Source of the DNA: a virus
Length of the DNA stretch: 64,000 nucleotides
Direction: 5' to 3' (one strand)
IMG/VR virus record: IMGVR_UViG_3300036817_000176
Coordinates: 21,947 to 85,946 of that record
Shown here: positions 1 to 64,000 of the stretch, piece by piece
Layout: every line of letters begins with the position of its first letter
Numbering within the stretch: position 1 is the stretch's first letter
Notes under the pieces: model-generated
Seen by the model: the letters and a program-made list of their open reading frames with translations, nothing else
What the model was told of the DNA's origin: nothing
Database searches by the model: none
Program-made: the position numbers and the translations under genes

Positions 1-461
1 AGTACCCGAACCTTTCCATCGCTGTCGATGGCGACGGCGTAGGGGCCGATACAGCGACGATTCTGGAGGAGGCCGGTCGGCAGGTGCAGCGCATCCGCTG
101 GGGCCAGCCGTGCTTCTCCCAGGAAGATAAGAAACGCTTCCTCAATAAACGCGCCTACGCGAACATCATGGCACGCGATGCCGTGCGAACCGGCCGCCTG
201 CGCCTCGACCGGCACGAGAAGACCCTCGATCAGGCCTCGCGCCTCCCGTGCAAGCTGAATGAGCAGGGGCTCTGGTGCATGATGCCGAAAGAGACAATGC
301 GCAAGGAGCTGGGCCTGCCGTCTCCTGACCGCTGGGATACGTATTGCTTCAGCTTTATGGCAGATTATGTCCCGGCAGAAATGGTCATTACCGGCGATAT
401 GGTCAAGGAGCGTGAGTCGGTGGCGGGATGGGCGCGGGATCTTGTTGCAGAGGATGTCTGA
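1..461 (+). CDS. pacB: Terminase large subunit PacB, C-terminal nuclease part (5'-truncated by window)
   Basis: Frame is open from base 3: IAVDGDGVG...VQRIRWG...SPDRWDTYCF, matching the recalled P1 PacB C-terminus; lies next to c1 as in P1. Confidence 0.9.
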   Translation, partial: YPNLSIAVDGDGVGADTATILEEAGRQVQRIRWGQPCFSQEDKKRFLNKRAYANIMARDAVRTGRLRLDRHEKTLDQASRLPCKLNEQGLWCMMPKETMRKELGLPSPDRWDTYCFSFMADYVPAEMVITGDMVKERESVAGWARDLVAEDV

Positions 462-510
462 TGCCCCGCCCGGGGAACGTTGCGGCGGGGTGCAGAGACA
501 ACACTAATTT

Positions 511-1308
511 TTACTTCTGACGCGCCTGATAGCGGGCGCGGGCCTTCAGAATCTCACTTTCCTTGTAGACCAGCCCGGCAAGCCCGGACAGGGAACAATC
601 CAGCGGTACCACACCCAGATGCTCGAGACGATCGGAACGCGGCGCCATAACGCGCGGCGTGCGGATCTCGATACTGCTGTTTGGGGCGGCGAACGCAATC
701 CCTACGCGGGGTACCCGTACCTTGTTGCTGGTTCCATCCGTAAAGGTCAGGGTGCAGATTGTTTCCGTGCTGCAGGTGTTGCGGATCCGGTAATGCGTTT
801 CGTTGTCACCGGCCAGCAGTTCACGCTCACGCTCGAGCTGACGCAGCAGCGTGCTGTCGTGGCTCACATCCGCGCCCTGGCGCGCATGACGGATAGCGCG
901 GTCATAGCGGCCCAGAATGCTCGCTTTGGTGTACTTCTTGCTGGTGGTTGCGCTCCCGACGCCAATGGACATCGAGCGTACCCCGTGGATCACCTGTGGT
1001 ACCGGCGCCAGCACAAAGGCATTGCTGGGGAAGCGAACCGGGTCCGCAAGGGTGAGGTCCCGCGCGCGGTTCTCCCACTCCTGGGTGAGGCGCTGCAGCT
1101 CCAGAATCTGTTCACTGTCCGACAGCACCGCAACGTGACGGTGTTTGACGACAGCGGCCGGTGCCTTCAGAGACTCCGGGTCAGTCCGCTCTTCCAGCGG
1201 AATGTTCTCTTCTTTAGTTTCGTAATGGACCGAAAAGCTCTCGATGATCTTTATAGCGGTATTCCGAACGTTCAAAAACTTTTCGTACCGAGCGATGTCG
1301 ATGGCCAT
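511..1308 (-). CDS. c1: P1 C1-like primary repressor
   Basis: 265 aa, convergent with pacB; LAPVPQVIHGVRSM resembles the recalled P1 C1 segment LYPVPNILRGVRKV. Confidence 0.8.
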   Translation of the reverse strand: MAIDIARYEKFLNVRNTAIKIIESFSVHYETKEENIPLEERTDPESLKAPAAVVKHRHVAVLSDSEQILELQRLTQEWENRARDLTLADPVRFPSNAFVLAPVPQVIHGVRSMSIGVGSATTSKKYTKASILGRYDRAIRHARQGADVSHDSTLLRQLERERELLAGDNETHYRIRNTCSTETICTLTFTDGTSNKVRVPRVGIAFAAPNSSIEIRTPRVMAPRSDRLEHLGVVPLDCSLSGLAGLVYKESEILKARARYQARQK

Positions 1309-1474
1309 GGTTTTACCTTTGCCTAATGTAACCTCTGAAAAATGCGAGCCTGGAAGGGCTTTGCCGCTTCATTACTCCGGGTCATATTAGCTCACAAAAG
1401 TACCGTTTGAAAGAGCTTAGGAAGTGAATCCAGACATTGCGCCAGTACCAAATGGTAACTGGCTGCAACTTGTT

Positions 1475-1795
1475 TCAGCGGCGTTTAACATCTCTGTTAG
1501 CCGCAAAGAGGACCAGGAATAGCCAGAGCAGCGCGCCAGCTATGGTGAAGTGTAGTTGAGTATTGAAAGCATGGAGGGCGAAAATGCAAAGAGTGATGCC
1601 GCATATTCGTACAGCTAAGCGATAAGGCGTCTCCGTTAGGAAGTCGAGTGGGACGCAAATTAGGAGAAGTCCGAGCGCGGCCTGAAGTGCAATATCAACG
1701 GGAACACGGCTTAACATGCCACCGGCCAGGAATCCACTGGCGGTCGTGCGGGCCAGTTCGGTCAGTTGTGTTCCGGGGTGCTTAATGTCTGTCAC
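1475..1795 (-). CDS. Small membrane protein (immC region)
   Basis: 106 aa with about 3 hydrophobic segments; overlaps the upstream ORF. Confidence 0.5.
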   Translation of the reverse strand: MTDIKHPGTQLTELARTTASGFLAGGMLSRVPVDIALQAALGLLLICVPLDFLTETPYRLAVRICGITLCIFALHAFNTQLHFTIAGALLWLFLVLFAANRDVKRR

Positions 1796-2072
1796 TGTGA
1801 CGCTCCTTCATGGCGGCCACGAACAGGCGACGGATTCTGGCTATTTCGCTCTGGTGGCTGTCGGGGATCGCAAACTGATAGATGATCCACGCGGACAAGA
1901 TATCTGAACCTCCACATACGGCTTCCACGTCGGCGATATTCGCCGGGAGCTGAAGAGAGGCACGTTTGCGTCCGGTGGCGCGGCTGTAAACAAAATCAAT
2001 ATTGTTTACCACTTCTCTTACTTCCATTCCTTCGACCTCAACATGTTTCACCCGTGCTGGCGGGTGGGCCAT
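1782..2072 (-). CDS. Hypothetical protein (position of P1 coi/imc genes)
   Basis: 96-aa ORF between c1 and the lox site. Confidence 0.5.
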   Translation of the reverse strand: MAHPPARVKHVEVEGMEVREVVNNIDFVYSRATGRKRASLQLPANIADVEAVCGGSDILSAWIIYQFAIPDSHQSEIARIRRLFVAAMKERHSDRH

Positions 2073-2290
2073 CTGTATTCTGTCACATAAGTGGGGGCGT
2101 GCGGGGTTTTCCCGGTGCGATGGCCGCGGCCGCCAATACTGACAGATATCATGAATCTTTGCAGGGGTAACTACATCAGGTCCGCTTTAAAACTGGACCC
2201 GGCTCACAATAAGCGGTTTACATATTTTGACATATAGTAACATTGCGATTGATCTGAGCGAAGTGTCACCCTCATAAAAAGACGTAATTT

Positions 2291-2324
2291 TCAATTCGGA
2301 CTAATGGCAGTTATTCCGAATTGA
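2291..2324. other. lox-like recombination site, 13-8-13
   Basis: TCAATTCGGACTA-ATGGCAGT-TATTCCGAATTGA; arms are inverted with 1 mismatch; 61 bp upstream of cre. Confidence 0.9.
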
Positions 2325-2385
2325 CCCCATAATACAACAGCGCAACCGACGCGCCTAATAATTACAAAAATGTGGAAATTCCTTT

Positions 2386-3507
2386 ATGACGCAGCTCATC
2401 AATCCCGACGGCGGGAAATTGTTTCCGCCTGAAATCATAAGCAGCATAGATAGTTTGGATCTCGATGCCTTTTCGCCGGGCGACCTCGGGGACCTCATTC
2501 GCCGCGCGCGGCTGCATGGCCATCGTATCGAAAAGCACCCGCGTATCCAGGACGCCATCAAGCAGAACCTCGAGGCGTTTCAGTTCCGTGCCGGTCGTTA
2601 CTCCGAGCGCACGCTCGAAGCACTCACCGGTGCCTGGCAGCGCTACGTCACCTGGTGCAGCCAATATGATGACCGTTCGCCATTACCAGCTGATGTGGCC
2701 GACGTGGAAGCCTACCTGACCGAGCGTGCCGGTTCGGTGCATCGCAACACCCTGGCGATCGACCGCTGGGCCATCGGCCGGGTCAGCCGCGCCGCCGGTT
2801 GCCCGGATCCCACGACGGATGAGCGCCTGAAGGACACCTTCGCCTCCCTGGTGCGGGCTAAGGTCCAGGCGGAAGAAACTACCGAGCAGGCCTCGGCCTT
2901 GCGCGAGCTCCACCTCGATCAGCTGGTGGAGCTGTGGCGTGAATCGCCGCTGCTGGTCTGCAGGCGTGACCTGGCCCTGCTGGTGGTGGCGTATGAAACC
3001 CTGCTGCGCGCGTCGGAGGTGGCGAGGATCCGCTGTAGCCATATCCGCACCGGCAGCGACGGTACCGCCATTCTGACCATCCCTATCACCAAGACTAATC
3101 ACTCCGGCGAACCGGACAAGGCGCCGCTGTCCCGGCAGGCCATGCGTCTGGTGCTGGACTATCTGGCCATGTGCAACCGCAAGCTGGAGGGGGATCATTA
3201 CCTGTTTGGCAAGGCGACGAAGCACAACAAGCCCGCCTATGTCAGCGGACCGCTGTCGGTCGATACGGTGGAGAACATCTTCGCTCGGGCCTGGGAGGCG
3301 CTGGAGCTGGAGACGCTGGGGATCCCGCGCTGGTCGGGTCACTCTGCCCGGGTCGGGGCCTCGCAGGACCTGGCGGCCGGAGGATATAACACACTGGAGA
3401 TCATGCAGGCCGGGCGCTGGACCAGTGAGCGGATGGTGATCCGCTACTGTCGTGACATTCTTGCCGGTGAATCTGCAATGGCCCGTCGCCGGGCTGGAAA
3501 ACTGTAG
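2386..3507 (+). CDS. cre: Cre-family tyrosine recombinase
   Basis: Catalytic motifs YETLLRASE (R), TKT (K), HSARVG (H-x-x-R), AGRW (W), VIRY (Y); Cre-like N-domain. Confidence 0.95.
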   Translation: MTQLINPDGGKLFPPEIISSIDSLDLDAFSPGDLGDLIRRARLHGHRIEKHPRIQDAIKQNLEAFQFRAGRYSERTLEALTGAWQRYVTWCSQYDDRSPLPADVADVEAYLTERAGSVHRNTLAIDRWAIGRVSRAAGCPDPTTDERLKDTFASLVRAKVQAEETTEQASALRELHLDQLVELWRESPLLVCRRDLALLVVAYETLLRASEVARIRCSHIRTGSDGTAILTIPITKTNHSGEPDKAPLSRQAMRLVLDYLAMCNRKLEGDHYLFGKATKHNKPAYVSGPLSVDTVENIFARAWEALELETLGIPRWSGHSARVGASQDLAAGGYNTLEIMQAGRWTSERMVIRYCRDILAGESAMARRRAGKL

Positions 3508-3565
3508 GTTATCGCTTAACGGGATGGGCCTGTCTGGAGCAGGCTTACATCCCGACCGGCACCCA

Positions 3566-4567
3566 TCAGCCCATATAAATGGAAGGTATTGAACAAAATA
3601 CTTTACTATGACACTGGTAAACAGCATTCATGTTATAGCCAGCTAACTGTGAAAGTGCCTCTTCGTTATCTTCTTGAACATAAACATTTACGTTCTTATT
3701 CAGTTTTAAAAACGCCTCCATCACTTTCTCTTTATCCATGCCTGCTGGAGCTTTTGCTTCCATGAAACGAGTGACGTCTAATATGGCAAATTTTATAAAG
3801 TAATTGGCGTTTAGATTGAATGCCATCATTAGATTTCCATCGGCAGCAGCAGAATAATCAACGTAAGACCTGTCGCTTAATACCACCTTTTTATCGGGGT
3901 GAGCATCTGAAATGCCATAGATCGTAGCAGCCGTGCCGAGGCCTTTATTTTCAAAGAGCTCTCTTACCAGGTGTTCAAGTATTGTCTCGCCCCCTCCTAC
4001 ATCAATTAAAGATAGGAAGATAACTTTCATCCAGTTCAGGTATTGCTCCCGGGTAACATCAAAATCCCGGCAGATACGCTCTATCCCCCCGTCGTTCCTT
4101 TTCTCAAGCAACCGGTATTCTTCCAGCAACTGCTCCTGACTCGGATGATGATCAGCCAGCACGCCTATTGAGTTAAGGACCTTTTTAATATTGTAGGGGT
4201 TGCGGATGAAGTTAAGAAATTTCAGTCGCAGAACATCATTTAATTCTTCGAGAATATTTTCGTCATTGGCTTTAATTTTATCCAGAAGCGCAGATGTAGC
4301 AGAACCTATTTTAGATTCATATACTCCAAATGCACTTTCGAAATTCTTTCTCATCCCTTCATCAAGAAATTCAAATGTATATAAATCAATAAAGCTCAGG
4401 TTGCTTTGTATTCCAATCCCATTCACATTTTCCAGTTCAACTGTACATTTCTCACGGTCCTTTAAGACAAAAGAATATATTTTTTTGCCTTTGCCGGGAA
4501 TTGAGTTAAGTCTTTGTTCGACTTGTGATAAATAATGCTGATTCTTGGTTGCATCAATATAACTCAT
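3566..4567 (-). CDS. DUF4238-like protein, low-GC moron
   Basis: N-terminal NQHYLSQ, DLYTF and VLSD motifs; clearly AT-rich compared with flanks. Confidence 0.7.
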   Translation of the reverse strand: MSYIDATKNQHYLSQVEQRLNSIPGKGKKIYSFVLKDREKCTVELENVNGIGIQSNLSFIDLYTFEFLDEGMRKNFESAFGVYESKIGSATSALLDKIKANDENILEELNDVLRLKFLNFIRNPYNIKKVLNSIGVLADHHPSQEQLLEEYRLLEKRNDGGIERICRDFDVTREQYLNWMKVIFLSLIDVGGGETILEHLVRELFENKGLGTAATIYGISDAHPDKKVVLSDRSYVDYSAAADGNLMMAFNLNANYFIKFAILDVTRFMEAKAPAGMDKEKVMEAFLKLNKNVNVYVQEDNEEALSQLAGYNMNAVYQCHSKVFCSIPSIYMG

Positions 4568-4707
4568 ATTAATTTCTCAGTCGTTAAGTGTTACACATGC
4601 CAGTAAGGGGTAAGCGAAAATCCACTTTAGCACGGCAGGTCAGCCTGTCCCATAAACAGGCTTTCCGAACGACGATTTTTGCCAGACTGGGCGATGATTA
4701 AAGCGCG

Positions 4708-4950
4708 TCAGCGCAGCCAGGAGCCGACGATCTGCGCCTCATCGCCTGAATTGCGCGGCAGCCAGGTGAAGCCATTTTGATAAAAGTGGGTATCAATCTC
4801 CTGGCGTGACTCCGCCAGTATGGCGATGTTGGTCGTTTCGACCTTGCCACCGCGGATGTCAAAGCGGCGCGCCACGAAGTGACCCGGGAAGTCTTTGGGC
4901 TTGTCGTAGATTGTCCAGAACTCGAGCTTGTTTTTGGCTTGTTTATTCAT
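4708..4950 (-). CDS. Hypothetical phage protein
   Basis: 80 aa, ATGA-coupled; WTIYDKPKDFP...W. Confidence 0.75.
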   Translation of the reverse strand: MNKQAKNKLEFWTIYDKPKDFPGHFVARRFDIRGGKVETTNIAILAESRQEIDTHFYQNGFTWLPRNSGDEAQIVGSWLR

Positions 4951-5246
4951 TGGGGCAGCTTTCCGTCGGGGTTAGGGGCCGTCACTGTAACAATCTTACT
5001 GCGGGATTCATCCCAGCGGGCGCGGATCCCGTCCACGCCAAAGGGTCCATCGCCGAACGGCGGCAGGCAACAGTTAACCGACTTCATATCTACACGGGCT
5101 TTCAGGCTCTCCAGCGTGTCCCGCACCAGCTCAACGTCGTAGAGGCACAAACGATAATAGTTATGCTGGAAGCGCCAGCGATTGAGCTCCGCCATTTCTT
5201 TACCGGCGATCCACCACTTTAAACGTTCCTTCAGCCAGTCGATCAT
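4947..5246 (-). CDS. Hypothetical phage protein
   Basis: 99 aa, AGGAGG RBS, 4-bp overlaps on both sides. Confidence 0.75.
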   Translation of the reverse strand: MIDWLKERLKWWIAGKEMAELNRWRFQHNYYRLCLYDVELVRDTLESLKARVDMKSVNCCLPPFGDGPFGVDGIRARWDESRSKIVTVTAPNPDGKLPQ

Positions 5247-6112
5247 ACCTTACCTCCTAACACCGTCTGCAGGTGGGTGGCCAGTTCGCCGCCGAGCCGC
5301 TGCTGCAGGTCAGGAGGCAGGGTGAATCCGGCAGCGCGCTGATGGCCACCGCCCCCAAACCAGCGCGCCATGATGCTGACATCCACATCGGGGCGATGGG
5401 TACGCAGGGAGTATTTACGCGAGCCGTCCGGCATATCGTTGTAGATGGCCACCAGCTCGGATTGCGGGTGCAGTGTGGCCAGATGGTTACCCAGCTCGGA
5501 ATGTAGCACGGAGCTGTTCACCACAACCGCGCGCTTGCCAAACAGATCGACGCGGCGCGCTTTCTTCGCCAGGGACTTCAGCTGGATCTCCTGGCTGGCC
5601 AGTAGCGCCGATCCCATCGTCATTTCCCGCTCGCCAATGCCGTCGCGCAGCACCTCGGCCCAGCGTGCGAAGTCCAGCGGCAGGATGGCCACCCAGGCGT
5701 TAATCTCCTCGGAATTGGGGAGCTCCCACTTCCATAAATCCCGGTCGGCGACGTAAGCCAGCAGGTCCGGCAGCGGTTTATCCGGGTGGAAATAGGCCCA
5801 CGCCAGCTCGCAACCGGCGCGGTTCATATCGAAAAGCGCATACGGCGCCCCTGCCAGTTCTTCCCGGGTGGTTTTGTGGTGGTCGATCACCTGCAGCATG
5901 AACCGGCTGGCCAGATACTCGCACGTTTCCCGCATGTAGCTGAAATCGAGGATGAACAGCTCGATGGTGCCGGTCGGTAACGGCGGGACCGGCTCACCGT
6001 AGCGAACCGGGATATAGTTGGCGTTATCACCGTACACCAGCCAGGCGGCAAGGGCGGACGCGAAGCCGTCGGCGTCATTGTGATACAGGACGGCGGTTTT
6101 CTTCAGGGACAT
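5243..6112 (-). CDS. DHH/DHHA1 phosphoesterase (NrnB-like nanoRNase)
   Basis: YHNDADG, LDFS, IDHH, DRDLW, YSLR and GGGGHQRAAGF motifs. Confidence 0.92.
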   Translation of the reverse strand: MSLKKTAVLYHNDADGFASALAAWLVYGDNANYIPVRYGEPVPPLPTGTIELFILDFSYMRETCEYLASRFMLQVIDHHKTTREELAGAPYALFDMNRAGCELAWAYFHPDKPLPDLLAYVADRDLWKWELPNSEEINAWVAILPLDFARWAEVLRDGIGEREMTMGSALLASQEIQLKSLAKKARRVDLFGKRAVVVNSSVLHSELGNHLATLHPQSELVAIYNDMPDGSRKYSLRTHRPDVDVSIMARWFGGGGHQRAAGFTLPPDLQQRLGGELATHLQTVLGGKV

Positions 6113-6263
6113 TGGCTCTCCGGGTGTTTGAACAGGCGGCCATTAACGCATAATGACAAAAGGCCTCTTGCTCCAGATTTACAGACGGGTATGCTTCACA
6201 ATAACATCCTAAGACGCAGATCATAATCTCGTCGTGTAAATAACCCAGCCCCGAAAGGAAAAA

Positions 6264-6878
6264 ATGATGCAAGATTCAAACGAGCCAACAACCGTAGCCG
6301 AAACCGACCTGCAGCCACTGCCGGAAGCTCACCAGCCAATGGAAGAGGCAGACCCGGCGGAAGTCCTGCGCAGCGCGATGGCCAGCAACTACCTGCAGCA
6401 CTGCCTGAACAGCGCCGTGGCGGACAAGACTCACGGTGGCGCCCCACTGGCGGTGGGCGTGGCGACTGCCGTATCCGGCCTGCTGCTGGCTATCTTCCGT
6501 ATGAGCCCGGAGCACTTCGAAGAAACGCTCACTGCTGTTTCCCGCGGGATTGGTGAGATCAAGATTGATGAGACGCACCTGAGTGAGATGCTTATGGGTA
6601 CATGGGCTGTCGGCCTGTCCCGCAACGGCCAGCTTAACGCTACGCTGGGCCGCCTGAAGGATATAGCCGACTATGACCGCAATCAGTTCATTGCCCAGCA
6701 CATGGCCACCCTGGCTGCAGGTAGCCAGGCCCCGGACGCTGTGGAGCCAGAACTGGCACAACCGGCGCCGCCCGTGGAGGCAGGTAATGCGGATGAGAAA
6801 CCGGCAGAACTCCCGCGGAAAGTACGTAGCCGCGCGGCGAAGAAACGTCCGGATGGTGAGAGTAATAAGACGGCGTAA
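6264..6878 (+). CDS. Hypothetical protein
   Basis: 204 aa, AAGGA RBS, codon usage like the backbone. Confidence 0.75.
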   Translation: MMQDSNEPTTVAETDLQPLPEAHQPMEEADPAEVLRSAMASNYLQHCLNSAVADKTHGGAPLAVGVATAVSGLLLAIFRMSPEHFEETLTAVSRGIGEIKIDETHLSEMLMGTWAVGLSRNGQLNATLGRLKDIADYDRNQFIAQHMATLAAGSQAPDAVEPELAQPAPPVEAGNADEKPAELPRKVRSRAAKKRPDGESNKTA

Positions 6879-6887
6879 ACGGCCGTA

Positions 6888-6920
6888 GAAACGAAAACCC
6901 CCGGCCGAGGCCAGGGGGTC
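6888..6920 (-). terminator. Intrinsic terminator (minus strand, possibly bidirectional)
   Basis: Minus strand ACCCCCTGGCC-TC-GGCCGGGGGT followed by TTTCGTTTC. Confidence 0.6.
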
Positions 6921-7225
6921 GTAATTGAGCTGGTGTCCTGCTGAGCAGCAGGCCAACATCAAGAAGCAAGGAAATCGTAGAGGATGACGCGTGCAAATAC
7001 AATGCTTTTCGCGTGCTTCGTCCGGTTCGCGGCGCTTGCCACCAGCCATGCACGACTACGGGGCGCCCTTCTCTGTACCCGGGCGCGGGATCGATGGCTG
7101 GTGCTATTGGCTATTTACACATCCTAACCTTATTGTGTAATACTGTTTGTGACGGCCCGAAATACGATAGGTGCCGTCACCTCTGTTGTCATTTCTCGAC
7201 ATTGTTCTGCTCATTTATCTTTTTA

Positions 7226-7249
7226 AGCGCCTTCGGGCGCTCTTTTTTT
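7226..7249 (+). terminator. Intrinsic terminator
   Basis: AGCGCC-TTCG-GGCGCT-CTTTTTTT. Confidence 0.8.
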
Positions 7250-7261
7250 AAGGGGCTAACC

Positions 7262-7927
7262 TTGAGTCAATCAACACCTGCGCCCATTAACGTCCTGGCT
7301 GTCTCGCTGGCCACCCGGCAAGCTCCTGTCATGCTCACCGGCACGCTCACCACCAACGCCCTTCACGTTATCAGCCTGACGCCGCTCCCCCGCTCTATTG
7401 CACAAATTCGTGAGCGCATGGAGGCCATGGCGGCGCGCACCGAGTCGGGTGCATTCGATGCCACGATCATGATAGAGGACCCGACCGGGCTGATGACCGG
7501 CATGGGTTACCGCGTGCGCCTCGATGACAAGACGGCAGACGATCGGCCGGTGCTCGCGCTGGCCATGGAGCGTTACCGCGCGCTGACGGCGATGGGCGGC
7601 CTGTATTACCCGGGCGACAACCCGAGCCAGTACCAGATCAGCGATGCCATCATGAATATCAAGATGGGCGACAACGGTAAGGCGGTCTATGAAATCGACT
7701 GGGCCCAGCTGAAGGATGCCTCCCGCGTCCTGTTGCTGCTGATTTACGGCGCAATGTGCCAGGGTCCGATGCACGCCACCTATCTGGAGCGCCTGTTTTC
7801 CGGGCTCTCTCACGACGGTGACGATTCGGTTCGCCTGACCTCGTTTCGCGCCCTGACGGTCGATTATGACCGTGAGCAGGCGCTGTCCACGCCGCAGGTG
7901 GCCGGACTACGGGAGGGCTGGTTATGA
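7262..7927 (+). CDS. Hypothetical protein, first gene of the baseplate operon (TTG start)
   Basis: AAGGGG RBS before TTG at 7262; ATGA overlap with the next gene; the longer 7013 start crosses a terminator. Confidence 0.7.
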   Translation: MSQSTPAPINVLAVSLATRQAPVMLTGTLTTNALHVISLTPLPRSIAQIRERMEAMAARTESGAFDATIMIEDPTGLMTGMGYRVRLDDKTADDRPVLALAMERYRALTAMGGLYYPGDNPSQYQISDAIMNIKMGDNGKAVYEIDWAQLKDASRVLLLLIYGAMCQGPMHATYLERLFSGLSHDGDDSVRLTSFRALTVDYDREQALSTPQVAGLREGWL

Positions 7928-8247
7928 CCGAACTCTCCCGTCTTTCCTCGCTCAACATCGATGACGACATCCTGCGCTCCTACCTCTTCGCTTCCCTGCG
8001 CGCCTACGTGGCCGATGAATCCAACGCCGACGTGCTGGAGTACGAGATACGCCTGGATGAGGAGTACCGGCGCGACCTGTCCGCTTACCGGGTGTATGGC
8101 AACGCCGATCTGCGCTGGGTCTTCTCTGTCGTGGCCGACGTGGAGGATGAGGCCGACCCTATGCCGGTGGGCACCGTGCTGCGCCTGCCGACGGCGGCCT
8201 GGTTACGTGAGGAGATCCGCCACTTTGCTGAAGGTGGAGGTCTGTAA
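7924..8247 (+). CDS. Baseplate protein, P1 gp26-like (LysM/gp53-like)
   Basis: EEYRRDLSAYRVYGNADLRWV...GTVLRLP; synteny. Confidence 0.8.
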   Translation: MTELSRLSSLNIDDDILRSYLFASLRAYVADESNADVLEYEIRLDEEYRRDLSAYRVYGNADLRWVFSVVADVEDEADPMPVGTVLRLPTAAWLREEIRHFAEGGGL

Positions 8248-9485
8248 TGCCGGTAGCCTTTGAGCAGGACAGGAGCGGCCGCTATCTCACTGAGGGGCTG
8301 GGACACCGTGACTTCATGCGCGTGTTCCGGGCTATCTACCAGGAGAACAACACGAAGCGCCGCCGGGCGCAGCGCACGCTTACCCCGGGGATCCTGAGCC
8401 GTGGCCAGCGTAACAGCGTGCAGGACCTGGTGCGGCTCGGGCGCAAGAAAGACGGTACCGAGTTTACCCAGGAGGATCTGGCGCGTTTCGCCAGGATGCG
8501 CAAGAGCTTCAAAAAGCGGGCTGGTGGCCATACCGGCGTAACGTATCTTGAGGTGGCCGCCCGATCGGCAAAAACCCGCATTGACCGCGCCAGTAACCGT
8601 TCAAATGACCGGCGCGGGATCAGTAAGGCGGCGCTGGTGGCCCTGCGTGTCAACGTCGCAACCATCCGCGTTAAGGCCTCCGCCGCGTCGGTTCACCAGG
8701 AGCACCGCGTCAGGCTGCGTCTCGAGGAGTGGGACGACTGCATGGCCGAGGCCGAGGGCACGCCGCGTAGCTACGAGCTGGCCGCCAAACGGGCGTGCGC
8801 GGGCCGGATGTCGATCGCCTGTGATTGTGGCGATCACCAGTACCGCTACCGCTACATGGCCACGCTGGGCAACTACTGTCTGGCGCCACCCAAAGAGCTC
8901 GCTTTCCCGAAGGTCACCAACCCCGAACTGACCGGTCTGGCGTGTAAGCACGTCATTAAGGCCATGACCATGATGCAGTCCCCGGTCTGGCAAAAGTCAC
9001 TCGGGCGCCAGATGGCCGACCAGGCACGCCGCAGCGGCTACGGTGACGACAAGCGCACCGAGAAGGTATTCACCGGCGAGGAAGAAAAGGCCCTCGCCCG
9101 CAACAAAACCACCAGCGTCGATAGCGACAAGATTAAGGCCGCCTGGGAGGACTATCAGGCCCGTCAGGAGGCCGCCCGCGGCAAGCTCAAGTCCAGCCGC
9201 GCCAAAATCGAAGAGCTGCGCACGCAGGCCACTAAGGCCCGTCGCGTGATCACCAAAGCCCGCACCGGCGCCCGCAAAGCCCGGGAAGAGGCCCGCAAGC
9301 TAACCGCAGAGAATGACGCCCTGAAGAAACAGGCCGCCCAGCTGCTGCGCGACCGGCTGAAGATCCAGTTTGAGGCCTTCTCGGATGCGTTCACCCTGGC
9401 TGGCCTGCCGAAAGGTAAGGCGCTTGAGGCCTTTGCCAAGCAACAGAAGATGCCGCTCGACAAGCTCAAGGAGGCACTGAAATGA
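8247..9485 (+). CDS. P1 gp25-like tail protein with SWIM-type Zn finger
   Basis: CDCGDHQY...CKH; 412 aa; synteny. Confidence 0.75.
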   Translation: MPVAFEQDRSGRYLTEGLGHRDFMRVFRAIYQENNTKRRRAQRTLTPGILSRGQRNSVQDLVRLGRKKDGTEFTQEDLARFARMRKSFKKRAGGHTGVTYLEVAARSAKTRIDRASNRSNDRRGISKAALVALRVNVATIRVKASAASVHQEHRVRLRLEEWDDCMAEAEGTPRSYELAAKRACAGRMSIACDCGDHQYRYRYMATLGNYCLAPPKELAFPKVTNPELTGLACKHVIKAMTMMQSPVWQKSLGRQMADQARRSGYGDDKRTEKVFTGEEEKALARNKTTSVDSDKIKAAWEDYQARQEAARGKLKSSRAKIEELRTQATKARRVITKARTGARKAREEARKLTAENDALKKQAAQLLRDRLKIQFEAFSDAFTLAGLPKGKALEAFAKQQKMPLDKLKEALK

Positions 9486-10018
9486 GCACACCTACCCTGA
9501 ACCGCGCCCGTAACCGGGGGCATAGTCCGCTCAATGACCTGATGCGTGATGACTGGCGACGGCTGGTGGAGAACCACCCCGACGGCTTCGACGTGCTGAT
9601 CTACGTTCCTGGCGTGGCCACCGTGGCCGCCGAGGGCGATGAAGAGGCGTTGTTCGGTTCGCTGGACCGCCACCAGCAGGCGGTGACCTATCAGGACCCT
9701 GTGGTGATCTCCGCGCTGGCTGCAGCGCAGGATGACCCGCTTTTTTCGTCCATGTGGGATGACCCTGAATCACTCGGTACCGGTGACGCGGATACGCTGA
9801 GGCTGCTGCTGTCGGTCGGCGTGGCCCCGCTGGGGTCAATTGTTGAGTTTGAAGAGGAGATCGCCAGCGGCCAGAACCGGCGCGTCTGGTGGTACGTCCA
9901 TCATGTTGAGGCGGTCGGTACCGCGGCCATCGGCGCACTGCATACCTGTATCCCGTGCGGGGATCTGGAGCAGGCACGCGCTACCGCCACGCAGGTATTA
10001 ACAGGAGAGACTGAATGA
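9482..10018 (+). CDS. P1 gp7-like tail/neck protein
   Basis: Synteny; translationally coupled. Confidence 0.65.
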   Translation: MSTPTLNRARNRGHSPLNDLMRDDWRRLVENHPDGFDVLIYVPGVATVAAEGDEEALFGSLDRHQQAVTYQDPVVISALAAAQDDPLFSSMWDDPESLGTGDADTLRLLLSVGVAPLGSIVEFEEEIASGQNRRVWWYVHHVEAVGTAAIGALHTCIPCGDLEQARATATQVLTGETE

Positions 10019-10323
10019 CGAAGCCACGCAAGATCTACATCGCCGGGCCTATGACCGGCATCGAGGACTACAACCGTGCCGCGTTCGATGGCTACGAAAT
10101 TGAGCTGGTAGCCCAGGGGCTGGGACATATCGTCCTGAACCCGGCCGTTCATCCGGACGGGCTCGAGCACCACGAATACATGCAGCTGTGCCGTCCTATG
10201 GTGGAGGTGGCTGATGAAATTCACCTGCTGCCGGGCTGGGAGCGCAGCAAGGGCGCCATGATGGAATACGGCTGGGCGCTGGCCGGGGGCAAATCCATTC
10301 ACTACGTGGGAGAGAACCTGTGA
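10015..10323 (+). CDS. DUF4406 family protein
   Basis: KIYIAGPMTG, VLNPA and LLPGWERSKGAMME motifs. Confidence 0.9.
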   Translation: MTKPRKIYIAGPMTGIEDYNRAAFDGYEIELVAQGLGHIVLNPAVHPDGLEHHEYMQLCRPMVEVADEIHLLPGWERSKGAMMEYGWALAGGKSIHYVGENL

Positions 10324-11090
10324 GCGGGGATTCACCAATACTGAGCTGGTCCGAGGTCATTCGGACCACCATCGAGGAGCGTGAAGTCAGTTCGCTCGAT
10401 GGCGTTGATCGTGGCTTCGGTAACATGCTGGTGGCGGCCCTGCGTGGGCTGACTGTCTCGCGTCCCGGCTCGGCCTTTGACGATGTACGGGCGTTTCTGG
10501 CCAGACCGCCTGCAGAGCAGATCATTAAATCCCCTTACAGCGACCCGCGCACGTTCATGAAGGCATTGCGGGCGGCCGGTCGGGGGCGTGCGAGTGAAAC
10601 GAAGCTCGGGGAGATCGTCAACAAGAGCGCGCTGCCAATCATCATGTTTCAGCGTGACCTCGCGCATTCGGTGTACGAGGGCGATCGCTACGCGCCGGTG
10701 CGGGACTGGGACCAGCTGGGCTTTAACGACGGCTCATCGGCCACGATTAACCAGTATCACCTGGCCACCAGCTACCGGCTGGCCATTCTGGCATGGGATC
10801 TGGAGTCGCTGGACGTGCTGTCTACTGCGCTGGGGTCATGGTTCCGTATCCATGCGCGCCGGTTCGGCTTCAACGTCCACCTGTACAACACCCCTATCGG
10901 CGCCTTTGCGGACGTGGTGACCAAAACGGTCCTCTGGGAGGACGTAAGCCCGGGTGCGGAGACGGACCGCCTGATGGGGCTGGCCTGTACCATTGAAGTG
11001 ATTGCCGAGGCGTATGAGGCGCAGGGCACCACGGAAATGACGGCCAACTATGTCCTGATGGAGCCTCAAGCGCTGTACGGGGGTGAGTAA
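10320..11090 (+). CDS. P1 gp24-like tail completion protein
   Basis: 256 aa; synteny. Confidence 0.65.
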   Translation: MSGDSPILSWSEVIRTTIEEREVSSLDGVDRGFGNMLVAALRGLTVSRPGSAFDDVRAFLARPPAEQIIKSPYSDPRTFMKALRAAGRGRASETKLGEIVNKSALPIIMFQRDLAHSVYEGDRYAPVRDWDQLGFNDGSSATINQYHLATSYRLAILAWDLESLDVLSTALGSWFRIHARRFGFNVHLYNTPIGAFADVVTKTVLWEDVSPGAETDRLMGLACTIEVIAEAYEAQGTTEMTANYVLMEPQALYGGE

Positions 11091-12079
11091 TGGCCGGACG
11101 TAAGCCACAACAACGCTTTTTCCAGCAGCTGATGATTAACGGCAAGGAAGCGCCCATTTTCAGCATTGTGAGCGGGACCTACATCGAGGCGATGTCCCTC
11201 GACGGGCCCCAGCTGATCCTGAACATCAACGATCTGGACGGCAACCTGCGCGACACCATGGGGCTGGTGAGCGGGGCGAAGCTCGAGCTCATCATGGGCG
11301 ACGTGAGCGGGCGCGGGGAGGCGTACTTCCGCACCGCGTTTAAGGTGGTATCCATCAAGCCTGACGGGCGCCGGTTGCGGGTGGAAGCGATCGAGGCCAC
11401 GGTCTACCAGCACAAACACCCCGCACCTGCAGGAACGTTCTTTATCGACCGGCGTGTGAAAGAGGTGCTGATGACCCTGTTCCAGGGCTACACCATCAAC
11501 ACCACGTTCACCAGCAAGGTGAACTATCACATCAACATGGGCGGTTCGGCGATCGCCATGCTCGAGAAGATGGCACGCGACCTGGGAGCGGCTATCTGGG
11601 TGGCGCGTAATACCGTCTACTGCCTGCCGCGGGATCAGCTCGGTACCCGGGAGAAAGATTTTCCGGTGCTGGAGTATCAGGCGCAGAAGAGCCAGCACCC
11701 CATTCAGGCCTTCAAGCCACTGTATAACAACCCGGCGGCCGCGCGTTCCGTCCAGCGTAATTACATGTCATGGGATACGGTCGGCGGGCTGATGGCCAGC
11801 CCGGTTAACCCGACAGCCCCGCGCCAGTTCGTGGCGGGTGCCACGCTCGATGAGCTGGACAAAATGGGCGCCTGCACCGTACCGGCAATGACGTGCGATA
11901 TGCCCGGCAACGGCTCCTATACGGCCGGGATGACGGTCGGGGTGCGCTTACACCGTCTGAACCGGGAGGCAGTGCTGGACGAATCTCTGCCGCCTAAGCA
12001 GGTGATCATGACCGTGAGCCATATCGACGAAAACAGCGAGTACCGCTGCAAACTGACAACAGGAGCGTACCAGCTATGA
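11090..12079 (+). CDS. P1 gp6-like baseplate hub protein
   Basis: 329 aa, YIEAMSLDGPQL; precedes the spike gene. Confidence 0.75.
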   Translation: MAGRKPQQRFFQQLMINGKEAPIFSIVSGTYIEAMSLDGPQLILNINDLDGNLRDTMGLVSGAKLELIMGDVSGRGEAYFRTAFKVVSIKPDGRRLRVEAIEATVYQHKHPAPAGTFFIDRRVKEVLMTLFQGYTINTTFTSKVNYHINMGGSAIAMLEKMARDLGAAIWVARNTVYCLPRDQLGTREKDFPVLEYQAQKSQHPIQAFKPLYNNPAAARSVQRNYMSWDTVGGLMASPVNPTAPRQFVAGATLDELDKMGACTVPAMTCDMPGNGSYTAGMTVGVRLHRLNREAVLDESLPPKQVIMTVSHIDENSEYRCKLTTGAYQL

Positions 12080-12753
12080 GCATGGACAAGACAATGCTGG
12101 GATCGTGGCGGGCGAAGGTGGTGAGCGTGGAGCACCCGCAGAAGCTCTACAAGGCGCAGATCCAGGTGCTGGGCCTGTGGGAGGAACTGGGGCCGGGCGA
12201 GCTGCCGTGGGCGGAGTACCGTTTCCCGCTGGGTACCCGGCCCAACAGTGGCGGCACCATCCCCTGCGAGGTGGGCGATCTGGTGTGGGTCGAGTTCGAC
12301 CAGGGGGATAGCCGCTGCCCTATCATCACCGGCGCGTGCCATTACGCCCCGGGCGGCGTGCTGAACCTGCCGCACGAGGCGTTTGGCGGTCCCGAGGCCT
12401 ACCAGCACAAGCGCACCGACGATGAGCCAAAACCGGAAGCGGCGGCCTACCATGCTAACCTTGCGTTCACCCTGCACAACATCCTCATCGAACTGACGAA
12501 GGAAAGCGCGCTGCGCTTCACCCACAAGCCCACCGGCTCGGCCGTCGAACTGACCAGAGAGGGGGATATATTGCTCCACGGCGAGAAGAACATAACCCAG
12601 ACGGCCGCGGAGAAATGGAAAGTTTTCGTCGTGGGCAATATCGAGCTGCAGACGAAGGGGGATTACACCGTGAAAGCCGACGGCAAGATGTCGTTTGAGG
12701 CGCGCGGGGCTATCTCATTCAAGGGTGCAAGTGCTGACTGGACACTGGGCTGA
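12076..12753 (+). CDS. Baseplate spike, P1 gp5-like (OB fold plus beta-helix)
   Basis: LPWAEY and GDLVWVEFDQGDSRCPIITG motifs. Confidence 0.88.
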   Translation: MSMDKTMLGSWRAKVVSVEHPQKLYKAQIQVLGLWEELGPGELPWAEYRFPLGTRPNSGGTIPCEVGDLVWVEFDQGDSRCPIITGACHYAPGGVLNLPHEAFGGPEAYQHKRTDDEPKPEAAAYHANLAFTLHNILIELTKESALRFTHKPTGSAVELTREGDILLHGEKNITQTAAEKWKVFVVGNIELQTKGDYTVKADGKMSFEARGAISFKGASADWTLG

Positions 12754-13037
12754 TGGCAGAAATCGCGTTAGAAGGATCGATGTGTTCCGGACACGACGGC
12801 TACCCGCCGCGGCCCTCGGTGGAGGGTGCGCCCCTGTTCACGGTTAACGGCGTGCCGGTTCACTGTGATGGGATGGTCTGGGCCATGCACGCCAAGCCTA
12901 ATCACCCGCCGCATAGCGGGGTGGGCATTGGCTCAAAGAATTTCACCATCAACGGCGCTAAGGTCTGCGTCGTCGGTGATTCTGTGTCCTGTGGGTCGGT
13001 GATCATCACCGGCGACGGGACTTTTCAAATCCTGTAG
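12753..13037 (+). CDS. PAAR-family spike tip protein
   Basis: CSGHDGYPPRP...H...H...GDSVSCGS. Confidence 0.92.
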   Translation: MAEIALEGSMCSGHDGYPPRPSVEGAPLFTVNGVPVHCDGMVWAMHAKPNHPPHSGVGIGSKNFTINGAKVCVVGDSVSCGSVIITGDGTFQIL

Positions 13038-13047
13038 GGGAAAAAAA

Positions 13048-13437
13048 ATGGGCTTACTGTCTAGTTTAGGTTTTGGTAAGGCGGCCACCAATGCCGCAGA
13101 GGGGGTGATCTCCGCCATTGGCGAAGCGGGCGACCGGCTTTTCACGTCGGATGCTGAGCGCGCGCAGTGGGCGGTTATCATGAAGAAGGTGGAGCAGGAG
13201 CCGCAGATCATGCAGGCGATGATTACGGCCATGAATACCGCTAACGGGAGCTGGTTCGTTGCCTCGGCGCGTTCCGCCGTGCTGTATCTCATGGGGCTGT
13301 CTGTGTTCTACGGGGTGGTGATCCGCGATCTGGTGGTGCTGGCGCTGGGCATCAAGCCTGAAGACATTCCGCCGATGCCGGTTGAATCTGGCGTGTTACT
13401 GCGCTATATCGGTTCACTGCTGGGTATTAACGGCTAA
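13048..13437 (+). CDS. Putative 3TM-holin family membrane protein
   Basis: DRLFTSDAER and SWFVASAR followed by a TM segment. Confidence 0.65.
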   Translation: MGLLSSLGFGKAATNAAEGVISAIGEAGDRLFTSDAERAQWAVIMKKVEQEPQIMQAMITAMNTANGSWFVASARSAVLYLMGLSVFYGVVIRDLVVLALGIKPEDIPPMPVESGVLLRYIGSLLGING

Positions 13438-13480
13438 CCAACCCCTTCCCCGTTTCCGGCCGCCCAATCCGGAGACAAAG

Positions 13481-13843
13481 ATGAGCTTTAATTTTGAACA
13501 AGTCGCGCGTATCGCCTATCTGGCCATTAAGGCCCTGGCTGAAGCAAGTGGCGACCTGAACACACCCGACTGGGACGATGCCCCAGAGAAAGATCGCCTC
13601 CGTGCAATCAACGGCGTCACCATGTACGTGGCCAACCCGCATAGCGGCCCGGAAGCGACCCACAATCGCTGGATGGCAGAGAAGAAGGCCGACGGCTGGA
13701 CGCACGGCCCGGAGAAGCGCGAGGTACTGAAAGAGCACCCGCTGCTGGTCCCGTTTGAGAAGCTGGAGCCCCACCAGCAGATGAAAAACATTATGTTCTG
13801 CGACATCGTGGCAAGCCTGCGCCACCTCATCAAAACGTTCTGA
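13481..13843 (+). CDS. RyR-domain protein
   Basis: HNRWMAEKKADGWTHGPEK...HPLLVPFEKL; GGAG RBS before ATG 13481. Confidence 0.85.
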   Translation: MSFNFEQVARIAYLAIKALAEASGDLNTPDWDDAPEKDRLRAINGVTMYVANPHSGPEATHNRWMAEKKADGWTHGPEKREVLKEHPLLVPFEKLEPHQQMKNIMFCDIVASLRHLIKTF

Positions 13844-13855
13844 GGAGGGTAAGCC

Positions 13856-14641
13856 ATGCTCGATGACGAGAAGACGCAAGCCATCTACCGCGCCCTGAAT
13901 AACAGCGCCGGACTGTCGTCACCCGCGGCGGCCAAGGTCACGGACACCCTCGATAAGGGCGTGGCCATCAAGAACCGGTTCGAGGCCCTGAAGACCCTGC
14001 CGCCAGATGCCGTGGCGACACTGCCGGGTGAGGTCGGTATCAAGATCCCACCGGAGATCCGCGCTGCAGCAGAGAAATTCGGTGACTACCACGACAAGGT
14101 GAAGAGCGCCAACGATGCGCTGTCATTGCTCGGCGGGGCCATTGATAAGCGCATGGATGACGTGACAAGTAATTTTGCCGTGCTCGGCGTGGCGGCGGGC
14201 GTGGCCCAGAAGATGGGCGATGCAAGCGGCGGTTGTGGCCCTCTGGGGTCGGCCTTCTCGGTCCTGACCTCATCCGGGCGAACCGACATTCTGAAGGGGC
14301 TGCTGGAGTCTGCAGAAGGGCCGCTCGGCGAACTGGAAGACCTCGTGAACCGCTACCGCGCCAGCATGAGCGGCGTGATAAGCGATGCTGACAAGGATCT
14401 GCTGGAGTCCCTGAACACCATGATGGATGCCATCAAGGACCAGATCGAGGCGGCGACTGCAGCGCTGCAGCTGCTGGTGGATGAGGCAGAAGAAATGTTT
14501 GACCACCTGAAGAACAAATTTAACGTGGCGGTGCAGTCCTCCATTCTGGGCTCCATCATCCATAACCCGTGCCTGCGTGATATCGCTGATTCCGTGATGC
14601 CGGACAACGTTAAACAGGTAATTGACGGCTTCGGCCTCTGA
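13856..14641 (+). CDS. Helical virion-associated protein (P1 UpfB-like)
   Basis: 261 aa, GAGGAG RBS; follows the PAAR gene as in P1 relatives. Confidence 0.55.
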   Translation: MLDDEKTQAIYRALNNSAGLSSPAAAKVTDTLDKGVAIKNRFEALKTLPPDAVATLPGEVGIKIPPEIRAAAEKFGDYHDKVKSANDALSLLGGAIDKRMDDVTSNFAVLGVAAGVAQKMGDASGGCGPLGSAFSVLTSSGRTDILKGLLESAEGPLGELEDLVNRYRASMSGVISDADKDLLESLNTMMDAIKDQIEAATAALQLLVDEAEEMFDHLKNKFNVAVQSSILGSIIHNPCLRDIADSVMPDNVKQVIDGFGL

Positions 14642-14831
14642 CCGGTTCCCCCACTCATTCGTCCAATATAGGCGCATTGACACCCGAGAAAAGAAATCCG
14701 CTATGATCTGCGTGCTCTAACATCCTAACCCGATTTTAGAGCACCCCTTCCTTTGGTTGCCCAGCCAGGAAAACAGTAAGCGGCCCCCGCCGCCCGTTTT
14801 CTATCGACCATAAATCCAAGGGAATAAGCCC

Positions 14832-16472
14832 ATGCAAAACATGCAAGCCGTTAAAGCCCGCGCTGCGCTGATCGAGAACCTGAGCAGCGCGGTCACCAAA
14901 GTCTGTATTACCTCTCAACTTGCCGACGGCAAGCTCATCGCCGACTCCAACGCTCGCATGAGTGCTATTGCTGAAGCTGCAGCTGAGAGCCCGATGTTCG
15001 ATGCCCTGGGTGATCGTTCTGCCATGGTGGCCACGGCGTGGGCCTCCGCGATCAACGGCTATTTCGATTCTTACGATCGTATGCCGTCCAAAGAAATCCT
15101 GGCTTCCGCTGCGCAGGCGCTGGCCAACATCACCGTGGATATCGAGGGCGCGAAAGAAGTGGCGATGCTGGACTCCGTGCGCTCCTCCCTGTCCACCACG
15201 GAAGGTATCGAGATCCGTGCGAAACAGGCGGCGCTGATCCTGCCTACCCTGCTGATGTGTGCGACCTCTGACGCCGTGACCTACATCCCGGCGCAGGCTA
15301 ACGAAGCTGAAATTTTCCAGGTTCGTCGCGTGGCTGGCTCCAACTTCGGTGACTACGAACAGGGCGACGCGCTGGATAACTCCGCGTATGGCCAGTATTC
15401 CAGCCTGAACCAGATTTACGCGTTCCCGTCAGACCAGCAGCCGGATGGCACCAAAAAAGCCTTTATCTACGATTCGGCCGTTGCCGGTTTTGCGAAGGCC
15501 CTTCCGTTCAAGAAAGGCACCGTCAAGCTGTGGCTGGACGGCAAAGTGGTGGCGACCGAAGTCGAAGGCCAGACCGGTAAGCTGTACGGCACCACGCTGG
15601 TGGGCGGTACCGAAGTCGTTATTAACGGCACCGTGACCCCGAACATTGGCAAGGTCGAGCTGAACCTCGCCACGGCGCTGAGCGCTGGCCAGCTGATGCT
15701 GCTGGAATACGACGTGGACATCGAGAAGAACCCGGACCTGATCCCGGTCATCGCCAACGATATGCGTTCCTTCAAGCTGCGCCCGCACGAATCTGCGCTG
15801 GCCGCTGAGCACACTATCCAGGCGTACTGGACCATGAACCGCGAGTTCGGCATCGACACCCGCTCCATGCAGATGTCCGACCTGCGTAACTTCCTGGCCT
15901 ACGAGAAAGACGTGCGTAACCTGCGCAAGATGATCCTGGCTATCTCCAAGAACTACACCTTCCCGCTGGCTGTGCCGGAAGGTCAGTATTTCAAAGAGCA
16001 CTACGAAACCCTCAACAAGCTGCTGCTGCAAATCTCCCAGGATATGCAGGTCAAGACCGAAGTATCCGGTCTGGTCGGCCTGTATTGCGGCCCGCAGGCA
16101 TCCGCAGTGATCAAGTCTCTGGGTGCGCCGCACTTCCAGATGGTTGACGGCTACCGCCAGGTAAACCGTGTTCACTACGTCGGCCGCCTGTTTGGCCAGT
16201 TCAAGATCTACGAAGTGCCGGTGGAAATTGAAGTCATCAAGGGCGTGCCGTCCACCAAGCTCGGGACCTTCGACTGCCTGTGCTACGCCCGTGGTGAAGG
16301 CCACGCGGAAGCGGGCATTGTCGTTGGTGATGCGGTACCGGCCACCATCTACAACCACAACGTTTCTACCGCGCTCAAAGACCGCAACACGATCTGGGAG
16401 CTCGCGTACTGCGACATCCACCCGAACGACGGCGGCCGTTACTTCGCGCGCCTGACCATGATTCCTGCCTGA
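14832..16472 (+). CDS. Major capsid protein (P1 gp23-like)
   Basis: 546 aa, strongly biased codons, heads the 23-22-21 block. Confidence 0.88.
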   Translation: MQNMQAVKARAALIENLSSAVTKVCITSQLADGKLIADSNARMSAIAEAAAESPMFDALGDRSAMVATAWASAINGYFDSYDRMPSKEILASAAQALANITVDIEGAKEVAMLDSVRSSLSTTEGIEIRAKQAALILPTLLMCATSDAVTYIPAQANEAEIFQVRRVAGSNFGDYEQGDALDNSAYGQYSSLNQIYAFPSDQQPDGTKKAFIYDSAVAGFAKALPFKKGTVKLWLDGKVVATEVEGQTGKLYGTTLVGGTEVVINGTVTPNIGKVELNLATALSAGQLMLLEYDVDIEKNPDLIPVIANDMRSFKLRPHESALAAEHTIQAYWTMNREFGIDTRSMQMSDLRNFLAYEKDVRNLRKMILAISKNYTFPLAVPEGQYFKEHYETLNKLLLQISQDMQVKTEVSGLVGLYCGPQASAVIKSLGAPHFQMVDGYRQVNRVHYVGRLFGQFKIYEVPVEIEVIKGVPSTKLGTFDCLCYARGEGHAEAGIVVGDAVPATIYNHNVSTALKDRNTIWELAYCDIHPNDGGRYFARLTMIPA

Positions 16473-16516
16473 TAACCCGCGGTGCGGCTTCGGCCGCGCC
16501 CTTCTTGAGGGACGTT

Positions 16517-16981
16517 ATGAAACTTATCGTTATCAACTCCACCGGGCGCCACTGCTATATCGGGCACCTTAACCATCCCGGTATCAGCATTGAGCCTGTT
16601 TCCAAGGTCAATGAGCCGCAGCACTTCGACCTGCCGGAAAACCTGGTTGGCTACTTTGTTCGCGCCATCAACACCCTGCTGCCGCAGACCACTGTGCTGC
16701 AGGGCGAAGAGGCGGAAGCCTTTGCCAGTGCCCTTAACGAACCGACTCCTGACGTTGAGCCGCTGCCGATCGTGGAGCAGCCGCCAGTCGTTGATCCGGT
16801 CGTAGAAGTGCCACCAGCCATCGAGCTGATCCCCGAGCTGCAACCCGTAGTCGAGCAGACTGCAGAGCTGCCACCAGTTGTTGAGCAGCAGACCACCGAA
16901 CCGGCCCCTGAAGCTGAACAGCCGCAGGCTCCTGCAGCTGAGAGCAAAAGCAAAAAATCCACCCGTCAGAAACAGGAGTAA
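16517..16981 (+). CDS. Hypothetical protein with Pro/Glu-rich tail
   Basis: GAGG RBS, ATG at 16517; PVVEQ repeats. Confidence 0.7.
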   Translation: MKLIVINSTGRHCYIGHLNHPGISIEPVSKVNEPQHFDLPENLVGYFVRAINTLLPQTTVLQGEEAEAFASALNEPTPDVEPLPIVEQPPVVDPVVEVPPAIELIPELQPVVEQTAELPPVVEQQTTEPAPEAEQPQAPAAESKSKKSTRQKQE

Positions 16982-16986
16982 GCCGT

Positions 16987-18573
16987 ATGTCTACCATCCC
17001 GTTCAGCCTGAGCCAGGTCGCCCAGGTTGCCGTACAAGCGATTGATACCTCTGCCACGCTCTCCGCTGGTGGCACGGGCGGAGAGTCGGTGTTTGCGGGG
17101 ATCGTTATCTCCGAAACGGGCGCCCCGTTCGAGCTGCTGCATATCAACAAATCGAACTGGAAAACGAAGCTCGGCGCACCGTACCACCCATCACTGGGGC
17201 AGACCGTTGCCGAGCCGCTGCGCCATGTGAGCGACGCCGTGAACGGTGGCGAAGGCTATGTGGTTCGCGTGGTATCTGAGGATGCACGTCGCCCGGTGCT
17301 GTTCATTCAGCGCAACGACAACGGCGGTACCATTACCTTTGACACCATGCCGGGCGCACTGTCCTTCAACACCCCGCTCGAGCTGCCACAAGCCGGTGGC
17401 GCGCTGCTGGGTCTGGCCGTGAAAGATGGTAACGTCAGCGGCCGTAGCCTGAGCATGACCGCGATCGCCAGCAAACCGGGTTCGTACATGCTGACCGTCT
17501 CCGCAACCGACAAATTCGGTGTGGATTACGTCGTTGAAGAGATCGAGGTGTCCTTCAGCACCGACGCCACCAACGACATGGGCGAAAGCACCTTCATTCT
17601 GGATCGTATGCAGTCCACCAGCACCGTTCTGGAAGCGGTATTCGATGCAGAAGTAGACCGCACCGGCTTCACCGGCTTCAGCAAAATCACCCTGTCTGGC
17701 GGCACGCTGGGCGATCAGAAGGCTATCCAGCCTGAGCAGTACGCGAAGGCCGTGGGTATCCTGCGCAGCGCGCTGGTTGGTTATACCGCCGTGCTGGGCC
17801 TGGGCTGCTATGACGTGACCACCATGGCGGCTCTGGGTGACGTGGCCCGCGATCGTCGCGTGGACGCGTTCGTGGACCTGGCGCCGGGTAACACCTACGC
17901 CAAGGCGCTCACTGCAGCGAAAGCCCTCAACCTGAACAACAACCACCTTTGTCTGTATCACTTCCCGTACAGCGCGAAGGACCCGCATAGCGGTGGCCGT
18001 GCAATCTGGGGTATCTCCGGTGTCGCCTTCTGCGCGAAAGCTGCAGGTGTGGCGCAGGCTACCGGCAACGTCGGCGGCTGGCACTACTCACCGGCGGGCG
18101 CCGATCGCGGCATCATCGACCGTCGTGAAATTCAGATCCTCCCGGGTGTCGGTGAGTCTGACGAGAAGGCGATGTATACGGCCCGTATCAACAAAATCGG
18201 CCTGAGCCCGTCGGGTCAGCTGATGATTGACGACGCCATCACCTGCCGCACGTCGGAAGACTACCTGCGCTTCCAGCACGTCTCCTCGGTGATGAATGCA
18301 ATCTCCCGTCAGTTCTTCAGCCTGGCGTCCCAGCTCAAGCACTCCCCGGACGGTCTGACCTACGACGGTCTGTACCGTGGCATGACCAACATCCTCGATG
18401 GCTACGTGTCCTCTGAAGCGCTGGTGGCACCACGTAACCCCGATGAAGACGGCGATTCTCCGTACATCCTGAGCGTGGAACAGATCGAAATGGACTACTG
18501 GGAAGTGCGCTGGAAATGCTGCGTCACCGGCACCGCTCGTCGAATCATGGGCTCCCCTTCACTCATTCGTTAA
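16987..18573 (+). CDS. Tail sheath protein (P1 gp22-like)
   Basis: 528 aa; GGWHYSPAG and YLRFQHVSS motifs; synteny. Confidence 0.88.
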   Translation: MSTIPFSLSQVAQVAVQAIDTSATLSAGGTGGESVFAGIVISETGAPFELLHINKSNWKTKLGAPYHPSLGQTVAEPLRHVSDAVNGGEGYVVRVVSEDARRPVLFIQRNDNGGTITFDTMPGALSFNTPLELPQAGGALLGLAVKDGNVSGRSLSMTAIASKPGSYMLTVSATDKFGVDYVVEEIEVSFSTDATNDMGESTFILDRMQSTSTVLEAVFDAEVDRTGFTGFSKITLSGGTLGDQKAIQPEQYAKAVGILRSALVGYTAVLGLGCYDVTTMAALGDVARDRRVDAFVDLAPGNTYAKALTAAKALNLNNNHLCLYHFPYSAKDPHSGGRAIWGISGVAFCAKAAGVAQATGNVGGWHYSPAGADRGIIDRREIQILPGVGESDEKAMYTARINKIGLSPSGQLMIDDAITCRTSEDYLRFQHVSSVMNAISRQFFSLASQLKHSPDGLTYDGLYRGMTNILDGYVSSEALVAPRNPDEDGDSPYILSVEQIEMDYWEVRWKCCVTGTARRIMGSPSLIR

Positions 18574-18585
18574 TGGAGTAAAAGT

Positions 18586-19281
18586 ATGCGTAATCCTCAA
18601 GGTTTTGCCGGTGCTGCAGCTGGCAGTGAGTTTGGCCAGGCGGTGGCCATGTTTGACGGGGTGCAGCAGACGCCCCAGGACAGCGTATCCGAGCGTGCAT
18701 TTTTCGACTCGGTAACCCCTGAGCAGATGCTCGATGCCGTGTCCGCTGCAGCCGATCAGGTCGCGCGTGCGGATGCCATGGCGATGGCCATTGAGTGGGT
18801 CGCTGATGGCGACGACTCCGCAGAAGGCCTCGACATCTACGCGCAGGCGCTGGCTGACGTGGACGAAGACGGCGAAGTGTCCGGTGATGAAGAGCAGGAC
18901 CTGTACGAAACCTCGCTGACCCTGATGGCAGAGGCGCTGGTATCGCTGGGTGTGCCTGCGCAGGTTGCCAGTGATGCGATGAACGGTGACGACACTGCAG
19001 CGGCTAAAGCCTTCGTGGCGGCCGGTGACAAGCTGGAAGGTGACGTGGACGTGGACGAAGTGATCGCCGCGTTCTCCGTGCGTGAAACGATGATGCTGGA
19101 CGCCGTGAAAAAGGTCATTCGTGACGGCAAGCTCACGCTGATCCGCCGTCCGCTGCGCAAGAAACGCCTGTCAGCAGCCCAGCGAGCGGCCCTGAAAAAG
19201 GCCCGCGCGAAGGCCAACACGGCATCGGCCCGCACGGCACGCCGTAAGTCGATGCGTATCCGTGCATCCCGCGGCCTGTAA
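18586..19281 (+). CDS. P1 gp21-like structural protein (acidic body, basic tail)
   Basis: KKVIRDGK...RLSAAQRAALKKAR tail; synteny. Confidence 0.75.
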   Translation: MRNPQGFAGAAAGSEFGQAVAMFDGVQQTPQDSVSERAFFDSVTPEQMLDAVSAAADQVARADAMAMAIEWVADGDDSAEGLDIYAQALADVDEDGEVSGDEEQDLYETSLTLMAEALVSLGVPAQVASDAMNGDDTAAAKAFVAAGDKLEGDVDVDEVIAAFSVRETMMLDAVKKVIRDGKLTLIRRPLRKKRLSAAQRAALKKARAKANTASARTARRKSMRIRASRGL

Positions 19282-19297
19282 GTAACGAGGGGGAGCA

Positions 19298-19894
19298 ATG
19301 GCTATTGTCGGCGTGAGCACCAAAGACGGGATCAGCGGGTACCTCAAGGTATACATCACCCAGGGGGATACCACTGTGGTCGGTTACATCGCAGAGGGGG
19401 CTTCAAAGACCCTGAGCTCGAACTGGACCAGCCCGTTTGAGAGCGACACGTTAGGCAGCACCGGCGGCGGCAGTAAGGCCGCCGGGATAGCCCAGTCGCT
19501 GCAGTCTGGCGAGGGTGAGGGCAAGCTGACCACCGTCTCGCAGCACAACTCCGTCATGGTATGGGAGGGCACCAGCCCGCCCACACTCAACCTGCCCGTG
19601 TACTTTCAGGCCTACGCTGACGCCAAGCTGGAAGTGGAGGACGCGATCCAGGCGCTGGAGCGTTTCGCCTCCCCTGAACTGAATGCGTATATGCCGCTCG
19701 GGCGCTCCCCCCAGCTGGTGGTGATCGACGTGGGTCGGCGCTTCAAAATCCTGAATGCGCTGCTTACTGAGGTCACCAGCGAACTGGACGCCCCAAGGAC
19801 AAGCGAGGGTTACATGATCCGAAACGCCGTCAACCTCACGGTGACGCCGGACAGGATGGTTAACGCCTCGGAACTGCAATCTATGTACCCATAA
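19298..19894 (+). CDS. pmgG: PmgG-like tail tube initiator
   Basis: Synteny; NWTSPF and VWEG motifs. Confidence 0.7.
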   Translation: MAIVGVSTKDGISGYLKVYITQGDTTVVGYIAEGASKTLSSNWTSPFESDTLGSTGGGSKAAGIAQSLQSGEGEGKLTTVSQHNSVMVWEGTSPPTLNLPVYFQAYADAKLEVEDAIQALERFASPELNAYMPLGRSPQLVVIDVGRRFKILNALLTEVTSELDAPRTSEGYMIRNAVNLTVTPDRMVNASELQSMYP

Positions 19895-19903
19895 GGATCC
19901 ACT

Positions 19904-20404
19904 ATGTCTGGACATACCAATACCAAGAGCAGCCTGGGGCTGCTGAAAACCAAGTTCAGGAAGAACCTCGATGCAGGCGAAAAGCTGTTAGGTGCCGAGT
20001 TCGAAATGAACATCGACGGCTACCCGGAGCTCTCCGTGCTGATTCGTGCGGCGCAGATGCCTGCTATGGGGCGCGCTGACGTGGAAGACTTCGGTCCAAT
20101 GGGGCTTAACTTCACCCAGCACGGCCCGCTCGAGAACAAGGGCGAGATTACCATCAACGCGGTGGAAACCATCAAGGGCCCGGTTGTGCGTGCGCTGCAG
20201 GACATTATCCGTGGCAAGAAGTACGTGGACATCACCATGAAACCGACCCCGGAATCCCTGGACGGCAAACCGGCTAAGGGCATGACCTGCCGTATGGAGC
20301 ACTGCAAACTGCGCAGCGATGCGATCGAGTTCAGTACCGAAGATGTGGGGTCCCTGGTGAAGCCGTCAATCACTGTGACCTACAACTGGTCTGAGTGGGA
20401 GTAA
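19904..20404 (+). CDS. bplB: BplB-like tail tube protein
   Basis: 166 aa, VEDFGPMG...QHGPLEN; synteny. Confidence 0.78.
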   Translation: MSGHTNTKSSLGLLKTKFRKNLDAGEKLLGAEFEMNIDGYPELSVLIRAAQMPAMGRADVEDFGPMGLNFTQHGPLENKGEITINAVETIKGPVVRALQDIIRGKKYVDITMKPTPESLDGKPAKGMTCRMEHCKLRSDAIEFSTEDVGSLVKPSITVTYNWSEWE

Positions 20405-20411
20405 ACATCCT

Positions 20412-20436
20412 AACCCCGTCTTAGGGCGGGGTTTTT
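20412..20436 (+). terminator. Intrinsic terminator
   Basis: AACCCCGTC-TTAG-GGCGGGGTT-TTT. Confidence 0.75.
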
Positions 20437-20471
20437 ACTGACCACCAGCACATAACCACGAGGTCCCTGCG

Positions 20472-21029
20472 ATGACAGCTACCGAACTACTCAATGCGGT
20501 AAAAAATCGTTTTTCGGTGCTGCTGGTAGGCGAAACCCAGCAACGCCAGTTACTCGTTGATGCCCTCGGCCAGTATCAGGATCTGGCTGGCGTCACCAAA
20601 ACCGTCAAGCTCACCGAGCTGAAGGCCTATACCACACCACCGGATTTTCTGGCCCCCGTTGTGGCCACCGATGACGCCGGTAATTACACCCCCATGGAAG
20701 TGACCACCGACGACGACGGCGCAACCATCGTCGAACCGGACGCCAGCGCCATTGTGCCGGTGCGCTTCACCTACCTCGTCAACCTGCGCGCCATTGACCT
20801 GGACAAGTACCAGATCCCACCGACCGCCGTCGGGATGATTCAGGACTATCTCGAGCTGCTGATCGCCATCCCGAACGATGATCGTGTTTCCAGCATCCAG
20901 GAGGCAGGCAAGCTCGATATCTCCCGCGTACCGGCACCAGCTGACCGGGAAACCCAGCTCGCCACCCTGCGCGAAGCCATGAAGTCCCAGCGGGCCATCA
21001 TGCCAATGATCACCATCCATCCGTACTGA
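20472..21029 (+). CDS. pmgC: PmgC-like neck/adaptor protein
   Basis: Synteny; 185 aa. Confidence 0.68.
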   Translation: MTATELLNAVKNRFSVLLVGETQQRQLLVDALGQYQDLAGVTKTVKLTELKAYTTPPDFLAPVVATDDAGNYTPMEVTTDDDGATIVEPDASAIVPVRFTYLVNLRAIDLDKYQIPPTAVGMIQDYLELLIAIPNDDRVSSIQEAGKLDISRVPAPADRETQLATLREAMKSQRAIMPMITIHPY

Positions 21030-21038
21030 GGAAGCGCT

Positions 21039-21527
21039 ATGGGCCTGTTAGACAGACAGCGACGGATCATCAAACAGCTGGTGGAGACGCCCTTCCAGCA
21101 GGGCTGGCAGTTCCGCGTTGAGTGCGATGGCCAGCCGTCGGACCTGGATATCTACGTGAAGGAAATTACCTACGGCGGCACCACCATCGAGTACGACACG
21201 AAGGTGATTGGCGCCCTCGCGTTTACGTCTCCGAACAACAAAACGCCGCCCATCATCACCCTGACCGTGCGTGACCATGAGGACGGCCGCGTGCTGGCGT
21301 TTTTCCAGAAGAAATGCGACGGCGTAATTAACAAGGATGGCACCGTCAACGTGCCCGCGAAGTACCTGTTCAAGCTGCGCCTGTTCCGGCTCATGAGCGA
21401 CGACAGTGAAAAGCTCGATACCGAATGGGAAGTTTCGCCCGCGTCCTGGGGCGAGATTCCCCGTGACCGTTCCGCGCCGGGCGAGTTCGTCAGCATTCCA
21501 ATGACATTCCAGACCTACCACTCCTGA
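21039..21527 (+). CDS. tub: Tub-like tail tube family protein
   Basis: QGWQFRVE...KEITYG...VINKDGTVNVPAKY. Confidence 0.75.
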   Translation: MGLLDRQRRIIKQLVETPFQQGWQFRVECDGQPSDLDIYVKEITYGGTTIEYDTKVIGALAFTSPNNKTPPIITLTVRDHEDGRVLAFFQKKCDGVINKDGTVNVPAKYLFKLRLFRLMSDDSEKLDTEWEVSPASWGEIPRDRSAPGEFVSIPMTFQTYHS

Positions 21528-21537
21528 GAGAGCACCC

Positions 21538-22377
21538 ATGATTTCAATACCTCCGTATCCGCTCCCCAGCGCCCCTGAGAAGAAGATCCACTTCCGGGCG
21601 CCTACCGTTGCCGATTGCATCGACTTTAGCGACCTGCGTCCTGAGCTCGAGGAGCAATCGACCACGGAATACCTGACCCAGCTGCAGGAAGGTGGCGAGG
21701 TCAGCAACCCTGCGCTATGGACCGCGCAGGACCGCCGCACCGCGTTGTGGTGGATTTTTGTGTCCAGCGCTGCTGACACCTCCCTGGCCTACTCGTACCC
21801 GTGCCAGCACTGCGGGGAAACCCATCACGTTGATATCGATCTGGTGGACCTGGACGACATGGCCACCGCACTGGACCGCCCGCCGTTCATGGAAGGCGAA
21901 GTGCGGGTAAACGGCGAGTTTAAAGCCGCCCGTTTCCATCCGCTGGACGGCCGCGCCGTGACGCACCTCGAGGAGCTGCGCATGGAGCTCGAGAACAGCG
22001 AACCGGCACGTCACAAACGCCTGAAGACGGAAATGAAAGTCGCCGAGATCCTTCATTCGTTCACGTTGCTGGAGTGGGCCGATCTGCCCTGGGAGGAAGC
22101 GCTGGCCAAAAAGCGCGAGCTCGTCACCGCTATGGACCGGGAAAGCGAATACAAGCCGCTGGTGGCGCAATGCCTTATTGCGGCCGCCGAGCTGCGTCAC
22201 GGGCTTGCGGTAGAGATTAACGAGGGCCGGGTCGATCTCGTATCACCGGCGCTCCCGTGCGAAACCTTCCTGGCAAAACAGAAGGAACAGAGCGAAGAGG
22301 AGGCAGCGGGCGAGCCGGTACCGGCGACTGTCCTGCTGCTGCGATTTCGGGCTGGCCAATTCATTCCAGCAATTTAG
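21538..22377 (+). CDS. pmgB: PmgB-like baseplate hub/tail assembly chaperone
   Basis: WTAQDRRTALWWIF and CQHCG motifs; precedes the tape measure gene. Confidence 0.8.
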   Translation: MISIPPYPLPSAPEKKIHFRAPTVADCIDFSDLRPELEEQSTTEYLTQLQEGGEVSNPALWTAQDRRTALWWIFVSSAADTSLAYSYPCQHCGETHHVDIDLVDLDDMATALDRPPFMEGEVRVNGEFKAARFHPLDGRAVTHLEELRMELENSEPARHKRLKTEMKVAEILHSFTLLEWADLPWEEALAKKRELVTAMDRESEYKPLVAQCLIAAAELRHGLAVEINEGRVDLVSPALPCETFLAKQKEQSEEEAAGEPVPATVLLLRFRAGQFIPAI

Positions 22378-22390
22378 CCTGGCCGACTGG

Positions 22391-22531
22391 ATGACCATCA
22401 TCAAGAACCTGACGGTCTACGGTGGCCAGCCGGTTGATAGCGTCATGAGCTCCAGCGCCCGCCTGATTTCCACCATCAATGACGGGCTGGTGGAGCGATT
22501 CAAACCGAAGAAACGGAGCAACTATGCGTGA
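22391..22531 (+). CDS. Small ORF between pmgB and sit (46 aa, or a frameshift extension of pmgB)
   Basis: MTIIKNLTVYGGQPVDSVM...; not in the ORF track; fills the gap. Confidence 0.6.
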   Translation: MTIIKNLTVYGGQPVDSVMSSSARLISTINDGLVERFKPKKRSNYA

Positions 22532-25500
22532 CGATACCCAGGACGAGAAGCGCACCGTACTGGCCGAGGCGGTAGAGGCCACCCCGGCTGTTGCGAGCGC
22601 GGCCGGGCGGCAGAACATCGGGGGGATGCCTAACGTCCCGGGCGTGGAGGAGTTTACCAGCGTCAGCGTCATTGAAGAGCTGGCTCACCTGACCGAAACG
22701 GTGGAGCGCCAGGGCACCGATCAGCAACGGATTCTGGTCGATATTTTCCGCCAGTTAAGGGATGGTGCTGGCCCTGACAATGCAGACCTGAAAAACCCAC
22801 AAAAGGGAAAACAAGGGAAATTAAGCACTGAACAACCAACACCTATTAGTGAAATAGAGACTAAAACGGATATTTATGGTTCCGAAAAGGGAAAAACGGA
22901 ACCGAAAAGGACCGACAACCGACGCCCCAAATTATCCGAATCGACACCTGAAAGGAAAATAACGGTAAATAAAGTTATTTCAGGAACCGAAAAGGGAAAA
23001 TCAGCACCAAAAAAGGAAAGAAGAGAAACACCTGTAGAGGAGCCAGTAACGGCCCCGACAGCACGCAAGACAGCCAGTGAGGCACGCGCGCGCCGCACGG
23101 TAACCCTCGGCGACACACCACCAGCACCAACCGTAGCCGAGCCAGTGACCGCTGTAAGTGACGCAGCTGCAGTGACCGATGTCGTCAGCCAACCGGCCGA
23201 ACCGACAACACCGGTACCGCCGACACCGGCGCGCACCAGTGCAGACTCACCGCCTGAAAACAGCTCCCGCGCCGACGGCTTTTATCTGGGCGATGACGGA
23301 CGGGTTCGCCGACCGGATGGCCGCTTTGCTAACCGGGTGGAGGTCCGACGCTTTAACCGGGATACCGGCAGCAGCAGCGGCGAGGGAGACAATGCTGCAG
23401 GTGATTCATCACTGCTGAAAAAAGCGGTCGGGATGCTCGGCGGCAAGGGTAGCCATAGCCTCGCCGAAACGGACGCCGCTGATACCGCTGGCGTGGCTGC
23501 AGGTAGCTCTTTCTGGATGGCCGCCAAAGAAGTTAAGGGCATGGCCGATGAGGTCAAGGATGCGCTGAACGAGCGCGAGATCACCAGCGCCAAAGGGGCC
23601 AAAGCCTACGCCAAAGACAAGGCGCAGAAACTCTGGGGCGTGATTAAGAAGCCGTTTGGCACCGCGGCCGACAGTGAGACGGCCACACCGCCACCGGCGA
23701 CAACCGTGGCCAACCCTGACCCCGGGCCGGGACCGGTGAATGATGTCGGGATCGGGGAGCGTAAGAATCAGGAGCAAACCGAGAACGCGCGCGCGGATGC
23801 GATCCGCCGCAAGGAGCAAGCCCAGACCCAGGAGCAGCACACGGAGGTCCTGGATCGTCTGGATGCCCTGATTGATGCGTCCAAAAACCGGCAGCGCGGG
23901 CTGGCCGGTGAAAAGCTCAAGAGCTGGTTAGATGGCCGGGGCGACAAAGAGGGGCGCAGGGGGCGGAAGGGTCGTAAGGGACGGGGTAAGGGACCGTTCA
24001 GCCGTAGCGCCGGTGCAGACCCGGACGCGCGCAGGCGGGGCCGCCAGACAGGCGCGGATCGCACGCGTACCACTCGCCCGGGTATCGAGCGCACCACCAG
24101 CGCGGGTGACCTGCCCGATCTGTCGTCTTCCCGTCGTGAGCCGGGCCGAACCGGCCGCCAGGGTAGCGCGCCCGATCGCCCGTCAGCACGCCGTGAACCG
24201 GTTCGCGCCGGTCGCCGCGGACGAATGCCGCGCCTCGGTGCCGTCACTGAAGGTCTGAGCACCGTAACCAGCCGGGGAACCGAAACCCTCGCAAGGGCGG
24301 CGAAGACCGGACCCATTGCGCGCGTGGCAGCAGCTATGCCGCGCGTGGGTGCTCCGCTGGCATCCGTGGCCAGCATGAGCGGCGTCACCGGCGGTGTACT
24401 GAATACCGCCGTCAATACCGCCACCACGGCCGGGAAAGGAGCTGCTGCAGTCGGTAAGGGCGTGCTCTCTGCAGGCAAAGGGGCGCTCGAGGTGGGCGGA
24501 CGTGGCGCACTGGCGATGGGTGGCCGTGCCATTCCGCTGATCGGTGCGGCAATGACCGCCTATGACGCTTACACCGGCTTTAACGACGAGGAAGCGCAGC
24601 GCCGCACGTTTGGCATCAAGGATGACACCGCTCCGACGACCGGTCAGAAGACGGCTATGGCGGCCGGGCAGGTGCTCGATATGGGTGGGCTTACCTCGGG
24701 GCTGTCCGGCCTGCTGGCGAGCGGCGCGGGGGCGCTGGGCATGACGAACCTGGAGAAGTCCCTGACGTTCGACTCTGACGACATCGCCCGCAAGGTATAC
24801 GACGCCTTCAGCAACGACAAATCCATGGCCCGTATGGGCGTGAAAGAAGGGGATTCAGGCACGGCACTGCAGAAGATCACTTCTGGCGTGGCAACGGCGG
24901 CAAACCTGGGCGGCATCGTCTCGGGAACGGCCAGCCTGCTGGGCGGGATAGCGGAGGATCTGGGCTTTGACGGGGCTAAAAAGGCGCTGACCTTCGACAC
25001 CGGCGATCTGGCGGAGTCGCTTTATGACTTCTTCGGCCCGCTGCTGGGGGACAAAAACACCGGCCAGAACGGTCCGGTAACCATCAACATGAGTACCGCG
25101 CGTTATGAAACTGCAAGCGCGCGCCAGAGCATAACGGAGGCAGATGTGAAACAGGCAGGCAAGCAGTATGACTTCAGCGAAGTGGAGCAGGCTAACGGCT
25201 TACCTCCAGGCTTTATGAACGCCATGGCCGCTGTGGAAAGTGGCGGTAATCCGCTGGCGTACAACGCGTCCGGCGCTGCTGGGATGTTCCAGCTGATGCC
25301 CAAAACCGCAGCGTCGCTGGGCGTAACCGACCCGTATGACGTGAAACAGTCAGCGAACGCGGCGGCCAAGCTCGCCACGGACAACGCCCGCTATTTCACC
25401 AAACAGACGGGACGCGTGCCGGAAGGCCGCGAGCTGTATCTACTCCACCAGCAGGGGATGGGTGGCGGTACCGCGCTGGCGCAGAATCCGACCATGAGCG

Positions 25501-26093
25501 CCGTCGATGCACTGACCAAAGGCGGGCAGAAAAACCCCGCGAAGGCCATTTTGCAGAACGGCGGGACCCTCAACATGACCGCCCAGCAGTTCGCCGACAT
25601 GATCATGGCCAAGTACGACAAGAATTTCACCGCCCAGAGCATGGCCCGCGAGCAGGGCGCCAAGCCGGTACCGCTGGAGAAGGCCACCGAGACGGCCGTA
25701 AGCAAGTCGGTTGAAGACGCCCCGAACATGCTGCTGCGCAAGCCTGCCGCTGACGTGGCATCTACGGGTGCTGCAGCGGCACCTGCAGCCGTGCCACCGG
25801 CCGTCGCCGTGCCGCTCAAGGATGCGACAGCTGCAGGGGTGACGGACATTCAGAAAGAGGAGGCACGGGCCGAACAGCTCAACCCGGGCGCCACCGAACT
25901 GACCGCCAAAATGGATCCTCGTATGACTGACGTGATGGTGAAGCTGGACCGGACCCTGAACGGCATGAAGCCAGCGCAGAGCAACACCACCAACACCACA
26001 AACAACACCACCAATACCACCAACAACTATCACGGGCAGTCGCGCAGCGTGGGTGATCACGACTCTGTGAGCTGGCCGGGTGGCGGGAAATAA
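22524..26093 (+). CDS. sit: Tape measure protein with lytic transglycosylase (SLT) domain
   Basis: AVESGGNP...GAAGMFQLMPKTA; GGAG RBS before ATG 22524. Confidence 0.9.
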   Translation: MRDDTQDEKRTVLAEAVEATPAVASAAGRQNIGGMPNVPGVEEFTSVSVIEELAHLTETVERQGTDQQRILVDIFRQLRDGAGPDNADLKNPQKGKQGKLSTEQPTPISEIETKTDIYGSEKGKTEPKRTDNRRPKLSESTPERKITVNKVISGTEKGKSAPKKERRETPVEEPVTAPTARKTASEARARRTVTLGDTPPAPTVAEPVTAVSDAAAVTDVVSQPAEPTTPVPPTPARTSADSPPENSSRADGFYLGDDGRVRRPDGRFANRVEVRRFNRDTGSSSGEGDNAAGDSSLLKKAVGMLGGKGSHSLAETDAADTAGVAAGSSFWMAAKEVKGMADEVKDALNEREITSAKGAKAYAKDKAQKLWGVIKKPFGTAADSETATPPPATTVANPDPGPGPVNDVGIGERKNQEQTENARADAIRRKEQAQTQEQHTEVLDRLDALIDASKNRQRGLAGEKLKSWLDGRGDKEGRRGRKGRKGRGKGPFSRSAGADPDARRRGRQTGADRTRTTRPGIERTTSAGDLPDLSSSRREPGRTGRQGSAPDRPSARREPVRAGRRGRMPRLGAVTEGLSTVTSRGTETLARAAKTGPIARVAAAMPRVGAPLASVASMSGVTGGVLNTAVNTATTAGKGAAAVGKGVLSAGKGALEVGGRGALAMGGRAIPLIGAAMTAYDAYTGFNDEEAQRRTFGIKDDTAPTTGQKTAMAAGQVLDMGGLTSGLSGLLASGAGALGMTNLEKSLTFDSDDIARKVYDAFSNDKSMARMGVKEGDSGTALQKITSGVATAANLGGIVSGTASLLGGIAEDLGFDGAKKALTFDTGDLAESLYDFFGPLLGDKNTGQNGPVTINMSTARYETASARQSITEADVKQAGKQYDFSEVEQANGLPPGFMNAMAAVESGGNPLAYNASGAAGMFQLMPKTAASLGVTDPYDVKQSANAAAKLATDNARYFTKQTGRVPEGRELYLLHQQGMGGGTALAQNPTMSAVDALTKGGQKNPAKAILQNGGTLNMTAQQFADMIMAKYDKNFTAQSMAREQGAKPVPLEKATETAVSKSVEDAPNMLLRKPAADVASTGAAAAPAAVPPAVAVPLKDATAAGVTDIQKEEARAEQLNPGATELTAKMDPRMTDVMVKLDRTLNGMKPAQSNTTNTTNNTTNTTNNYHGQSRSVGDHDSVSWPGGGK

Positions 26094-26103
26094 GGGGTGA
26101 CGC

Positions 26104-26451
26104 ATGGCTTTTGAGGTCGATTACCTGATGAGGCTGGATGAGTCCGGCGTCATCACCTGCAGCGGTGACGATGCCGTGGCCAACGATGTCGGGGAGTGGC
26201 TGGATACCCCGCGCGGACACATCTACGGGCGTCCGGAGTGGGGAAACCTGCTGGCGCTGTTTAAGCACCAGCCGCCGAATGAAGACACGTCGGTTGCGCT
26301 GGAAAACTCCATTTTGCTGGGGATGCAAACCGATCTGACGCACCTGCTGGTATCCGGTATTCGCTGCATACCGGACAGCAGCGAACCGGACCTTTACCGG
26401 GTGCAGATCATGACGCAGGAAGGCTATGTGGATGCGGTTTATCGTGTTTAA
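26104..26451 (+). CDS. pmgA: PmgA, gp25/gpW-like baseplate wedge protein
   Basis: EWLDTPRGHIYGRPEWGN. Confidence 0.8.
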   Translation: MAFEVDYLMRLDESGVITCSGDDAVANDVGEWLDTPRGHIYGRPEWGNLLALFKHQPPNEDTSVALENSILLGMQTDLTHLLVSGIRCIPDSSEPDLYRVQIMTQEGYVDAVYRV

Positions 26452-26461
26452 GGAGTAGGGA

Positions 26462-27898
26462 ATGAGCACTAACGAATTTGAGAAAGCTATAGAAACCGCA
26501 CTGTCGCAGAAAACATGGTGGTCCCGCCTGATGGGGTCCCAGTTCGCCGCCGGTATCGCAACGTTTGTCGGGCAGATGGTGGAGCGGTGCGATTTTCTCG
26601 CCCGCCGCCTGCTACAGGAAGCGTTTATGTCCACCGCTACCAAGCGCGCCTCCATTCTTGCTGCAGCGGAGGATCGGGGCTACGTGGGGCGCATGATCAC
26701 CCCGTCCATCGGCAAGGTGAAGGTAACTAACAAGCTGACCTCACCAATCAACCTGCCGTATGGCACGCCAATCAACGCGCCGAACCGGTTGCCGTATGTG
26801 CTGTATGAAGCGGTGAAGCTCGATCCGGGCGAATCGCAGGTTGTGTCCGCCGCCCAGCTCGAGGAGAAGGTGCTCACCACCAGCATTACCGCGGAACAGA
26901 AGTGGCTGGAGCTGCTACTGAGCAAGGAGATCAGCCAGGCGGCCTCGAAAGTGGATGTTTATGTCACCGAACCCAAACGACCGGCGGAGCAGTGGGAGAA
27001 ACGTTACCAGTTCCGCCGTGCGGACGGCGAGGCCCGCGTCTATACCGAGTTCTACAAGCCCACCGAACAGCTCGGTGTGCGCTTCGGTAACGGGCTATCC
27101 GGCAAGATCCCACCGGTGGGCTCGGTGATCACCCTCAACGTGTGGTGTACGAAAGGCGATTCAACCCTGATTGAAGGCCAGAAGATGTCGCTCAACAGCG
27201 TGAATGACGCGCTGGTGGCCGGTGTGGAGATCGTCTCTGCCACCTCGATAGTTGGCGGTGCCGCGGGTGAATCCACGGAAGAGGTGCGTAAAGGGGCGCT
27301 GTATGCGACCGCCTACGACGAGCAGATCGTATGGGATAACGATTACCGGCACTTCATTACCACGCATATCCCCGATCTTATCTGGCTAAACGTGTGGGGC
27401 GAAACCGCGCAGGAAAAAGAGACGGGTTATGATCTCGATAACCTCAACCGAATCTTCTTCTCGGCTTACTCCGCCAAGAAAGACCAGGCCACGCTCGAGG
27501 CGGAGATCCTGGCGCTGTTCGAGTCCAACCACGAACTGAACCGCCGTTACCGTTATGTGCCGGTACAGCGCCGTCCATTCACCATTACGCTGAATGGCAT
27601 CATGAGCGGGCGCCAGCAGGCCGACGTGGTGCGCCAGTCGATGATTGATACCCTGACCAAAGCGTTTGGGGAAGATGCGATCGCCAACAAGAACAACTCA
27701 ACCAGCACCAGGCAGAGCGGGAGCAGCAGCAACGACACCACAATCTACGAAAAGGATATCTGGGGCGTGCTGCGTGAACTGGATAACGTTATTGAGTTCA
27801 CGCTCTCCGTGGACAACCAGTCCCGCAACGCGCTGCTGAATGAATACGTGTTCCTGGACGCGGCGAACAGCACTTACAACCTGGAGTACAAGCTGTGA
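26462..27898 (+). CDS. bplA: Baseplate wedge protein BplA
   Basis: 478 aa; EAFMSTATKRASIL and VRFGNG..GKIPP motifs. Confidence 0.85.
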   Translation: MSTNEFEKAIETALSQKTWWSRLMGSQFAAGIATFVGQMVERCDFLARRLLQEAFMSTATKRASILAAAEDRGYVGRMITPSIGKVKVTNKLTSPINLPYGTPINAPNRLPYVLYEAVKLDPGESQVVSAAQLEEKVLTTSITAEQKWLELLLSKEISQAASKVDVYVTEPKRPAEQWEKRYQFRRADGEARVYTEFYKPTEQLGVRFGNGLSGKIPPVGSVITLNVWCTKGDSTLIEGQKMSLNSVNDALVAGVEIVSATSIVGGAAGESTEEVRKGALYATAYDEQIVWDNDYRHFITTHIPDLIWLNVWGETAQEKETGYDLDNLNRIFFSAYSAKKDQATLEAEILALFESNHELNRRYRYVPVQRRPFTITLNGIMSGRQQADVVRQSMIDTLTKAFGEDAIANKNNSTSTRQSGSSSNDTTIYEKDIWGVLRELDNVIEFTLSVDNQSRNALLNEYVFLDAANSTYNLEYKL

Positions 27899-28755
27899 AA
27901 ACAGACTGGCTAAAACAACGGCTGACAGCAGCCAAGCAGGCTTCGCCCATGTGGGCGGAGCTGGCAGAAGCCATACAGGAAGTCTTTGAGGGGCAGATAG
28001 AGCCGCTGCTGGACCGCCTGAAGGGGCTTACCAGCGCCTACACCATGGACAGTGACGACCTGCTGCAGCGTATTAACGAGCTCGGGGAGTTCTTCATTCT
28101 GTCGGACCGCGTGGACAAAGCAGACTGGCCGCTGGCGCTTATGCAGCGCCACGACGAGATCCACATGAAGAAAACCGACTATCCGCTGCTGAACACCATC
28201 AGCCGCGAATTTAGCGGGATGAAGGCGACGTGGGAACCGCTGTATGCGCCCAAAGACCAGGTGAATTACCCCTACGGAAGCCGGTTCGTCATCAAAAGCC
28301 AGCTCGAGTATGAAACCATCCCGGAGAAGGATTGGTTCATGACCTCGAGGGGCGTGATCCGCCTGCCGATCACCTCCCTGCATAACTTCGGGGATGCGCT
28401 GAGCATTGACGAACGCGCCGCTGCGTTTGAGGAGGTCATGACCCGCTTTATCGAGCCGCTGATCCCGCTGCATATCGTGTTTGAAGGTCCGCAGTATTAC
28501 ATGATCTACACCGTGCGCGAGCTGGAGGAGATTTTTGCGCTGCTGCTGGCCGAGTGTGGCCAGACGTTCCCACCAGCACTGGAATCGAACATGCTCAAAC
28601 GCCCGGAAGAGCTGGCCACCGCGCCGGACGGTATCACGCAAACCATGCCGGTGATGAACAACGGCGTGGCGTATGCGTACAGCTACCGGGCGCGTATGGA
28701 TGCCTCCCCACTGGACGCATGGACGCTGGATCGGCAATTCCCAGGCGCGCCATAA
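27895..28755 (+). CDS. P1 gp16-like baseplate protein
   Basis: WEPLYAP and PLIPLHIVF motifs; synteny. Confidence 0.78.
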   Translation: MKTDWLKQRLTAAKQASPMWAELAEAIQEVFEGQIEPLLDRLKGLTSAYTMDSDDLLQRINELGEFFILSDRVDKADWPLALMQRHDEIHMKKTDYPLLNTISREFSGMKATWEPLYAPKDQVNYPYGSRFVIKSQLEYETIPEKDWFMTSRGVIRLPITSLHNFGDALSIDERAAAFEEVMTRFIEPLIPLHIVFEGPQYYMIYTVRELEEIFALLLAECGQTFPPALESNMLKRPEELATAPDGITQTMPVMNNGVAYAYSYRARMDASPLDAWTLDRQFPGAP

Positions 28756-28815
28756 CGATGTGTTAGCATACCTGCGCCCCCTTTCCCGGCTTCAGCCTCT
28801 CGCCCAGAGGCTGCT

Positions 28816-29232
28816 ATGGCACAAACTGTCACACTCTATGAAGCAAAGCTCCTCTATCGCTATTTCGATAGACGCGCGAAGGCCAGTATTGGCCTGAATA
28901 CCTTCCGGCTCGGGAAAGCCGTATGGGGGAAGGGGAACACTACCTTAGTCAACGGGGCCCCGTCGGTCACCACGATCCCATCAAACCTCGCCACCGTGGA
29001 CGGGGTATTCCTGACCAACCAACCCATTTACAGCTATGCCAACGGGCGGATCACCGTTCGCGCTACCCTGCAGCCCGGGGACATTCCCGCTGGCCAACAG
29101 TTTGAGTTCACCACGCTCGGCATTCTGGATGATGAAAACGGGCTGGTGGCCGTGCTGGTATCCACACCGATGTGGCTTCATGACAAGCGCTCGCTGGTCA
29201 TCGAGGGCTATATCGACACCAACATCGCGTAA
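28816..29232 (+). CDS. Tail fibre attachment protein (P1 gpR-like)
   Basis: 138 aa; synteny. Confidence 0.75.
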   Translation: MAQTVTLYEAKLLYRYFDRRAKASIGLNTFRLGKAVWGKGNTTLVNGAPSVTTIPSNLATVDGVFLTNQPIYSYANGRITVRATLQPGDIPAGQQFEFTTLGILDDENGLVAVLVSTPMWLHDKRSLVIEGYIDTNIA

Positions 29233-29243
29233 GGGGAGGGGCT

Positions 29244-30221
29244 ATGTCTGAGCATGAGATAGTTCTACTCCCGCCGACAGATATCGATTATGCCGCGCTG
29301 CCGCTGCTGGCTGATGTGCAGTTTCTGGAGCCGTTCGCCGCCGATGCGCTGAACCGTAAATTCCATGGGATTGTTCCGCCGGGGATCTACCGCGGCTATC
29401 AGTACAGCCTGCCCGGACAGATGCAACTGACGATCGGCAAGGACATGACCGGTGTGGCCGTGGTGGAGCTGGGGAACTGGAGCCTGAACGTTCACCAGGT
29501 GGCGCCGGTTACCCTGACCGTACCTGCAGGCTTTAAGGGCTACGTCATCCTCGATGCCATCTATGGCGTCGGCATTGTCACCAAACAGGTCAGCTCGAGC
29601 AGCCAGATTGACGCCGCAACGATCAAGCTGGTGGCCACGGCCGACCTGAAGCCGCAACACGTCATCCTGTACACCCTGGATGTGCCAGCCAGCGCCACCA
29701 GTATGCAGCATAGCTATATCAGCTCGGCTGACCGCATGGCTATGTCTCTGGCGCGCAGCTCGCGCGTGGACGGCGGTTACTTCGTTAACAGCCCCGAAGG
29801 GACCATGACGGTGCAGATCCGCCGCGGACCTGACGCCGAGCGCCGCACGTTCCCGGGTCTGGACGGTGAACCTTTCTGGACACTCGATACCCACCGGTTC
29901 GCCATCGGCATCGAGGGCGAACCGGGCGGCCTGCTGCTACCGGCGTCAAAGGTCGTCGAAGCGGCGGCCGTGACCGCTACCCCGCAGGGGGCGTACCAGT
30001 TCACCAAAGCGGGCACGTTGACCCTCCCGGCAGTCGCGCGCACCGGCGAGCACGTCCGGGTAAGCGTGACGGCTGCAGCCGTGGCGGCGGCGCTGGACTG
30101 TCAGGTTGTCGTTTCTGACGGTTCAGCCATTGCTACACGGGGCGGTGATGCTCTGGCTGTCAGCATGGACGTGACTCAGGAATTTGTGTTTATCAAAACC
30201 ACCACCGGCTGGAGGTGCTAA
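29244..30221 (+). CDS. Proximal tail fibre, homologous to the N-terminal anchor of P1 gpS
   Basis: LLADVQFLEPF..ALNRKFHGIVPPGIYRGY resembles the recalled gpS N-terminus. Confidence 0.78.
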   Translation: MSEHEIVLLPPTDIDYAALPLLADVQFLEPFAADALNRKFHGIVPPGIYRGYQYSLPGQMQLTIGKDMTGVAVVELGNWSLNVHQVAPVTLTVPAGFKGYVILDAIYGVGIVTKQVSSSSQIDAATIKLVATADLKPQHVILYTLDVPASATSMQHSYISSADRMAMSLARSSRVDGGYFVNSPEGTMTVQIRRGPDAERRTFPGLDGEPFWTLDTHRFAIGIEGEPGGLLLPASKVVEAAAVTATPQGAYQFTKAGTLTLPAVARTGEHVRVSVTAAAVAAALDCQVVVSDGSAIATRGGDALAVSMDVTQEFVFIKTTTGWRC

Positions 30222-33200
30222 TGGCTGTATTAGCGAAGATCTCAGCCCGGCAACTCCTGCTGCTGGATCTGAATCTTGAGAAAGTTAACAACTGGGGCGC
30301 CAGTTCGGCGGTCAATGACCCCAGCGACCTCACCTATGCGACTGCAGGAGCAGTCAAAAAGGCCTATGACCTGGCGAAGGCGGCTCTTCCGGCCACGTCC
30401 AATGCGGTATCAGCCAGCAAACTGCTAACGGCGCGCACGATCAGCCTGACCGGTGACGCCACCGGCAACGGGAACTTTGACGGCTCGGCCAACCTGTCTA
30501 TTGCTCTGGATCTGAAGGCCTCCGGCGTGGCCGCGGGGACCTATCGATCCGTCACGGTCGATGCCAGAGGCATAGTGACGGGCGGTACCAACCCGACCAC
30601 GCTGGCGGGCTACGGCATCACCGATGCGCTGGGCATCAAAGACAACGCCGTTTCTGCCAGCAAGCTGGCCACCGCGCGCACGATCGCTCTTACCGGCGAC
30701 GCCACCGGTAACGCCACCTTTGACGGCTCGGCCAACCTGTCCATTGCTCTGACGGCCAAAGATACCGGCGTCGTGGCGGGCACCTACTCATCTGTGACGG
30801 TCGATTCCAAGGGGCGCGTAACGGCAGGGGCCGCGCTTGCCTCCGCCGATCTGCCTGCCTCCGGCGTCACTGCCGGGACCTATCGATCGGTGACGGTCGA
30901 TAGCAAGGGGATTGTGACCGGCGGCACGAACCCGACCACGCTGGCGGGCTATGGCATCACCGATGCGCTGGGCATCAAAGACAACGCCGTTTCTGCCAGC
31001 AAGCTGGCCACCGCACGCACTATTACCTTTACCGGCGATGCTACCGGCAGTGGGACCTTTGACGGTTCGGGTAACCTCTCCATCGCCCTGACTGGCCGCT
31101 CCACTGGCGTTGCGGCGGGTACCTACCGATCGGTGACGGTCGATGTGAGGGGGGACGTTACGGCCGGTTCCAATCCGACCACGCTGGCAGGCTACGGCAT
31201 TACCGACGCGGCGCCGATCGCCCACGTATCAGCTGGTGGTAACGCACACGCTGCAGCCACTACCACGCTGGCAGGCTTTATGTCCGCAGCGGACAAGGCC
31301 AAGCTGGATGGGATCGCCAGCAGCGCCACCAACTACACCCACCCGAGCGGCGACGGCAACTTGCACGTTCCGGCCACTGGCAACAACAACAGCGGCAAGG
31401 TACTACGCGCGGGCGCGACGGCGGGATCCCTGTCGTGGGCCACCCTCACACCGGCCGACGTCGGCGCGTTGCCAGATTCCGGCGGGGGCATTAAGGGCAA
31501 CTTCTGGCGCGAATCAGGCGGTAAGCAGTATGCGCTGACGGCACACCTGGGCTGGACCGCCGAGGCGAAGCCTAACCTTATCCTGCTGGCCAGGAAGTAC
31601 GTCACTACCTTTGTGGCCAAAACCGGCTTTATCGGGCGTATCCTTTTCGATCGCGGCTCCAACACCGCCAACATGCGCACCGACTATGTGGATGTAAACG
31701 TATCGTGCGCCTATCAGACGAACCGTGCGGAGATCCTGTACCGCACCGGCATCTCGCTGGATGATGCCAGGATTGTCGAGGTGACCTACAACAGCGAGGT
31801 GTATTACGCGCTGTATCGTCCGAGCGTGACCACCAGCAACAGCGAGGTGATCGTCGATGGCCATTCATTTGGTGGCGGCCTGCCGCTGCTGATCCCGGAT
31901 GCCACGGCATACACCGTGACCGATGTCGTGACCACTGATAGCCTGTATCACGTCAACAACAAGCCGACTTCTTCCGACGTGGGTCTGGGCAACCTCGATA
32001 ACGCCAGGCAGATGCGCGCGACGCTGACGAACGGCTACTGGGGTCTGACGGATGCCGCCGGGAGCTCGTCGGCCTATATTCGTACCACGTCCTCGGGGAT
32101 CATCCCGTATCAGTCCGGCTCATCGAGCGCGCTCGGTACCAGCACCTGGCAGTTCAACAGCGCCTATGTCAAAACCTTCTATGAAGATGGCGCGTCGCTG
32201 GTGACCAAGTATCTGGGCATCAGTGATAACGCCGTATCGGCGACCAAGCTGGCCACCGCCCGCACGCTGACGATCGGCAACACCGGCAAGACTTTTGACG
32301 GCTCGGCTAACGTGTCCTGGACACTGGACGAACTGGGGGCGCTGCCGATCAAAGGCGGGGCGTTAACCGGCGCTATCAGCCTGCCTGGCGGAAGGTCACT
32401 GAGAATCGTTGCTACGACGACGAACCCGGCGGCGGTCGTGAGCTCTGAAGGTGGCTACGCCATGCTCTGGCGCGACCCGACTGCGGATGAAGCGGCGGCC
32501 GGTAAGTCGATGGAGTTCGTTGGCATCAACCGGTCCAGTCAGCTGATCTTCCGCCAGGATAAGGGGAACGGAGACGGAAAATACAGCGATCAGATCGTGT
32601 ATCACACGGGTAACAAGCCGTCAGCTTCCGACGTGGGCGCACTGCCAGCCGTGGGCGGAAACCCGACGGGTAACGTCTATGTAGACAAGGGCGCTTCCGC
32701 CGAACCGAACATTGGCGTGAAGCGTGATGTTCGCCTCCTGTACCTGTATGACAGCGGTTCGCACCATGGCCTTTACAGCACCGGCCTTTCCGGCAAGGTT
32801 AACGCTTCGCTGATCCGTCGCGTCGTGGCCACCGGCGATATCGATATCGGGTCCACGATGGACGCGGGCGGCGTCGTGACGATGTACGGCGATCCGCGCT
32901 CGGCCGTGGCGCAGGGCACTAACGCCGCCTCACTGGTGCGCAAGGACTACGCCGACGCGCAGTTTGTTTCTGGTACCGGCGGTACCGGCGTCGGCAACAA
33001 CCCACTGCTGGAAACCACCACCGGCGGGGTGAGGGACTTCAACCTGGCCAAGACCAACGGTACCTTCACCGTGGCTAACGGCTGGCTGAACGGTATCTCC
33101 AACGTTGGCGCTACATCAGTAGGCCACTCAGGTATTGTTGAGGTTTTCCAGCGTGCTTTTGATAACCAGACCACACAGGTCTTTACCGGTACGGCATCAG

Positions 33201-34774
33201 TTGACGGCGTTCGTGTCTCTAACTCCTCTTCGCGTACCTGGGTAAGCGCCGCCGAAGACTGGGGTCCCTGGATCAAGTGCGGCATATACGAAAGCGTGAA
33301 CATGTACCGCGCTGGTATTCTGCGCCTTAACGCCGAAGGTGCGAATGGCCCGGATGGCAACTACCCGTTTTACACGCTGACCAAAGAGAAGTTCCGCACC
33401 GATACCACCAGCTATTACGGCATTGGTGAGCTGGGCTTCAGGGTAAATGCCGCCAACCGCTACGATCCCCACACGGCAGATCTAATGGTGAGAGTGACCG
33501 CGCAGGTCAAGCCAAGTGGCGACGAGCATGACGGTCGTATGTATCTGGCCGCACGCCGCCGTGACGCGGCCGGTGGTATAGCTGATGTCAGCGTTCTGGC
33601 ACTGGACAGGGATTCCGGCGCGGTATTCACGCACAGCTCGAAAAGCGTCTCGATCAAGGCGGGTGTGATTAATGCGATCGATGCGTATTTAACAGGCTCA
33701 CTGACGCTGGGCGGAAAGCTCCAGCATTCCCTGTATCCCGGCGCGAATAAACAGTTGCTGAACGTCAATACCAACGGTCAGGTTTACCTGGGCAACCCGG
33801 AAGCCGCCAGCGTTGACATTGAAACCGTGGACGGGATGGCGCGCGTGAAAGTGGCCGGTGGGACGGGTTATCGTATCTACCATGAAAACTTCAAACCCAC
33901 AGCATCCGACGTGGGCGCCGCACCGGATGGGTATGGTCTGGGCGGCTACGGCAAAATCATTTCCACCGTTACAGGGAATACCGATCTGCGTCGGCAGTCC
34001 GGCTTCTTCCAGGGTTCCAACGTAAACGGACTCCCGGTAGGGAATGCCTGGGCCTACGTGTTTTCGCAGGCGCATAACAACACTAATGGCTATTTCGGCT
34101 ACCTGGCGATCAACTTCAACGGATCTTCGGCGTGGATTGGGGGGCAGGAGGCAGGCAACCAGAAAGGACCTTTCGCGGTCGTTCTGGATAACAGCCCCAA
34201 CACCTATAACTCGATCAAGATGAGCAACTGGTTCCGCTCCACGGGCGATACCGGCTGGTTCAACGAGACATACGGCGGCGGTTTTCATATGACCGACTCG
34301 CTGTATGTCCGCGTTTATAACAATAAGCGAATACATGTACCAAGCACCGCTGATGACGCGATAAACGTAGCGGGTGGCATCTGGATGGGTGGCCTGCTGC
34401 AGGCGGCCAATATGAGACTGGCTGGTGCTGCGTGGATAAATGGCGGCCAGCCGGTTGAGGATAACGCACTCACCCGTAAAGACTACGTGGATAACAAAAC
34501 GTGGGCCGCCTGGCAGGGCAACCAGGACGTTATCACTGGCGGCTGGGCGCAGGTTGGCTCGTATCTCATGTGTGCGGTTCACACTAACGCCGGTATCCCG
34601 GGTTTAAACAACCTGATTTCTGGCGCGTATCTGGTCCCGTCTGGTGCGGGTAAGAAAAGCTATGAAGGCAGCGGCTCTATCCCCGGCACATGGCGACAGA
34701 TGGGGGCGCTGGGTTCCGCCAACACCGACTCCGAGTGGGATGACCGTACAACTCTCTTCTTCCGCGTAGCGTAG
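30221..34774 (+). CDS. Long distal tail fibre
   Basis: ATAGAVKKAYDLA, TTLAGYGITDA repeats, YHxxNKP..SDVG joints; TAATG coupling with GGAGG RBS. Confidence 0.93.
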   Translation: MAVLAKISARQLLLLDLNLEKVNNWGASSAVNDPSDLTYATAGAVKKAYDLAKAALPATSNAVSASKLLTARTISLTGDATGNGNFDGSANLSIALDLKASGVAAGTYRSVTVDARGIVTGGTNPTTLAGYGITDALGIKDNAVSASKLATARTIALTGDATGNATFDGSANLSIALTAKDTGVVAGTYSSVTVDSKGRVTAGAALASADLPASGVTAGTYRSVTVDSKGIVTGGTNPTTLAGYGITDALGIKDNAVSASKLATARTITFTGDATGSGTFDGSGNLSIALTGRSTGVAAGTYRSVTVDVRGDVTAGSNPTTLAGYGITDAAPIAHVSAGGNAHAAATTTLAGFMSAADKAKLDGIASSATNYTHPSGDGNLHVPATGNNNSGKVLRAGATAGSLSWATLTPADVGALPDSGGGIKGNFWRESGGKQYALTAHLGWTAEAKPNLILLARKYVTTFVAKTGFIGRILFDRGSNTANMRTDYVDVNVSCAYQTNRAEILYRTGISLDDARIVEVTYNSEVYYALYRPSVTTSNSEVIVDGHSFGGGLPLLIPDATAYTVTDVVTTDSLYHVNNKPTSSDVGLGNLDNARQMRATLTNGYWGLTDAAGSSSAYIRTTSSGIIPYQSGSSSALGTSTWQFNSAYVKTFYEDGASLVTKYLGISDNAVSATKLATARTLTIGNTGKTFDGSANVSWTLDELGALPIKGGALTGAISLPGGRSLRIVATTTNPAAVVSSEGGYAMLWRDPTADEAAAGKSMEFVGINRSSQLIFRQDKGNGDGKYSDQIVYHTGNKPSASDVGALPAVGGNPTGNVYVDKGASAEPNIGVKRDVRLLYLYDSGSHHGLYSTGLSGKVNASLIRRVVATGDIDIGSTMDAGGVVTMYGDPRSAVAQGTNAASLVRKDYADAQFVSGTGGTGVGNNPLLETTTGGVRDFNLAKTNGTFTVANGWLNGISNVGATSVGHSGIVEVFQRAFDNQTTQVFTGTASVDGVRVSNSSSRTWVSAAEDWGPWIKCGIYESVNMYRAGILRLNAEGANGPDGNYPFYTLTKEKFRTDTTSYYGIGELGFRVNAANRYDPHTADLMVRVTAQVKPSGDEHDGRMYLAARRRDAAGGIADVSVLALDRDSGAVFTHSSKSVSIKAGVINAIDAYLTGSLTLGGKLQHSLYPGANKQLLNVNTNGQVYLGNPEAASVDIETVDGMARVKVAGGTGYRIYHENFKPTASDVGAAPDGYGLGGYGKIISTVTGNTDLRRQSGFFQGSNVNGLPVGNAWAYVFSQAHNNTNGYFGYLAINFNGSSAWIGGQEAGNQKGPFAVVLDNSPNTYNSIKMSNWFRSTGDTGWFNETYGGGFHMTDSLYVRVYNNKRIHVPSTADDAINVAGGIWMGGLLQAANMRLAGAAWINGGQPVEDNALTRKDYVDNKTWAAWQGNQDVITGGWAQVGSYLMCAVHTNAGIPGLNNLISGAYLVPSGAGKKSYEGSGSIPGTWRQMGALGSANTDSEWDDRTTLFFRVA
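30400..31210 (+). repeat. Intragenic fibre repeats (3 copies; near-identical ~85 bp segments at 30591 and 30930)
   Basis: NAVSASKL.TART...GTYRSVTVD...NPTTLAGYGITDA. Confidence 0.9.
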
Positions 34775-34784
34775 GGCGCTGATA

Positions 34785-35249
34785 ATGAAATATTCATCTG
34801 TTAAAGATTTACAGTGGGGCAACGCCGAGCGCACCACGATCCTGATGACGGTTAACTTCGACCTTATCGGTGAAGCGCCGTTTACCGCCTCCGCCACGGA
34901 TACGGCAGAGCATGGCGTCCAGCTCTTTAAGGACGCCGTGGCGGGAAAATTTGGCCCGATTGCCGCCTGGGTCGATGACCGCGACTACTACGGTGCCTGG
35001 AAAGCCGAAAGGGCGGAAAAGGTGGCGGCGATCGTCGTCGAAGTGGACGGTATGCTGTTTGACGGTGATGAAAACTCCCAGAACCGCATGGGACGTGCGG
35101 TGGCCATCGCCGACAGTCTGGAAGATAAAGTGTCGTGGACGCTGGCGGATAATACCGTGGCGCAGGTGACAGTGGCCCAGCTCAAGCAGGCGCTGGTGCT
35201 GGCAAGCCTCGAACAGACCCGGATCTGGAACGAAGAGCGACCGGAGTAG
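34785..35249 (+). CDS. Tail fibre assembly protein (DUF4376-like)
   Basis: PFTASATD..EHG, FDGDENSQNRM and WTLADN motifs. Confidence 0.85.
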   Translation: MKYSSVKDLQWGNAERTTILMTVNFDLIGEAPFTASATDTAEHGVQLFKDAVAGKFGPIAAWVDDRDYYGAWKAERAEKVAAIVVEVDGMLFDGDENSQNRMGRAVAIADSLEDKVSWTLADNTVAQVTVAQLKQALVLASLEQTRIWNEERPE

Positions 35250-35256
35250 TAATGAC

Positions 35257-35281
35257 AAAGGCCCCAAAAGGGGCCTTTTTT
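35257..35281 (+). terminator. Intrinsic terminator
   Basis: AAAGGCCCC-AAAA-GGGGCCTTT-TTT. Confidence 0.85.
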
Positions 35282-35321
35282 ATGACATCCTAACGCCAAA
35301 CCAAAGAGAAGGAGTCTATGA

Positions 35322-35924
35322 ATGTCAGAGTTTGACTGGACTGCCCCGAATGCAAGGAATTTTAAGCTGTGCTTTGCCGCTGGGTCAGGTATGGATACGG
35401 CGCTGGAAATTGGCGCCGGGGAAGGGCATAACACGGCCATGCTGGCGGGCCGGTTCGGCTCGGTTATGGTGGTGGACTCGCAGGTAAGCCCGGCGCTTCA
35501 CCAGGTGGCGACAGCGCACCGCAATATCACTCTGTTGAAGGGTCTGCTGGTGGAGCGTATCGCGGCCTGTTCCCGCTCCCTGCTGTTTGACTTCATCTAC
35601 GTGAACGGCGCCAGTATCGCCCAGGACGTGCTGTTGGATCTGACGCTGGCATGGAGCCGCCTGAAGCCGGGCGGGGTGATGCTGATTGACGATTACGATC
35701 GCCAGAATGACGCCAGCACACGTCTGGACCCGCTCATGCTGGCCGCCTTAACGCAGGAGCGGCGCTGGGATCTGTTTTCACCCCGGGCAGCGGTAGACAG
35801 CTTTATCCGGGTCAACGCGGAAGCTGAACCGCTGTTCATCGGCTATCAGGTTGTACTACGCCGCCGGTTCGATATCCGCACTCACCTCACCCCCGTGGAG
35901 CCTTCTGTCAGCCTGCAGGAGTAA
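35322..35924 (+). CDS. Class I SAM-dependent methyltransferase (Methyltransf_24-like)
   Basis: LEIGAGEG, FDFIYVNG and LKPGGVMLIDDY motifs. Confidence 0.82.
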   Translation: MSEFDWTAPNARNFKLCFAAGSGMDTALEIGAGEGHNTAMLAGRFGSVMVVDSQVSPALHQVATAHRNITLLKGLLVERIAACSRSLLFDFIYVNGASIAQDVLLDLTLAWSRLKPGGVMLIDDYDRQNDASTRLDPLMLAALTQERRWDLFSPRAAVDSFIRVNAEAEPLFIGYQVVLRRRFDIRTHLTPVEPSVSLQE

Positions 35925-36046
35925 CCGGATTTTCATCCAATAGAGCCAATCCGCAAAAACAGGGCCGGGACGGTTACAATATTAACATCCTAACCCCGTA
36001 TCAGATTGCTGATAGTGGAGGTCAGGTGTTAACGACGGGAGGGAGT

Positions 36047-36358
36047 ATGGCCTTTGAGATCTGGCTGGTGGTGCTGGTTTCAGTGCTGGCGCTGCTGGGC
36101 GGTATTGTCTCGTATCTGAAGGGGCGACTATCCAGGCGGCTTAGCGGCAGCGGGATGGAGCTTGCGGTAGAGCTGATTACCGCCGCCCTGGCAGGCTGGA
36201 GCATGTATTTCCTCGGGGTATGGCAACGCTGGCCAGAGCCGCTGGTGTGCCTGATGGTGATCGCCTCCACCCATAACGGGGCGGCGGTGATCGGCCTGCT
36301 GGCAGCGAGTCTGGTCCGCTTTTTGAAATCGGCTGGCCAGCCTACGGAGGAGGGATAA
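36047..36358 (+). CDS. lydA: Holin, LydA-like
   Basis: About 3 TM helices; first gene of the dar operon; GGGAG RBS. Confidence 0.75.
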   Translation: MAFEIWLVVLVSVLALLGGIVSYLKGRLSRRLSGSGMELAVELITAALAGWSMYFLGVWQRWPEPLVCLMVIASTHNGAAVIGLLAASLVRFLKSAGQPTEEG

Positions 36359-36574
36359 ATGGAAGGATTGCTCTTGTCGCTGCAGGTGGCGGCAACGGTA
36401 CTGACGGCCGGGGTGAGTGACCGGTATTTCAGTCTGCGGGGCCGTGTCTCTCACACGGCCCCGGAGCACGCCTTTTTGCCCGGTTCGCGTCCTCACTACC
36501 TGATTTTCCTCCCGGTCCGTGCGATCGGCCTGCGTTTCTTCTTCCCGCTCACCGCCACCCACACCCGAAGGTAA
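36359..36574 (+). CDS. Short ORF at the lydB position (possibly a truncated antiholin)
   Basis: Hydrophobic N-terminus then DRYF; starts immediately after the lydA stop; contains an 11-bp hairpin at 36437-36463. Confidence 0.4.
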   Translation: MEGLLLSLQVAATVLTAGVSDRYFSLRGRVSHTAPEHAFLPGSRPHYLIFLPVRAIGLRFFFPLTATHTRR

Positions 36575-36581
36575 CCCATTC

Positions 36582-37217
36582 ATGACGCAAAAAGACGAAC
36601 GTTACAGTCAGAACAAGGCTGAGTATTTCACCCTCGACTTTGACAACGTGACCGAAAAAGGCCTCAAGAAGCTGATCACCAGCTTCAAAAAAGCCGGACA
36701 GACTGTCGCTGCAGTGGAAGCAACGAACCGCACGATCACTAAAGACCGCATGGCAACCAAAAAGGCGCTGCTGCGCTTTGAGGGTGGCCAGTCCATCACT
36801 ATCACTCTGGGCGATCACGGTGACGTTATCGAAACCAAACTGAACGCCACCATTGTGCCGGTGCAGGCGCTGAAAACCATGGACGCCTACGCCAAAGAGG
36901 TGGCGGCGAAAGTGGTGGCCAACCAGTCCCGCTGGGATAACAGCCTCGCGCGTAAAGCCATCAAGAAGGTGGACACCGACGCCTCGAAGAAAAAGCCCGC
37001 CGGTAGGACCATTCAGGCCCGCATGATCGAGGCCAAAAACGCCAACGCCAGCGCCCGCACCAACGTGGCCACCCTGACCACACGGATCCACGAGCTGCAG
37101 ACCTCCAGCGCCAGCCGCACCAGCGAACTGGACGGCCTGCGCAAAAAGCTCGAGCTGGAGCGCACCACCACCAACGAACTCATTCAGCAAATCGAAGCCC
37201 TGGGAGGCGAAGCATGA
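36582..37217 (+). CDS. hdf: Hdf (DarA N-domain homolog)
   Basis: LDFDNVTEKGLKKLI...GDVIETKLN; coiled-coil C-terminus. Confidence 0.85.
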   Translation: MTQKDERYSQNKAEYFTLDFDNVTEKGLKKLITSFKKAGQTVAAVEATNRTITKDRMATKKALLRFEGGQSITITLGDHGDVIETKLNATIVPVQALKTMDAYAKEVAAKVVANQSRWDNSLARKAIKKVDTDASKKKPAGRTIQARMIEAKNANASARTNVATLTTRIHELQTSSASRTSELDGLRKKLELERTTTNELIQQIEALGGEA

Positions 37218-39760
37218 TTTACGCACGACACAACGGCGTGCGGGTGGCCAACGTGATTGACCACACCGCCAAACGACTGACACGCGAGCAGTACCTCGAC
37301 GCGCTCGGCATCGACACCATGATGCTGGAACCGACGACGCTCGAGGAGATCATCGCCACGCACCTGTTTGATCTGCCGGGGCAGGGTGAAACCGCCTTCA
37401 CCGATGCGATCGTGACCACGCGCAACCGCATTGACCGCACCATGATGGGCTTCATCCGTGCGCTGAACGGCTCCCTGACGGGTACCGACATTGCCGCCAG
37501 CGATGCCCTGATTGGCGACCCACGCCGTTCCGGTGACATCGCCGTGATTGCCGCGGAAATCCCGCTGTCCGATGGCCAGTCGATTTTTGTGATTTTCCAT
37601 AGCCCGAGCAACGACCCGAGCAAAATCACCGGTACCGACACGCTGGTGGCTTTCCGCTTCCTGCTGAACAAGCGCGACGTGACCCACGTTGTTGCCCCGA
37701 ACAAGGGCCGCGACATTTCGCTCAAGCAAACCACCCTGTCACTGTCGAATCTCGTGGAACGCAACAGCGCCAAATTTGCCAGCAAACAGGCCGACAACAA
37801 GGCGAAGGCCGAAGAACTGGCCGCGCTGGAAGCGGACACCGAGCAGCAGATGAAAGAGGCCGACCAGCTCACTGAGCAGGCCGACACCCTGGCTAACTCG
37901 CGTAATGCGACCGATGCCGAAGTGGGTAAAGTGGCATCACAACTGAATCGCCAGGTAGAGCGCAACGACGAGCTACGCAAAACGCTGGCCGGGCTACAGG
38001 CGAAGAAAGAGGCATCAAAGCCAGCCCCGATCCCGGTACCAAAACCTGAGCCAGTACCGACCCCGGAACCAACGCCAGAACCTGAACCGGCACCTGAGCC
38101 AACACCGACCGGCAAGCACGCCGAGAAGCTGGGCATGATCACCCCTGACACCCTCCCGGGCACCGGCAGCACGCTCGGCCAGTTCACCGTTGTGAAGGCC
38201 AGCGCCCGCGTGATTGACGTGAACGGCGCCAAAGGGAATGAACGTTACACCTGGGATGGCACCGGCTATAAGCGCCGTGATATGTACCTGATGGCTGACG
38301 GCAGCACCCTCGATGCGTTAAAGGCGCGGGGAAAAATCCGCGCAGCGGAAAACACGCCGGAAGACGGCCTGCGCTACGTTAAGCAGCAGCTGATGATCAA
38401 TGGTACCCACACTCTGACGAACGGCGCGGTGATTGCCTACCGCACGGTGGACGTGAACGGCGAGCTGGTGGGCCAGGTCACCATTACCGAGCAGAACGGC
38501 GACCTGTACCGCATTGATTCGGCCAGTTCCCAGGGTGGCGCCATGGGTGATGCTGCAGGCAAGCTCTATACCGCGTACCGTGACGACAAAGCGGATCGTT
38601 ACTGGGTCGAAGTGGAGTCGGACGAGGACCGAGAAGCCCGTGAAAAGGCCGAGCTGATTGCCCTGCAGAGGACCGCCCTGAAACCGTTTGAGGGGAGCTA
38701 CGGCAAGGGCTGGAAAGGGACCCCGGACGAGATTGGTGATGACAGACCGGTTATTTTCATTTCAACGCCGCCCCTCCCGGGCGAAGACGAGCACGACGGT
38801 TATATCGTCGTGGCCAACGTGAGTGATGACAACAAGCTGACCGGCACATTCCGCGTGATTTACGGCAGTGACGGCGGCCCGATCACCGGCGGTACCGAGG
38901 TGACCAGCAAGGATGAAGCCAAAGAGGTGGCCTACCGGGAATACCAGCGCGAGCTCGAGGAAAAGCTCGAGCGCAACACCCCGAATCCGACGCCTGAGCC
39001 AGTTCCCGAGCCAGCCCCGGAAGCGGCGCTTTACTGGTACGGCCTGCGCATTCGTCCGTTCTCCCCGTCAAACCAGCCAGAAGGTCACACCGCCTATATC
39101 GCCCCGGAAGATGTGGCGACCGATCCGCGCGTATCCGGGCTTATCCGCGATCGCAACGAGCGCGACATGCGTTACGGGCTGGTGGGCTACGCCGAGCCGC
39201 TGACCGCTGAAGCGGTTGATCACTACAACCTCACCGATATGTCCGCCACGTCATGGAATGAGCGCACCCGTGCCGAGTCGCTGGCCCGCGTGGATGAGCT
39301 GGTGGAGCAGATGGTGCAGGGCGATGAATCGCCGGAGGCTATCTGGGATCTGCTGTTCAAACCGAATGGCGACCTGATCAAGAACAACCCGTTCTTTGCG
39401 GATGGAAAATACCAGACCAACCAACTCACAACCGCACTGCAGGAGGCCGGTTATTCCGGCAGCGTGAAAGCCATGGTTAACGCCCTTATCGACAAAGCCA
39501 CCAGCAAGAACAAGCCCGAACCGGCCCCGGAGCCTGAACCAACCCCGGGCAACCAGTGGGATGAAACTGACCCGGCAATTCTGGCGATCCTCGAGCAGCT
39601 GGAGGCACTGCGCACCGGCGAAACGGATTACAACACCTACCTGGAGAAGATGGGCGGCCTGATTGAGCAGCTGGAAAAAGCGGGCGCGGTCGAGAAGCAC
39701 GAGCCGTATCTGCATACCGTTGCCGATCGCCTGACTGAACTGATGGAGGAGGCTGTCTGA
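37214..39760 (+). CDS. darA: Defence-against-restriction protein DarA (extended, 848 aa)
   Basis: IPLSDGQSIFVIFHSP...AFRFLLNKRDVTHVVAP; C-terminal domain YGLRIRP...RYG. Confidence 0.92.
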   Translation: MIYARHNGVRVANVIDHTAKRLTREQYLDALGIDTMMLEPTTLEEIIATHLFDLPGQGETAFTDAIVTTRNRIDRTMMGFIRALNGSLTGTDIAASDALIGDPRRSGDIAVIAAEIPLSDGQSIFVIFHSPSNDPSKITGTDTLVAFRFLLNKRDVTHVVAPNKGRDISLKQTTLSLSNLVERNSAKFASKQADNKAKAEELAALEADTEQQMKEADQLTEQADTLANSRNATDAEVGKVASQLNRQVERNDELRKTLAGLQAKKEASKPAPIPVPKPEPVPTPEPTPEPEPAPEPTPTGKHAEKLGMITPDTLPGTGSTLGQFTVVKASARVIDVNGAKGNERYTWDGTGYKRRDMYLMADGSTLDALKARGKIRAAENTPEDGLRYVKQQLMINGTHTLTNGAVIAYRTVDVNGELVGQVTITEQNGDLYRIDSASSQGGAMGDAAGKLYTAYRDDKADRYWVEVESDEDREAREKAELIALQRTALKPFEGSYGKGWKGTPDEIGDDRPVIFISTPPLPGEDEHDGYIVVANVSDDNKLTGTFRVIYGSDGGPITGGTEVTSKDEAKEVAYREYQRELEEKLERNTPNPTPEPVPEPAPEAALYWYGLRIRPFSPSNQPEGHTAYIAPEDVATDPRVSGLIRDRNERDMRYGLVGYAEPLTAEAVDHYNLTDMSATSWNERTRAESLARVDELVEQMVQGDESPEAIWDLLFKPNGDLIKNNPFFADGKYQTNQLTTALQEAGYSGSVKAMVNALIDKATSKNKPEPAPEPEPTPGNQWDETDPAILAILEQLEALRTGETDYNTYLEKMGGLIEQLEKAGAVEKHEPYLHTVADRLTELMEEAV

Positions 39761-40875
39761 TGGCACTAAGCATTCTGGAAAAAATCGCGCTGCAGAAACA
39801 GGCTGCAGGGCTGAAAGGGGAGCTCAAGAGCGGCACGCTGTCGATCATGGAAAAGCTCGGCAGGCAACGTGAGCTGGCCGTGATCATGGCTACCCTGAAA
39901 GGGGACGCGAAGCCCGCGCCGGTTCCGACCCCGGAACCCACGCCTGAACCTGGCGCCGGTGACGAGGAGGGGACCGATGAAGAGGCCGAGACAGAAGCCT
40001 CCCGCTCGGTGCAGGGCTTCGAGCTGGCAGGGGTCACCCATCCGGCATGGACCAAACCGTTCGCCAACAAGGCGGGGCTGTACGGCGGTGACGTGGTGGT
40101 GTCTAACGAGGGCCTGAACATCGCGATCATTCTGGTGCTGTCCGGTGGTAAAAGCCTGAGCCGCGACGATCTGAAGATCGCGTGGCCTGACTACATTGCA
40201 GGCACAAGCAAGGTCGAAGATTACCTCTCGATGCCAGCCCAGCGCGCGTGGGATGGCGTTTACAGCCCGTTCCCGCCCAAGATGCGTAAGAAGGTCCGCC
40301 GTCTGGTGGAGCAGGGCCTGAAGGTGGCGGAGCGGGCCTTCTCTGAGGGGATCGGCGAGTACCGCCTGACCCTCAAACCCGGTGCTTCGGTGGAAATTAC
40401 CCTCGGCAATGAGTCGGCCTCCGACTGGACCGTGGGGGCCGCGGCCGCGCGTCTGAAGCTGGCAAACCAGGGGCTGGAAGTGGTGGCGGGGATGCTGACC
40501 CAGGGTGACGCCCGCGCCGCCCGCGCCAAGCTGCTCGAGGAGCTGGCCAAGCTGGATCATAATGCCAACGATCTGACCAGCGAGGAGCGCACGAAAGCCA
40601 TCGAGGAGCTGCGCGCGTTGATGACCCATCCGGACATCGGCATCACCGCTGATACCATCAAGGATGCGCTCGACAAGCTGGTGGCCCTGCAGCCTGAAGC
40701 CGAACCGGAAACCACACTGTCAGAACGCTTTATGCGCGGTGACTTCAACACCGACGCGCCCGAATTGTTCCGCACGCGCATTCTGGCGGTTGCTGACGAG
40801 GGTCTGGTGCTCGATGACGTTAAAACCGGTGTGAACCGCTGGATCGAGGCGAACCCGGAGCTAATCGCCGCGTAA
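39760..40875 (+). CDS. ddrA: DdrA-like protein with inserted central domain
   Basis: Synteny; C-terminal LDDVKTGVNRWIEAN resembles the recalled P1 DdrA end. Confidence 0.65.
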   Translation: MALSILEKIALQKQAAGLKGELKSGTLSIMEKLGRQRELAVIMATLKGDAKPAPVPTPEPTPEPGAGDEEGTDEEAETEASRSVQGFELAGVTHPAWTKPFANKAGLYGGDVVVSNEGLNIAIILVLSGGKSLSRDDLKIAWPDYIAGTSKVEDYLSMPAQRAWDGVYSPFPPKMRKKVRRLVEQGLKVAERAFSEGIGEYRLTLKPGASVEITLGNESASDWTVGAAAARLKLANQGLEVVAGMLTQGDARAARAKLLEELAKLDHNANDLTSEERTKAIEELRALMTHPDIGITADTIKDALDKLVALQPEAEPETTLSERFMRGDFNTDAPELFRTRILAVADEGLVLDDVKTGVNRWIEANPELIAA

Positions 40876-40930
40876 ACCATCCTGGCGCGGGTGCCCACCC
40901 TTTCCCGCCGACGCCCCTTAAAGGGCTCAT

Positions 40931-43927
40931 ATGCAGTACAACATTCAAAAGGCCGTCCAGAGCATTCTGGGGGCGACCTCGCCCGTTGCGCTGGTGAAGG
41001 TCTTCGACGAGATCACCGCCGTACCCGTGGCCGCCGCCGCACTGCCTGAATCCGTGCCACCGGATGAGCTGGACCACGGGCGCGTCAGCTACGTGGCCAC
41101 CGTCAAAGGCGCGTCAGTTCGCACGGCGTTTAAGCTGGTGGAGGCCAACGCCCTGATCCCGTCAAACGGGCTGGACGGCAAGCTGAACGGCGCCTATCCG
41201 CAGGAGCTGCAGCCGCGCGACCGCACCCGTGTATCGAGCGTAATGCAGATAACCAAACTTTCCCGATCGCTGCAGCCTGCCCGCCTGACGGATTCAGGCT
41301 TGTCCAGCCACGGCGCGCCGATCATCGGCCCGGACCGCGTGGTGGAGTCGGGGAACGGCCGCACGATGGCCATCATCAAAGCCTACGTGGAGGGCAACGC
41401 CGGTGAATACCGGCAGTACCTGGAAGACAACGCCGAGCTCTACGGCTTTACCACCGCGCAGGTTAAATCCTTCAGCTCACCGGTCCTGGTGCGCGTGCGC
41501 CTCGATGAGGTGGATCGCGTCCAGTTCACCAAAGACAGCAACGTTTCTGACATGCAGGCCATGAGCCCCACAGAACAGGCCAGAATCGACGCAGAGGCTA
41601 TGGACGATGGGGTTATGTCCCTTTTTGCTCCCGGCTCGTCTGGGGACCTTCTGGCTGCGTCTAATCGCCCCTTTGTTTCGGCGTTTATGGCGAAGCTGAC
41701 CGGTGAGCAGGCGGCCGGGCTCTTAACCGCCGACGGGCGCCCGACCCGGCAGGTTATCGATCGTATCCGTGGCGCCATGTTTGCCCGGGCCTACCAGAAC
41801 GACAACCTGCTGCAGCTGGCCATCGAGGAACCGGACCCGGAGATCCGCAACGTCCTGACCGCGCTGACCACCGCCGCGCCCCAGTTCGTGCAGATGCGCG
41901 CGCTGTCCGGAGAGGCCCACAAGCAGACCACCGACGCCCTGGTTGAAAGCGTGGACATGAACCGCACGCTGGATGAAGAGGCCCTGTCGGCGCTGGTGGA
42001 GGCCACCACGATCGTGCGTGAGGCCCGCAACAATGGCCAGACGGTACCGGAGTATCTGGCGCAGGGTGACATGTTCGGCGATCGTGACCCGCAGGCGGCT
42101 GCGCTGGCCACCTTCATCGCGGCGAATAACCGCTCAACTAAGCGCATGGGCGAGGCCTTTACACAGATGGCTGACGAGATATGTCAGGTCCTCGCCCACA
42201 AAGGGTCTGCCGTGGCGGATATGTTCGGCGCGCCGCCGGTGGATCTGGTGAGCGTGCTCGCCCGGGTAAGTGACCATATGGCCGAGCTCTACGGAGAGAA
42301 GGCGGGGATCCAGGTCGGGATGTTCGACAGCTTCGACTATGCCCGGCAGGCACTGCTGCTGGACGTTACCAGTCGGATCCTCCGCTCCACGTCCATTCCC
42401 GGGCTACTGGACATGTTTGACGCGGTGACCACCCTCGACAAGGGGGCCCGGCAGGCGAAGACCCGCGCCCTGATTGGGGAGGTGATCGGCCGGTTCCACG
42501 CCGTGAGCGACATCGAGGCGCTGGCCGTGGCCCTGAAAGACCTCAACGCCATCCTGAGTCTGGCCAGCGATATCACACGCAAGGCCCGGGCGGAGCAGTG
42601 GGAAACCTCGCCGGTCAATGTCTGGTTCGGCGGCAATGCGGAGGACGGAAGCTGGATCAATCGCCTGCGCCCGGCCGCTGAGCTGGTCCTGCTGGCCATG
42701 ACTGCAGCTGAGGACAAGGCCACTAAACCGGAGGACCTTTCTGAACGACTGGCCTCCCTGGAATCTGACTTCGAGGGGACTCTGACGGGTACGTCATTCC
42801 CGCCGACGGACGCGCTGCTGTCGTGGATCACCGGCAGGCCCACCACCACTGACACGCTACGGGCTTCATTCGTCTCGGAACGCACGCAGCAGTTCGGGCA
42901 TGACGCGAAGGAGTTTGAACAGCAGATCCGCGCCCTGGGCATCCATGAGAAGGCCGACAAAGACGCCACCAGCCGCTTCATACAGCAGAACATGACCCGG
43001 GAGAAGGTGCGCGCGCTGGTGGATGCTGACCCGAACTATCAGGCGCTCACTGACGCCCAGCGTGAAAGTATCGCCGCCCACGTCGCCCGTGCGGCCATGG
43101 AGATACCGGACGGGTCGAAAGACATCACCAAGCCGGTGTATACCGCCCTGACGACGTTTGCCGAGCAGCAGAAAGGCCAGCCGAACCGCTCCGCGTCCTA
43201 TCAGGCGGCCAACCAGCTATATCAATCCCTGCGCAAGCAACTGTTAGCCACCCAGAAGCCGACCCTCGTTGGTACGGAATCCCTGCGCAAGATGGTGGAC
43301 CAGCTGGTGGAGGGTGTGATGCCTGACAGCGAAGCGGCCGCCATGGGGGCGAAGACGAAGATCCGCATTAAGTCCGCCAGTCTGGCCAGAGGCTATGAGC
43401 TCCCGGCGATGAAAGAGGACATGAACCGGTTCTATCAGATCGTGTCCGGGCAGACCGCGACGCCTGAGCTGGTGCGCACGGCAAAACGGGCCCACGCCAG
43501 CCGGAAAGACAACCATATCAACAGCGGCGAGGGGATGACCAAAACCACGTTGTGGCACGAGATGGGGCACTTTGTTGAGTACCAGCACCCTGAGCTGCTG
43601 GCGGCCGCTAAGGCGCTGCTGAAGCGCCGCATGGATGCCATACCGGAGAAGCTGGGCAAGATCGCCTATCTCAAGAACATGACCGGCTCGAAGTCCTACG
43701 GGAAAGAGGTGGCGATCAACGACGGCTTCTATAACCCGTATGTGGGCAAGGTCTACGGTGAGCTGGGTATTGAAGGCACAAATGCGACTGAGGTCTTTTC
43801 GATGGGCTTCCAGGCGCTGGCGACCGACGCCGAACTGGCCCGGCTGGCCATGAAAGATCCGGAGCACCTGTCGCTGGTGATGGCGGCCATCAAGATGCTG
43901 GGCATCAAATACAAGGAGTCCCGCTAA
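40931..43927 (+). CDS. ddrB: DdrB (ParB-like N-domain, C-terminal HEXXH)
   Basis: YPQELQPRDRTR and VVESGNGR motifs; LWHEMGH; 998 aa. Confidence 0.92.
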   Translation: MQYNIQKAVQSILGATSPVALVKVFDEITAVPVAAAALPESVPPDELDHGRVSYVATVKGASVRTAFKLVEANALIPSNGLDGKLNGAYPQELQPRDRTRVSSVMQITKLSRSLQPARLTDSGLSSHGAPIIGPDRVVESGNGRTMAIIKAYVEGNAGEYRQYLEDNAELYGFTTAQVKSFSSPVLVRVRLDEVDRVQFTKDSNVSDMQAMSPTEQARIDAEAMDDGVMSLFAPGSSGDLLAASNRPFVSAFMAKLTGEQAAGLLTADGRPTRQVIDRIRGAMFARAYQNDNLLQLAIEEPDPEIRNVLTALTTAAPQFVQMRALSGEAHKQTTDALVESVDMNRTLDEEALSALVEATTIVREARNNGQTVPEYLAQGDMFGDRDPQAAALATFIAANNRSTKRMGEAFTQMADEICQVLAHKGSAVADMFGAPPVDLVSVLARVSDHMAELYGEKAGIQVGMFDSFDYARQALLLDVTSRILRSTSIPGLLDMFDAVTTLDKGARQAKTRALIGEVIGRFHAVSDIEALAVALKDLNAILSLASDITRKARAEQWETSPVNVWFGGNAEDGSWINRLRPAAELVLLAMTAAEDKATKPEDLSERLASLESDFEGTLTGTSFPPTDALLSWITGRPTTTDTLRASFVSERTQQFGHDAKEFEQQIRALGIHEKADKDATSRFIQQNMTREKVRALVDADPNYQALTDAQRESIAAHVARAAMEIPDGSKDITKPVYTALTTFAEQQKGQPNRSASYQAANQLYQSLRKQLLATQKPTLVGTESLRKMVDQLVEGVMPDSEAAAMGAKTKIRIKSASLARGYELPAMKEDMNRFYQIVSGQTATPELVRTAKRAHASRKDNHINSGEGMTKTTLWHEMGHFVEYQHPELLAAAKALLKRRMDAIPEKLGKIAYLKNMTGSKSYGKEVAINDGFYNPYVGKVYGELGIEGTNATEVFSMGFQALATDAELARLAMKDPEHLSLVMAAIKMLGIKYKESR

Positions 43928-44286
43928 TGCAACTGACACTGGTTTACCTCACCCTCGAGGTGAGTATCGACCTGGACGCGCCGACGGCGGACTACCGTTG
44001 CGACATGACCGTTTACCCGGACTGGCTGCAGGCAACCTTTGAGGAGTTTTGCGCCGGTGAGGATGACGGGCGCGGTATTCCGATGGCGGCCGGTGCCTAT
44101 ACGGCAATGGGCATCGAGGGCGTATTTGCCCGCATGGGGATAGACGTTGACGGAGTGGGAGAGGTAGCGCAGGATCTGGACGGTGAACAGGAAGTAGGGG
44201 AGTCGGAATCGGCCCCGCTGCTGGATGGGTACGTGCCGCGCCATGTGGCCGAGCATTACGCACTGCTGGACAAACTGAAGCGATAA
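43927..44286 (+). CDS. Acidic small protein at the hxr position
   Basis: TAATG-coupled to ddrB; call rests on synteny only. Confidence 0.6.
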   Translation: MQLTLVYLTLEVSIDLDAPTADYRCDMTVYPDWLQATFEEFCAGEDDGRGIPMAAGAYTAMGIEGVFARMGIDVDGVGEVAQDLDGEQEVGESESAPLLDGYVPRHVAEHYALLDKLKR

Positions 44287-44315
44287 AAAAAACGGGCGCA
44301 CGAATGCGCCCGTTT
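44285..44315. terminator. Hairpin terminator, likely bidirectional
   Basis: A8-CGGGCGCA-CGAA-TGCGCCCG-TTT. Confidence 0.7.
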
Positions 44316-44399
44316 CCCCTTCCCCGCTCCAGCCTACAGTGTGTGTAGTTAGGGCTGGGTGCCCGTAAACATCCTAACCTTTTTTTGAGAGAATGATCA

Positions 44400-44867
44400 A
44401 TGACTATCAAATTTATTACCGTCCATTGTTCCGCAACCCCCGGTTCCCGTGACATCGGCGCCAAAGAAATTACGGCCATGCACCTGCAGCGGGGCTTTCG
44501 CACGATCGGGTATCACTACGTCATTCGTCGTGACGGCACGGTAGAGGCAGGCCGCCCGGAGAACCAGCAGGGTGCCCATGTGGAAGGGCATAACCCGAAC
44601 AACCTCGGGATCTGCCTGGTCGGTGGGGTCAATCAGGCGATGAAGTCTGAGTGTAACTACACCGAAGCCCAGTTCGCCGCGCTGGCCGAGCTGGTGAAGA
44701 AGCTGCAGGCGAAACACAACGTGCCAGACAACGCCATTAAGGGTCACCGTGACTGGTTCGGCGATACCAACGGCGACGGCAAGATCGACAGCCGCGACTG
44801 GCTGAAGGACTGCCCGTGCTTCGACGTGCGCACCTGGTTCAAGGGGATCAACGTTAAGCCTAAGTGA
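44400..44867 (+). CDS. N-acetylmuramoyl-L-alanine amidase endolysin (T7 lysozyme-like)
   Basis: VHCSAT, IGYHYVIRRDG, GAH, GICLVGG, GHRD and KDCPCFDV motifs. Confidence 0.95.
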   Translation: MTIKFITVHCSATPGSRDIGAKEITAMHLQRGFRTIGYHYVIRRDGTVEAGRPENQQGAHVEGHNPNNLGICLVGGVNQAMKSECNYTEAQFAALAELVKKLQAKHNVPDNAIKGHRDWFGDTNGDGKIDSRDWLKDCPCFDVRTWFKGINVKPK

Positions 44868-44874
44868 TAGCCAC

Positions 44875-44900
44875 AAAAAAGCCGCCTGCGGGCGGCTTTT
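44875..44900. terminator. Bidirectional terminator
   Basis: AAAAAAGCCGCC-TGCG-GGCGGCTTTT between convergent genes. Confidence 0.85.
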
Positions 44901-44936
44901 ACACACTGTGGGCGGGCTGTTTTGCGCCTGCAGGCA

Positions 44937-45281
44937 TCACTTCTGGGTTATAGCGTTCAGAGCATCATGTGCTTCACACATCAGCTGCGAATAGGCCGTC
45001 TTACGCTCATGGAGCGCCTGCAGCATATCATTCGACTGGCCGATGATGGATTCCAGTACCGCCTCTTTCGTGTCGTAAAAATCATATTTCTCATGAGAAT
45101 AAACGAGACTATCACTGCTGGCGTTGATCCTGACGTGGTAGCCGTCTGAAATCTCTTTAATGACTTCGTAGCGGTTCAGGTAGGCATTGAGGTCAAATAC
45201 GCCACCATCACCGCGAAGTGGATTCTTGCGTGTAACCCAGATATAACGCAGGTCCGTCGCTGGCTTATTGGTTTCTTTCAT
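44937..45281 (-). CDS. Hypothetical protein (paralog of upstream gene)
   Basis: YSHEKYDFYDT motif; coupled. Confidence 0.75.
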   Translation of the reverse strand: MKETNKPATDLRYIWVTRKNPLRGDGGVFDLNAYLNRYEVIKEISDGYHVRINASSDSLVYSHEKYDFYDTKEAVLESIIGQSNDMLQALHERKTAYSQLMCEAHDALNAITQK

Positions 45282-45595
45282 GTTGTCGGCTCCTCAATCA
45301 CTGCCTGCTCAACCTCCTGCAGGAAGTTAACAAGCGCTTTCTCACGCTCCTCCAGATCCTCAAGCACCTCTTTAGCGGCAAACTCCAGGTGAAGCAGAGC
45401 CGCTATCCGGGTGTCAAAAAAGTCGTAGTCGCTATGCAGATACATCGAACCCTTTTCCCTGTCACTGACCACCAGGCGCAGGCCTTTCGGGGTTTCGTTC
45501 ATCACTTCGCGCACCTGAATGCAGTTTTCCAGCTTGCGGGTAGGGTAGTGGAGCGTTATTGGTTTCTTTTCCAGCACAAACACGGTCTTGCCCAT
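45278..45595 (-). CDS. Hypothetical protein
   Basis: TAATG start at 45595; YLHSDYDFFDT motif. Confidence 0.75.
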   Translation of the reverse strand: MGKTVFVLEKKPITLHYPTRKLENCIQVREVMNETPKGLRLVVSDREKGSMYLHSDYDFFDTRIAALLHLEFAAKEVLEDLEEREKALVNFLQEVEQAVIEEPTT

Positions 45596-45933
45596 TATTT
45601 CATCTCCGGCAGGCGATACAGTGGAGCCACACGGTAATGCGGCTCGCAATTAACATCGATCTCGTCGATGGCGTTTAGTGTTTCTACCTCTTTTTCGATG
45701 TGCTGCAGGTTGCCCGAGACGCAAAACTCAGCAAAATGCGGCCCGCCATCAGGGTCAGCGATGCCGTACATGAATGGCTTAGCAGTCAGCGTAGCGAGTG
45801 CATTTTCGAGCAAGGCAATGCTCACCTCACATGCCGAACGCTCAGCGGGTGATGGTGTGGCTTCTGCGATCTCCCGTGCTGCCCCTATGCGCTCCTGCGC
45901 GCACCATATCAAATGCTCTTTTGTGAACTGCAT
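45595..45933 (-). CDS. EaA-like lambdoid early protein
   Basis: MQFTKEHLI...LLENALATLTAKP...PLYRLP. Confidence 0.65.
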   Translation of the reverse strand: MQFTKEHLIWCAQERIGAAREIAEATPSPAERSACEVSIALLENALATLTAKPFMYGIADPDGGPHFAEFCVSGNLQHIEKEVETLNAIDEIDVNCEPHYRVAPLYRLPEMK

Positions 45934-46187
45934 TATTTCCTCCCTGCATGGCAATAGTGCTCACCGTTCGGGCGTGTTGTCGTCGTTCCGCACCGCTCAC
46001 AGGTAAACGACTCCTCCGGCTCGGAGTGGACGCCATCAGGCGCGGTAAGCGTAGCCAGTGCGATTTCCAATATGCGCAGATTCATCAGCGCCTCAATCCG
46101 GTACTTCTCGTTAATCTGCACGTCAGGCTTTATGCGCGCGGCCTTGTCAGTGATATGCGCGATCAGCTGCTCAGTTGTGAATTGCAT
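45933..46187 (-). CDS. EaA-like protein with C-terminal Cys/His finger
   Basis: MQFTTEQLI...LEIALATLTAP...CERCG...HYC. Confidence 0.65.
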   Translation of the reverse strand: MQFTTEQLIAHITDKAARIKPDVQINEKYRIEALMNLRILEIALATLTAPDGVHSEPEESFTCERCGTTTTRPNGEHYCHAGRK

Positions 46188-46816
46188 TATTTAACATCCC
46201 ACTGCAGAAGTGCGTCATGCAACGCGGTGGCGCCGCGGGTCATGGCTGCTGCGTCGTCATAGCTAATGCCGCGAGCATCCATTACGCAGTCCGTGTCCAT
46301 GACATCGCTGCAATCATCTAGCGCCGTGCGCATTAGCTCGCCAGTTAGCCCAGCCAGCGCGATCTCCACCAGCGAAAGACTCTTTCTTAACTCCCCCTCG
46401 ATCTGCGGGAATGGCGATTTGCCGATGGATTCAGTCAGTTTCGCTTTGCACTCTTCCGCGAACTGAATCAGCTGCGCTTTCGTGAGCTCCGCGGTTTGTT
46501 CAGGTTCGTTGGCCACAGCATCATCCAGCACGTTTTCGGCCCAGTCCCGGTCAAAACCCGGCATCGCTGGCAGTGTCGCTACAACGTCCTTCGGTATCGC
46601 GTCGATGTAATCCAGCGCAGCACGGGCAACAGACTTGACGTCTTTTGTGTTAAAGCCAGCGGTGATCACGCTATCAACGAACTTTTCAACGGCCTGACAT
46701 TTGTCTTCGGTCAGCTTGCGCTCCAGATCGAACTCAATAGAGTCGATAACAGCCGATACATAGCCTTCTTGCGAGCTAAGCATCGCATCGTGAATCATCT
46801 GGGTTAAGTTACTCAT
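46187..46816 (-). CDS. Mosaic lambdoid early protein
   Basis: LPAMPGFDRDW module plus LTKAQLI...EIALAGL. Confidence 0.65.
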   Translation of the reverse strand: MSNLTQMIHDAMLSSQEGYVSAVIDSIEFDLERKLTEDKCQAVEKFVDSVITAGFNTKDVKSVARAALDYIDAIPKDVVATLPAMPGFDRDWAENVLDDAVANEPEQTAELTKAQLIQFAEECKAKLTESIGKSPFPQIEGELRKSLSLVEIALAGLTGELMRTALDDCSDVMDTDCVMDARGISYDDAAAMTRGATALHDALLQWDVK

Positions 46817-47507
46817 CGCTCTTATCCTCAAGCGCGGCGAGGCGGCTAATTTCTTTAATCCCCAGTCGGGTGGCTACGCCCAGGGCGGTCGCTTCCAGCT
46901 CTGCCTTGCCGCTTGCTACGATCTTATCCATGGACTCCTGAATCAGCTCCGTGGTGAATGACAGGTTGGCTGGCAGGTTATCAATGACGGTAGAGAGGCC
47001 AGAATAGAGCTCGGTCAGTTCGCGCTTGCTCGCCTTGCCCTTCGCCACCAGCTCACCCAGTTCTGCCATTTTTTCGTTGAGCTTTTCGAGCTGGCGCCGT
47101 GTCGCTTCCTGAATTTGACGGTCGTAACGTTCGCGTGTGGATTCGACATGACCTACGTGCGGCAGGTCTACATAGCCGTCAGTGCGGATTGACTTCAGGG
47201 TGCATGGCACGCCGTCGCCCATGCCGAAGCTGGTGATCATCGCGGCCCATTGCGCGGGAGAGAGGCTGACGGACAGCAGCGGTCCGTTGCGGCGGGTCCG
47301 GCGGTAACGGATGTCGCCGTCCTGCTCAAGCTGTTCGGCCTCATGAAACGTCATGGTGATCACCTCACGGTGAACCAGGTCGGATGCAAACAGGCGCGTG
47401 CCGCTGCTATGCAGCCGGTTAACAGATACCAGCCCAAAGGCCGGGTGATTGGTCAGGGTTTCGCTGGTGGTTTCAGTCACTGTCGGGGTGACCGTTGGGG
47501 TCTTCAT
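46809..47507 (-). CDS. Conserved hypothetical phage protein
   Basis: HPAFG...LF.SD...SPAQWA..ITS..MGDGVPCTL. Confidence 0.75.
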   Translation of the reverse strand: MKTPTVTPTVTETTSETLTNHPAFGLVSVNRLHSSGTRLFASDLVHREVITMTFHEAEQLEQDGDIRYRRTRRNGPLLSVSLSPAQWAAMITSFGMGDGVPCTLKSIRTDGYVDLPHVGHVESTRERYDRQIQEATRRQLEKLNEKMAELGELVAKGKASKRELTELYSGLSTVIDNLPANLSFTTELIQESMDKIVASGKAELEATALGVATRLGIKEISRLAALEDKSDE

Positions 47508-47748
47508 TCTTGTTCTCTCGCTCGGCATCGGCGGCGTCACACACCGCATCTAAGTGTTTTTGCTGCCATTCGGACAGCTTCATCCCTTCCCGCCTGGCCT
47601 GCGCGACGTACCGGCTCTTTCGTTGCGGCGTAACGCGCTGCTGGATGGTGGCGGTAGCTGGCGCAGTGTCTTTTTGCGCCAGTTTGTTCCCGGTCAGGGT
47701 TTCGTATTTCTTCATGGTTTCTCGCAGGTGATTGGGGCTCCCGGCCAT
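47473..47748 (-). CDS. Small ribbon-helix-helix-like DNA-binding protein
   Basis: TIQQRVTPQRKSRYVAQARREGMKLSEW. Confidence 0.65.
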   Translation of the reverse strand: MAGSPNHLRETMKKYETLTGNKLAQKDTAPATATIQQRVTPQRKSRYVAQARREGMKLSEWQQKHLDAVCDAADAERENKNEDPNGHPDSD

Positions 47749-48200
47749 TAACTCCTTCGATGGAGTGTAATGTCCATTTCCAGTGCGGTGGCGTGCGCTA
47801 CGTCAATGCGTGCGGCCTTATACACCTCGTTATAGACCTCATCCCAAATATACTGGCGGTTGCGAAATTCAACGGGCTTTTTCAACGGGTAGGCCTCATC
47901 GCGGATCGCCTGGTTGCGGATGAGGTGATAAGCCAGGGCCAAATCGTATGCCTTATCAAGCTCGATTTCCCGGCTCATCCGGTCCATGGCGCCCCAGTTC
48001 GCAGCACGGCGGTGGAATGAAGTATCGAAAGCATCATTAAGGCCACGCGCCTCGGTATGCGCTTCTTCCACCAGCTCGGCGATTTCGGCCTGGGTCATGT
48101 TGCGCAGATCAGGCAAAAAACCCACTAAGTCAGCGTCGATATCATGGGAAGGGGTAGCTACTGCATTGATGGTGATTAAGGCTTTCAGCATTGGTTTCAT
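47748..48200 (-). CDS. Hypothetical protein
   Basis: AAGGGA RBS before ATG 48200; downstream of a sigma70 promoter. Confidence 0.7.
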   Translation of the reverse strand: MKPMLKALITINAVATPSHDIDADLVGFLPDLRNMTQAEIAELVEEAHTEARGLNDAFDTSFHRRAANWGAMDRMSREIELDKAYDLALAYHLIRNQAIRDEAYPLKKPVEFRNRQYIWDEVYNEVYKAARIDVAHATALEMDITLHRRS

Positions 48201-48263
48201 GGGGGAGTCCCTTAGTGCCCGGAAACGCCGGGGCGTATGCCCGCAACTGCGGTCAGTGTGATA

Positions 48264-48303
48264 ACAATATTCCTCCTTTAACCGATTGTCAATACAAACG
48301 GTT
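48264..48303 (-). promoter_or_regulatory. Sigma70 promoter with a palindromic operator over the -35
   Basis: TTGACA-17-TATTGT on minus strand; AACCGATTGT-CAAT-ACAAACGGTT at 48280-48303. Confidence 0.75.
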
Positions 48304-48386
48304 GGAGTGAGAAGGGCGGCCACATGTGCGATGGAGGGAAACTTATCAACGCTGGCGGGTACGGCCGCTATTGGGAAGTTGTTAAG

Positions 48387-48635
48387 TTATCCACTGGATA
48401 GATCCCATAAGAGATCCCTAAAGAGATCCATACAGTACCAAACAGATCCCGGCAGGCTGCAAGCCGCTCCGGTTGTGGCTTCAAGGCACTTTAGGATGTG
48501 TGCTGGAGGGGAAAAGGTGTGCGCTGGAGGGAAAAAGATGTGTGCTGGAGGGTTGTAAATGTGTGCTGGAGGGAATTAAGATGTGTGCTGAAGGGAAAAA
48601 ACAGGCCTTATTCACGATCTTTCGTCTTATCCACA
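48387..48635 (+). repeat. P1-type oriR: DnaA boxes, AGATCC(C/A) repeats, five 19-bp iterons
   Basis: TTATCCACT 48387, TTATCCACA 48627; AGATCCM at 48400/48412/48424/48444; GATGTGTGCTGGAGGGAAA-like iterons at 48495, 48516, 48537, 48558, 48580. Confidence 0.95.
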
Positions 48636-48654
48636 GAGTGATGGTAACTGATTG

Positions 48655-49515
48655 ATGGACAAACATTTTATAGCTGATGCGCTGTATGCTGATATGGAAA
48701 GCAAGGCGAAAGAGTTAACAGTTAATTCTAACAATACCGTGCAGCCTGTCGTACTCATGCGATTGGGCGTATTTGTTCCCAAACCCACAAAAAACCAGCC
48801 CGAAAATAACGAGATTGATGCCTCTCAAGTATTTTCACAGCTGGAGATCGCCCGGGCGGAAGGTTACGACAATATTAAAATTACCGGACCCCGCCTGGAT
48901 ATGGACACCGATTTTAAAGTGTGGGCGGGCGTTATCTATGCGTTCAGTCAGTACGGCCTGTCCTCAAATTCAATTCAGCTTTCTTTCCAGGAGTTCGCAA
49001 AGTTTTGCGGGTTCCCGTCCAAACGGCTTGATATCAAGTTAAGAAAGACTATCCACGCATCGCTGGGGCGACTTCGTAACAAAGGGATCTCTTTCAGTCG
49101 CGGCAAGAGCGTGTTGGGTAGCTATCATACCGGCCTACTCAAGACAGGTTATTTTGATGCCGAACGTGACATTGTTGAGCTTGAGGCCGATTCCAAGCTA
49201 TGGGAAATATTTCAGTTAGATTACCGGGTATTGTTGCAGCAGCACGCTCTACGGGCCTTACCCAAAAAAGAGGCGGCGCAGGCGATCTACACCTTCATCG
49301 AAAGCCTTCCTTCCCGGCCGGTTCCTATCTCGTTCGCGCGTATCCGTGAGCGACTGGCATTGATCTCAAGTATTAGTGAGCAGAACCGGACTATCAAAAA
49401 AGCTATCGAGCAGCTTAAATCCATCGGATACCTGGATTGCTCGATTGAAAAGCAAGGCCGGGAGAATTTCATCATCGTTCACTCGCGCAACCCAAAACTG
49501 AAGCCATCAGTTTAG
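48655..49515 (+). CDS. repA: Plasmid replication initiator RepA (P1/IncY type)
   Basis: 286 aa, closely follows recalled P1 RepA (ESKAKELTVNSNNTVQPV, GPRLDMDTDFK, HSRNPKLK). Confidence 0.97.
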   Translation: MDKHFIADALYADMESKAKELTVNSNNTVQPVVLMRLGVFVPKPTKNQPENNEIDASQVFSQLEIARAEGYDNIKITGPRLDMDTDFKVWAGVIYAFSQYGLSSNSIQLSFQEFAKFCGFPSKRLDIKLRKTIHASLGRLRNKGISFSRGKSVLGSYHTGLLKTGYFDAERDIVELEADSKLWEIFQLDYRVLLQQHALRALPKKEAAQAIYTFIESLPSRPVPISFARIRERLALISSISEQNRTIKKAIEQLKSIGYLDCSIEKQGRENFIIVHSRNPKLKPSV

Positions 49516-50000
49516 ATGTGTGCTGGCGGGAAGATGCCCTCCAGCGCACACTTTTGAGGGCAATATTTACATCCTCTTCCCGCCGAACAGAACGTTAGCC
49601 AGTTCATGGCCAACGTTAGCTAATTCATGGAAACGGCCTTAAAAGGGCTTTATTTCGGGCGCGAACCGGCGTCCAGCAACTACGCGCCATGAATAGACGA
49701 ACATCCATCATGAATAGACTAACGCTGGAATGTTGGCTGGAGGATGTGTGCTGTAGGGAAGATTCCCTCCAGCACACATTTTAAGGGAAGGATTTATATG
49801 GCTCCCCGCCAGGCCTTGCCAGATGAGCGTTAACTTAATTCCGTCATTGACCGGCAGGATGTAAAAATTACCCTCGACAGCAACCAGACGACCCTTTTTG
49901 TGTGCGCTGGCGGGAAAAAGTGGACGGTGGAGGGAACAATCAGGGCAAAACCGGCATGTTCGGTGTGCGCTGCAGGGAAATTTCCCTCCAGCACCCACTA
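49515..50000. repeat. incA-like copy-control iterons, about 7 copies in both orientations
   Basis: GTGYGCTG..GGGAA copies near 49515, 49743, 49899, 49962, three followed by an inverted copy. Confidence 0.9.
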
Positions 50001-50075
50001 TGTGGACCTCATTTACATGAGGCAACAGGCAGAAAAAAGCCCGCTCGATGGCGGGCGTGTCGGTTCCTGGCGCGA

Positions 50076-50429
50076 TTATTCCCCCTGCAGGAGTTCAGCT
50101 GCCGCGCCGTCCGGATCGGCATCGCTCAGGCGCTCGAGACACTTGCTGCAGACAACGCAGCGGTAACCATGCACGCCGACACGCGGTGTACGGGGCGGAG
50201 TCAGGCCACGGGCCTTACAGAACGTCACCCACTGACCGGCACGGCGCAGCAGGCACTCAATGGACATCTGGCGCCATGGTTGCATTGGCTCATCCATGTT
50301 GCTCATCAGCGAACGGGTGGAGATCCCGAGCTGTTCGGCAAACTCTTTGTGGGTCGAAATACCCAGGAGTCTCATGGCCAGTGGAATATGCTCATGAGTA
50401 ATATTTGTGATAGGGTCGATCTGGGTCAC
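50076..50429 (-). CDS. Small Cro/HTH-like protein with C-terminal CxxCxxC
   Basis: THKEFAEQLGISTRSL; CVVCSKC. Confidence 0.65.
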   Translation of the reverse strand: MTQIDPITNITHEHIPLAMRLLGISTHKEFAEQLGISTRSLMSNMDEPMQPWRQMSIECLLRRAGQWVTFCKARGLTPPRTPRVGVHGYRCVVCSKCLERLSDADPDGAAAELLQGE

Positions 50430-50547
50430 TGGCGGGTTCCGTAAGAGACATTATGCTTATCGCCCAGGGTACTCGTGATGCGAAAATATTTCCACTTTCT
50501 GCGAAAATATTTCCACATTTTGCGACAATATTTCCTACTGCAGGCGT

Positions 50548-50571
50548 AAAAAAGCCCGGCGAACCGGGCTT
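50548..50571 (-). terminator. Terminator after ulx
   Basis: AAGCCCGG-TTCG-CCGGGCTT-TTTT on minus strand. Confidence 0.85.
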
Positions 50572-50585
50572 ATGGGGTTGAAGGG

Positions 50586-51008
50586 TTAACCCAGCTTGCT
50601 CTGAATAATCTCTTCCATGCCATCATCAACCAGTTCGTATGCGTAGGTATCGCCGTCCGGTAAATCAAGCTGGTGGCTTGCGGTGCGGATCTTGCCCTCT
50701 GCGAATCGTTCCTGTTGATACGCCCACGCCGCGCACAAGGTCAGGGCAGGGCTCGCCAGGGTGTAACGCTGCAGCGTGCCCAGCTCCAGAGCATTCCCCC
50801 GGATCTCGATGCCGCGCGCAGCCATCAGCGCCTTCAGTGGCCACCAGTACGGACCATAGCCACGATACTGGCGAGGATCTTTCTCCAGCACGCTCAGCAG
50901 CCCGGCCAGATAGCCGGTAATAAATTCCTCTTCGGTCCGGTCGGCCGTGGCTTCCGCCAGCAGCGGGGCCAGTTCCTCAGAGGTGGGGATCACGGTATCG
51001 GCGATCAT
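50586..51008 (-). CDS. ulx: Ulx-like protein
   Basis: ATGA-coupled to darB; YRGYGPYWWPLKALM. Confidence 0.8.
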   Translation of the reverse strand: MIADTVIPTSEELAPLLAEATADRTEEEFITGYLAGLLSVLEKDPRQYRGYGPYWWPLKALMAARGIEIRGNALELGTLQRYTLASPALTLCAAWAYQQERFAEGKIRTASHQLDLPDGDTYAYELVDDGMEEIIQSKLG

Positions 51009-54000
51009 TCTTCGGTTACTCCCAGTACGTTTGCGATTTCTTTCATGGATGCCGACGCGGGAATAAACCACCAGCCGCCCGGAAACTCATCTGACACCGA
51101 ATCCGCAAAGAACACAAGCCCACGCCCCTCGCCGAAAGCGGCCTTAATGTTCTCTTTCTTGTCGTAAAGCAGACCGTTCTTGCCCTGCTTGTCGAACAGG
51201 CCGATCACCTCACCCACATCCTTCTTAACCGCCGGACGCGTGCGCCAGCGCCCCCGGAACTGGTATTTGCTCGGCGACTGATTGATGGCCAGCGCGTTGC
51301 GGCGAACCAGCACCGTATCGAGCTGAATGTCACCGGCGCTGGTGGCCTCGACGGTGGCCTCGGCGACAACTTTAGCCTCCTGCAGCTGCTCCTGTTCGAC
51401 CGGCGTCGGTTCCGGTTTTTCCTCTTCCGGTGCGTCGCCCTTCAGCCAGGTCTCAAGCAGGTCCTGGTTCTTGTTACCGTAGGACCCGCCGTAGGTCACA
51501 TAGATGGCGTTGTCGAAGGCGGTGCGCAGGCCTGCTGCGGTGTTTTCTGACGGTGCTGCAGCGATACCGGGGGCCATCAGGTCAGCCACGGCAGACGGCA
51601 GATCAAACCCATCCTGGCGGACATACGGGCCTTCCTTCGCGTTGCGCAGTTCGCCTGCGAAGGTATAGCCATTGGCGCTGCGGTTTCTCGTGGCCATTTC
51701 GCGGACCCAGCTCAGGCGGATGACGCGAGTTTCACGGCTGGTATTCTGACGTTCCAGCTCGAAGCGGGCGGCCAGTTCGGCATCCTTGCGCGCCTGCGCG
51801 GCCCGTTTCGCCTCTTTAACCTCCGCGTCCAGTGTGTCTTCGCCGGTCTTAATGGCGGCTTCAAAGGCGGTACGGTTGCTCCACTCAGCAGGGATCGCTT
51901 TCTTCGCGGCCTTGCTGAAATAGTAGGAGGTCATATTATTCAGTTCATAGGACGGATCAGCGCGGTAGGCGGCGAGGGTGGAAGCCAGCCACTCGTTAAT
52001 CAGCTGTTCCGGCGCCGTGTTGCCGTACCCCTCGACCGCCGCAACGATGTCGGTACCGTACAGAATGGTGAGCCAGTTCTTCGGTGCCTGGCTGGCATCG
52101 CCATACGTGCTGGTCGGGAACCGGCTACGATCGGCCAGCAGCCACTTCGCCAGATTTGCCTTCAGGGCGGCGTCGTTCACGTCCGGATAGACGATGCGGC
52201 TCAGCAAACCGGACTTCATCGGCTTGTCGCCGTAACGCTCAACGTAGTTCACCTCAAACGCGTTGCCGTCCTCACCATGCAACAGGAAATACGAATCGGT
52301 CAGCACCAGTGACCGGCTGATCAGGTGCTGGCTGAACTGACCGGCATCCAGTAGCCTCGTCGCGCGGGCGAGGGTAAGCGCCTCAGACATTTCTTTCCAG
52401 ACTTCCAGCTCAGACGGCGTATAGCTGACCTCATTCTGGAAGGACGCAACGTCATACCATACCTTGTTGTCCGGTTTTAGGGACACGCCTCGCAGGCGGT
52501 TCGGGACGTGGATCAGGGTGACCAGCGCCTGCTTGTCGTCAAAGTGCAATTTATCAGCCCGGGCAATGACGCCGGATGCCATCTGGTAGACGCGGCCCAC
52601 GCGCACGGTATGGATACCGTCGGTCAGGAACTCGTTACCCTTGTCCAGCATATCGGCTGGCATTTCCAGCAGGCCTTTTTTGATGGCCTCCTCGAGGGAT
52701 GGGCGCAGGCGCTTCAGGGCATCGGCGGCTTTAGCGTTACGCTCCGTGCGACGCTCCGCCATCAGCAGGTTTTTGCGCGCCTTCGCCAGTTCGGCCCGGT
52801 TGGCACTGACCTCTTTCTGGCTTTCTTTGGCCTGCTGTTTGAAGTATCCGGCCATGTAAGTATCGCCTTCGGAGTTGGCGAGGTTGCGGGTGAAGGCTTC
52901 GCTGTGAACGGTGACGTTCCGCTCAAAGCGGGCGACATCCTCTTTCAGCTTGCTGACGGTGGTCTGCAGTTCCGCCGGGTCACCGCTCTGATCGTGCGCG
53001 GCCTTCAGGTAGTTATGCAGGTCGATGCCAGCGCGGCGGCGGGCGGCTTCCTCGACCCGGGCGCGGGCCTTCTCCTGGTTCGCCTCGATGCGGGCGCGGC
53101 GTTCTTCCGGATCGGCGGCAAGGAGCAAGCTGGCCTCCATGGCGTCGTCGGCGTCGGCGTTCTTCATCTTCTCGGCGTCACTGGTGAACAGCTCATTCTG
53201 CCAGTTGGCCTTGCGCTTGAGCGTGTCCAGACGGAACTGGTCAAAGCTGCCTTTGCCCACGTAGTAATGCACGCGGACTTTCTTCTGTTTGGCACCCACG
53301 CGCGCGCCACGGCCGTTACGCTGCTTGATACTGGCCGGTGTCCACGGGAGGGTAAGGTGGTGAATGTCGGTGGTACCGTGATGCAGGTTGACGCCCACCT
53401 CGGCTTTTTTGTTGCAGATCAGGATGCGGATACGGCCGTCGTTGTAGGCCCCGGCGAACTTCTCCAGACTGGCCTGTTCGCCGTCCACACCTTTCTCGCT
53501 GACCGTCTTCGCGTTGATGATCCCGATCTCGCTTTCCGGGATGCCGAGGCTGTTCACGATGATGCGCTTCAGCTTCTCGTGCTGCGACTTCTCCTCGGTA
53601 AAGATAATCTGCTTACCGCCTTGCTCGTAGCCGGTCTTCAGGTTCTCCAGCATACGGGCGTACTTCGGCATCAGCGGGTGCGATACGTCGCTGGCGGTGA
53701 TGTCGAACTGGCTCAGACGGTTGATCACCTCCTGCTCGTACAGCTCAGGCACAACAAGCGTTACGGCGTGTTCGCTGGTGGTCACCCGGGCGTCCAGTTT
53801 GACCTGGTTCACTACCTTTTCGGCGTCCTCATCCTGCTTGTCGTCATCGCCACCGGCGAGCTTGATACTTTCCGGCAGGTCGGCCACCAGTTTGCCCACG
53901 GCGTCGGCATACTTCAGCGGGAACCGGAACGTCATGGTACGGCGGTACAGGTCCATATCCGTACATACGCGGTCCATGTCACGGATGATGGCAAAGGTGA

Positions 54001-57000
54001 AATCTTCCGGCTCGTCCTCGTTATCGGGGCCTTTCTCTTTCTTCTTGCTCAGGGCTTCAGCGCGCTGGCGCAGTTCTTCATAGACGACGGACTGCTCAGG
54101 GGTCATGTCTGACTCAGCCAGCAACTCCTCGAGATCCGGAATGGTGACAGTATGTGACACGTCTTTCGCGTCTTTGAGGTTCACCCAGCGGTGGAAAAGG
54201 GAGCGCAGCCCGGAGAGGTTTTTAAAGCCCACCAGGCCTTGCTTCAGCTCCACTTCGCCGGAGAGCTTCTGAACCATTACATCTTCAACTTCGCCGAACA
54301 CCTTGATGAAGTCGTCCACGTCGGCGATCCCCAGCTGCCCCCACTCCTCGTTATTCAGCAAGTGTGACAGCATGTTGAAGATATCGATCGGGGAGTTCAC
54401 GGTCGGGGTGGCGGTCAGCATAACCGGCCCACGGCCGTCGTACTTCTCGCGCATGTACGAGGACTTGACCGCCAGATCGATAGCGACCTTCGCGCTCGCC
54501 TGCGTCGGCAGGTAGGCCAGCTTGGAGGACTCGCGGCCCGCCTGGTAGCTGTTGCGGTAGTTGTGGGCTTCATCGACGATCAGACTGTCAAAGCCCATAT
54601 CCTCCCAGTACGGCACATCCAGCGCCTTATCGGTACCGGTGTTGCTGTGCTTCTCGGCGAATTTCTCTTTCTTCATCGCCTCGCGGTGGTTTTTGGCCAC
54701 GGCGAGGATCTTGCCGCCGCGCAGGCCTGCCGCTTCCATACGCTCCGCGTGGGCAACGATGGATTCCGGGCGCATGGGGATGGTGGCCAGTTGCTCTTTG
54801 GTCATCACCACAGTGTCATAGTTAGACTGCGGGATGGCGTTAAGACGCGCCTTAACCTCTTTCGTACCCAGGATTTTCAGCTTGTCGCGGGTCAGCTCCT
54901 CGCCGTTGGCGCCCAGGCGCGGGTTACCCTCGTCATCCCGTATGACTTCCTGCTCAATCTGGCCATCCTTGCCCATCACCGGCTCGACGCCGACAAAGAG
55001 CATTCGTGAGAAGGTGGCTTCGTCGTAGAACGTCTTACTTTCGTGGTACCAGTTCTCGAGCACGGCCAGCGGCACGGCGATCCCTGCACGTTTAGAGCGG
55101 CCCATCTGCCGGTTGTAGGCCACAAGCCCCAGCGCGGTCGTGGTTTTACCGAGCCCGGTACCGTAGGCCAGCACGCCGCGCCCGTCTTCAGACGCCCGTC
55201 GGATCCCCGAGCACTGATAGCCGAACGGCACGATACGCCCCGAGATACCGTCCAGCTGCAGGTCGGCGTCGCTATGGTCGAAGTTAACAAAGCCGTTAAA
55301 GCTGTCGTTATACAGGTCGGCCAGCTTCTCGATGTCATCATGCTGGCGTAGCCAGACAGCAAACTGGTCCTCGATGCCCTTGATACGTTCACGGTACGCG
55401 GCCGCACCGGCGGCATCACCCGAGCGGACGGTCACGCCGTTGAGGTAGTTCTCGAGCTGGCGCTCGAATTGCTCGTTGGCGTTGCTGCGCTTCTTACCGT
55501 CACGCACACCGTAGCCGCTCCAGACGCCATCGCTGCCCTGATACTCCTTGTCCTCCACCATGTCGCCGTCGTCGCCGGTGGTGATTTTGGAATACTGGAT
55601 CTCGCTGTAGCCGCTCTCTTTCAGGAACTCGAGCACGTAGCTGCGCGGGACCCATTTGGCGGCCATGGTCATTTCGATGTCATCGACTTTGGCCCGGAAC
55701 CGGCGGCGCTCGATCTCATCCAGCTGGGCCTGATAGTTCGACAGGATGGCCGGGTCTTTCTCGTTACCCATGGCGTTGATCAGCTTGCGACGGGTGGCAA
55801 CAATGTTCCCGCTGGTGGCGCGGTCCATTGGCATCAACATGCCGTCTGCAGTGATGGCCACGCCCGGGATCTTCGCCAGTTCGCCGAGCGTCTTACCCTC
55901 ATCGCCGCGGTACAGGTCGGCAAAATCGGACACATCGACCGGGTTAAGCTCGAGCTGGCTGAACAGATAGGCGACGGTCTGCGCGGCGCTGGTGTCGTCA
56001 AAGGCGTGAACCGGACCACGATCCAGCGTGCCGGACATCAGGGCGCTGAATTTGCCGTTTACGTCGGTTGCGGTCACAAAGGCGTTCCATGCACCTGCAG
56101 CGGCGCCACCGCCCAGGGTAGAGAGCTTGCGATCGGCGGCGGCCACCCCGAAAACTTTCATTTCGGCATTGGTCAGGTCGCGCAGTTCGGCGGCTGTTTC
56201 CGGTGGGATAACGCCGGTTTCGTTGACCTCGCCCAGCATTCCCTGGATGCGATGGCCAATCAGCGCCCCGCGCACGATACGGGCGCGATGCTCGGCCGGT
56301 TGCGCGTTGGCCAGACGGATGGCATCAGCAACGATCCCATGCGTCGCGTCCGGGAAGTCGCGGTGAACGGCCATCAGTTGTGTGTGGCTCAGCTCCAGCG
56401 CATTCAGCGGGGACTGGTCCATCATGGTGTAGAGCTGGCGCAGCGAACTGGCCCCGTACACTTCCGCGCTGATAGTGTCACCGTCGCTGGCCACCGAAGA
56501 GGTGGAGCTCTGCCATTCACCGTTAACCAGTCGGCGCCAGCGGCCATTGATCATGCGCTCATCGCCTTCGTCATACGTTGGTGTGACCGGTTCGGTCAGC
56601 TCCAGCGCCAGCCAGTCAATGCGTGATTCGAACTTGTGGGCCAGCCGGTCTTTGATCTGCGCGTTAGTAGTGGCACCTTTGTCCACGACGGTGCGGGCAA
56701 ATTTGCCGACGCCCTGCGTGGACTGTTCGCCGTGAATGAATCGCTTGCCCTCGGCCGTGTCAAACCACTTGCCGTTGATGAACGTGTCCCAGAGAACGTT
56801 GGCTTCAGCCAGCACGGCCTTTTTGCGACCGTTCACCAGCTCGGCCATGCCTTCCGGATGCTTGCGCATAACCAGAATGTCGGTGGCCGTATCGGTACCG
56901 TTATTGGAGAAGGTACCCGAGGGGAGACGATGGGCACCCAGGAACTCGGCCTTCAGGCTGATCTCGGCGCGCCACTTTTTGAACTTGGCGCCGCTGACGA

Positions 57001-57709
57001 TGCGCATTGGTACCACGACGGTCATCAGGGAGCCGGGCTTAATCTTGTCGAGGATACGCGAGACGAAATACTGATCCACGTACTTCATATGGGCGTATTC
57101 AGGATCAAGCGCCCCATAGCTGCCGCGCGTTTCACCAAATGGCACGTTACCCACGGCCCCGTCCCAGCTGTTGTCTTCGGCGCTCACGGCCAGCGATTCG
57201 AATGACTTGTTAACCACCTTGTCTTCCGGGTGGAGGAGCTGGTTCACCTGCGAGCTGGTTTCATCGATCTCGGTGGCGGTCATCAGCGCACCGGCGGGCT
57301 TGGTACCGTGGAAAACACCGGCACCGGCGGACGGCTCCAGGTAGTTACCCGGGCCCTGTCCCTGGTTGGCCATCAGCTGCCAGATCCCCTCTGCCACCCA
57401 CTGGGGAGTGTAATACTCGTGGATACTGCCGCCGATGCCGCCCAGACCGGAATACTGGCGCAGGATAGTGCGATCTTCCTCGGTGAGCTGGCTGGCATCC
57501 GTGCCTACCCGGGCAAGAACTCCGAGCACGCGCTCGTTAGCCTCCCGGCGGGCGCGTTCTACCGATACGCCGTCTTCCTTCTCGATGCCGTACACGGCCC
57601 CGACCCGGCTGGCGGTCGGGAACAGGCGATCGTACTCTGCCAGGAGGCTGGTCAGGCTGCGTGCCTCCAGAATGGCAGATACCGCGCTTGCCACAGCGGT
57701 TATAGACAT
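51005..57709 (-). CDS. darB: DarB: N6-adenine methyltransferase plus SNF2-type helicase antirestriction protein
   Basis: EYYTP, LEPSAGAG, GNVPF; GLGKT, DEAH, LTATP, QRNGRGAR; 2234 aa. Confidence 0.96.
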   Translation of the reverse strand: MSITAVASAVSAILEARSLTSLLAEYDRLFPTASRVGAVYGIEKEDGVSVERARREANERVLGVLARVGTDASQLTEEDRTILRQYSGLGGIGGSIHEYYTPQWVAEGIWQLMANQGQGPGNYLEPSAGAGVFHGTKPAGALMTATEIDETSSQVNQLLHPEDKVVNKSFESLAVSAEDNSWDGAVGNVPFGETRGSYGALDPEYAHMKYVDQYFVSRILDKIKPGSLMTVVVPMRIVSGAKFKKWRAEISLKAEFLGAHRLPSGTFSNNGTDTATDILVMRKHPEGMAELVNGRKKAVLAEANVLWDTFINGKWFDTAEGKRFIHGEQSTQGVGKFARTVVDKGATTNAQIKDRLAHKFESRIDWLALELTEPVTPTYDEGDERMINGRWRRLVNGEWQSSTSSVASDGDTISAEVYGASSLRQLYTMMDQSPLNALELSHTQLMAVHRDFPDATHGIVADAIRLANAQPAEHRARIVRGALIGHRIQGMLGEVNETGVIPPETAAELRDLTNAEMKVFGVAAADRKLSTLGGGAAAGAWNAFVTATDVNGKFSALMSGTLDRGPVHAFDDTSAAQTVAYLFSQLELNPVDVSDFADLYRGDEGKTLGELAKIPGVAITADGMLMPMDRATSGNIVATRRKLINAMGNEKDPAILSNYQAQLDEIERRRFRAKVDDIEMTMAAKWVPRSYVLEFLKESGYSEIQYSKITTGDDGDMVEDKEYQGSDGVWSGYGVRDGKKRSNANEQFERQLENYLNGVTVRSGDAAGAAAYRERIKGIEDQFAVWLRQHDDIEKLADLYNDSFNGFVNFDHSDADLQLDGISGRIVPFGYQCSGIRRASEDGRGVLAYGTGLGKTTTALGLVAYNRQMGRSKRAGIAVPLAVLENWYHESKTFYDEATFSRMLFVGVEPVMGKDGQIEQEVIRDDEGNPRLGANGEELTRDKLKILGTKEVKARLNAIPQSNYDTVVMTKEQLATIPMRPESIVAHAERMEAAGLRGGKILAVAKNHREAMKKEKFAEKHSNTGTDKALDVPYWEDMGFDSLIVDEAHNYRNSYQAGRESSKLAYLPTQASAKVAIDLAVKSSYMREKYDGRGPVMLTATPTVNSPIDIFNMLSHLLNNEEWGQLGIADVDDFIKVFGEVEDVMVQKLSGEVELKQGLVGFKNLSGLRSLFHRWVNLKDAKDVSHTVTIPDLEELLAESDMTPEQSVVYEELRQRAEALSKKKEKGPDNEDEPEDFTFAIIRDMDRVCTDMDLYRRTMTFRFPLKYADAVGKLVADLPESIKLAGGDDDKQDEDAEKVVNQVKLDARVTTSEHAVTLVVPELYEQEVINRLSQFDITASDVSHPLMPKYARMLENLKTGYEQGGKQIIFTEEKSQHEKLKRIIVNSLGIPESEIGIINAKTVSEKGVDGEQASLEKFAGAYNDGRIRILICNKKAEVGVNLHHGTTDIHHLTLPWTPASIKQRNGRGARVGAKQKKVRVHYYVGKGSFDQFRLDTLKRKANWQNELFTSDAEKMKNADADDAMEASLLLAADPEERRARIEANQEKARARVEEAARRRAGIDLHNYLKAAHDQSGDPAELQTTVSKLKEDVARFERNVTVHSEAFTRNLANSEGDTYMAGYFKQQAKESQKEVSANRAELAKARKNLLMAERRTERNAKAADALKRLRPSLEEAIKKGLLEMPADMLDKGNEFLTDGIHTVRVGRVYQMASGVIARADKLHFDDKQALVTLIHVPNRLRGVSLKPDNKVWYDVASFQNEVSYTPSELEVWKEMSEALTLARATRLLDAGQFSQHLISRSLVLTDSYFLLHGEDGNAFEVNYVERYGDKPMKSGLLSRIVYPDVNDAALKANLAKWLLADRSRFPTSTYGDASQAPKNWLTILYGTDIVAAVEGYGNTAPEQLINEWLASTLAAYRADPSYELNNMTSYYFSKAAKKAIPAEWSNRTAFEAAIKTGEDTLDAEVKEAKRAAQARKDAELAARFELERQNTSRETRVIRLSWVREMATRNRSANGYTFAGELRNAKEGPYVRQDGFDLPSAVADLMAPGIAAAPSENTAAGLRTAFDNAIYVTYGGSYGNKNQDLLETWLKGDAPEEEKPEPTPVEQEQLQEAKVVAEATVEATSAGDIQLDTVLVRRNALAINQSPSKYQFRGRWRTRPAVKKDVGEVIGLFDKQGKNGLLYDKKENIKAAFGEGRGLVFFADSVSDEFPGGWWFIPASASMKEIANVLGVTEE

Positions 57710-57868
57710 AGAAAGTCCTCTCAGGGTTGAATAAACCCCGACATCCTAACCTCATTGTGAAGTGAATGGATTATTGGACGATCCGCCGTCAGCGCCCGCG
57801 ATACGCTATGATCGGCCTGCCCCCTTCCTCCTCCCGCCCATGGTTAACCCCATTGGGAGGCCAGCCAG

Positions 57869-59569
57869 ATGGCTGAAACTACGAAAGCAGATACGAATGC
57901 AGAAAAAGGGCTGGTGTCGCTGCTGCGCCAGGCCTTCTCCGGGTTTAACCCGGACGACGCGCAGGACCGTGGCATTTTGCTGCAGGGCGCTGGTGGCTAT
58001 CACCTTGGCAATCCGCTTATGGCAGACAGCCCCACCAGCCAGAATGGCACTTCGGTAATCGGTGAACAGGACTGGATGGGGGAGAAGAAACTCCCGACAG
58101 ACCGCTTCGCCAAATACGCCCTGCTGGAAGACATGATCACCGATCCGGTGCTGTCGGCCGCGCTCGATATGCACATATCACATGCGCTCAGCGTGGACAG
58201 CCTCACGGGCAACATCCTGACAATTGAGGCCAAAACCGACGATGCGAAAGAGATCGCCGCGTCGCTCATGGCCGAACTGGGGCCGATGCTTAACACCGGT
58301 CTGCCGAGCTGGGCCAAACTAATGGCCGCGTTCGGCGTTCACTACATCCGCCCGTACTGCGAGCAGGGCAAGGGCATCATCGACATCGAGTCCTCCTGGT
58401 ACACGATGGCTCACCAGATCCGCGAATACGTCCGTGGCGGTCGGCTGGCAGGCTTTACCGGCGAATATCTCAAGACCCCGGCCCGCCCGGGTGAGGTCCA
58501 GCTGGTGGAGCCGTGGCAACTGGTCGGTCTGAAGGTACCGTACTGGCAACCGTCCTTGTCTCTGGAGCCGAAGGGCACCAGCGGCGCGCGCTATTCGCTG
58601 TATGACGATATTCACCGGCGCAAACCGACCGAAACGCAGGACTACGGCACCAGCTTCCTCGAGTTTGCCTACAGCTCGTGGTGCGACCTCAATGACGCCA
58701 TCCGCAGCCTGAAAGGGAGCCGCTATAACGCGAGCCGTATCGATCGCTTCGTGGCGCTCGGCATGGACAACCTCGACCCGGCACGCGCCGCTCAGCTCCT
58801 CAATATCGTCGGTACCCAGATGCGTAAGGACGCAGAAGCGGCCGCGCGCAAGGGCAAGGCGAAAGGCCTTATTCCGACTGTATGGAACCAAATCATCCCG
58901 AACCTTTCCGGTAACAAGGGCGGCGTGACGATCGATACGCAAGTGGTCAGCCCGGATATCCAGCACATCGAAGACGTGATGTTTCACCTCAAGCGCATGG
59001 CATCGGCACTCGGCATTGACGTGTCCATGCTCGGCTGGGGCGACCTGATGTCCGGCGGCCTCGGTGACGGCGGTTTCTTCCGCACGTCCATTCAGGCGGC
59101 CATCCGCGCGAACTGGCTGCGTGTCGGCATCGTGCAGGCCGTCAACCGGCTGATCGATATTCACATGGCCAACAAATACGGGAAGGTCTTCGGTGCAGGC
59201 GAGCTGCGCCCCATCGAAATTAAATTCCACTCACTCAATACCGCCATCGAGGCCGAACAGGCCGAAGCCATGGAAACGCGCACCAACTACGCCATGGCCC
59301 TGACCACCGTCCTCGACACGATCGAGAACGGGCGCCTGGCCGGTTCGGACGCTTTCAAGGAGCTCGTGCTGACCGACGTGGTGCGCCTCGATCCCGAGAA
59401 GGCGGCAGTAATCATTAAAGACCTCGCAAAGGCCGCTAAAGACGCCGCTGAAAACGAGGAGAGCTTCATGGAGTCCGTTGGCTACAAGGGACCCGAGAAG
59501 GGCTTCCAGAGTTATCTGGAGAGCGTAATCAATAAACAACTCGTTAATCTGTTAGGAGAGACACCGTGA
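57869..59569 (+). CDS. prt: Portal protein
   Basis: 566 aa, divergent from darB; LSAALDMHISHAL and GGLGDGGFFRTSIQAA motifs. Confidence 0.88.
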   Translation: MAETTKADTNAEKGLVSLLRQAFSGFNPDDAQDRGILLQGAGGYHLGNPLMADSPTSQNGTSVIGEQDWMGEKKLPTDRFAKYALLEDMITDPVLSAALDMHISHALSVDSLTGNILTIEAKTDDAKEIAASLMAELGPMLNTGLPSWAKLMAAFGVHYIRPYCEQGKGIIDIESSWYTMAHQIREYVRGGRLAGFTGEYLKTPARPGEVQLVEPWQLVGLKVPYWQPSLSLEPKGTSGARYSLYDDIHRRKPTETQDYGTSFLEFAYSSWCDLNDAIRSLKGSRYNASRIDRFVALGMDNLDPARAAQLLNIVGTQMRKDAEAAARKGKAKGLIPTVWNQIIPNLSGNKGGVTIDTQVVSPDIQHIEDVMFHLKRMASALGIDVSMLGWGDLMSGGLGDGGFFRTSIQAAIRANWLRVGIVQAVNRLIDIHMANKYGKVFGAGELRPIEIKFHSLNTAIEAEQAEAMETRTNYAMALTTVLDTIENGRLAGSDAFKELVLTDVVRLDPEKAAVIIKDLAKAAKDAAENEESFMESVGYKGPEKGFQSYLESVINKQLVNLLGETP

Positions 59570-60534
59570 GACGCGTCGAAACCGCTATCAACATTCACAA
59601 AGAGGGGCGCTCAGGCCATAACGGGCGTCGCTATGTTCAGCATTCGGTCAGAGCCATGATCGACTCGGCCGCCACCCAGGAGGGGCTACGTCTGGGCGAG
59701 CTGTTCGGCTACTTTGGCCATACCGCCCGCACCCTGTCCGGCAAGATGAAACCGGATGAGCAGGAGGTCGTGATGGTTAACGGCAAGCCGGTCGTGATGC
59801 AGAACGTCCCCAGCAACCGGCTGGTGGATATCTCGCTCGATGACGACGGCACGCTGCATCACACGCAGGAGATCCTCGATACGCCGTCCGGCGGTCTGGT
59901 CTGCGCGATGATCGACAGCAACGCGGGCGGCTGGAGCTGGGCGGTGACCGGCCCGCGAAACAGCGCCGGTGACCACCCGCAAACCATGTACGGCTTTGAC
60001 TACGTGGCACAACCTAACTTCATCCCCCTGGTGCGCCAGGGCGCGATGCTGGACTCCGTGGGCGAAGACGTGATCACCCGTCTGGGCATGGACCGCGATG
60101 GCTACTGCGCGATGCTGGACAGCTGGGCGCAGGCGTCCGAGGCGCGCCATATTGAAGAGGCCAGCCTGTATGACATCATGATGCTGGACGGGATGCTGAT
60201 CGAGGAGCGTAACTCCTCGGCGCAGCTGAAGCGTGATCTGGAGGCGGCGAGGGAAGAGGCCCGCCAGGCGACAGAGGCCCGTCAGGAAGCGATGATGGAT
60301 GCGCTGGAGACTTACCCGGTGATGCTGACCAAAGAGCAGCGCCGCGCCATTGCCTCGATGGCCACGCCGGAGGATGCGCTGATCTTCCGCCAGTTCCTAG
60401 ATAGCCTGTCCCGTTCAGATCTGGGTAGCCTGCCGCTGGGCGGGAAACGCGAACCGCAGACGGCGGCGGTACCGAGTCAGTTCAGGGAGGTTCCGGGCGC
60501 GGTTGATTTTAATCACTCGCTCCGCTTGAGCTAA
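59566..60534 (+). CDS. pro: Prohead protease
   Basis: GELFGYFGH, HTQEILDT, GGWSWA and GFDYV motifs. Confidence 0.88.
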   Translation: MRRVETAINIHKEGRSGHNGRRYVQHSVRAMIDSAATQEGLRLGELFGYFGHTARTLSGKMKPDEQEVVMVNGKPVVMQNVPSNRLVDISLDDDGTLHHTQEILDTPSGGLVCAMIDSNAGGWSWAVTGPRNSAGDHPQTMYGFDYVAQPNFIPLVRQGAMLDSVGEDVITRLGMDRDGYCAMLDSWAQASEARHIEEASLYDIMMLDGMLIEERNSSAQLKRDLEAAREEARQATEARQEAMMDALETYPVMLTKEQRRAIASMATPEDALIFRQFLDSLSRSDLGSLPLGGKREPQTAAVPSQFREVPGAVDFNHSLRLS

Positions 60535-60561
60535 AACACTGGATTGTTTGAGGTAATAAAC

Positions 60562-60594
60562 AAGCCCGCTCTGGTGATTCACCAGCGGGCTTTT
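60562..60594 (+). terminator. Intrinsic terminator
   Basis: AAGCCCGCTCTGGTG-ATT-CACCAGCGGGCTTTT. Confidence 0.75.
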
Positions 60595-60825
60595 GTGAGC
60601 CTGTCAGGGTTTAGGTATTCTTTAGTCAAATACTTTACGAAAATCAGGCGCAGCAAGGTGTGGCGGGGTGTTCTTAATAAGTCAGTATTTAGTTTTAACT
60701 CAACCTTTGGTTGAATAAGTACAGTACACGGTTTACTATATGACCAGATAAGTTGTAATTAGTACCTGCAGAATCACCGGCTCAGCTAATAAGTAGAAGT
60801 CGGTATATGCGTGAGGAAGATACTT

Positions 60826-60996
60826 ATGAAAACATTTAAAGATATGACACCAATGGAACGCCTCGATTACATGCGTAAACACGGTGTGACTCTCTTTCCT
60901 AATCTCTCTAAGGAAGAAAAGAGAGCAGTGCTGTATGTCGAAAACGAACCGGCAGTATCAGCGCAAAGAACCGAGCATAAACTAGCCACCTATTGA
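60826..60996 (+). CDS. Small hypothetical protein (56 aa)
   Basis: GAGGA RBS; low GC. Confidence 0.65.
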   Translation: MKTFKDMTPMERLDYMRKHGVTLFPNLSKEEKRAVLYVENEPAVSAQRTEHKLATY

Positions 60997-61565
60997 TTGG
61001 TTGGTGGGGTTAGAACCTCATCAACCTTCACACTCATACTGGCAATAGCACCCTTCTGCCCTAACTTAAAACCGACTTCACCCTTCATGCTTCTCCTGTA
61101 CCGCTCAACAAGTTCCGGTGCAGGCTCACATATAGTAAGCACACCACGCCCCATAGCTTGCCCTAAGATTGCGCCATATGTGATGGACGCCGGTATCATG
61201 AAACCTTTAAGCGAGTCACAACGGATATCGCGCTGTACAAACTGCAGTTCGACCTCATCTGCCAATAACTTCCCGGAAAACAGTCCACCAAACACCCCGT
61301 TACTGGAGACGGCAACAATAAACTTCTCAGTGGAATATTTAGCCTTATGGTAGATATCTTCCCAGGACCAGCCGCCATACCCATCCTTGAAAGCTGACGT
61401 GTTAGGCCAGTTCTCTGCAACCATGTAATTCTGCTTTGAACACAATGTGTATTGAAGAGAAGGGGCAACAATTTCAGGGTAAGACTCCGCCATCTCTTGA
61501 GAGTACGCGTCAGCAGCCACAGGGCCAAGCCCAGAAATAAGAGCATTAAACTCAAGTTTGTTCAT
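60990..61565 (-). CDS. Putative GNAT-like acetyltransferase, low GC (start uncertain, 61565 or 61637)
   Basis: GWSW; beta strands FIVAV..GLFSG..VELQFVQR; LKG; EPAPELVERY. Confidence 0.55.
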   Translation of the reverse strand: MNKLEFNALISGLGPVAADAYSQEMAESYPEIVAPSLQYTLCSKQNYMVAENWPNTSAFKDGYGGWSWEDIYHKAKYSTEKFIVAVSSNGVFGGLFSGKLLADEVELQFVQRDIRCDSLKGFMIPASITYGAILGQAMGRGVLTICEPAPELVERYRRSMKGEVGFKLGQKGAIASMSVKVDEVLTPPTNQ

Positions 61566-61700
61566 GCAGCACCAGGTAGCAACACAAAGAATAGCAGCAT
61601 CATACCATGAGACATTAGGAGCTGAAAAATCCGGCACCTATGACACGGGACGATCGTTCTACCAGATGAGCAGGTTCAATAAATAGGCCCCAAAAGGAGC

Positions 61701-62594
61701 CTATTTTTTTTGCCTGGTTCGGGTCGGTTTCTGGCGGCTATGAATCAAAACGAAGCGTTCACGGCCACGGGTCTGGATGTCGTAGTCCAGATAGCCGATC
61801 GCTTTCAGTTCGGTCAGCGCCTTAGTGATGCTGCGATTAGCTTCGGCCAGTTTGCTGGTGGTCAGGGCCACACGTTCGCGCAGGCGCGCAAAGGAGAGCG
61901 GGGCAGGGTCGGCGGGCAGGGCGGCGATAAACATATACAGGCACTGCGCCACCTCTTTCCGGCGTAGCGATTCCTGGAGCTCCATCGACAGCAGGATATT
62001 GTGATCGATGCGGTAGAGCTCCCAGAGGCACTTATCCGGAACCAGGCGCAGAACATCGCGCCGGGCATCGAACTCGGCAAGCTGCAGGAGGTGCGTTTTG
62101 AACTTGCTGCCGTCCGGGGCGCTGAAGGTGATCACCTGCGTCATGATGCGGGTAAGGCTATTGTCGATACGATGGCGCAACGCCGTTGTGAGCTGCTTTG
62201 ACGGGAAGCCGCAAAGGCTGGCGAACATCCTGAAGTCGATCTCCATGCCGGTGGCCTTAAACCCGTGCTGTTCAAAAACCTGCGTGATACCCGTCCAGAC
62301 GCGAAAATCCGTCTCGATATCCATAACCGCCCCGTAGATGGTCACCCGCTTATAACCCTCGGCCCGGGCGAAGGCCAGTTCGCGCATGGTATCGGACACG
62401 TCCGCCGATCGGCTCAGGTGTTTATTGTGCGGGTTGCGCGCCACCGGCGTGAAAATTTGCGTGCGCAAAATCAGGTTCGGGTGAACGGTGGATAACCTGT
62501 TGTGTTTTACTTCAGACAATGGCGTACCGTCTGGGACTGGTTTGTTGTAACCAATTGTTTTGTCTTCAAATAATGCTTGTGTTGCTAAAATCAT
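61701..62594 (-). CDS. Second, diverged RepA-family initiator
   Basis: ARAEGY..VTIYGAVMDIETDFRVW, CGFPSK, LSFARLRER, LKAIGYLD; the ORF-track start at 62669 lies inside the iterons, so ATG 62594 is preferred. Confidence 0.92.
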   Translation of the reverse strand: MILATQALFEDKTIGYNKPVPDGTPLSEVKHNRLSTVHPNLILRTQIFTPVARNPHNKHLSRSADVSDTMRELAFARAEGYKRVTIYGAVMDIETDFRVWTGITQVFEQHGFKATGMEIDFRMFASLCGFPSKQLTTALRHRIDNSLTRIMTQVITFSAPDGSKFKTHLLQLAEFDARRDVLRLVPDKCLWELYRIDHNILLSMELQESLRRKEVAQCLYMFIAALPADPAPLSFARLRERVALTTSKLAEANRSITKALTELKAIGYLDYDIQTRGRERFVLIHSRQKPTRTRQKK

Positions 62595-62619
62595 CTTTTG
62601 CTCAGTAACGTGTGACCGC

Positions 62620-62877
62620 TTCCAGTTATGGCTACATCGACTTCCATTTATGGCTACATCGTTTTCCACTTATGGCTACATCGAAATCCTTAAATCTCCA
62701 CTTATGGCTACATCGACTTCCACTTATGGCTACATCAAACCAACTTACCCACAGGCCGCAACAGCAGTAATGACGCGGCTCTCAGCGATATCGGCAAGGG
62801 TCGGGGATCTTTTAGGATCTTAAAAGAGGGATATATGGGGATCTATTGGGTATTAGCAGCACGTTTTTTGTGGATAA
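62620..62877 (-). repeat. Second origin: five iterons, DnaA boxes, GATC repeats
   Basis: TTCCAxTTATGGCTACATCGA at 62620, 62642, 62664, 62696, 62718; TTACCCACA 62745; GGATCT x3 at 62803-62845; TGTGGATAA 62869. Confidence 0.92.
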
Positions 62878-62950
62878 CCGCTGCGAATAACCATGCGACC
62901 CGCTATTCCTTCAGGGCGTCACTAAAACAAAATATTAACTCGCAGACAAC

Positions 62951-62973
62951 AAAAAAAGGAGCCTTTCGGCTCC
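62951..62973 (-). terminator. Intrinsic terminator
   Basis: GGAGCC-GAAA-GGCTCC-T7 on minus strand. Confidence 0.85.
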
Positions 62974-63000
62974 TGGTTAGGATGTTACTTGCTACTAAAG

Positions 63001-63168
63001 CTAAATTATGGGGCAAGCCTCACAATATATCCTCGTTGCTTGTCTTAACAACCGGTTACGCGCGTCATGATTGATCTTCAGTGTCATAACCAGCGATTCA
63101 AATTCTTTCAGCTTCTCAAACGTGTTTATGCCATACAAAACACTGTAAAAAGATTCATATTTGCTCAT
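63001..63168 (-). CDS. Small protein (55 aa), not in ORF track
   Basis: MSKYESFYSVLYGINTFEKLKEF...CEACPII*; GAG RBS; followed by a terminator. Confidence 0.55.
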   Translation of the reverse strand: MSKYESFYSVLYGINTFEKLKEFESLVMTLKINHDARNRLLRQATRIYCEACPII

Positions 63169-63465
63169 ATCTCACTAATCCGCTTCTTGATTTGAGATTT
63201 TATGCCACCAGCCCGGTGACGCCTTGCCGGTTCGTTTCGGAACCAACATGCTCACAATATGCCCCTTTAATGAACAAGTCACGAAAATATTTCGCATATA
63301 GGCTAAAATATTTACTATAAATAGGAAAATATTTCCTATCTCTTATGGCGAGGGTGGTAGTAAAATCTAAACAGCACCAAAAGACTCACAAATAAAACTT
63401 AGGATATTTGCAGGGGGATCTCCGTCGCGGTATCGTGTTACAACTTTTTGGATAAGAGGATTGTT

Positions 63466-63801
63466 ATGGATCTGGACGAACTGGACGCAGCGCGAATTTT
63501 GCTGGTTGGTGATGAGTTCGGGAGCAAGGGGAAGTTTGCGAAGCTGCTCGGCCTGTCTGGCCATCACTCGCTGCGCGGTTATTATCGCCGTGGGAGTGTC
63601 CCGAGGTGGATTGAGGTCCGCATCCTTGACTTGCTCGCTATGCGCGAAATGCGACTGGCTGAAGAAGCCAAAAAGGAAAAAAAAGCCCGTGCGCGCAAAG
63701 AGCGCCGTGCAAAACAGGATCTGGCTATCTTCGAAGCGGGGCCGGTTGCTGACAAGGATGATACTGATGATGATGCACCGGTGATCAAGGACGAAGACTG
63801 A
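63466..63801 (+). CDS. Small Cro/HTH-like protein
   Basis: GAGGA RBS; SKGKFAKLLGLSGHHSLRGYY..G.VP.W; basic then acidic tail. Confidence 0.65.
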   Translation: MDLDELDAARILLVGDEFGSKGKFAKLLGLSGHHSLRGYYRRGSVPRWIEVRILDLLAMREMRLAEEAKKEKKARARKERRAKQDLAIFEAGPVADKDDTDDDAPVIKDED

Positions 63802-63803
63802 CA

Positions 63804-64000
63804 ATGTATCAGTTGATACACGCGGACCCGCCCTGGCGCTACTCCGACCGGAATGAAAACAGGGGCGGCGCCAGCCGCCACTACAACACCATGAGCCTTA
63901 AAGACATGAAGGCCATGAACGTCGCCGAACTGGCCGCGCCCACGTCTGTGCTCTGGATGTGGACCACTGCGCCCCAGCTCCCCGACTCCCTCGAGCTGAT
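63804..64000 (+). CDS. MT-A70 family adenine methyltransferase (3'-truncated by window)
   Basis: MYQLIHADPPWRY...HYNTM...LWMWTT; not in ORF track. Confidence 0.9.
   Translation, partial: MYQLIHADPPWRYSDRNENRGGASRHYNTMSLKDMKAMNVAELAAPTSVLWMWTTAPQLPDSLEL

Follow-up and report, generated by a model that had tools for sequence, protein, structure and literature searches.

Cre-type recombinases and their target sites form a family with over a dozen characterised pairs, and many more have been catalogued. In phage P1, loxP is found about 4 kb from the pac site. The P1 gene order is pacA, pacB, c1, coi, imcBA, loxP, cra and cre, with c1, coi and imcBA on the minus strand. Cre residues K43, M44, R259, G263 and E266 shape loxP recognition (PMC4957104, together with established knowledge of Cre specificity variants). 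A second system, VCre/VloxP, is encoded by plasmid p0908 and VloxP has been validated experimentally (Suzuki & Nakayama 2011, PMC3082901). According to Jelicic et al. 2023 (PMC10250229), about 500 Cre-type pairs were predicted from NCBI nt; 17 were tested and eight were active. In that text, the sites of all active enzymes carry T at position 7 and (G/T)-A-(T/G)-A beside the spacer. It also reports that VCre, YR1 and YR6 cross-recombine, YR1 and YR6 being described as VCre-like. Some enzymes are said there to tolerate half-sites with up to 7 differences and others to be strict, cross-reactivity being hard to predict.

We analysed a 64,000-bp stretch of DNA, hereafter the window, comprising bases 21947-85946 of an 85,946-bp IMG/VR virus record. 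It encodes a 373-aa recombinase with a 34-bp lox-like palindrome upstream. The features of this region are listed in Table 1.

Table 1. Features at the left end of the window (coordinates are those of the window)
Feature	Position	Strand	Basis or remark
PacB-like large terminase gene, 3' end	1..461	+	501 aa; full gene at genome 20902-22407; PHROG terminase large subunit
C1-like repressor candidate, 265 aa	511..1308	-	NCBIfam phage_rep_C1 and synteny; divergent, at the P1 c1 position
Complete 34-bp site, TCAATTCGGACTA-ATGGCAGT-TATTCCGAATTGA	2291-2324		61 bp between site end and recombinase ATG
Lox-like left 13-bp arm, TCAATTCGGACTA	2291..2303	+	String located in window
Lox-like 8-bp asymmetric spacer, ATGGCAGT	2304..2311	+	Presumed crossover region
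Lox-like right 13-bp arm, TATTCCGAATTGA	2312..2324	+	12/13 match to left arm
Weak sigma-70-like promoter match (ATGGCA, 18 nt, CATAAT)	2304..2333	+	9/12; overlaps spacer and right arm
Second conserved island, CCGACGCGCCTAA, also read as CYGACGCGCCYAA	2346..2358	+	About 25 bp downstream of site, before ATG
Cre-type tyrosine recombinase gene, 373 aa	2386..3507	+	PF00589, Cre alignment, AF2/Foldseek

The only Pfam domain in the 373-aa protein is PF00589 (E 8.6e-18). When PDB sequences were searched with phmmer, the best matches were all Cre (E 3e-35 to 4e-32), with residues 55-367 aligned to Cre 20-337. A preliminary description of this DNA had credited the protein with all catalytic residues. 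Consistent with this, R208, K236, H319, R322, W345 and Y354 align with Cre R173, K201, H289, R292, W315 and Y324. The six residues (R-K-H-R-W-Y) are invariant in a 40-sequence family alignment. An AlphaFold2 model made from this 40-member alignment has a mean pLDDT of 89.1. The top Foldseek matches to the model were all Cre or Cre variants (TMt 0.82-0.88), the best being Cre-DNA complexes. These best alignments have a target-normalised TM of 0.88 and an rmsd of 2.7-2.8 Å over about 320 columns; other tyrosine recombinase families reach a TM of at most 0.64. Across phmmer, AlphaFold2 and Foldseek, the protein has the two-domain architecture of Cre: an N-terminal helical DNA-binding domain and a catalytic domain, with no arm-binding domain. 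In pairwise comparisons with five relatives, dN/dS falls at 0.11-0.17, so the recombinase gene is under purifying selection. We conclude that the protein is, by alignment and predicted fold, a full-length Cre-type tyrosine recombinase.

Relative to Cre there is an N-terminal extension, residues 1-54 (window 2386-2550), with two predicted helices (pLDDT 72-92). Residues 12-54 are confidently predicted to be helical and have no counterpart in Cre crystal chains. The extension is common to the VCre clade.

The preliminary description had also reported an exact 13-8-13 site directly upstream of the gene. Both the location and the proximity to the recombinase were borne out. However, the arms are not exact copies. 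Read as its reverse complement, the right arm is TCAATTCGGAATA; it has A at position 11, where the left arm has C. Including this asymmetry, the half-site shared by both arms is TCAATTCGGA[C/A]TA. There is a C at arm position 7, with ACTA (left) and AATA (right) as the inner ends. Across the 85,946-bp genome there are two 13-8-13 palindromes with no more than one mismatch; the mean in 40 block shuffles was 0.025. The 34-bp palindrome in the window is more than chance. No further half-sites with two or fewer mismatches were found across the whole genome, and the lox-like site is single-copy. A second, inverted copy was sought downstream of the recombinase gene and is absent from both the window element and pASP-135.

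The other of these two palindromes, at window 49745, was considered as a lox site and rejected. This is a GC-rich hairpin repeat by a RepA-like gene and is not lox-like. Such repeats (GTGTGCTG..GGGAAGAT.CCCTCCAGC.CACA) occur at window 49517-49550, 49745-49778 and ~49899. They flank the region downstream of the RepA/'replication helicase'-like gene.

Two further elements lie between the spacer and the ATG. For the promoter-like match, 0.8 matches of 9/12 are expected by chance in the scanned region. Its position over the site is only a hint of autoregulation. In the second conserved island, GACGCGCC does not vary among six homologous upstream regions, whose proteins are 55-100% identical, and the DNA around it is unalignable. 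The island is possibly a 5' leader or regulatory element.

We inspected the element that carries the pair. The virus record has a 127-bp terminal direct repeat, indicating a circular assembly, and is 100% complete by CheckV. The circular 85.9-kb element has one site, one recombinase gene, and a P1-like gene set and synteny. Its PacB-like protein is 54% identical to P1 PacB (tblastn E 1.5e-171). Other P1 matches are DarB (40% over about 2,100 residues), the portal (39%) and DdrB (52%), and identities of 33-42% were obtained for baseplate, tube and further morphogenesis proteins. PHROG matches include PmgS-like, portal, tail and partition proteins, and a ParM-like partition gene is present. The 265-aa neighbour matches NCBIfam phage_rep_C1 weakly, at an E of 1.8e-5 far under the curated cutoff, and gave no tblastn match to P1 c1. 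The gene order is terminase-like (470 aa), PacB-like (501 aa), C1-like (265 aa, minus strand), two small ORFs (minus strand), the site and the recombinase. The site falls about 2-4 kb downstream of the terminase genes. PacB homologues were found in all five related records checked, p0908 among them. In the three closest records with both positions readable, PacB is within about 2 kb of the recombinase gene. Gene content and order indicate that the host is a circular, distantly P1-related phage-plasmid of about 86 kb.

Several other parts of the element were noted. A DarB-like gene of 2,234 aa (window 51005-57709, minus strand) is divergent from portal (57869-59569, plus) and pro-like (59566-60534, plus) genes. 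This layout is the darB, prt, pro arrangement of P1. At genome 1229-1978 (L008), outside the window, there is a second short PacB-like ORF of 249 aa, 30% identical to P1 PacB. This is a fragment of a terminase paralogue that accompanies the full PacB-like gene. A 333-aa ORF (window 3566-4567, minus strand) is convergent with the recombinase gene and has a much lower GC3, 0.38 compared with about 0.75 in the rest. Searches of Pfam, PHROG and NCBIfam gave no match to it at E<=0.001. In relatives, the slot downstream of the cre-like gene holds IS26 and tet(D) (pM17-63), an Abi-family gene (A. hydrophila YURI17), a DUF262 gene (pASP-135) or an IS3 element, with vapBC further downstream (pW17-2). 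Judged by these contents, the slot looks like a variable cargo or defence hotspot.

Relatives of the recombinase were identified by tblastn against plasmids. The closest are from Leclercia sp. W17 pW17-2 (93% identical) and L. adecarboxylata pM17-63 (89.5%), then an Aeromonas salmonicida AS3 plasmid (80%) and A. hydrophila pASP-135 (79%). The remaining Aeromonas plasmid recombinases are 44-52% identical. VCre, from p0908 of Vibrio sp. 0908, is 45.6% identical; Vika-like proteins of V. coralliilyticus plasmids are about 40% identical and SCre, from a Shewanella sp. ANA-3 plasmid, is 36% identical. Among phages, P1 Cre and D6 Dre are 31% and 30% identical, respectively. Pantoea-type Cre-like proteins are at 33-36%. 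Within IMG/VR, the recombinase of 3300034682 is 80% identical and another relative is 55% identical.

A maximum likelihood tree was inferred for 41 proteins, with Cre and Dre as the root; the set omits the many loci of P1-like and Pantoea/Rahnella type below about 36% identity. The window recombinase groups with the two Leclercia proteins (97% SH-aLRT). This group joins three Aeromonas/IMG/VR proteins (99%), within an Aeromonas clade of 13 (98%). The Aeromonas clade, the VCre clade (11 rows) and the Vika-like clade (5 rows) come together at 97%, with the branching order among them unsettled. SCre, Cre and Dre are outside this superclade.

The fetched loci of relatives were each scanned for 13-8-13 palindromes. 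In nearly every member of the VCre/Vika/SCre clade, the recombinase gene is preceded by a 13-8-13 site of its own at a distance of 5-770 bp. In most of these sites the spacer starts with A and finishes with T and the arms finish with ATA or AGA. Arm sequences are lineage-specific. Between 79% and 46% identity, the site data comprise one 55% IMG/VR relative and the 44-52% Aeromonas/Photobacterium plasmid homologues.

In the fetched loci and the collection scans, arms of the window type were restricted to recombinases of 79% identity or more (those of Leclercia and Aeromonas plasmids, and of one IMG/VR phage). The left arm is identical in pW17-2, pM17-63, A. salmonicida AS3 and IMG/VR 3300034682. 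The pW17-2 and pM17-63 sites each have one extra right-arm change, GAATTGA to GATTTGA. The AS3 and 3300034682 sites have arms identical to those in the window and the spacer ATGACAAT. The pASP-135 site is degenerate, with three arm mismatches. Four of the five close relatives retain the asymmetry at position 11, and in pASP-135 it is present among the three mismatches. The ACTA/AATA difference at the inner ends has been kept across about 20% protein divergence.

The degree of conservation can be set against the divergence of the genes. Between the window gene and the Aeromonas-type genes dS is 0.9-1.2, near saturation. At a dS of 0.9-1.0, the window shares all 26 arm bases with Aeromonas AS3 and with IMG/VR locus L013, and the flanks are unalignable. 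Comparing the window and Aeromonas-type 34-bp sites, the sole differences are two spacer bases. The site of the 55% IMG/VR relative is TTAATGTCGTACA ATGGCAAT TATTAGACATTGA. Spacers ATGACAAT (Aeromonas-type) and ATGGCAAT have the same orientation to the gene as the window spacer. The closest foreign half-sites, from the 55% relative, A. hydrophila YURI17 and Vibrio SCSIO 43186, have 4 differences from those of the window.

In pattern scans across the collection, the window arms turned up in the 80% IMG/VR relative and in one further contig, from a betaproteobacterial MAG. The MAG match was rejected as a chance one; it is without the right-arm end or a recombinase, and about 0.3 such matches are expected by chance. 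Scanning metagenome contigs for the site pattern gave no matches.

Positions equivalent to the Cre specificity residues were also compared. In the six-member clade of the window recombinase, the positions aligned with Cre 43, 44, 259, 263 and 266 hold E, A/S, D, N and A, apart from a single K at 263, the alignment being approximate at about 30% identity. The same positions in VCre are R, R, K, G and Y. Since both the aligned residues and the arms differ between the window clade and VCre, enzyme and site change together. The site data show that each recombinase lineage has one lineage-specific 13-8-13 site.

Two observations concern spacers. Those of the clade approximate to A-T-K-R-C-A-R-T and occur in either orientation relative to the gene. 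In the Vibrio europaeus p251-like locus L108 (1933-1966), the spacer of a Vika-clade relative (36% identical) is exactly ATGGCAGT, and the arms are unrelated.

VCre and the window recombinase share a superclade (97% SH-aLRT), are of similar length (380 and 373 aa) and both have an N-terminal extension relative to Cre. In the p0908 record (L003:1003-1036), VloxP is TCAATTTCTGAGA ACTGTCAT TCTCGGAAATTGA. Like the window site, it is a 13-8-13 unit upstream of the gene with one arm mismatch, and both pairs are on PacB-encoding P1-like elements. The preliminary description had pointed to a resemblance to VloxP in the arm ends and spacer, with different inner arms. The outer bases TCAATT/AATTGA are indeed common to both sites and the inner arms do differ. 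However, the spacers match at 7 of 8 bases on the opposite strand only. Because the VloxP spacer has to be reverse-complemented to match, the two sites lie in opposite orientations with respect to their genes. The arm differences lie at positions 7-12 and amount to 5-6 of 13 bases per half-site, the best pairing giving 5/13. In addition, VCre has an insertion of about 11 residues that is absent from the window clade. VCre and the 44-49% Aeromonas homologues also have a small ORF between site and gene, overlapping the recombinase start. The window clade does not, because the site is just 61 bp from the ATG. The small ORFs are at 1091-1474 in L003, 1750-2004 in L176 and 1708-2004 in L179. Hence, the pair is not VCre/VloxP: protein identity is 45.6%, the half-sites are beyond about 2 mismatches, and VCre is in a separate, well-supported clade.

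The other described systems are further removed. P1 Cre/loxP is alike in fold, catalytic residues, 13-8-13 architecture, genomic position and presumed roles. However, the proteins are 31% identical, the window arms are asymmetric at one position and are unrelated in sequence to the arms of loxP; the preliminary description had called them unlike loxP. Moreover, loxP is about 430 bp upstream of cre with cra between; the interval of 61 bp in the window has no cra-like ORF. The Vika/vox-like pair of the V. coralliilyticus pOCN014 relative is in the same broad clade, is plasmid-borne and has an upstream 13-8-13 site, but the proteins are about 40% identical and the half-sites differ from those of the window at 8 or more of 13 positions. 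SCre/SloxP, also Cre-type and of the same broad clade, was compared by protein alone (36% identity); the palindrome filter gave no convincing SloxP candidate in the ANA-3 locus. The earlier proposal of a recombinase/site pair of new specificity is supported at the level of a candidate: identity to a described pair, the outcome that would have undone it, was not found for Cre, Dre, VCre, SCre or the Vika-like protein (30-45.6% identity). YR1 to YR12 belong to the same family and were found by the same discovery logic; the window site lacks the T7 and (G/T)-A-(T/G)-A features that Jelicic et al. 2023 (PMC10250229) give for all active YR sites. As judged from these comparisons, the window pair is distinct from Cre/loxP, Dre/rox, VCre/VloxP, SCre and the Vika-like pair.

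A pair could be functional and still have a specificity that is not new, either by cross-reacting with VloxP or another lox-like site, or by being already contained in the set of Jelicic et al. 2023 (PMC10250229). The outer arm bases and seven spacer bases shared with VloxP allow for the former. So do the cross-recombination of VCre, YR1 and YR6 and the enzymes that accept half-sites with up to 7 differences. Against cross-reaction are the number of half-site differences from VloxP, the 45.6% protein identity, and aligned specificity residues that differ from those of VCre. Regarding prior description, the Leclercia and Aeromonas plasmids are public and the Jelicic pipeline scanned NCBI nt for such pairs. 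Hence, the window pair may be among the approximately 500 predicted or 17 tested candidates. However, C at position 7 and the ACTA/AATA inner ends depart from the features given for active sites, so the window site is probably not among the eight active YR sites in that account. Furthermore, neither arm string appears in the literature that could be searched, and nothing there links phage-plasmid Cre/lox to Aeromonas. We consider a specificity already known to be possible but rather doubtful. The same departure from the T7 and (G/T)-A-(T/G)-A pattern calls for caution about the activity of the window pair. The arm mismatch at position 11, the degenerate site of pASP-135 and the failure of about half of the predicted pairs in the Jelicic assay also count against a working pair.

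Alternatively, the palindrome might be only regulatory, serving as an operator, promoter or terminator of the immunity or recombinase genes, with the crossover site elsewhere or lost. The site does sit in a divergent intergenic region beside the C1-like gene, with a weak promoter-like match over it. However, the 13-8-13 geometry, mostly A...T spacers and lineage-specific arms recur in dozens of relatives regardless of neighbours, the homologous p0908 element is a proven recombination site (PMC3082901), and the genome has no other candidate site. We regard a solely regulatory palindrome as very improbable; a dual role, as crossover site and operator, is possible. Least credible of all is that the recombinase is an integrase and the palindrome an attP core for chromosomal integration. 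The name of the Pfam domain, 'Phage integrase', is in favour of this. However, the window element and its relatives are all circular, either plasmids or phage genomes, and they carry genes for replication and partition. The site itself is a plain 34-bp unit, close to symmetric, and no genuine second copy was found among 185,579 species (one genome per species) or in metagenome contigs. The fold resembles Cre over its whole length, without an arm-binding N-terminal domain, and the closest characterised relatives are simple resolvase-like systems.

All the defining Cre-type features that we examined are present: the catalytic set, the fold, the 34-bp site, and a single gene and site on a plasmid or phage-plasmid. 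Because the gene set, gene order and PacB proximity are P1-like, the mechanism of Cre/loxP is the best supported. We think it highly probable that the protein is a Cre-type simple tyrosine recombinase, that the 34-bp site is its cognate crossover site, and that the two have a role like that of Cre/loxP in P1. The palindrome is very probably the cognate site of the window recombinase. Catalysis on this site, the cleavage positions, the biological role and the specificity are what we infer by analogy with Cre. Briefly, each site would be occupied by two recombinase monomers, one per arm, and two sites would synapse as a tetramer. Strand exchange would take place inside the 8-bp spacer via Tyr354 phosphotyrosyl intermediates, with no accessory factors. 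Pairs of sites would arise by replication or recombination, in dimers, or from the terminal redundancy of packaged DNA. The expected outcome is that plasmid-prophage dimers would be converted to monomers before partition, and that terminally redundant virion DNA would be circularised after infection. Most likely, the pair would be a working Cre/lox analogue for dimer resolution and cyclization.

A bolder proposal is that the pair is active and fully orthogonal to Cre, Dre, VCre, SCre, Vika, Nigri, Panto and the YR enzymes. The conserved departures from the usual lox-like pattern (C at position 7, the ACTA/AATA asymmetry and Asp where Cre Arg259 aligns) would then reflect a different inner-arm recognition or a built-in bias in strand-exchange order. 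We put this forward tentatively and think it somewhat unlikely.

Orthogonal Cre-type pairs serve multiplexed genome engineering, and the window pair is a plausible candidate tool. Its arm sequence was not found with any described recombinase compared. Every natural pair adds data on how Cre-type enzymes read DNA. Here, a graded natural series with known sites (93, 90, 80, 79 and 55% identity, then VCre at about 46%) could help to map specificity determinants. The layout seen in P1 (pac, immunity region, lox and cre) persists across distant P1-like phage-plasmids of Leclercia, Aeromonas and Vibrio, in which the recombinase and its site diverge together.
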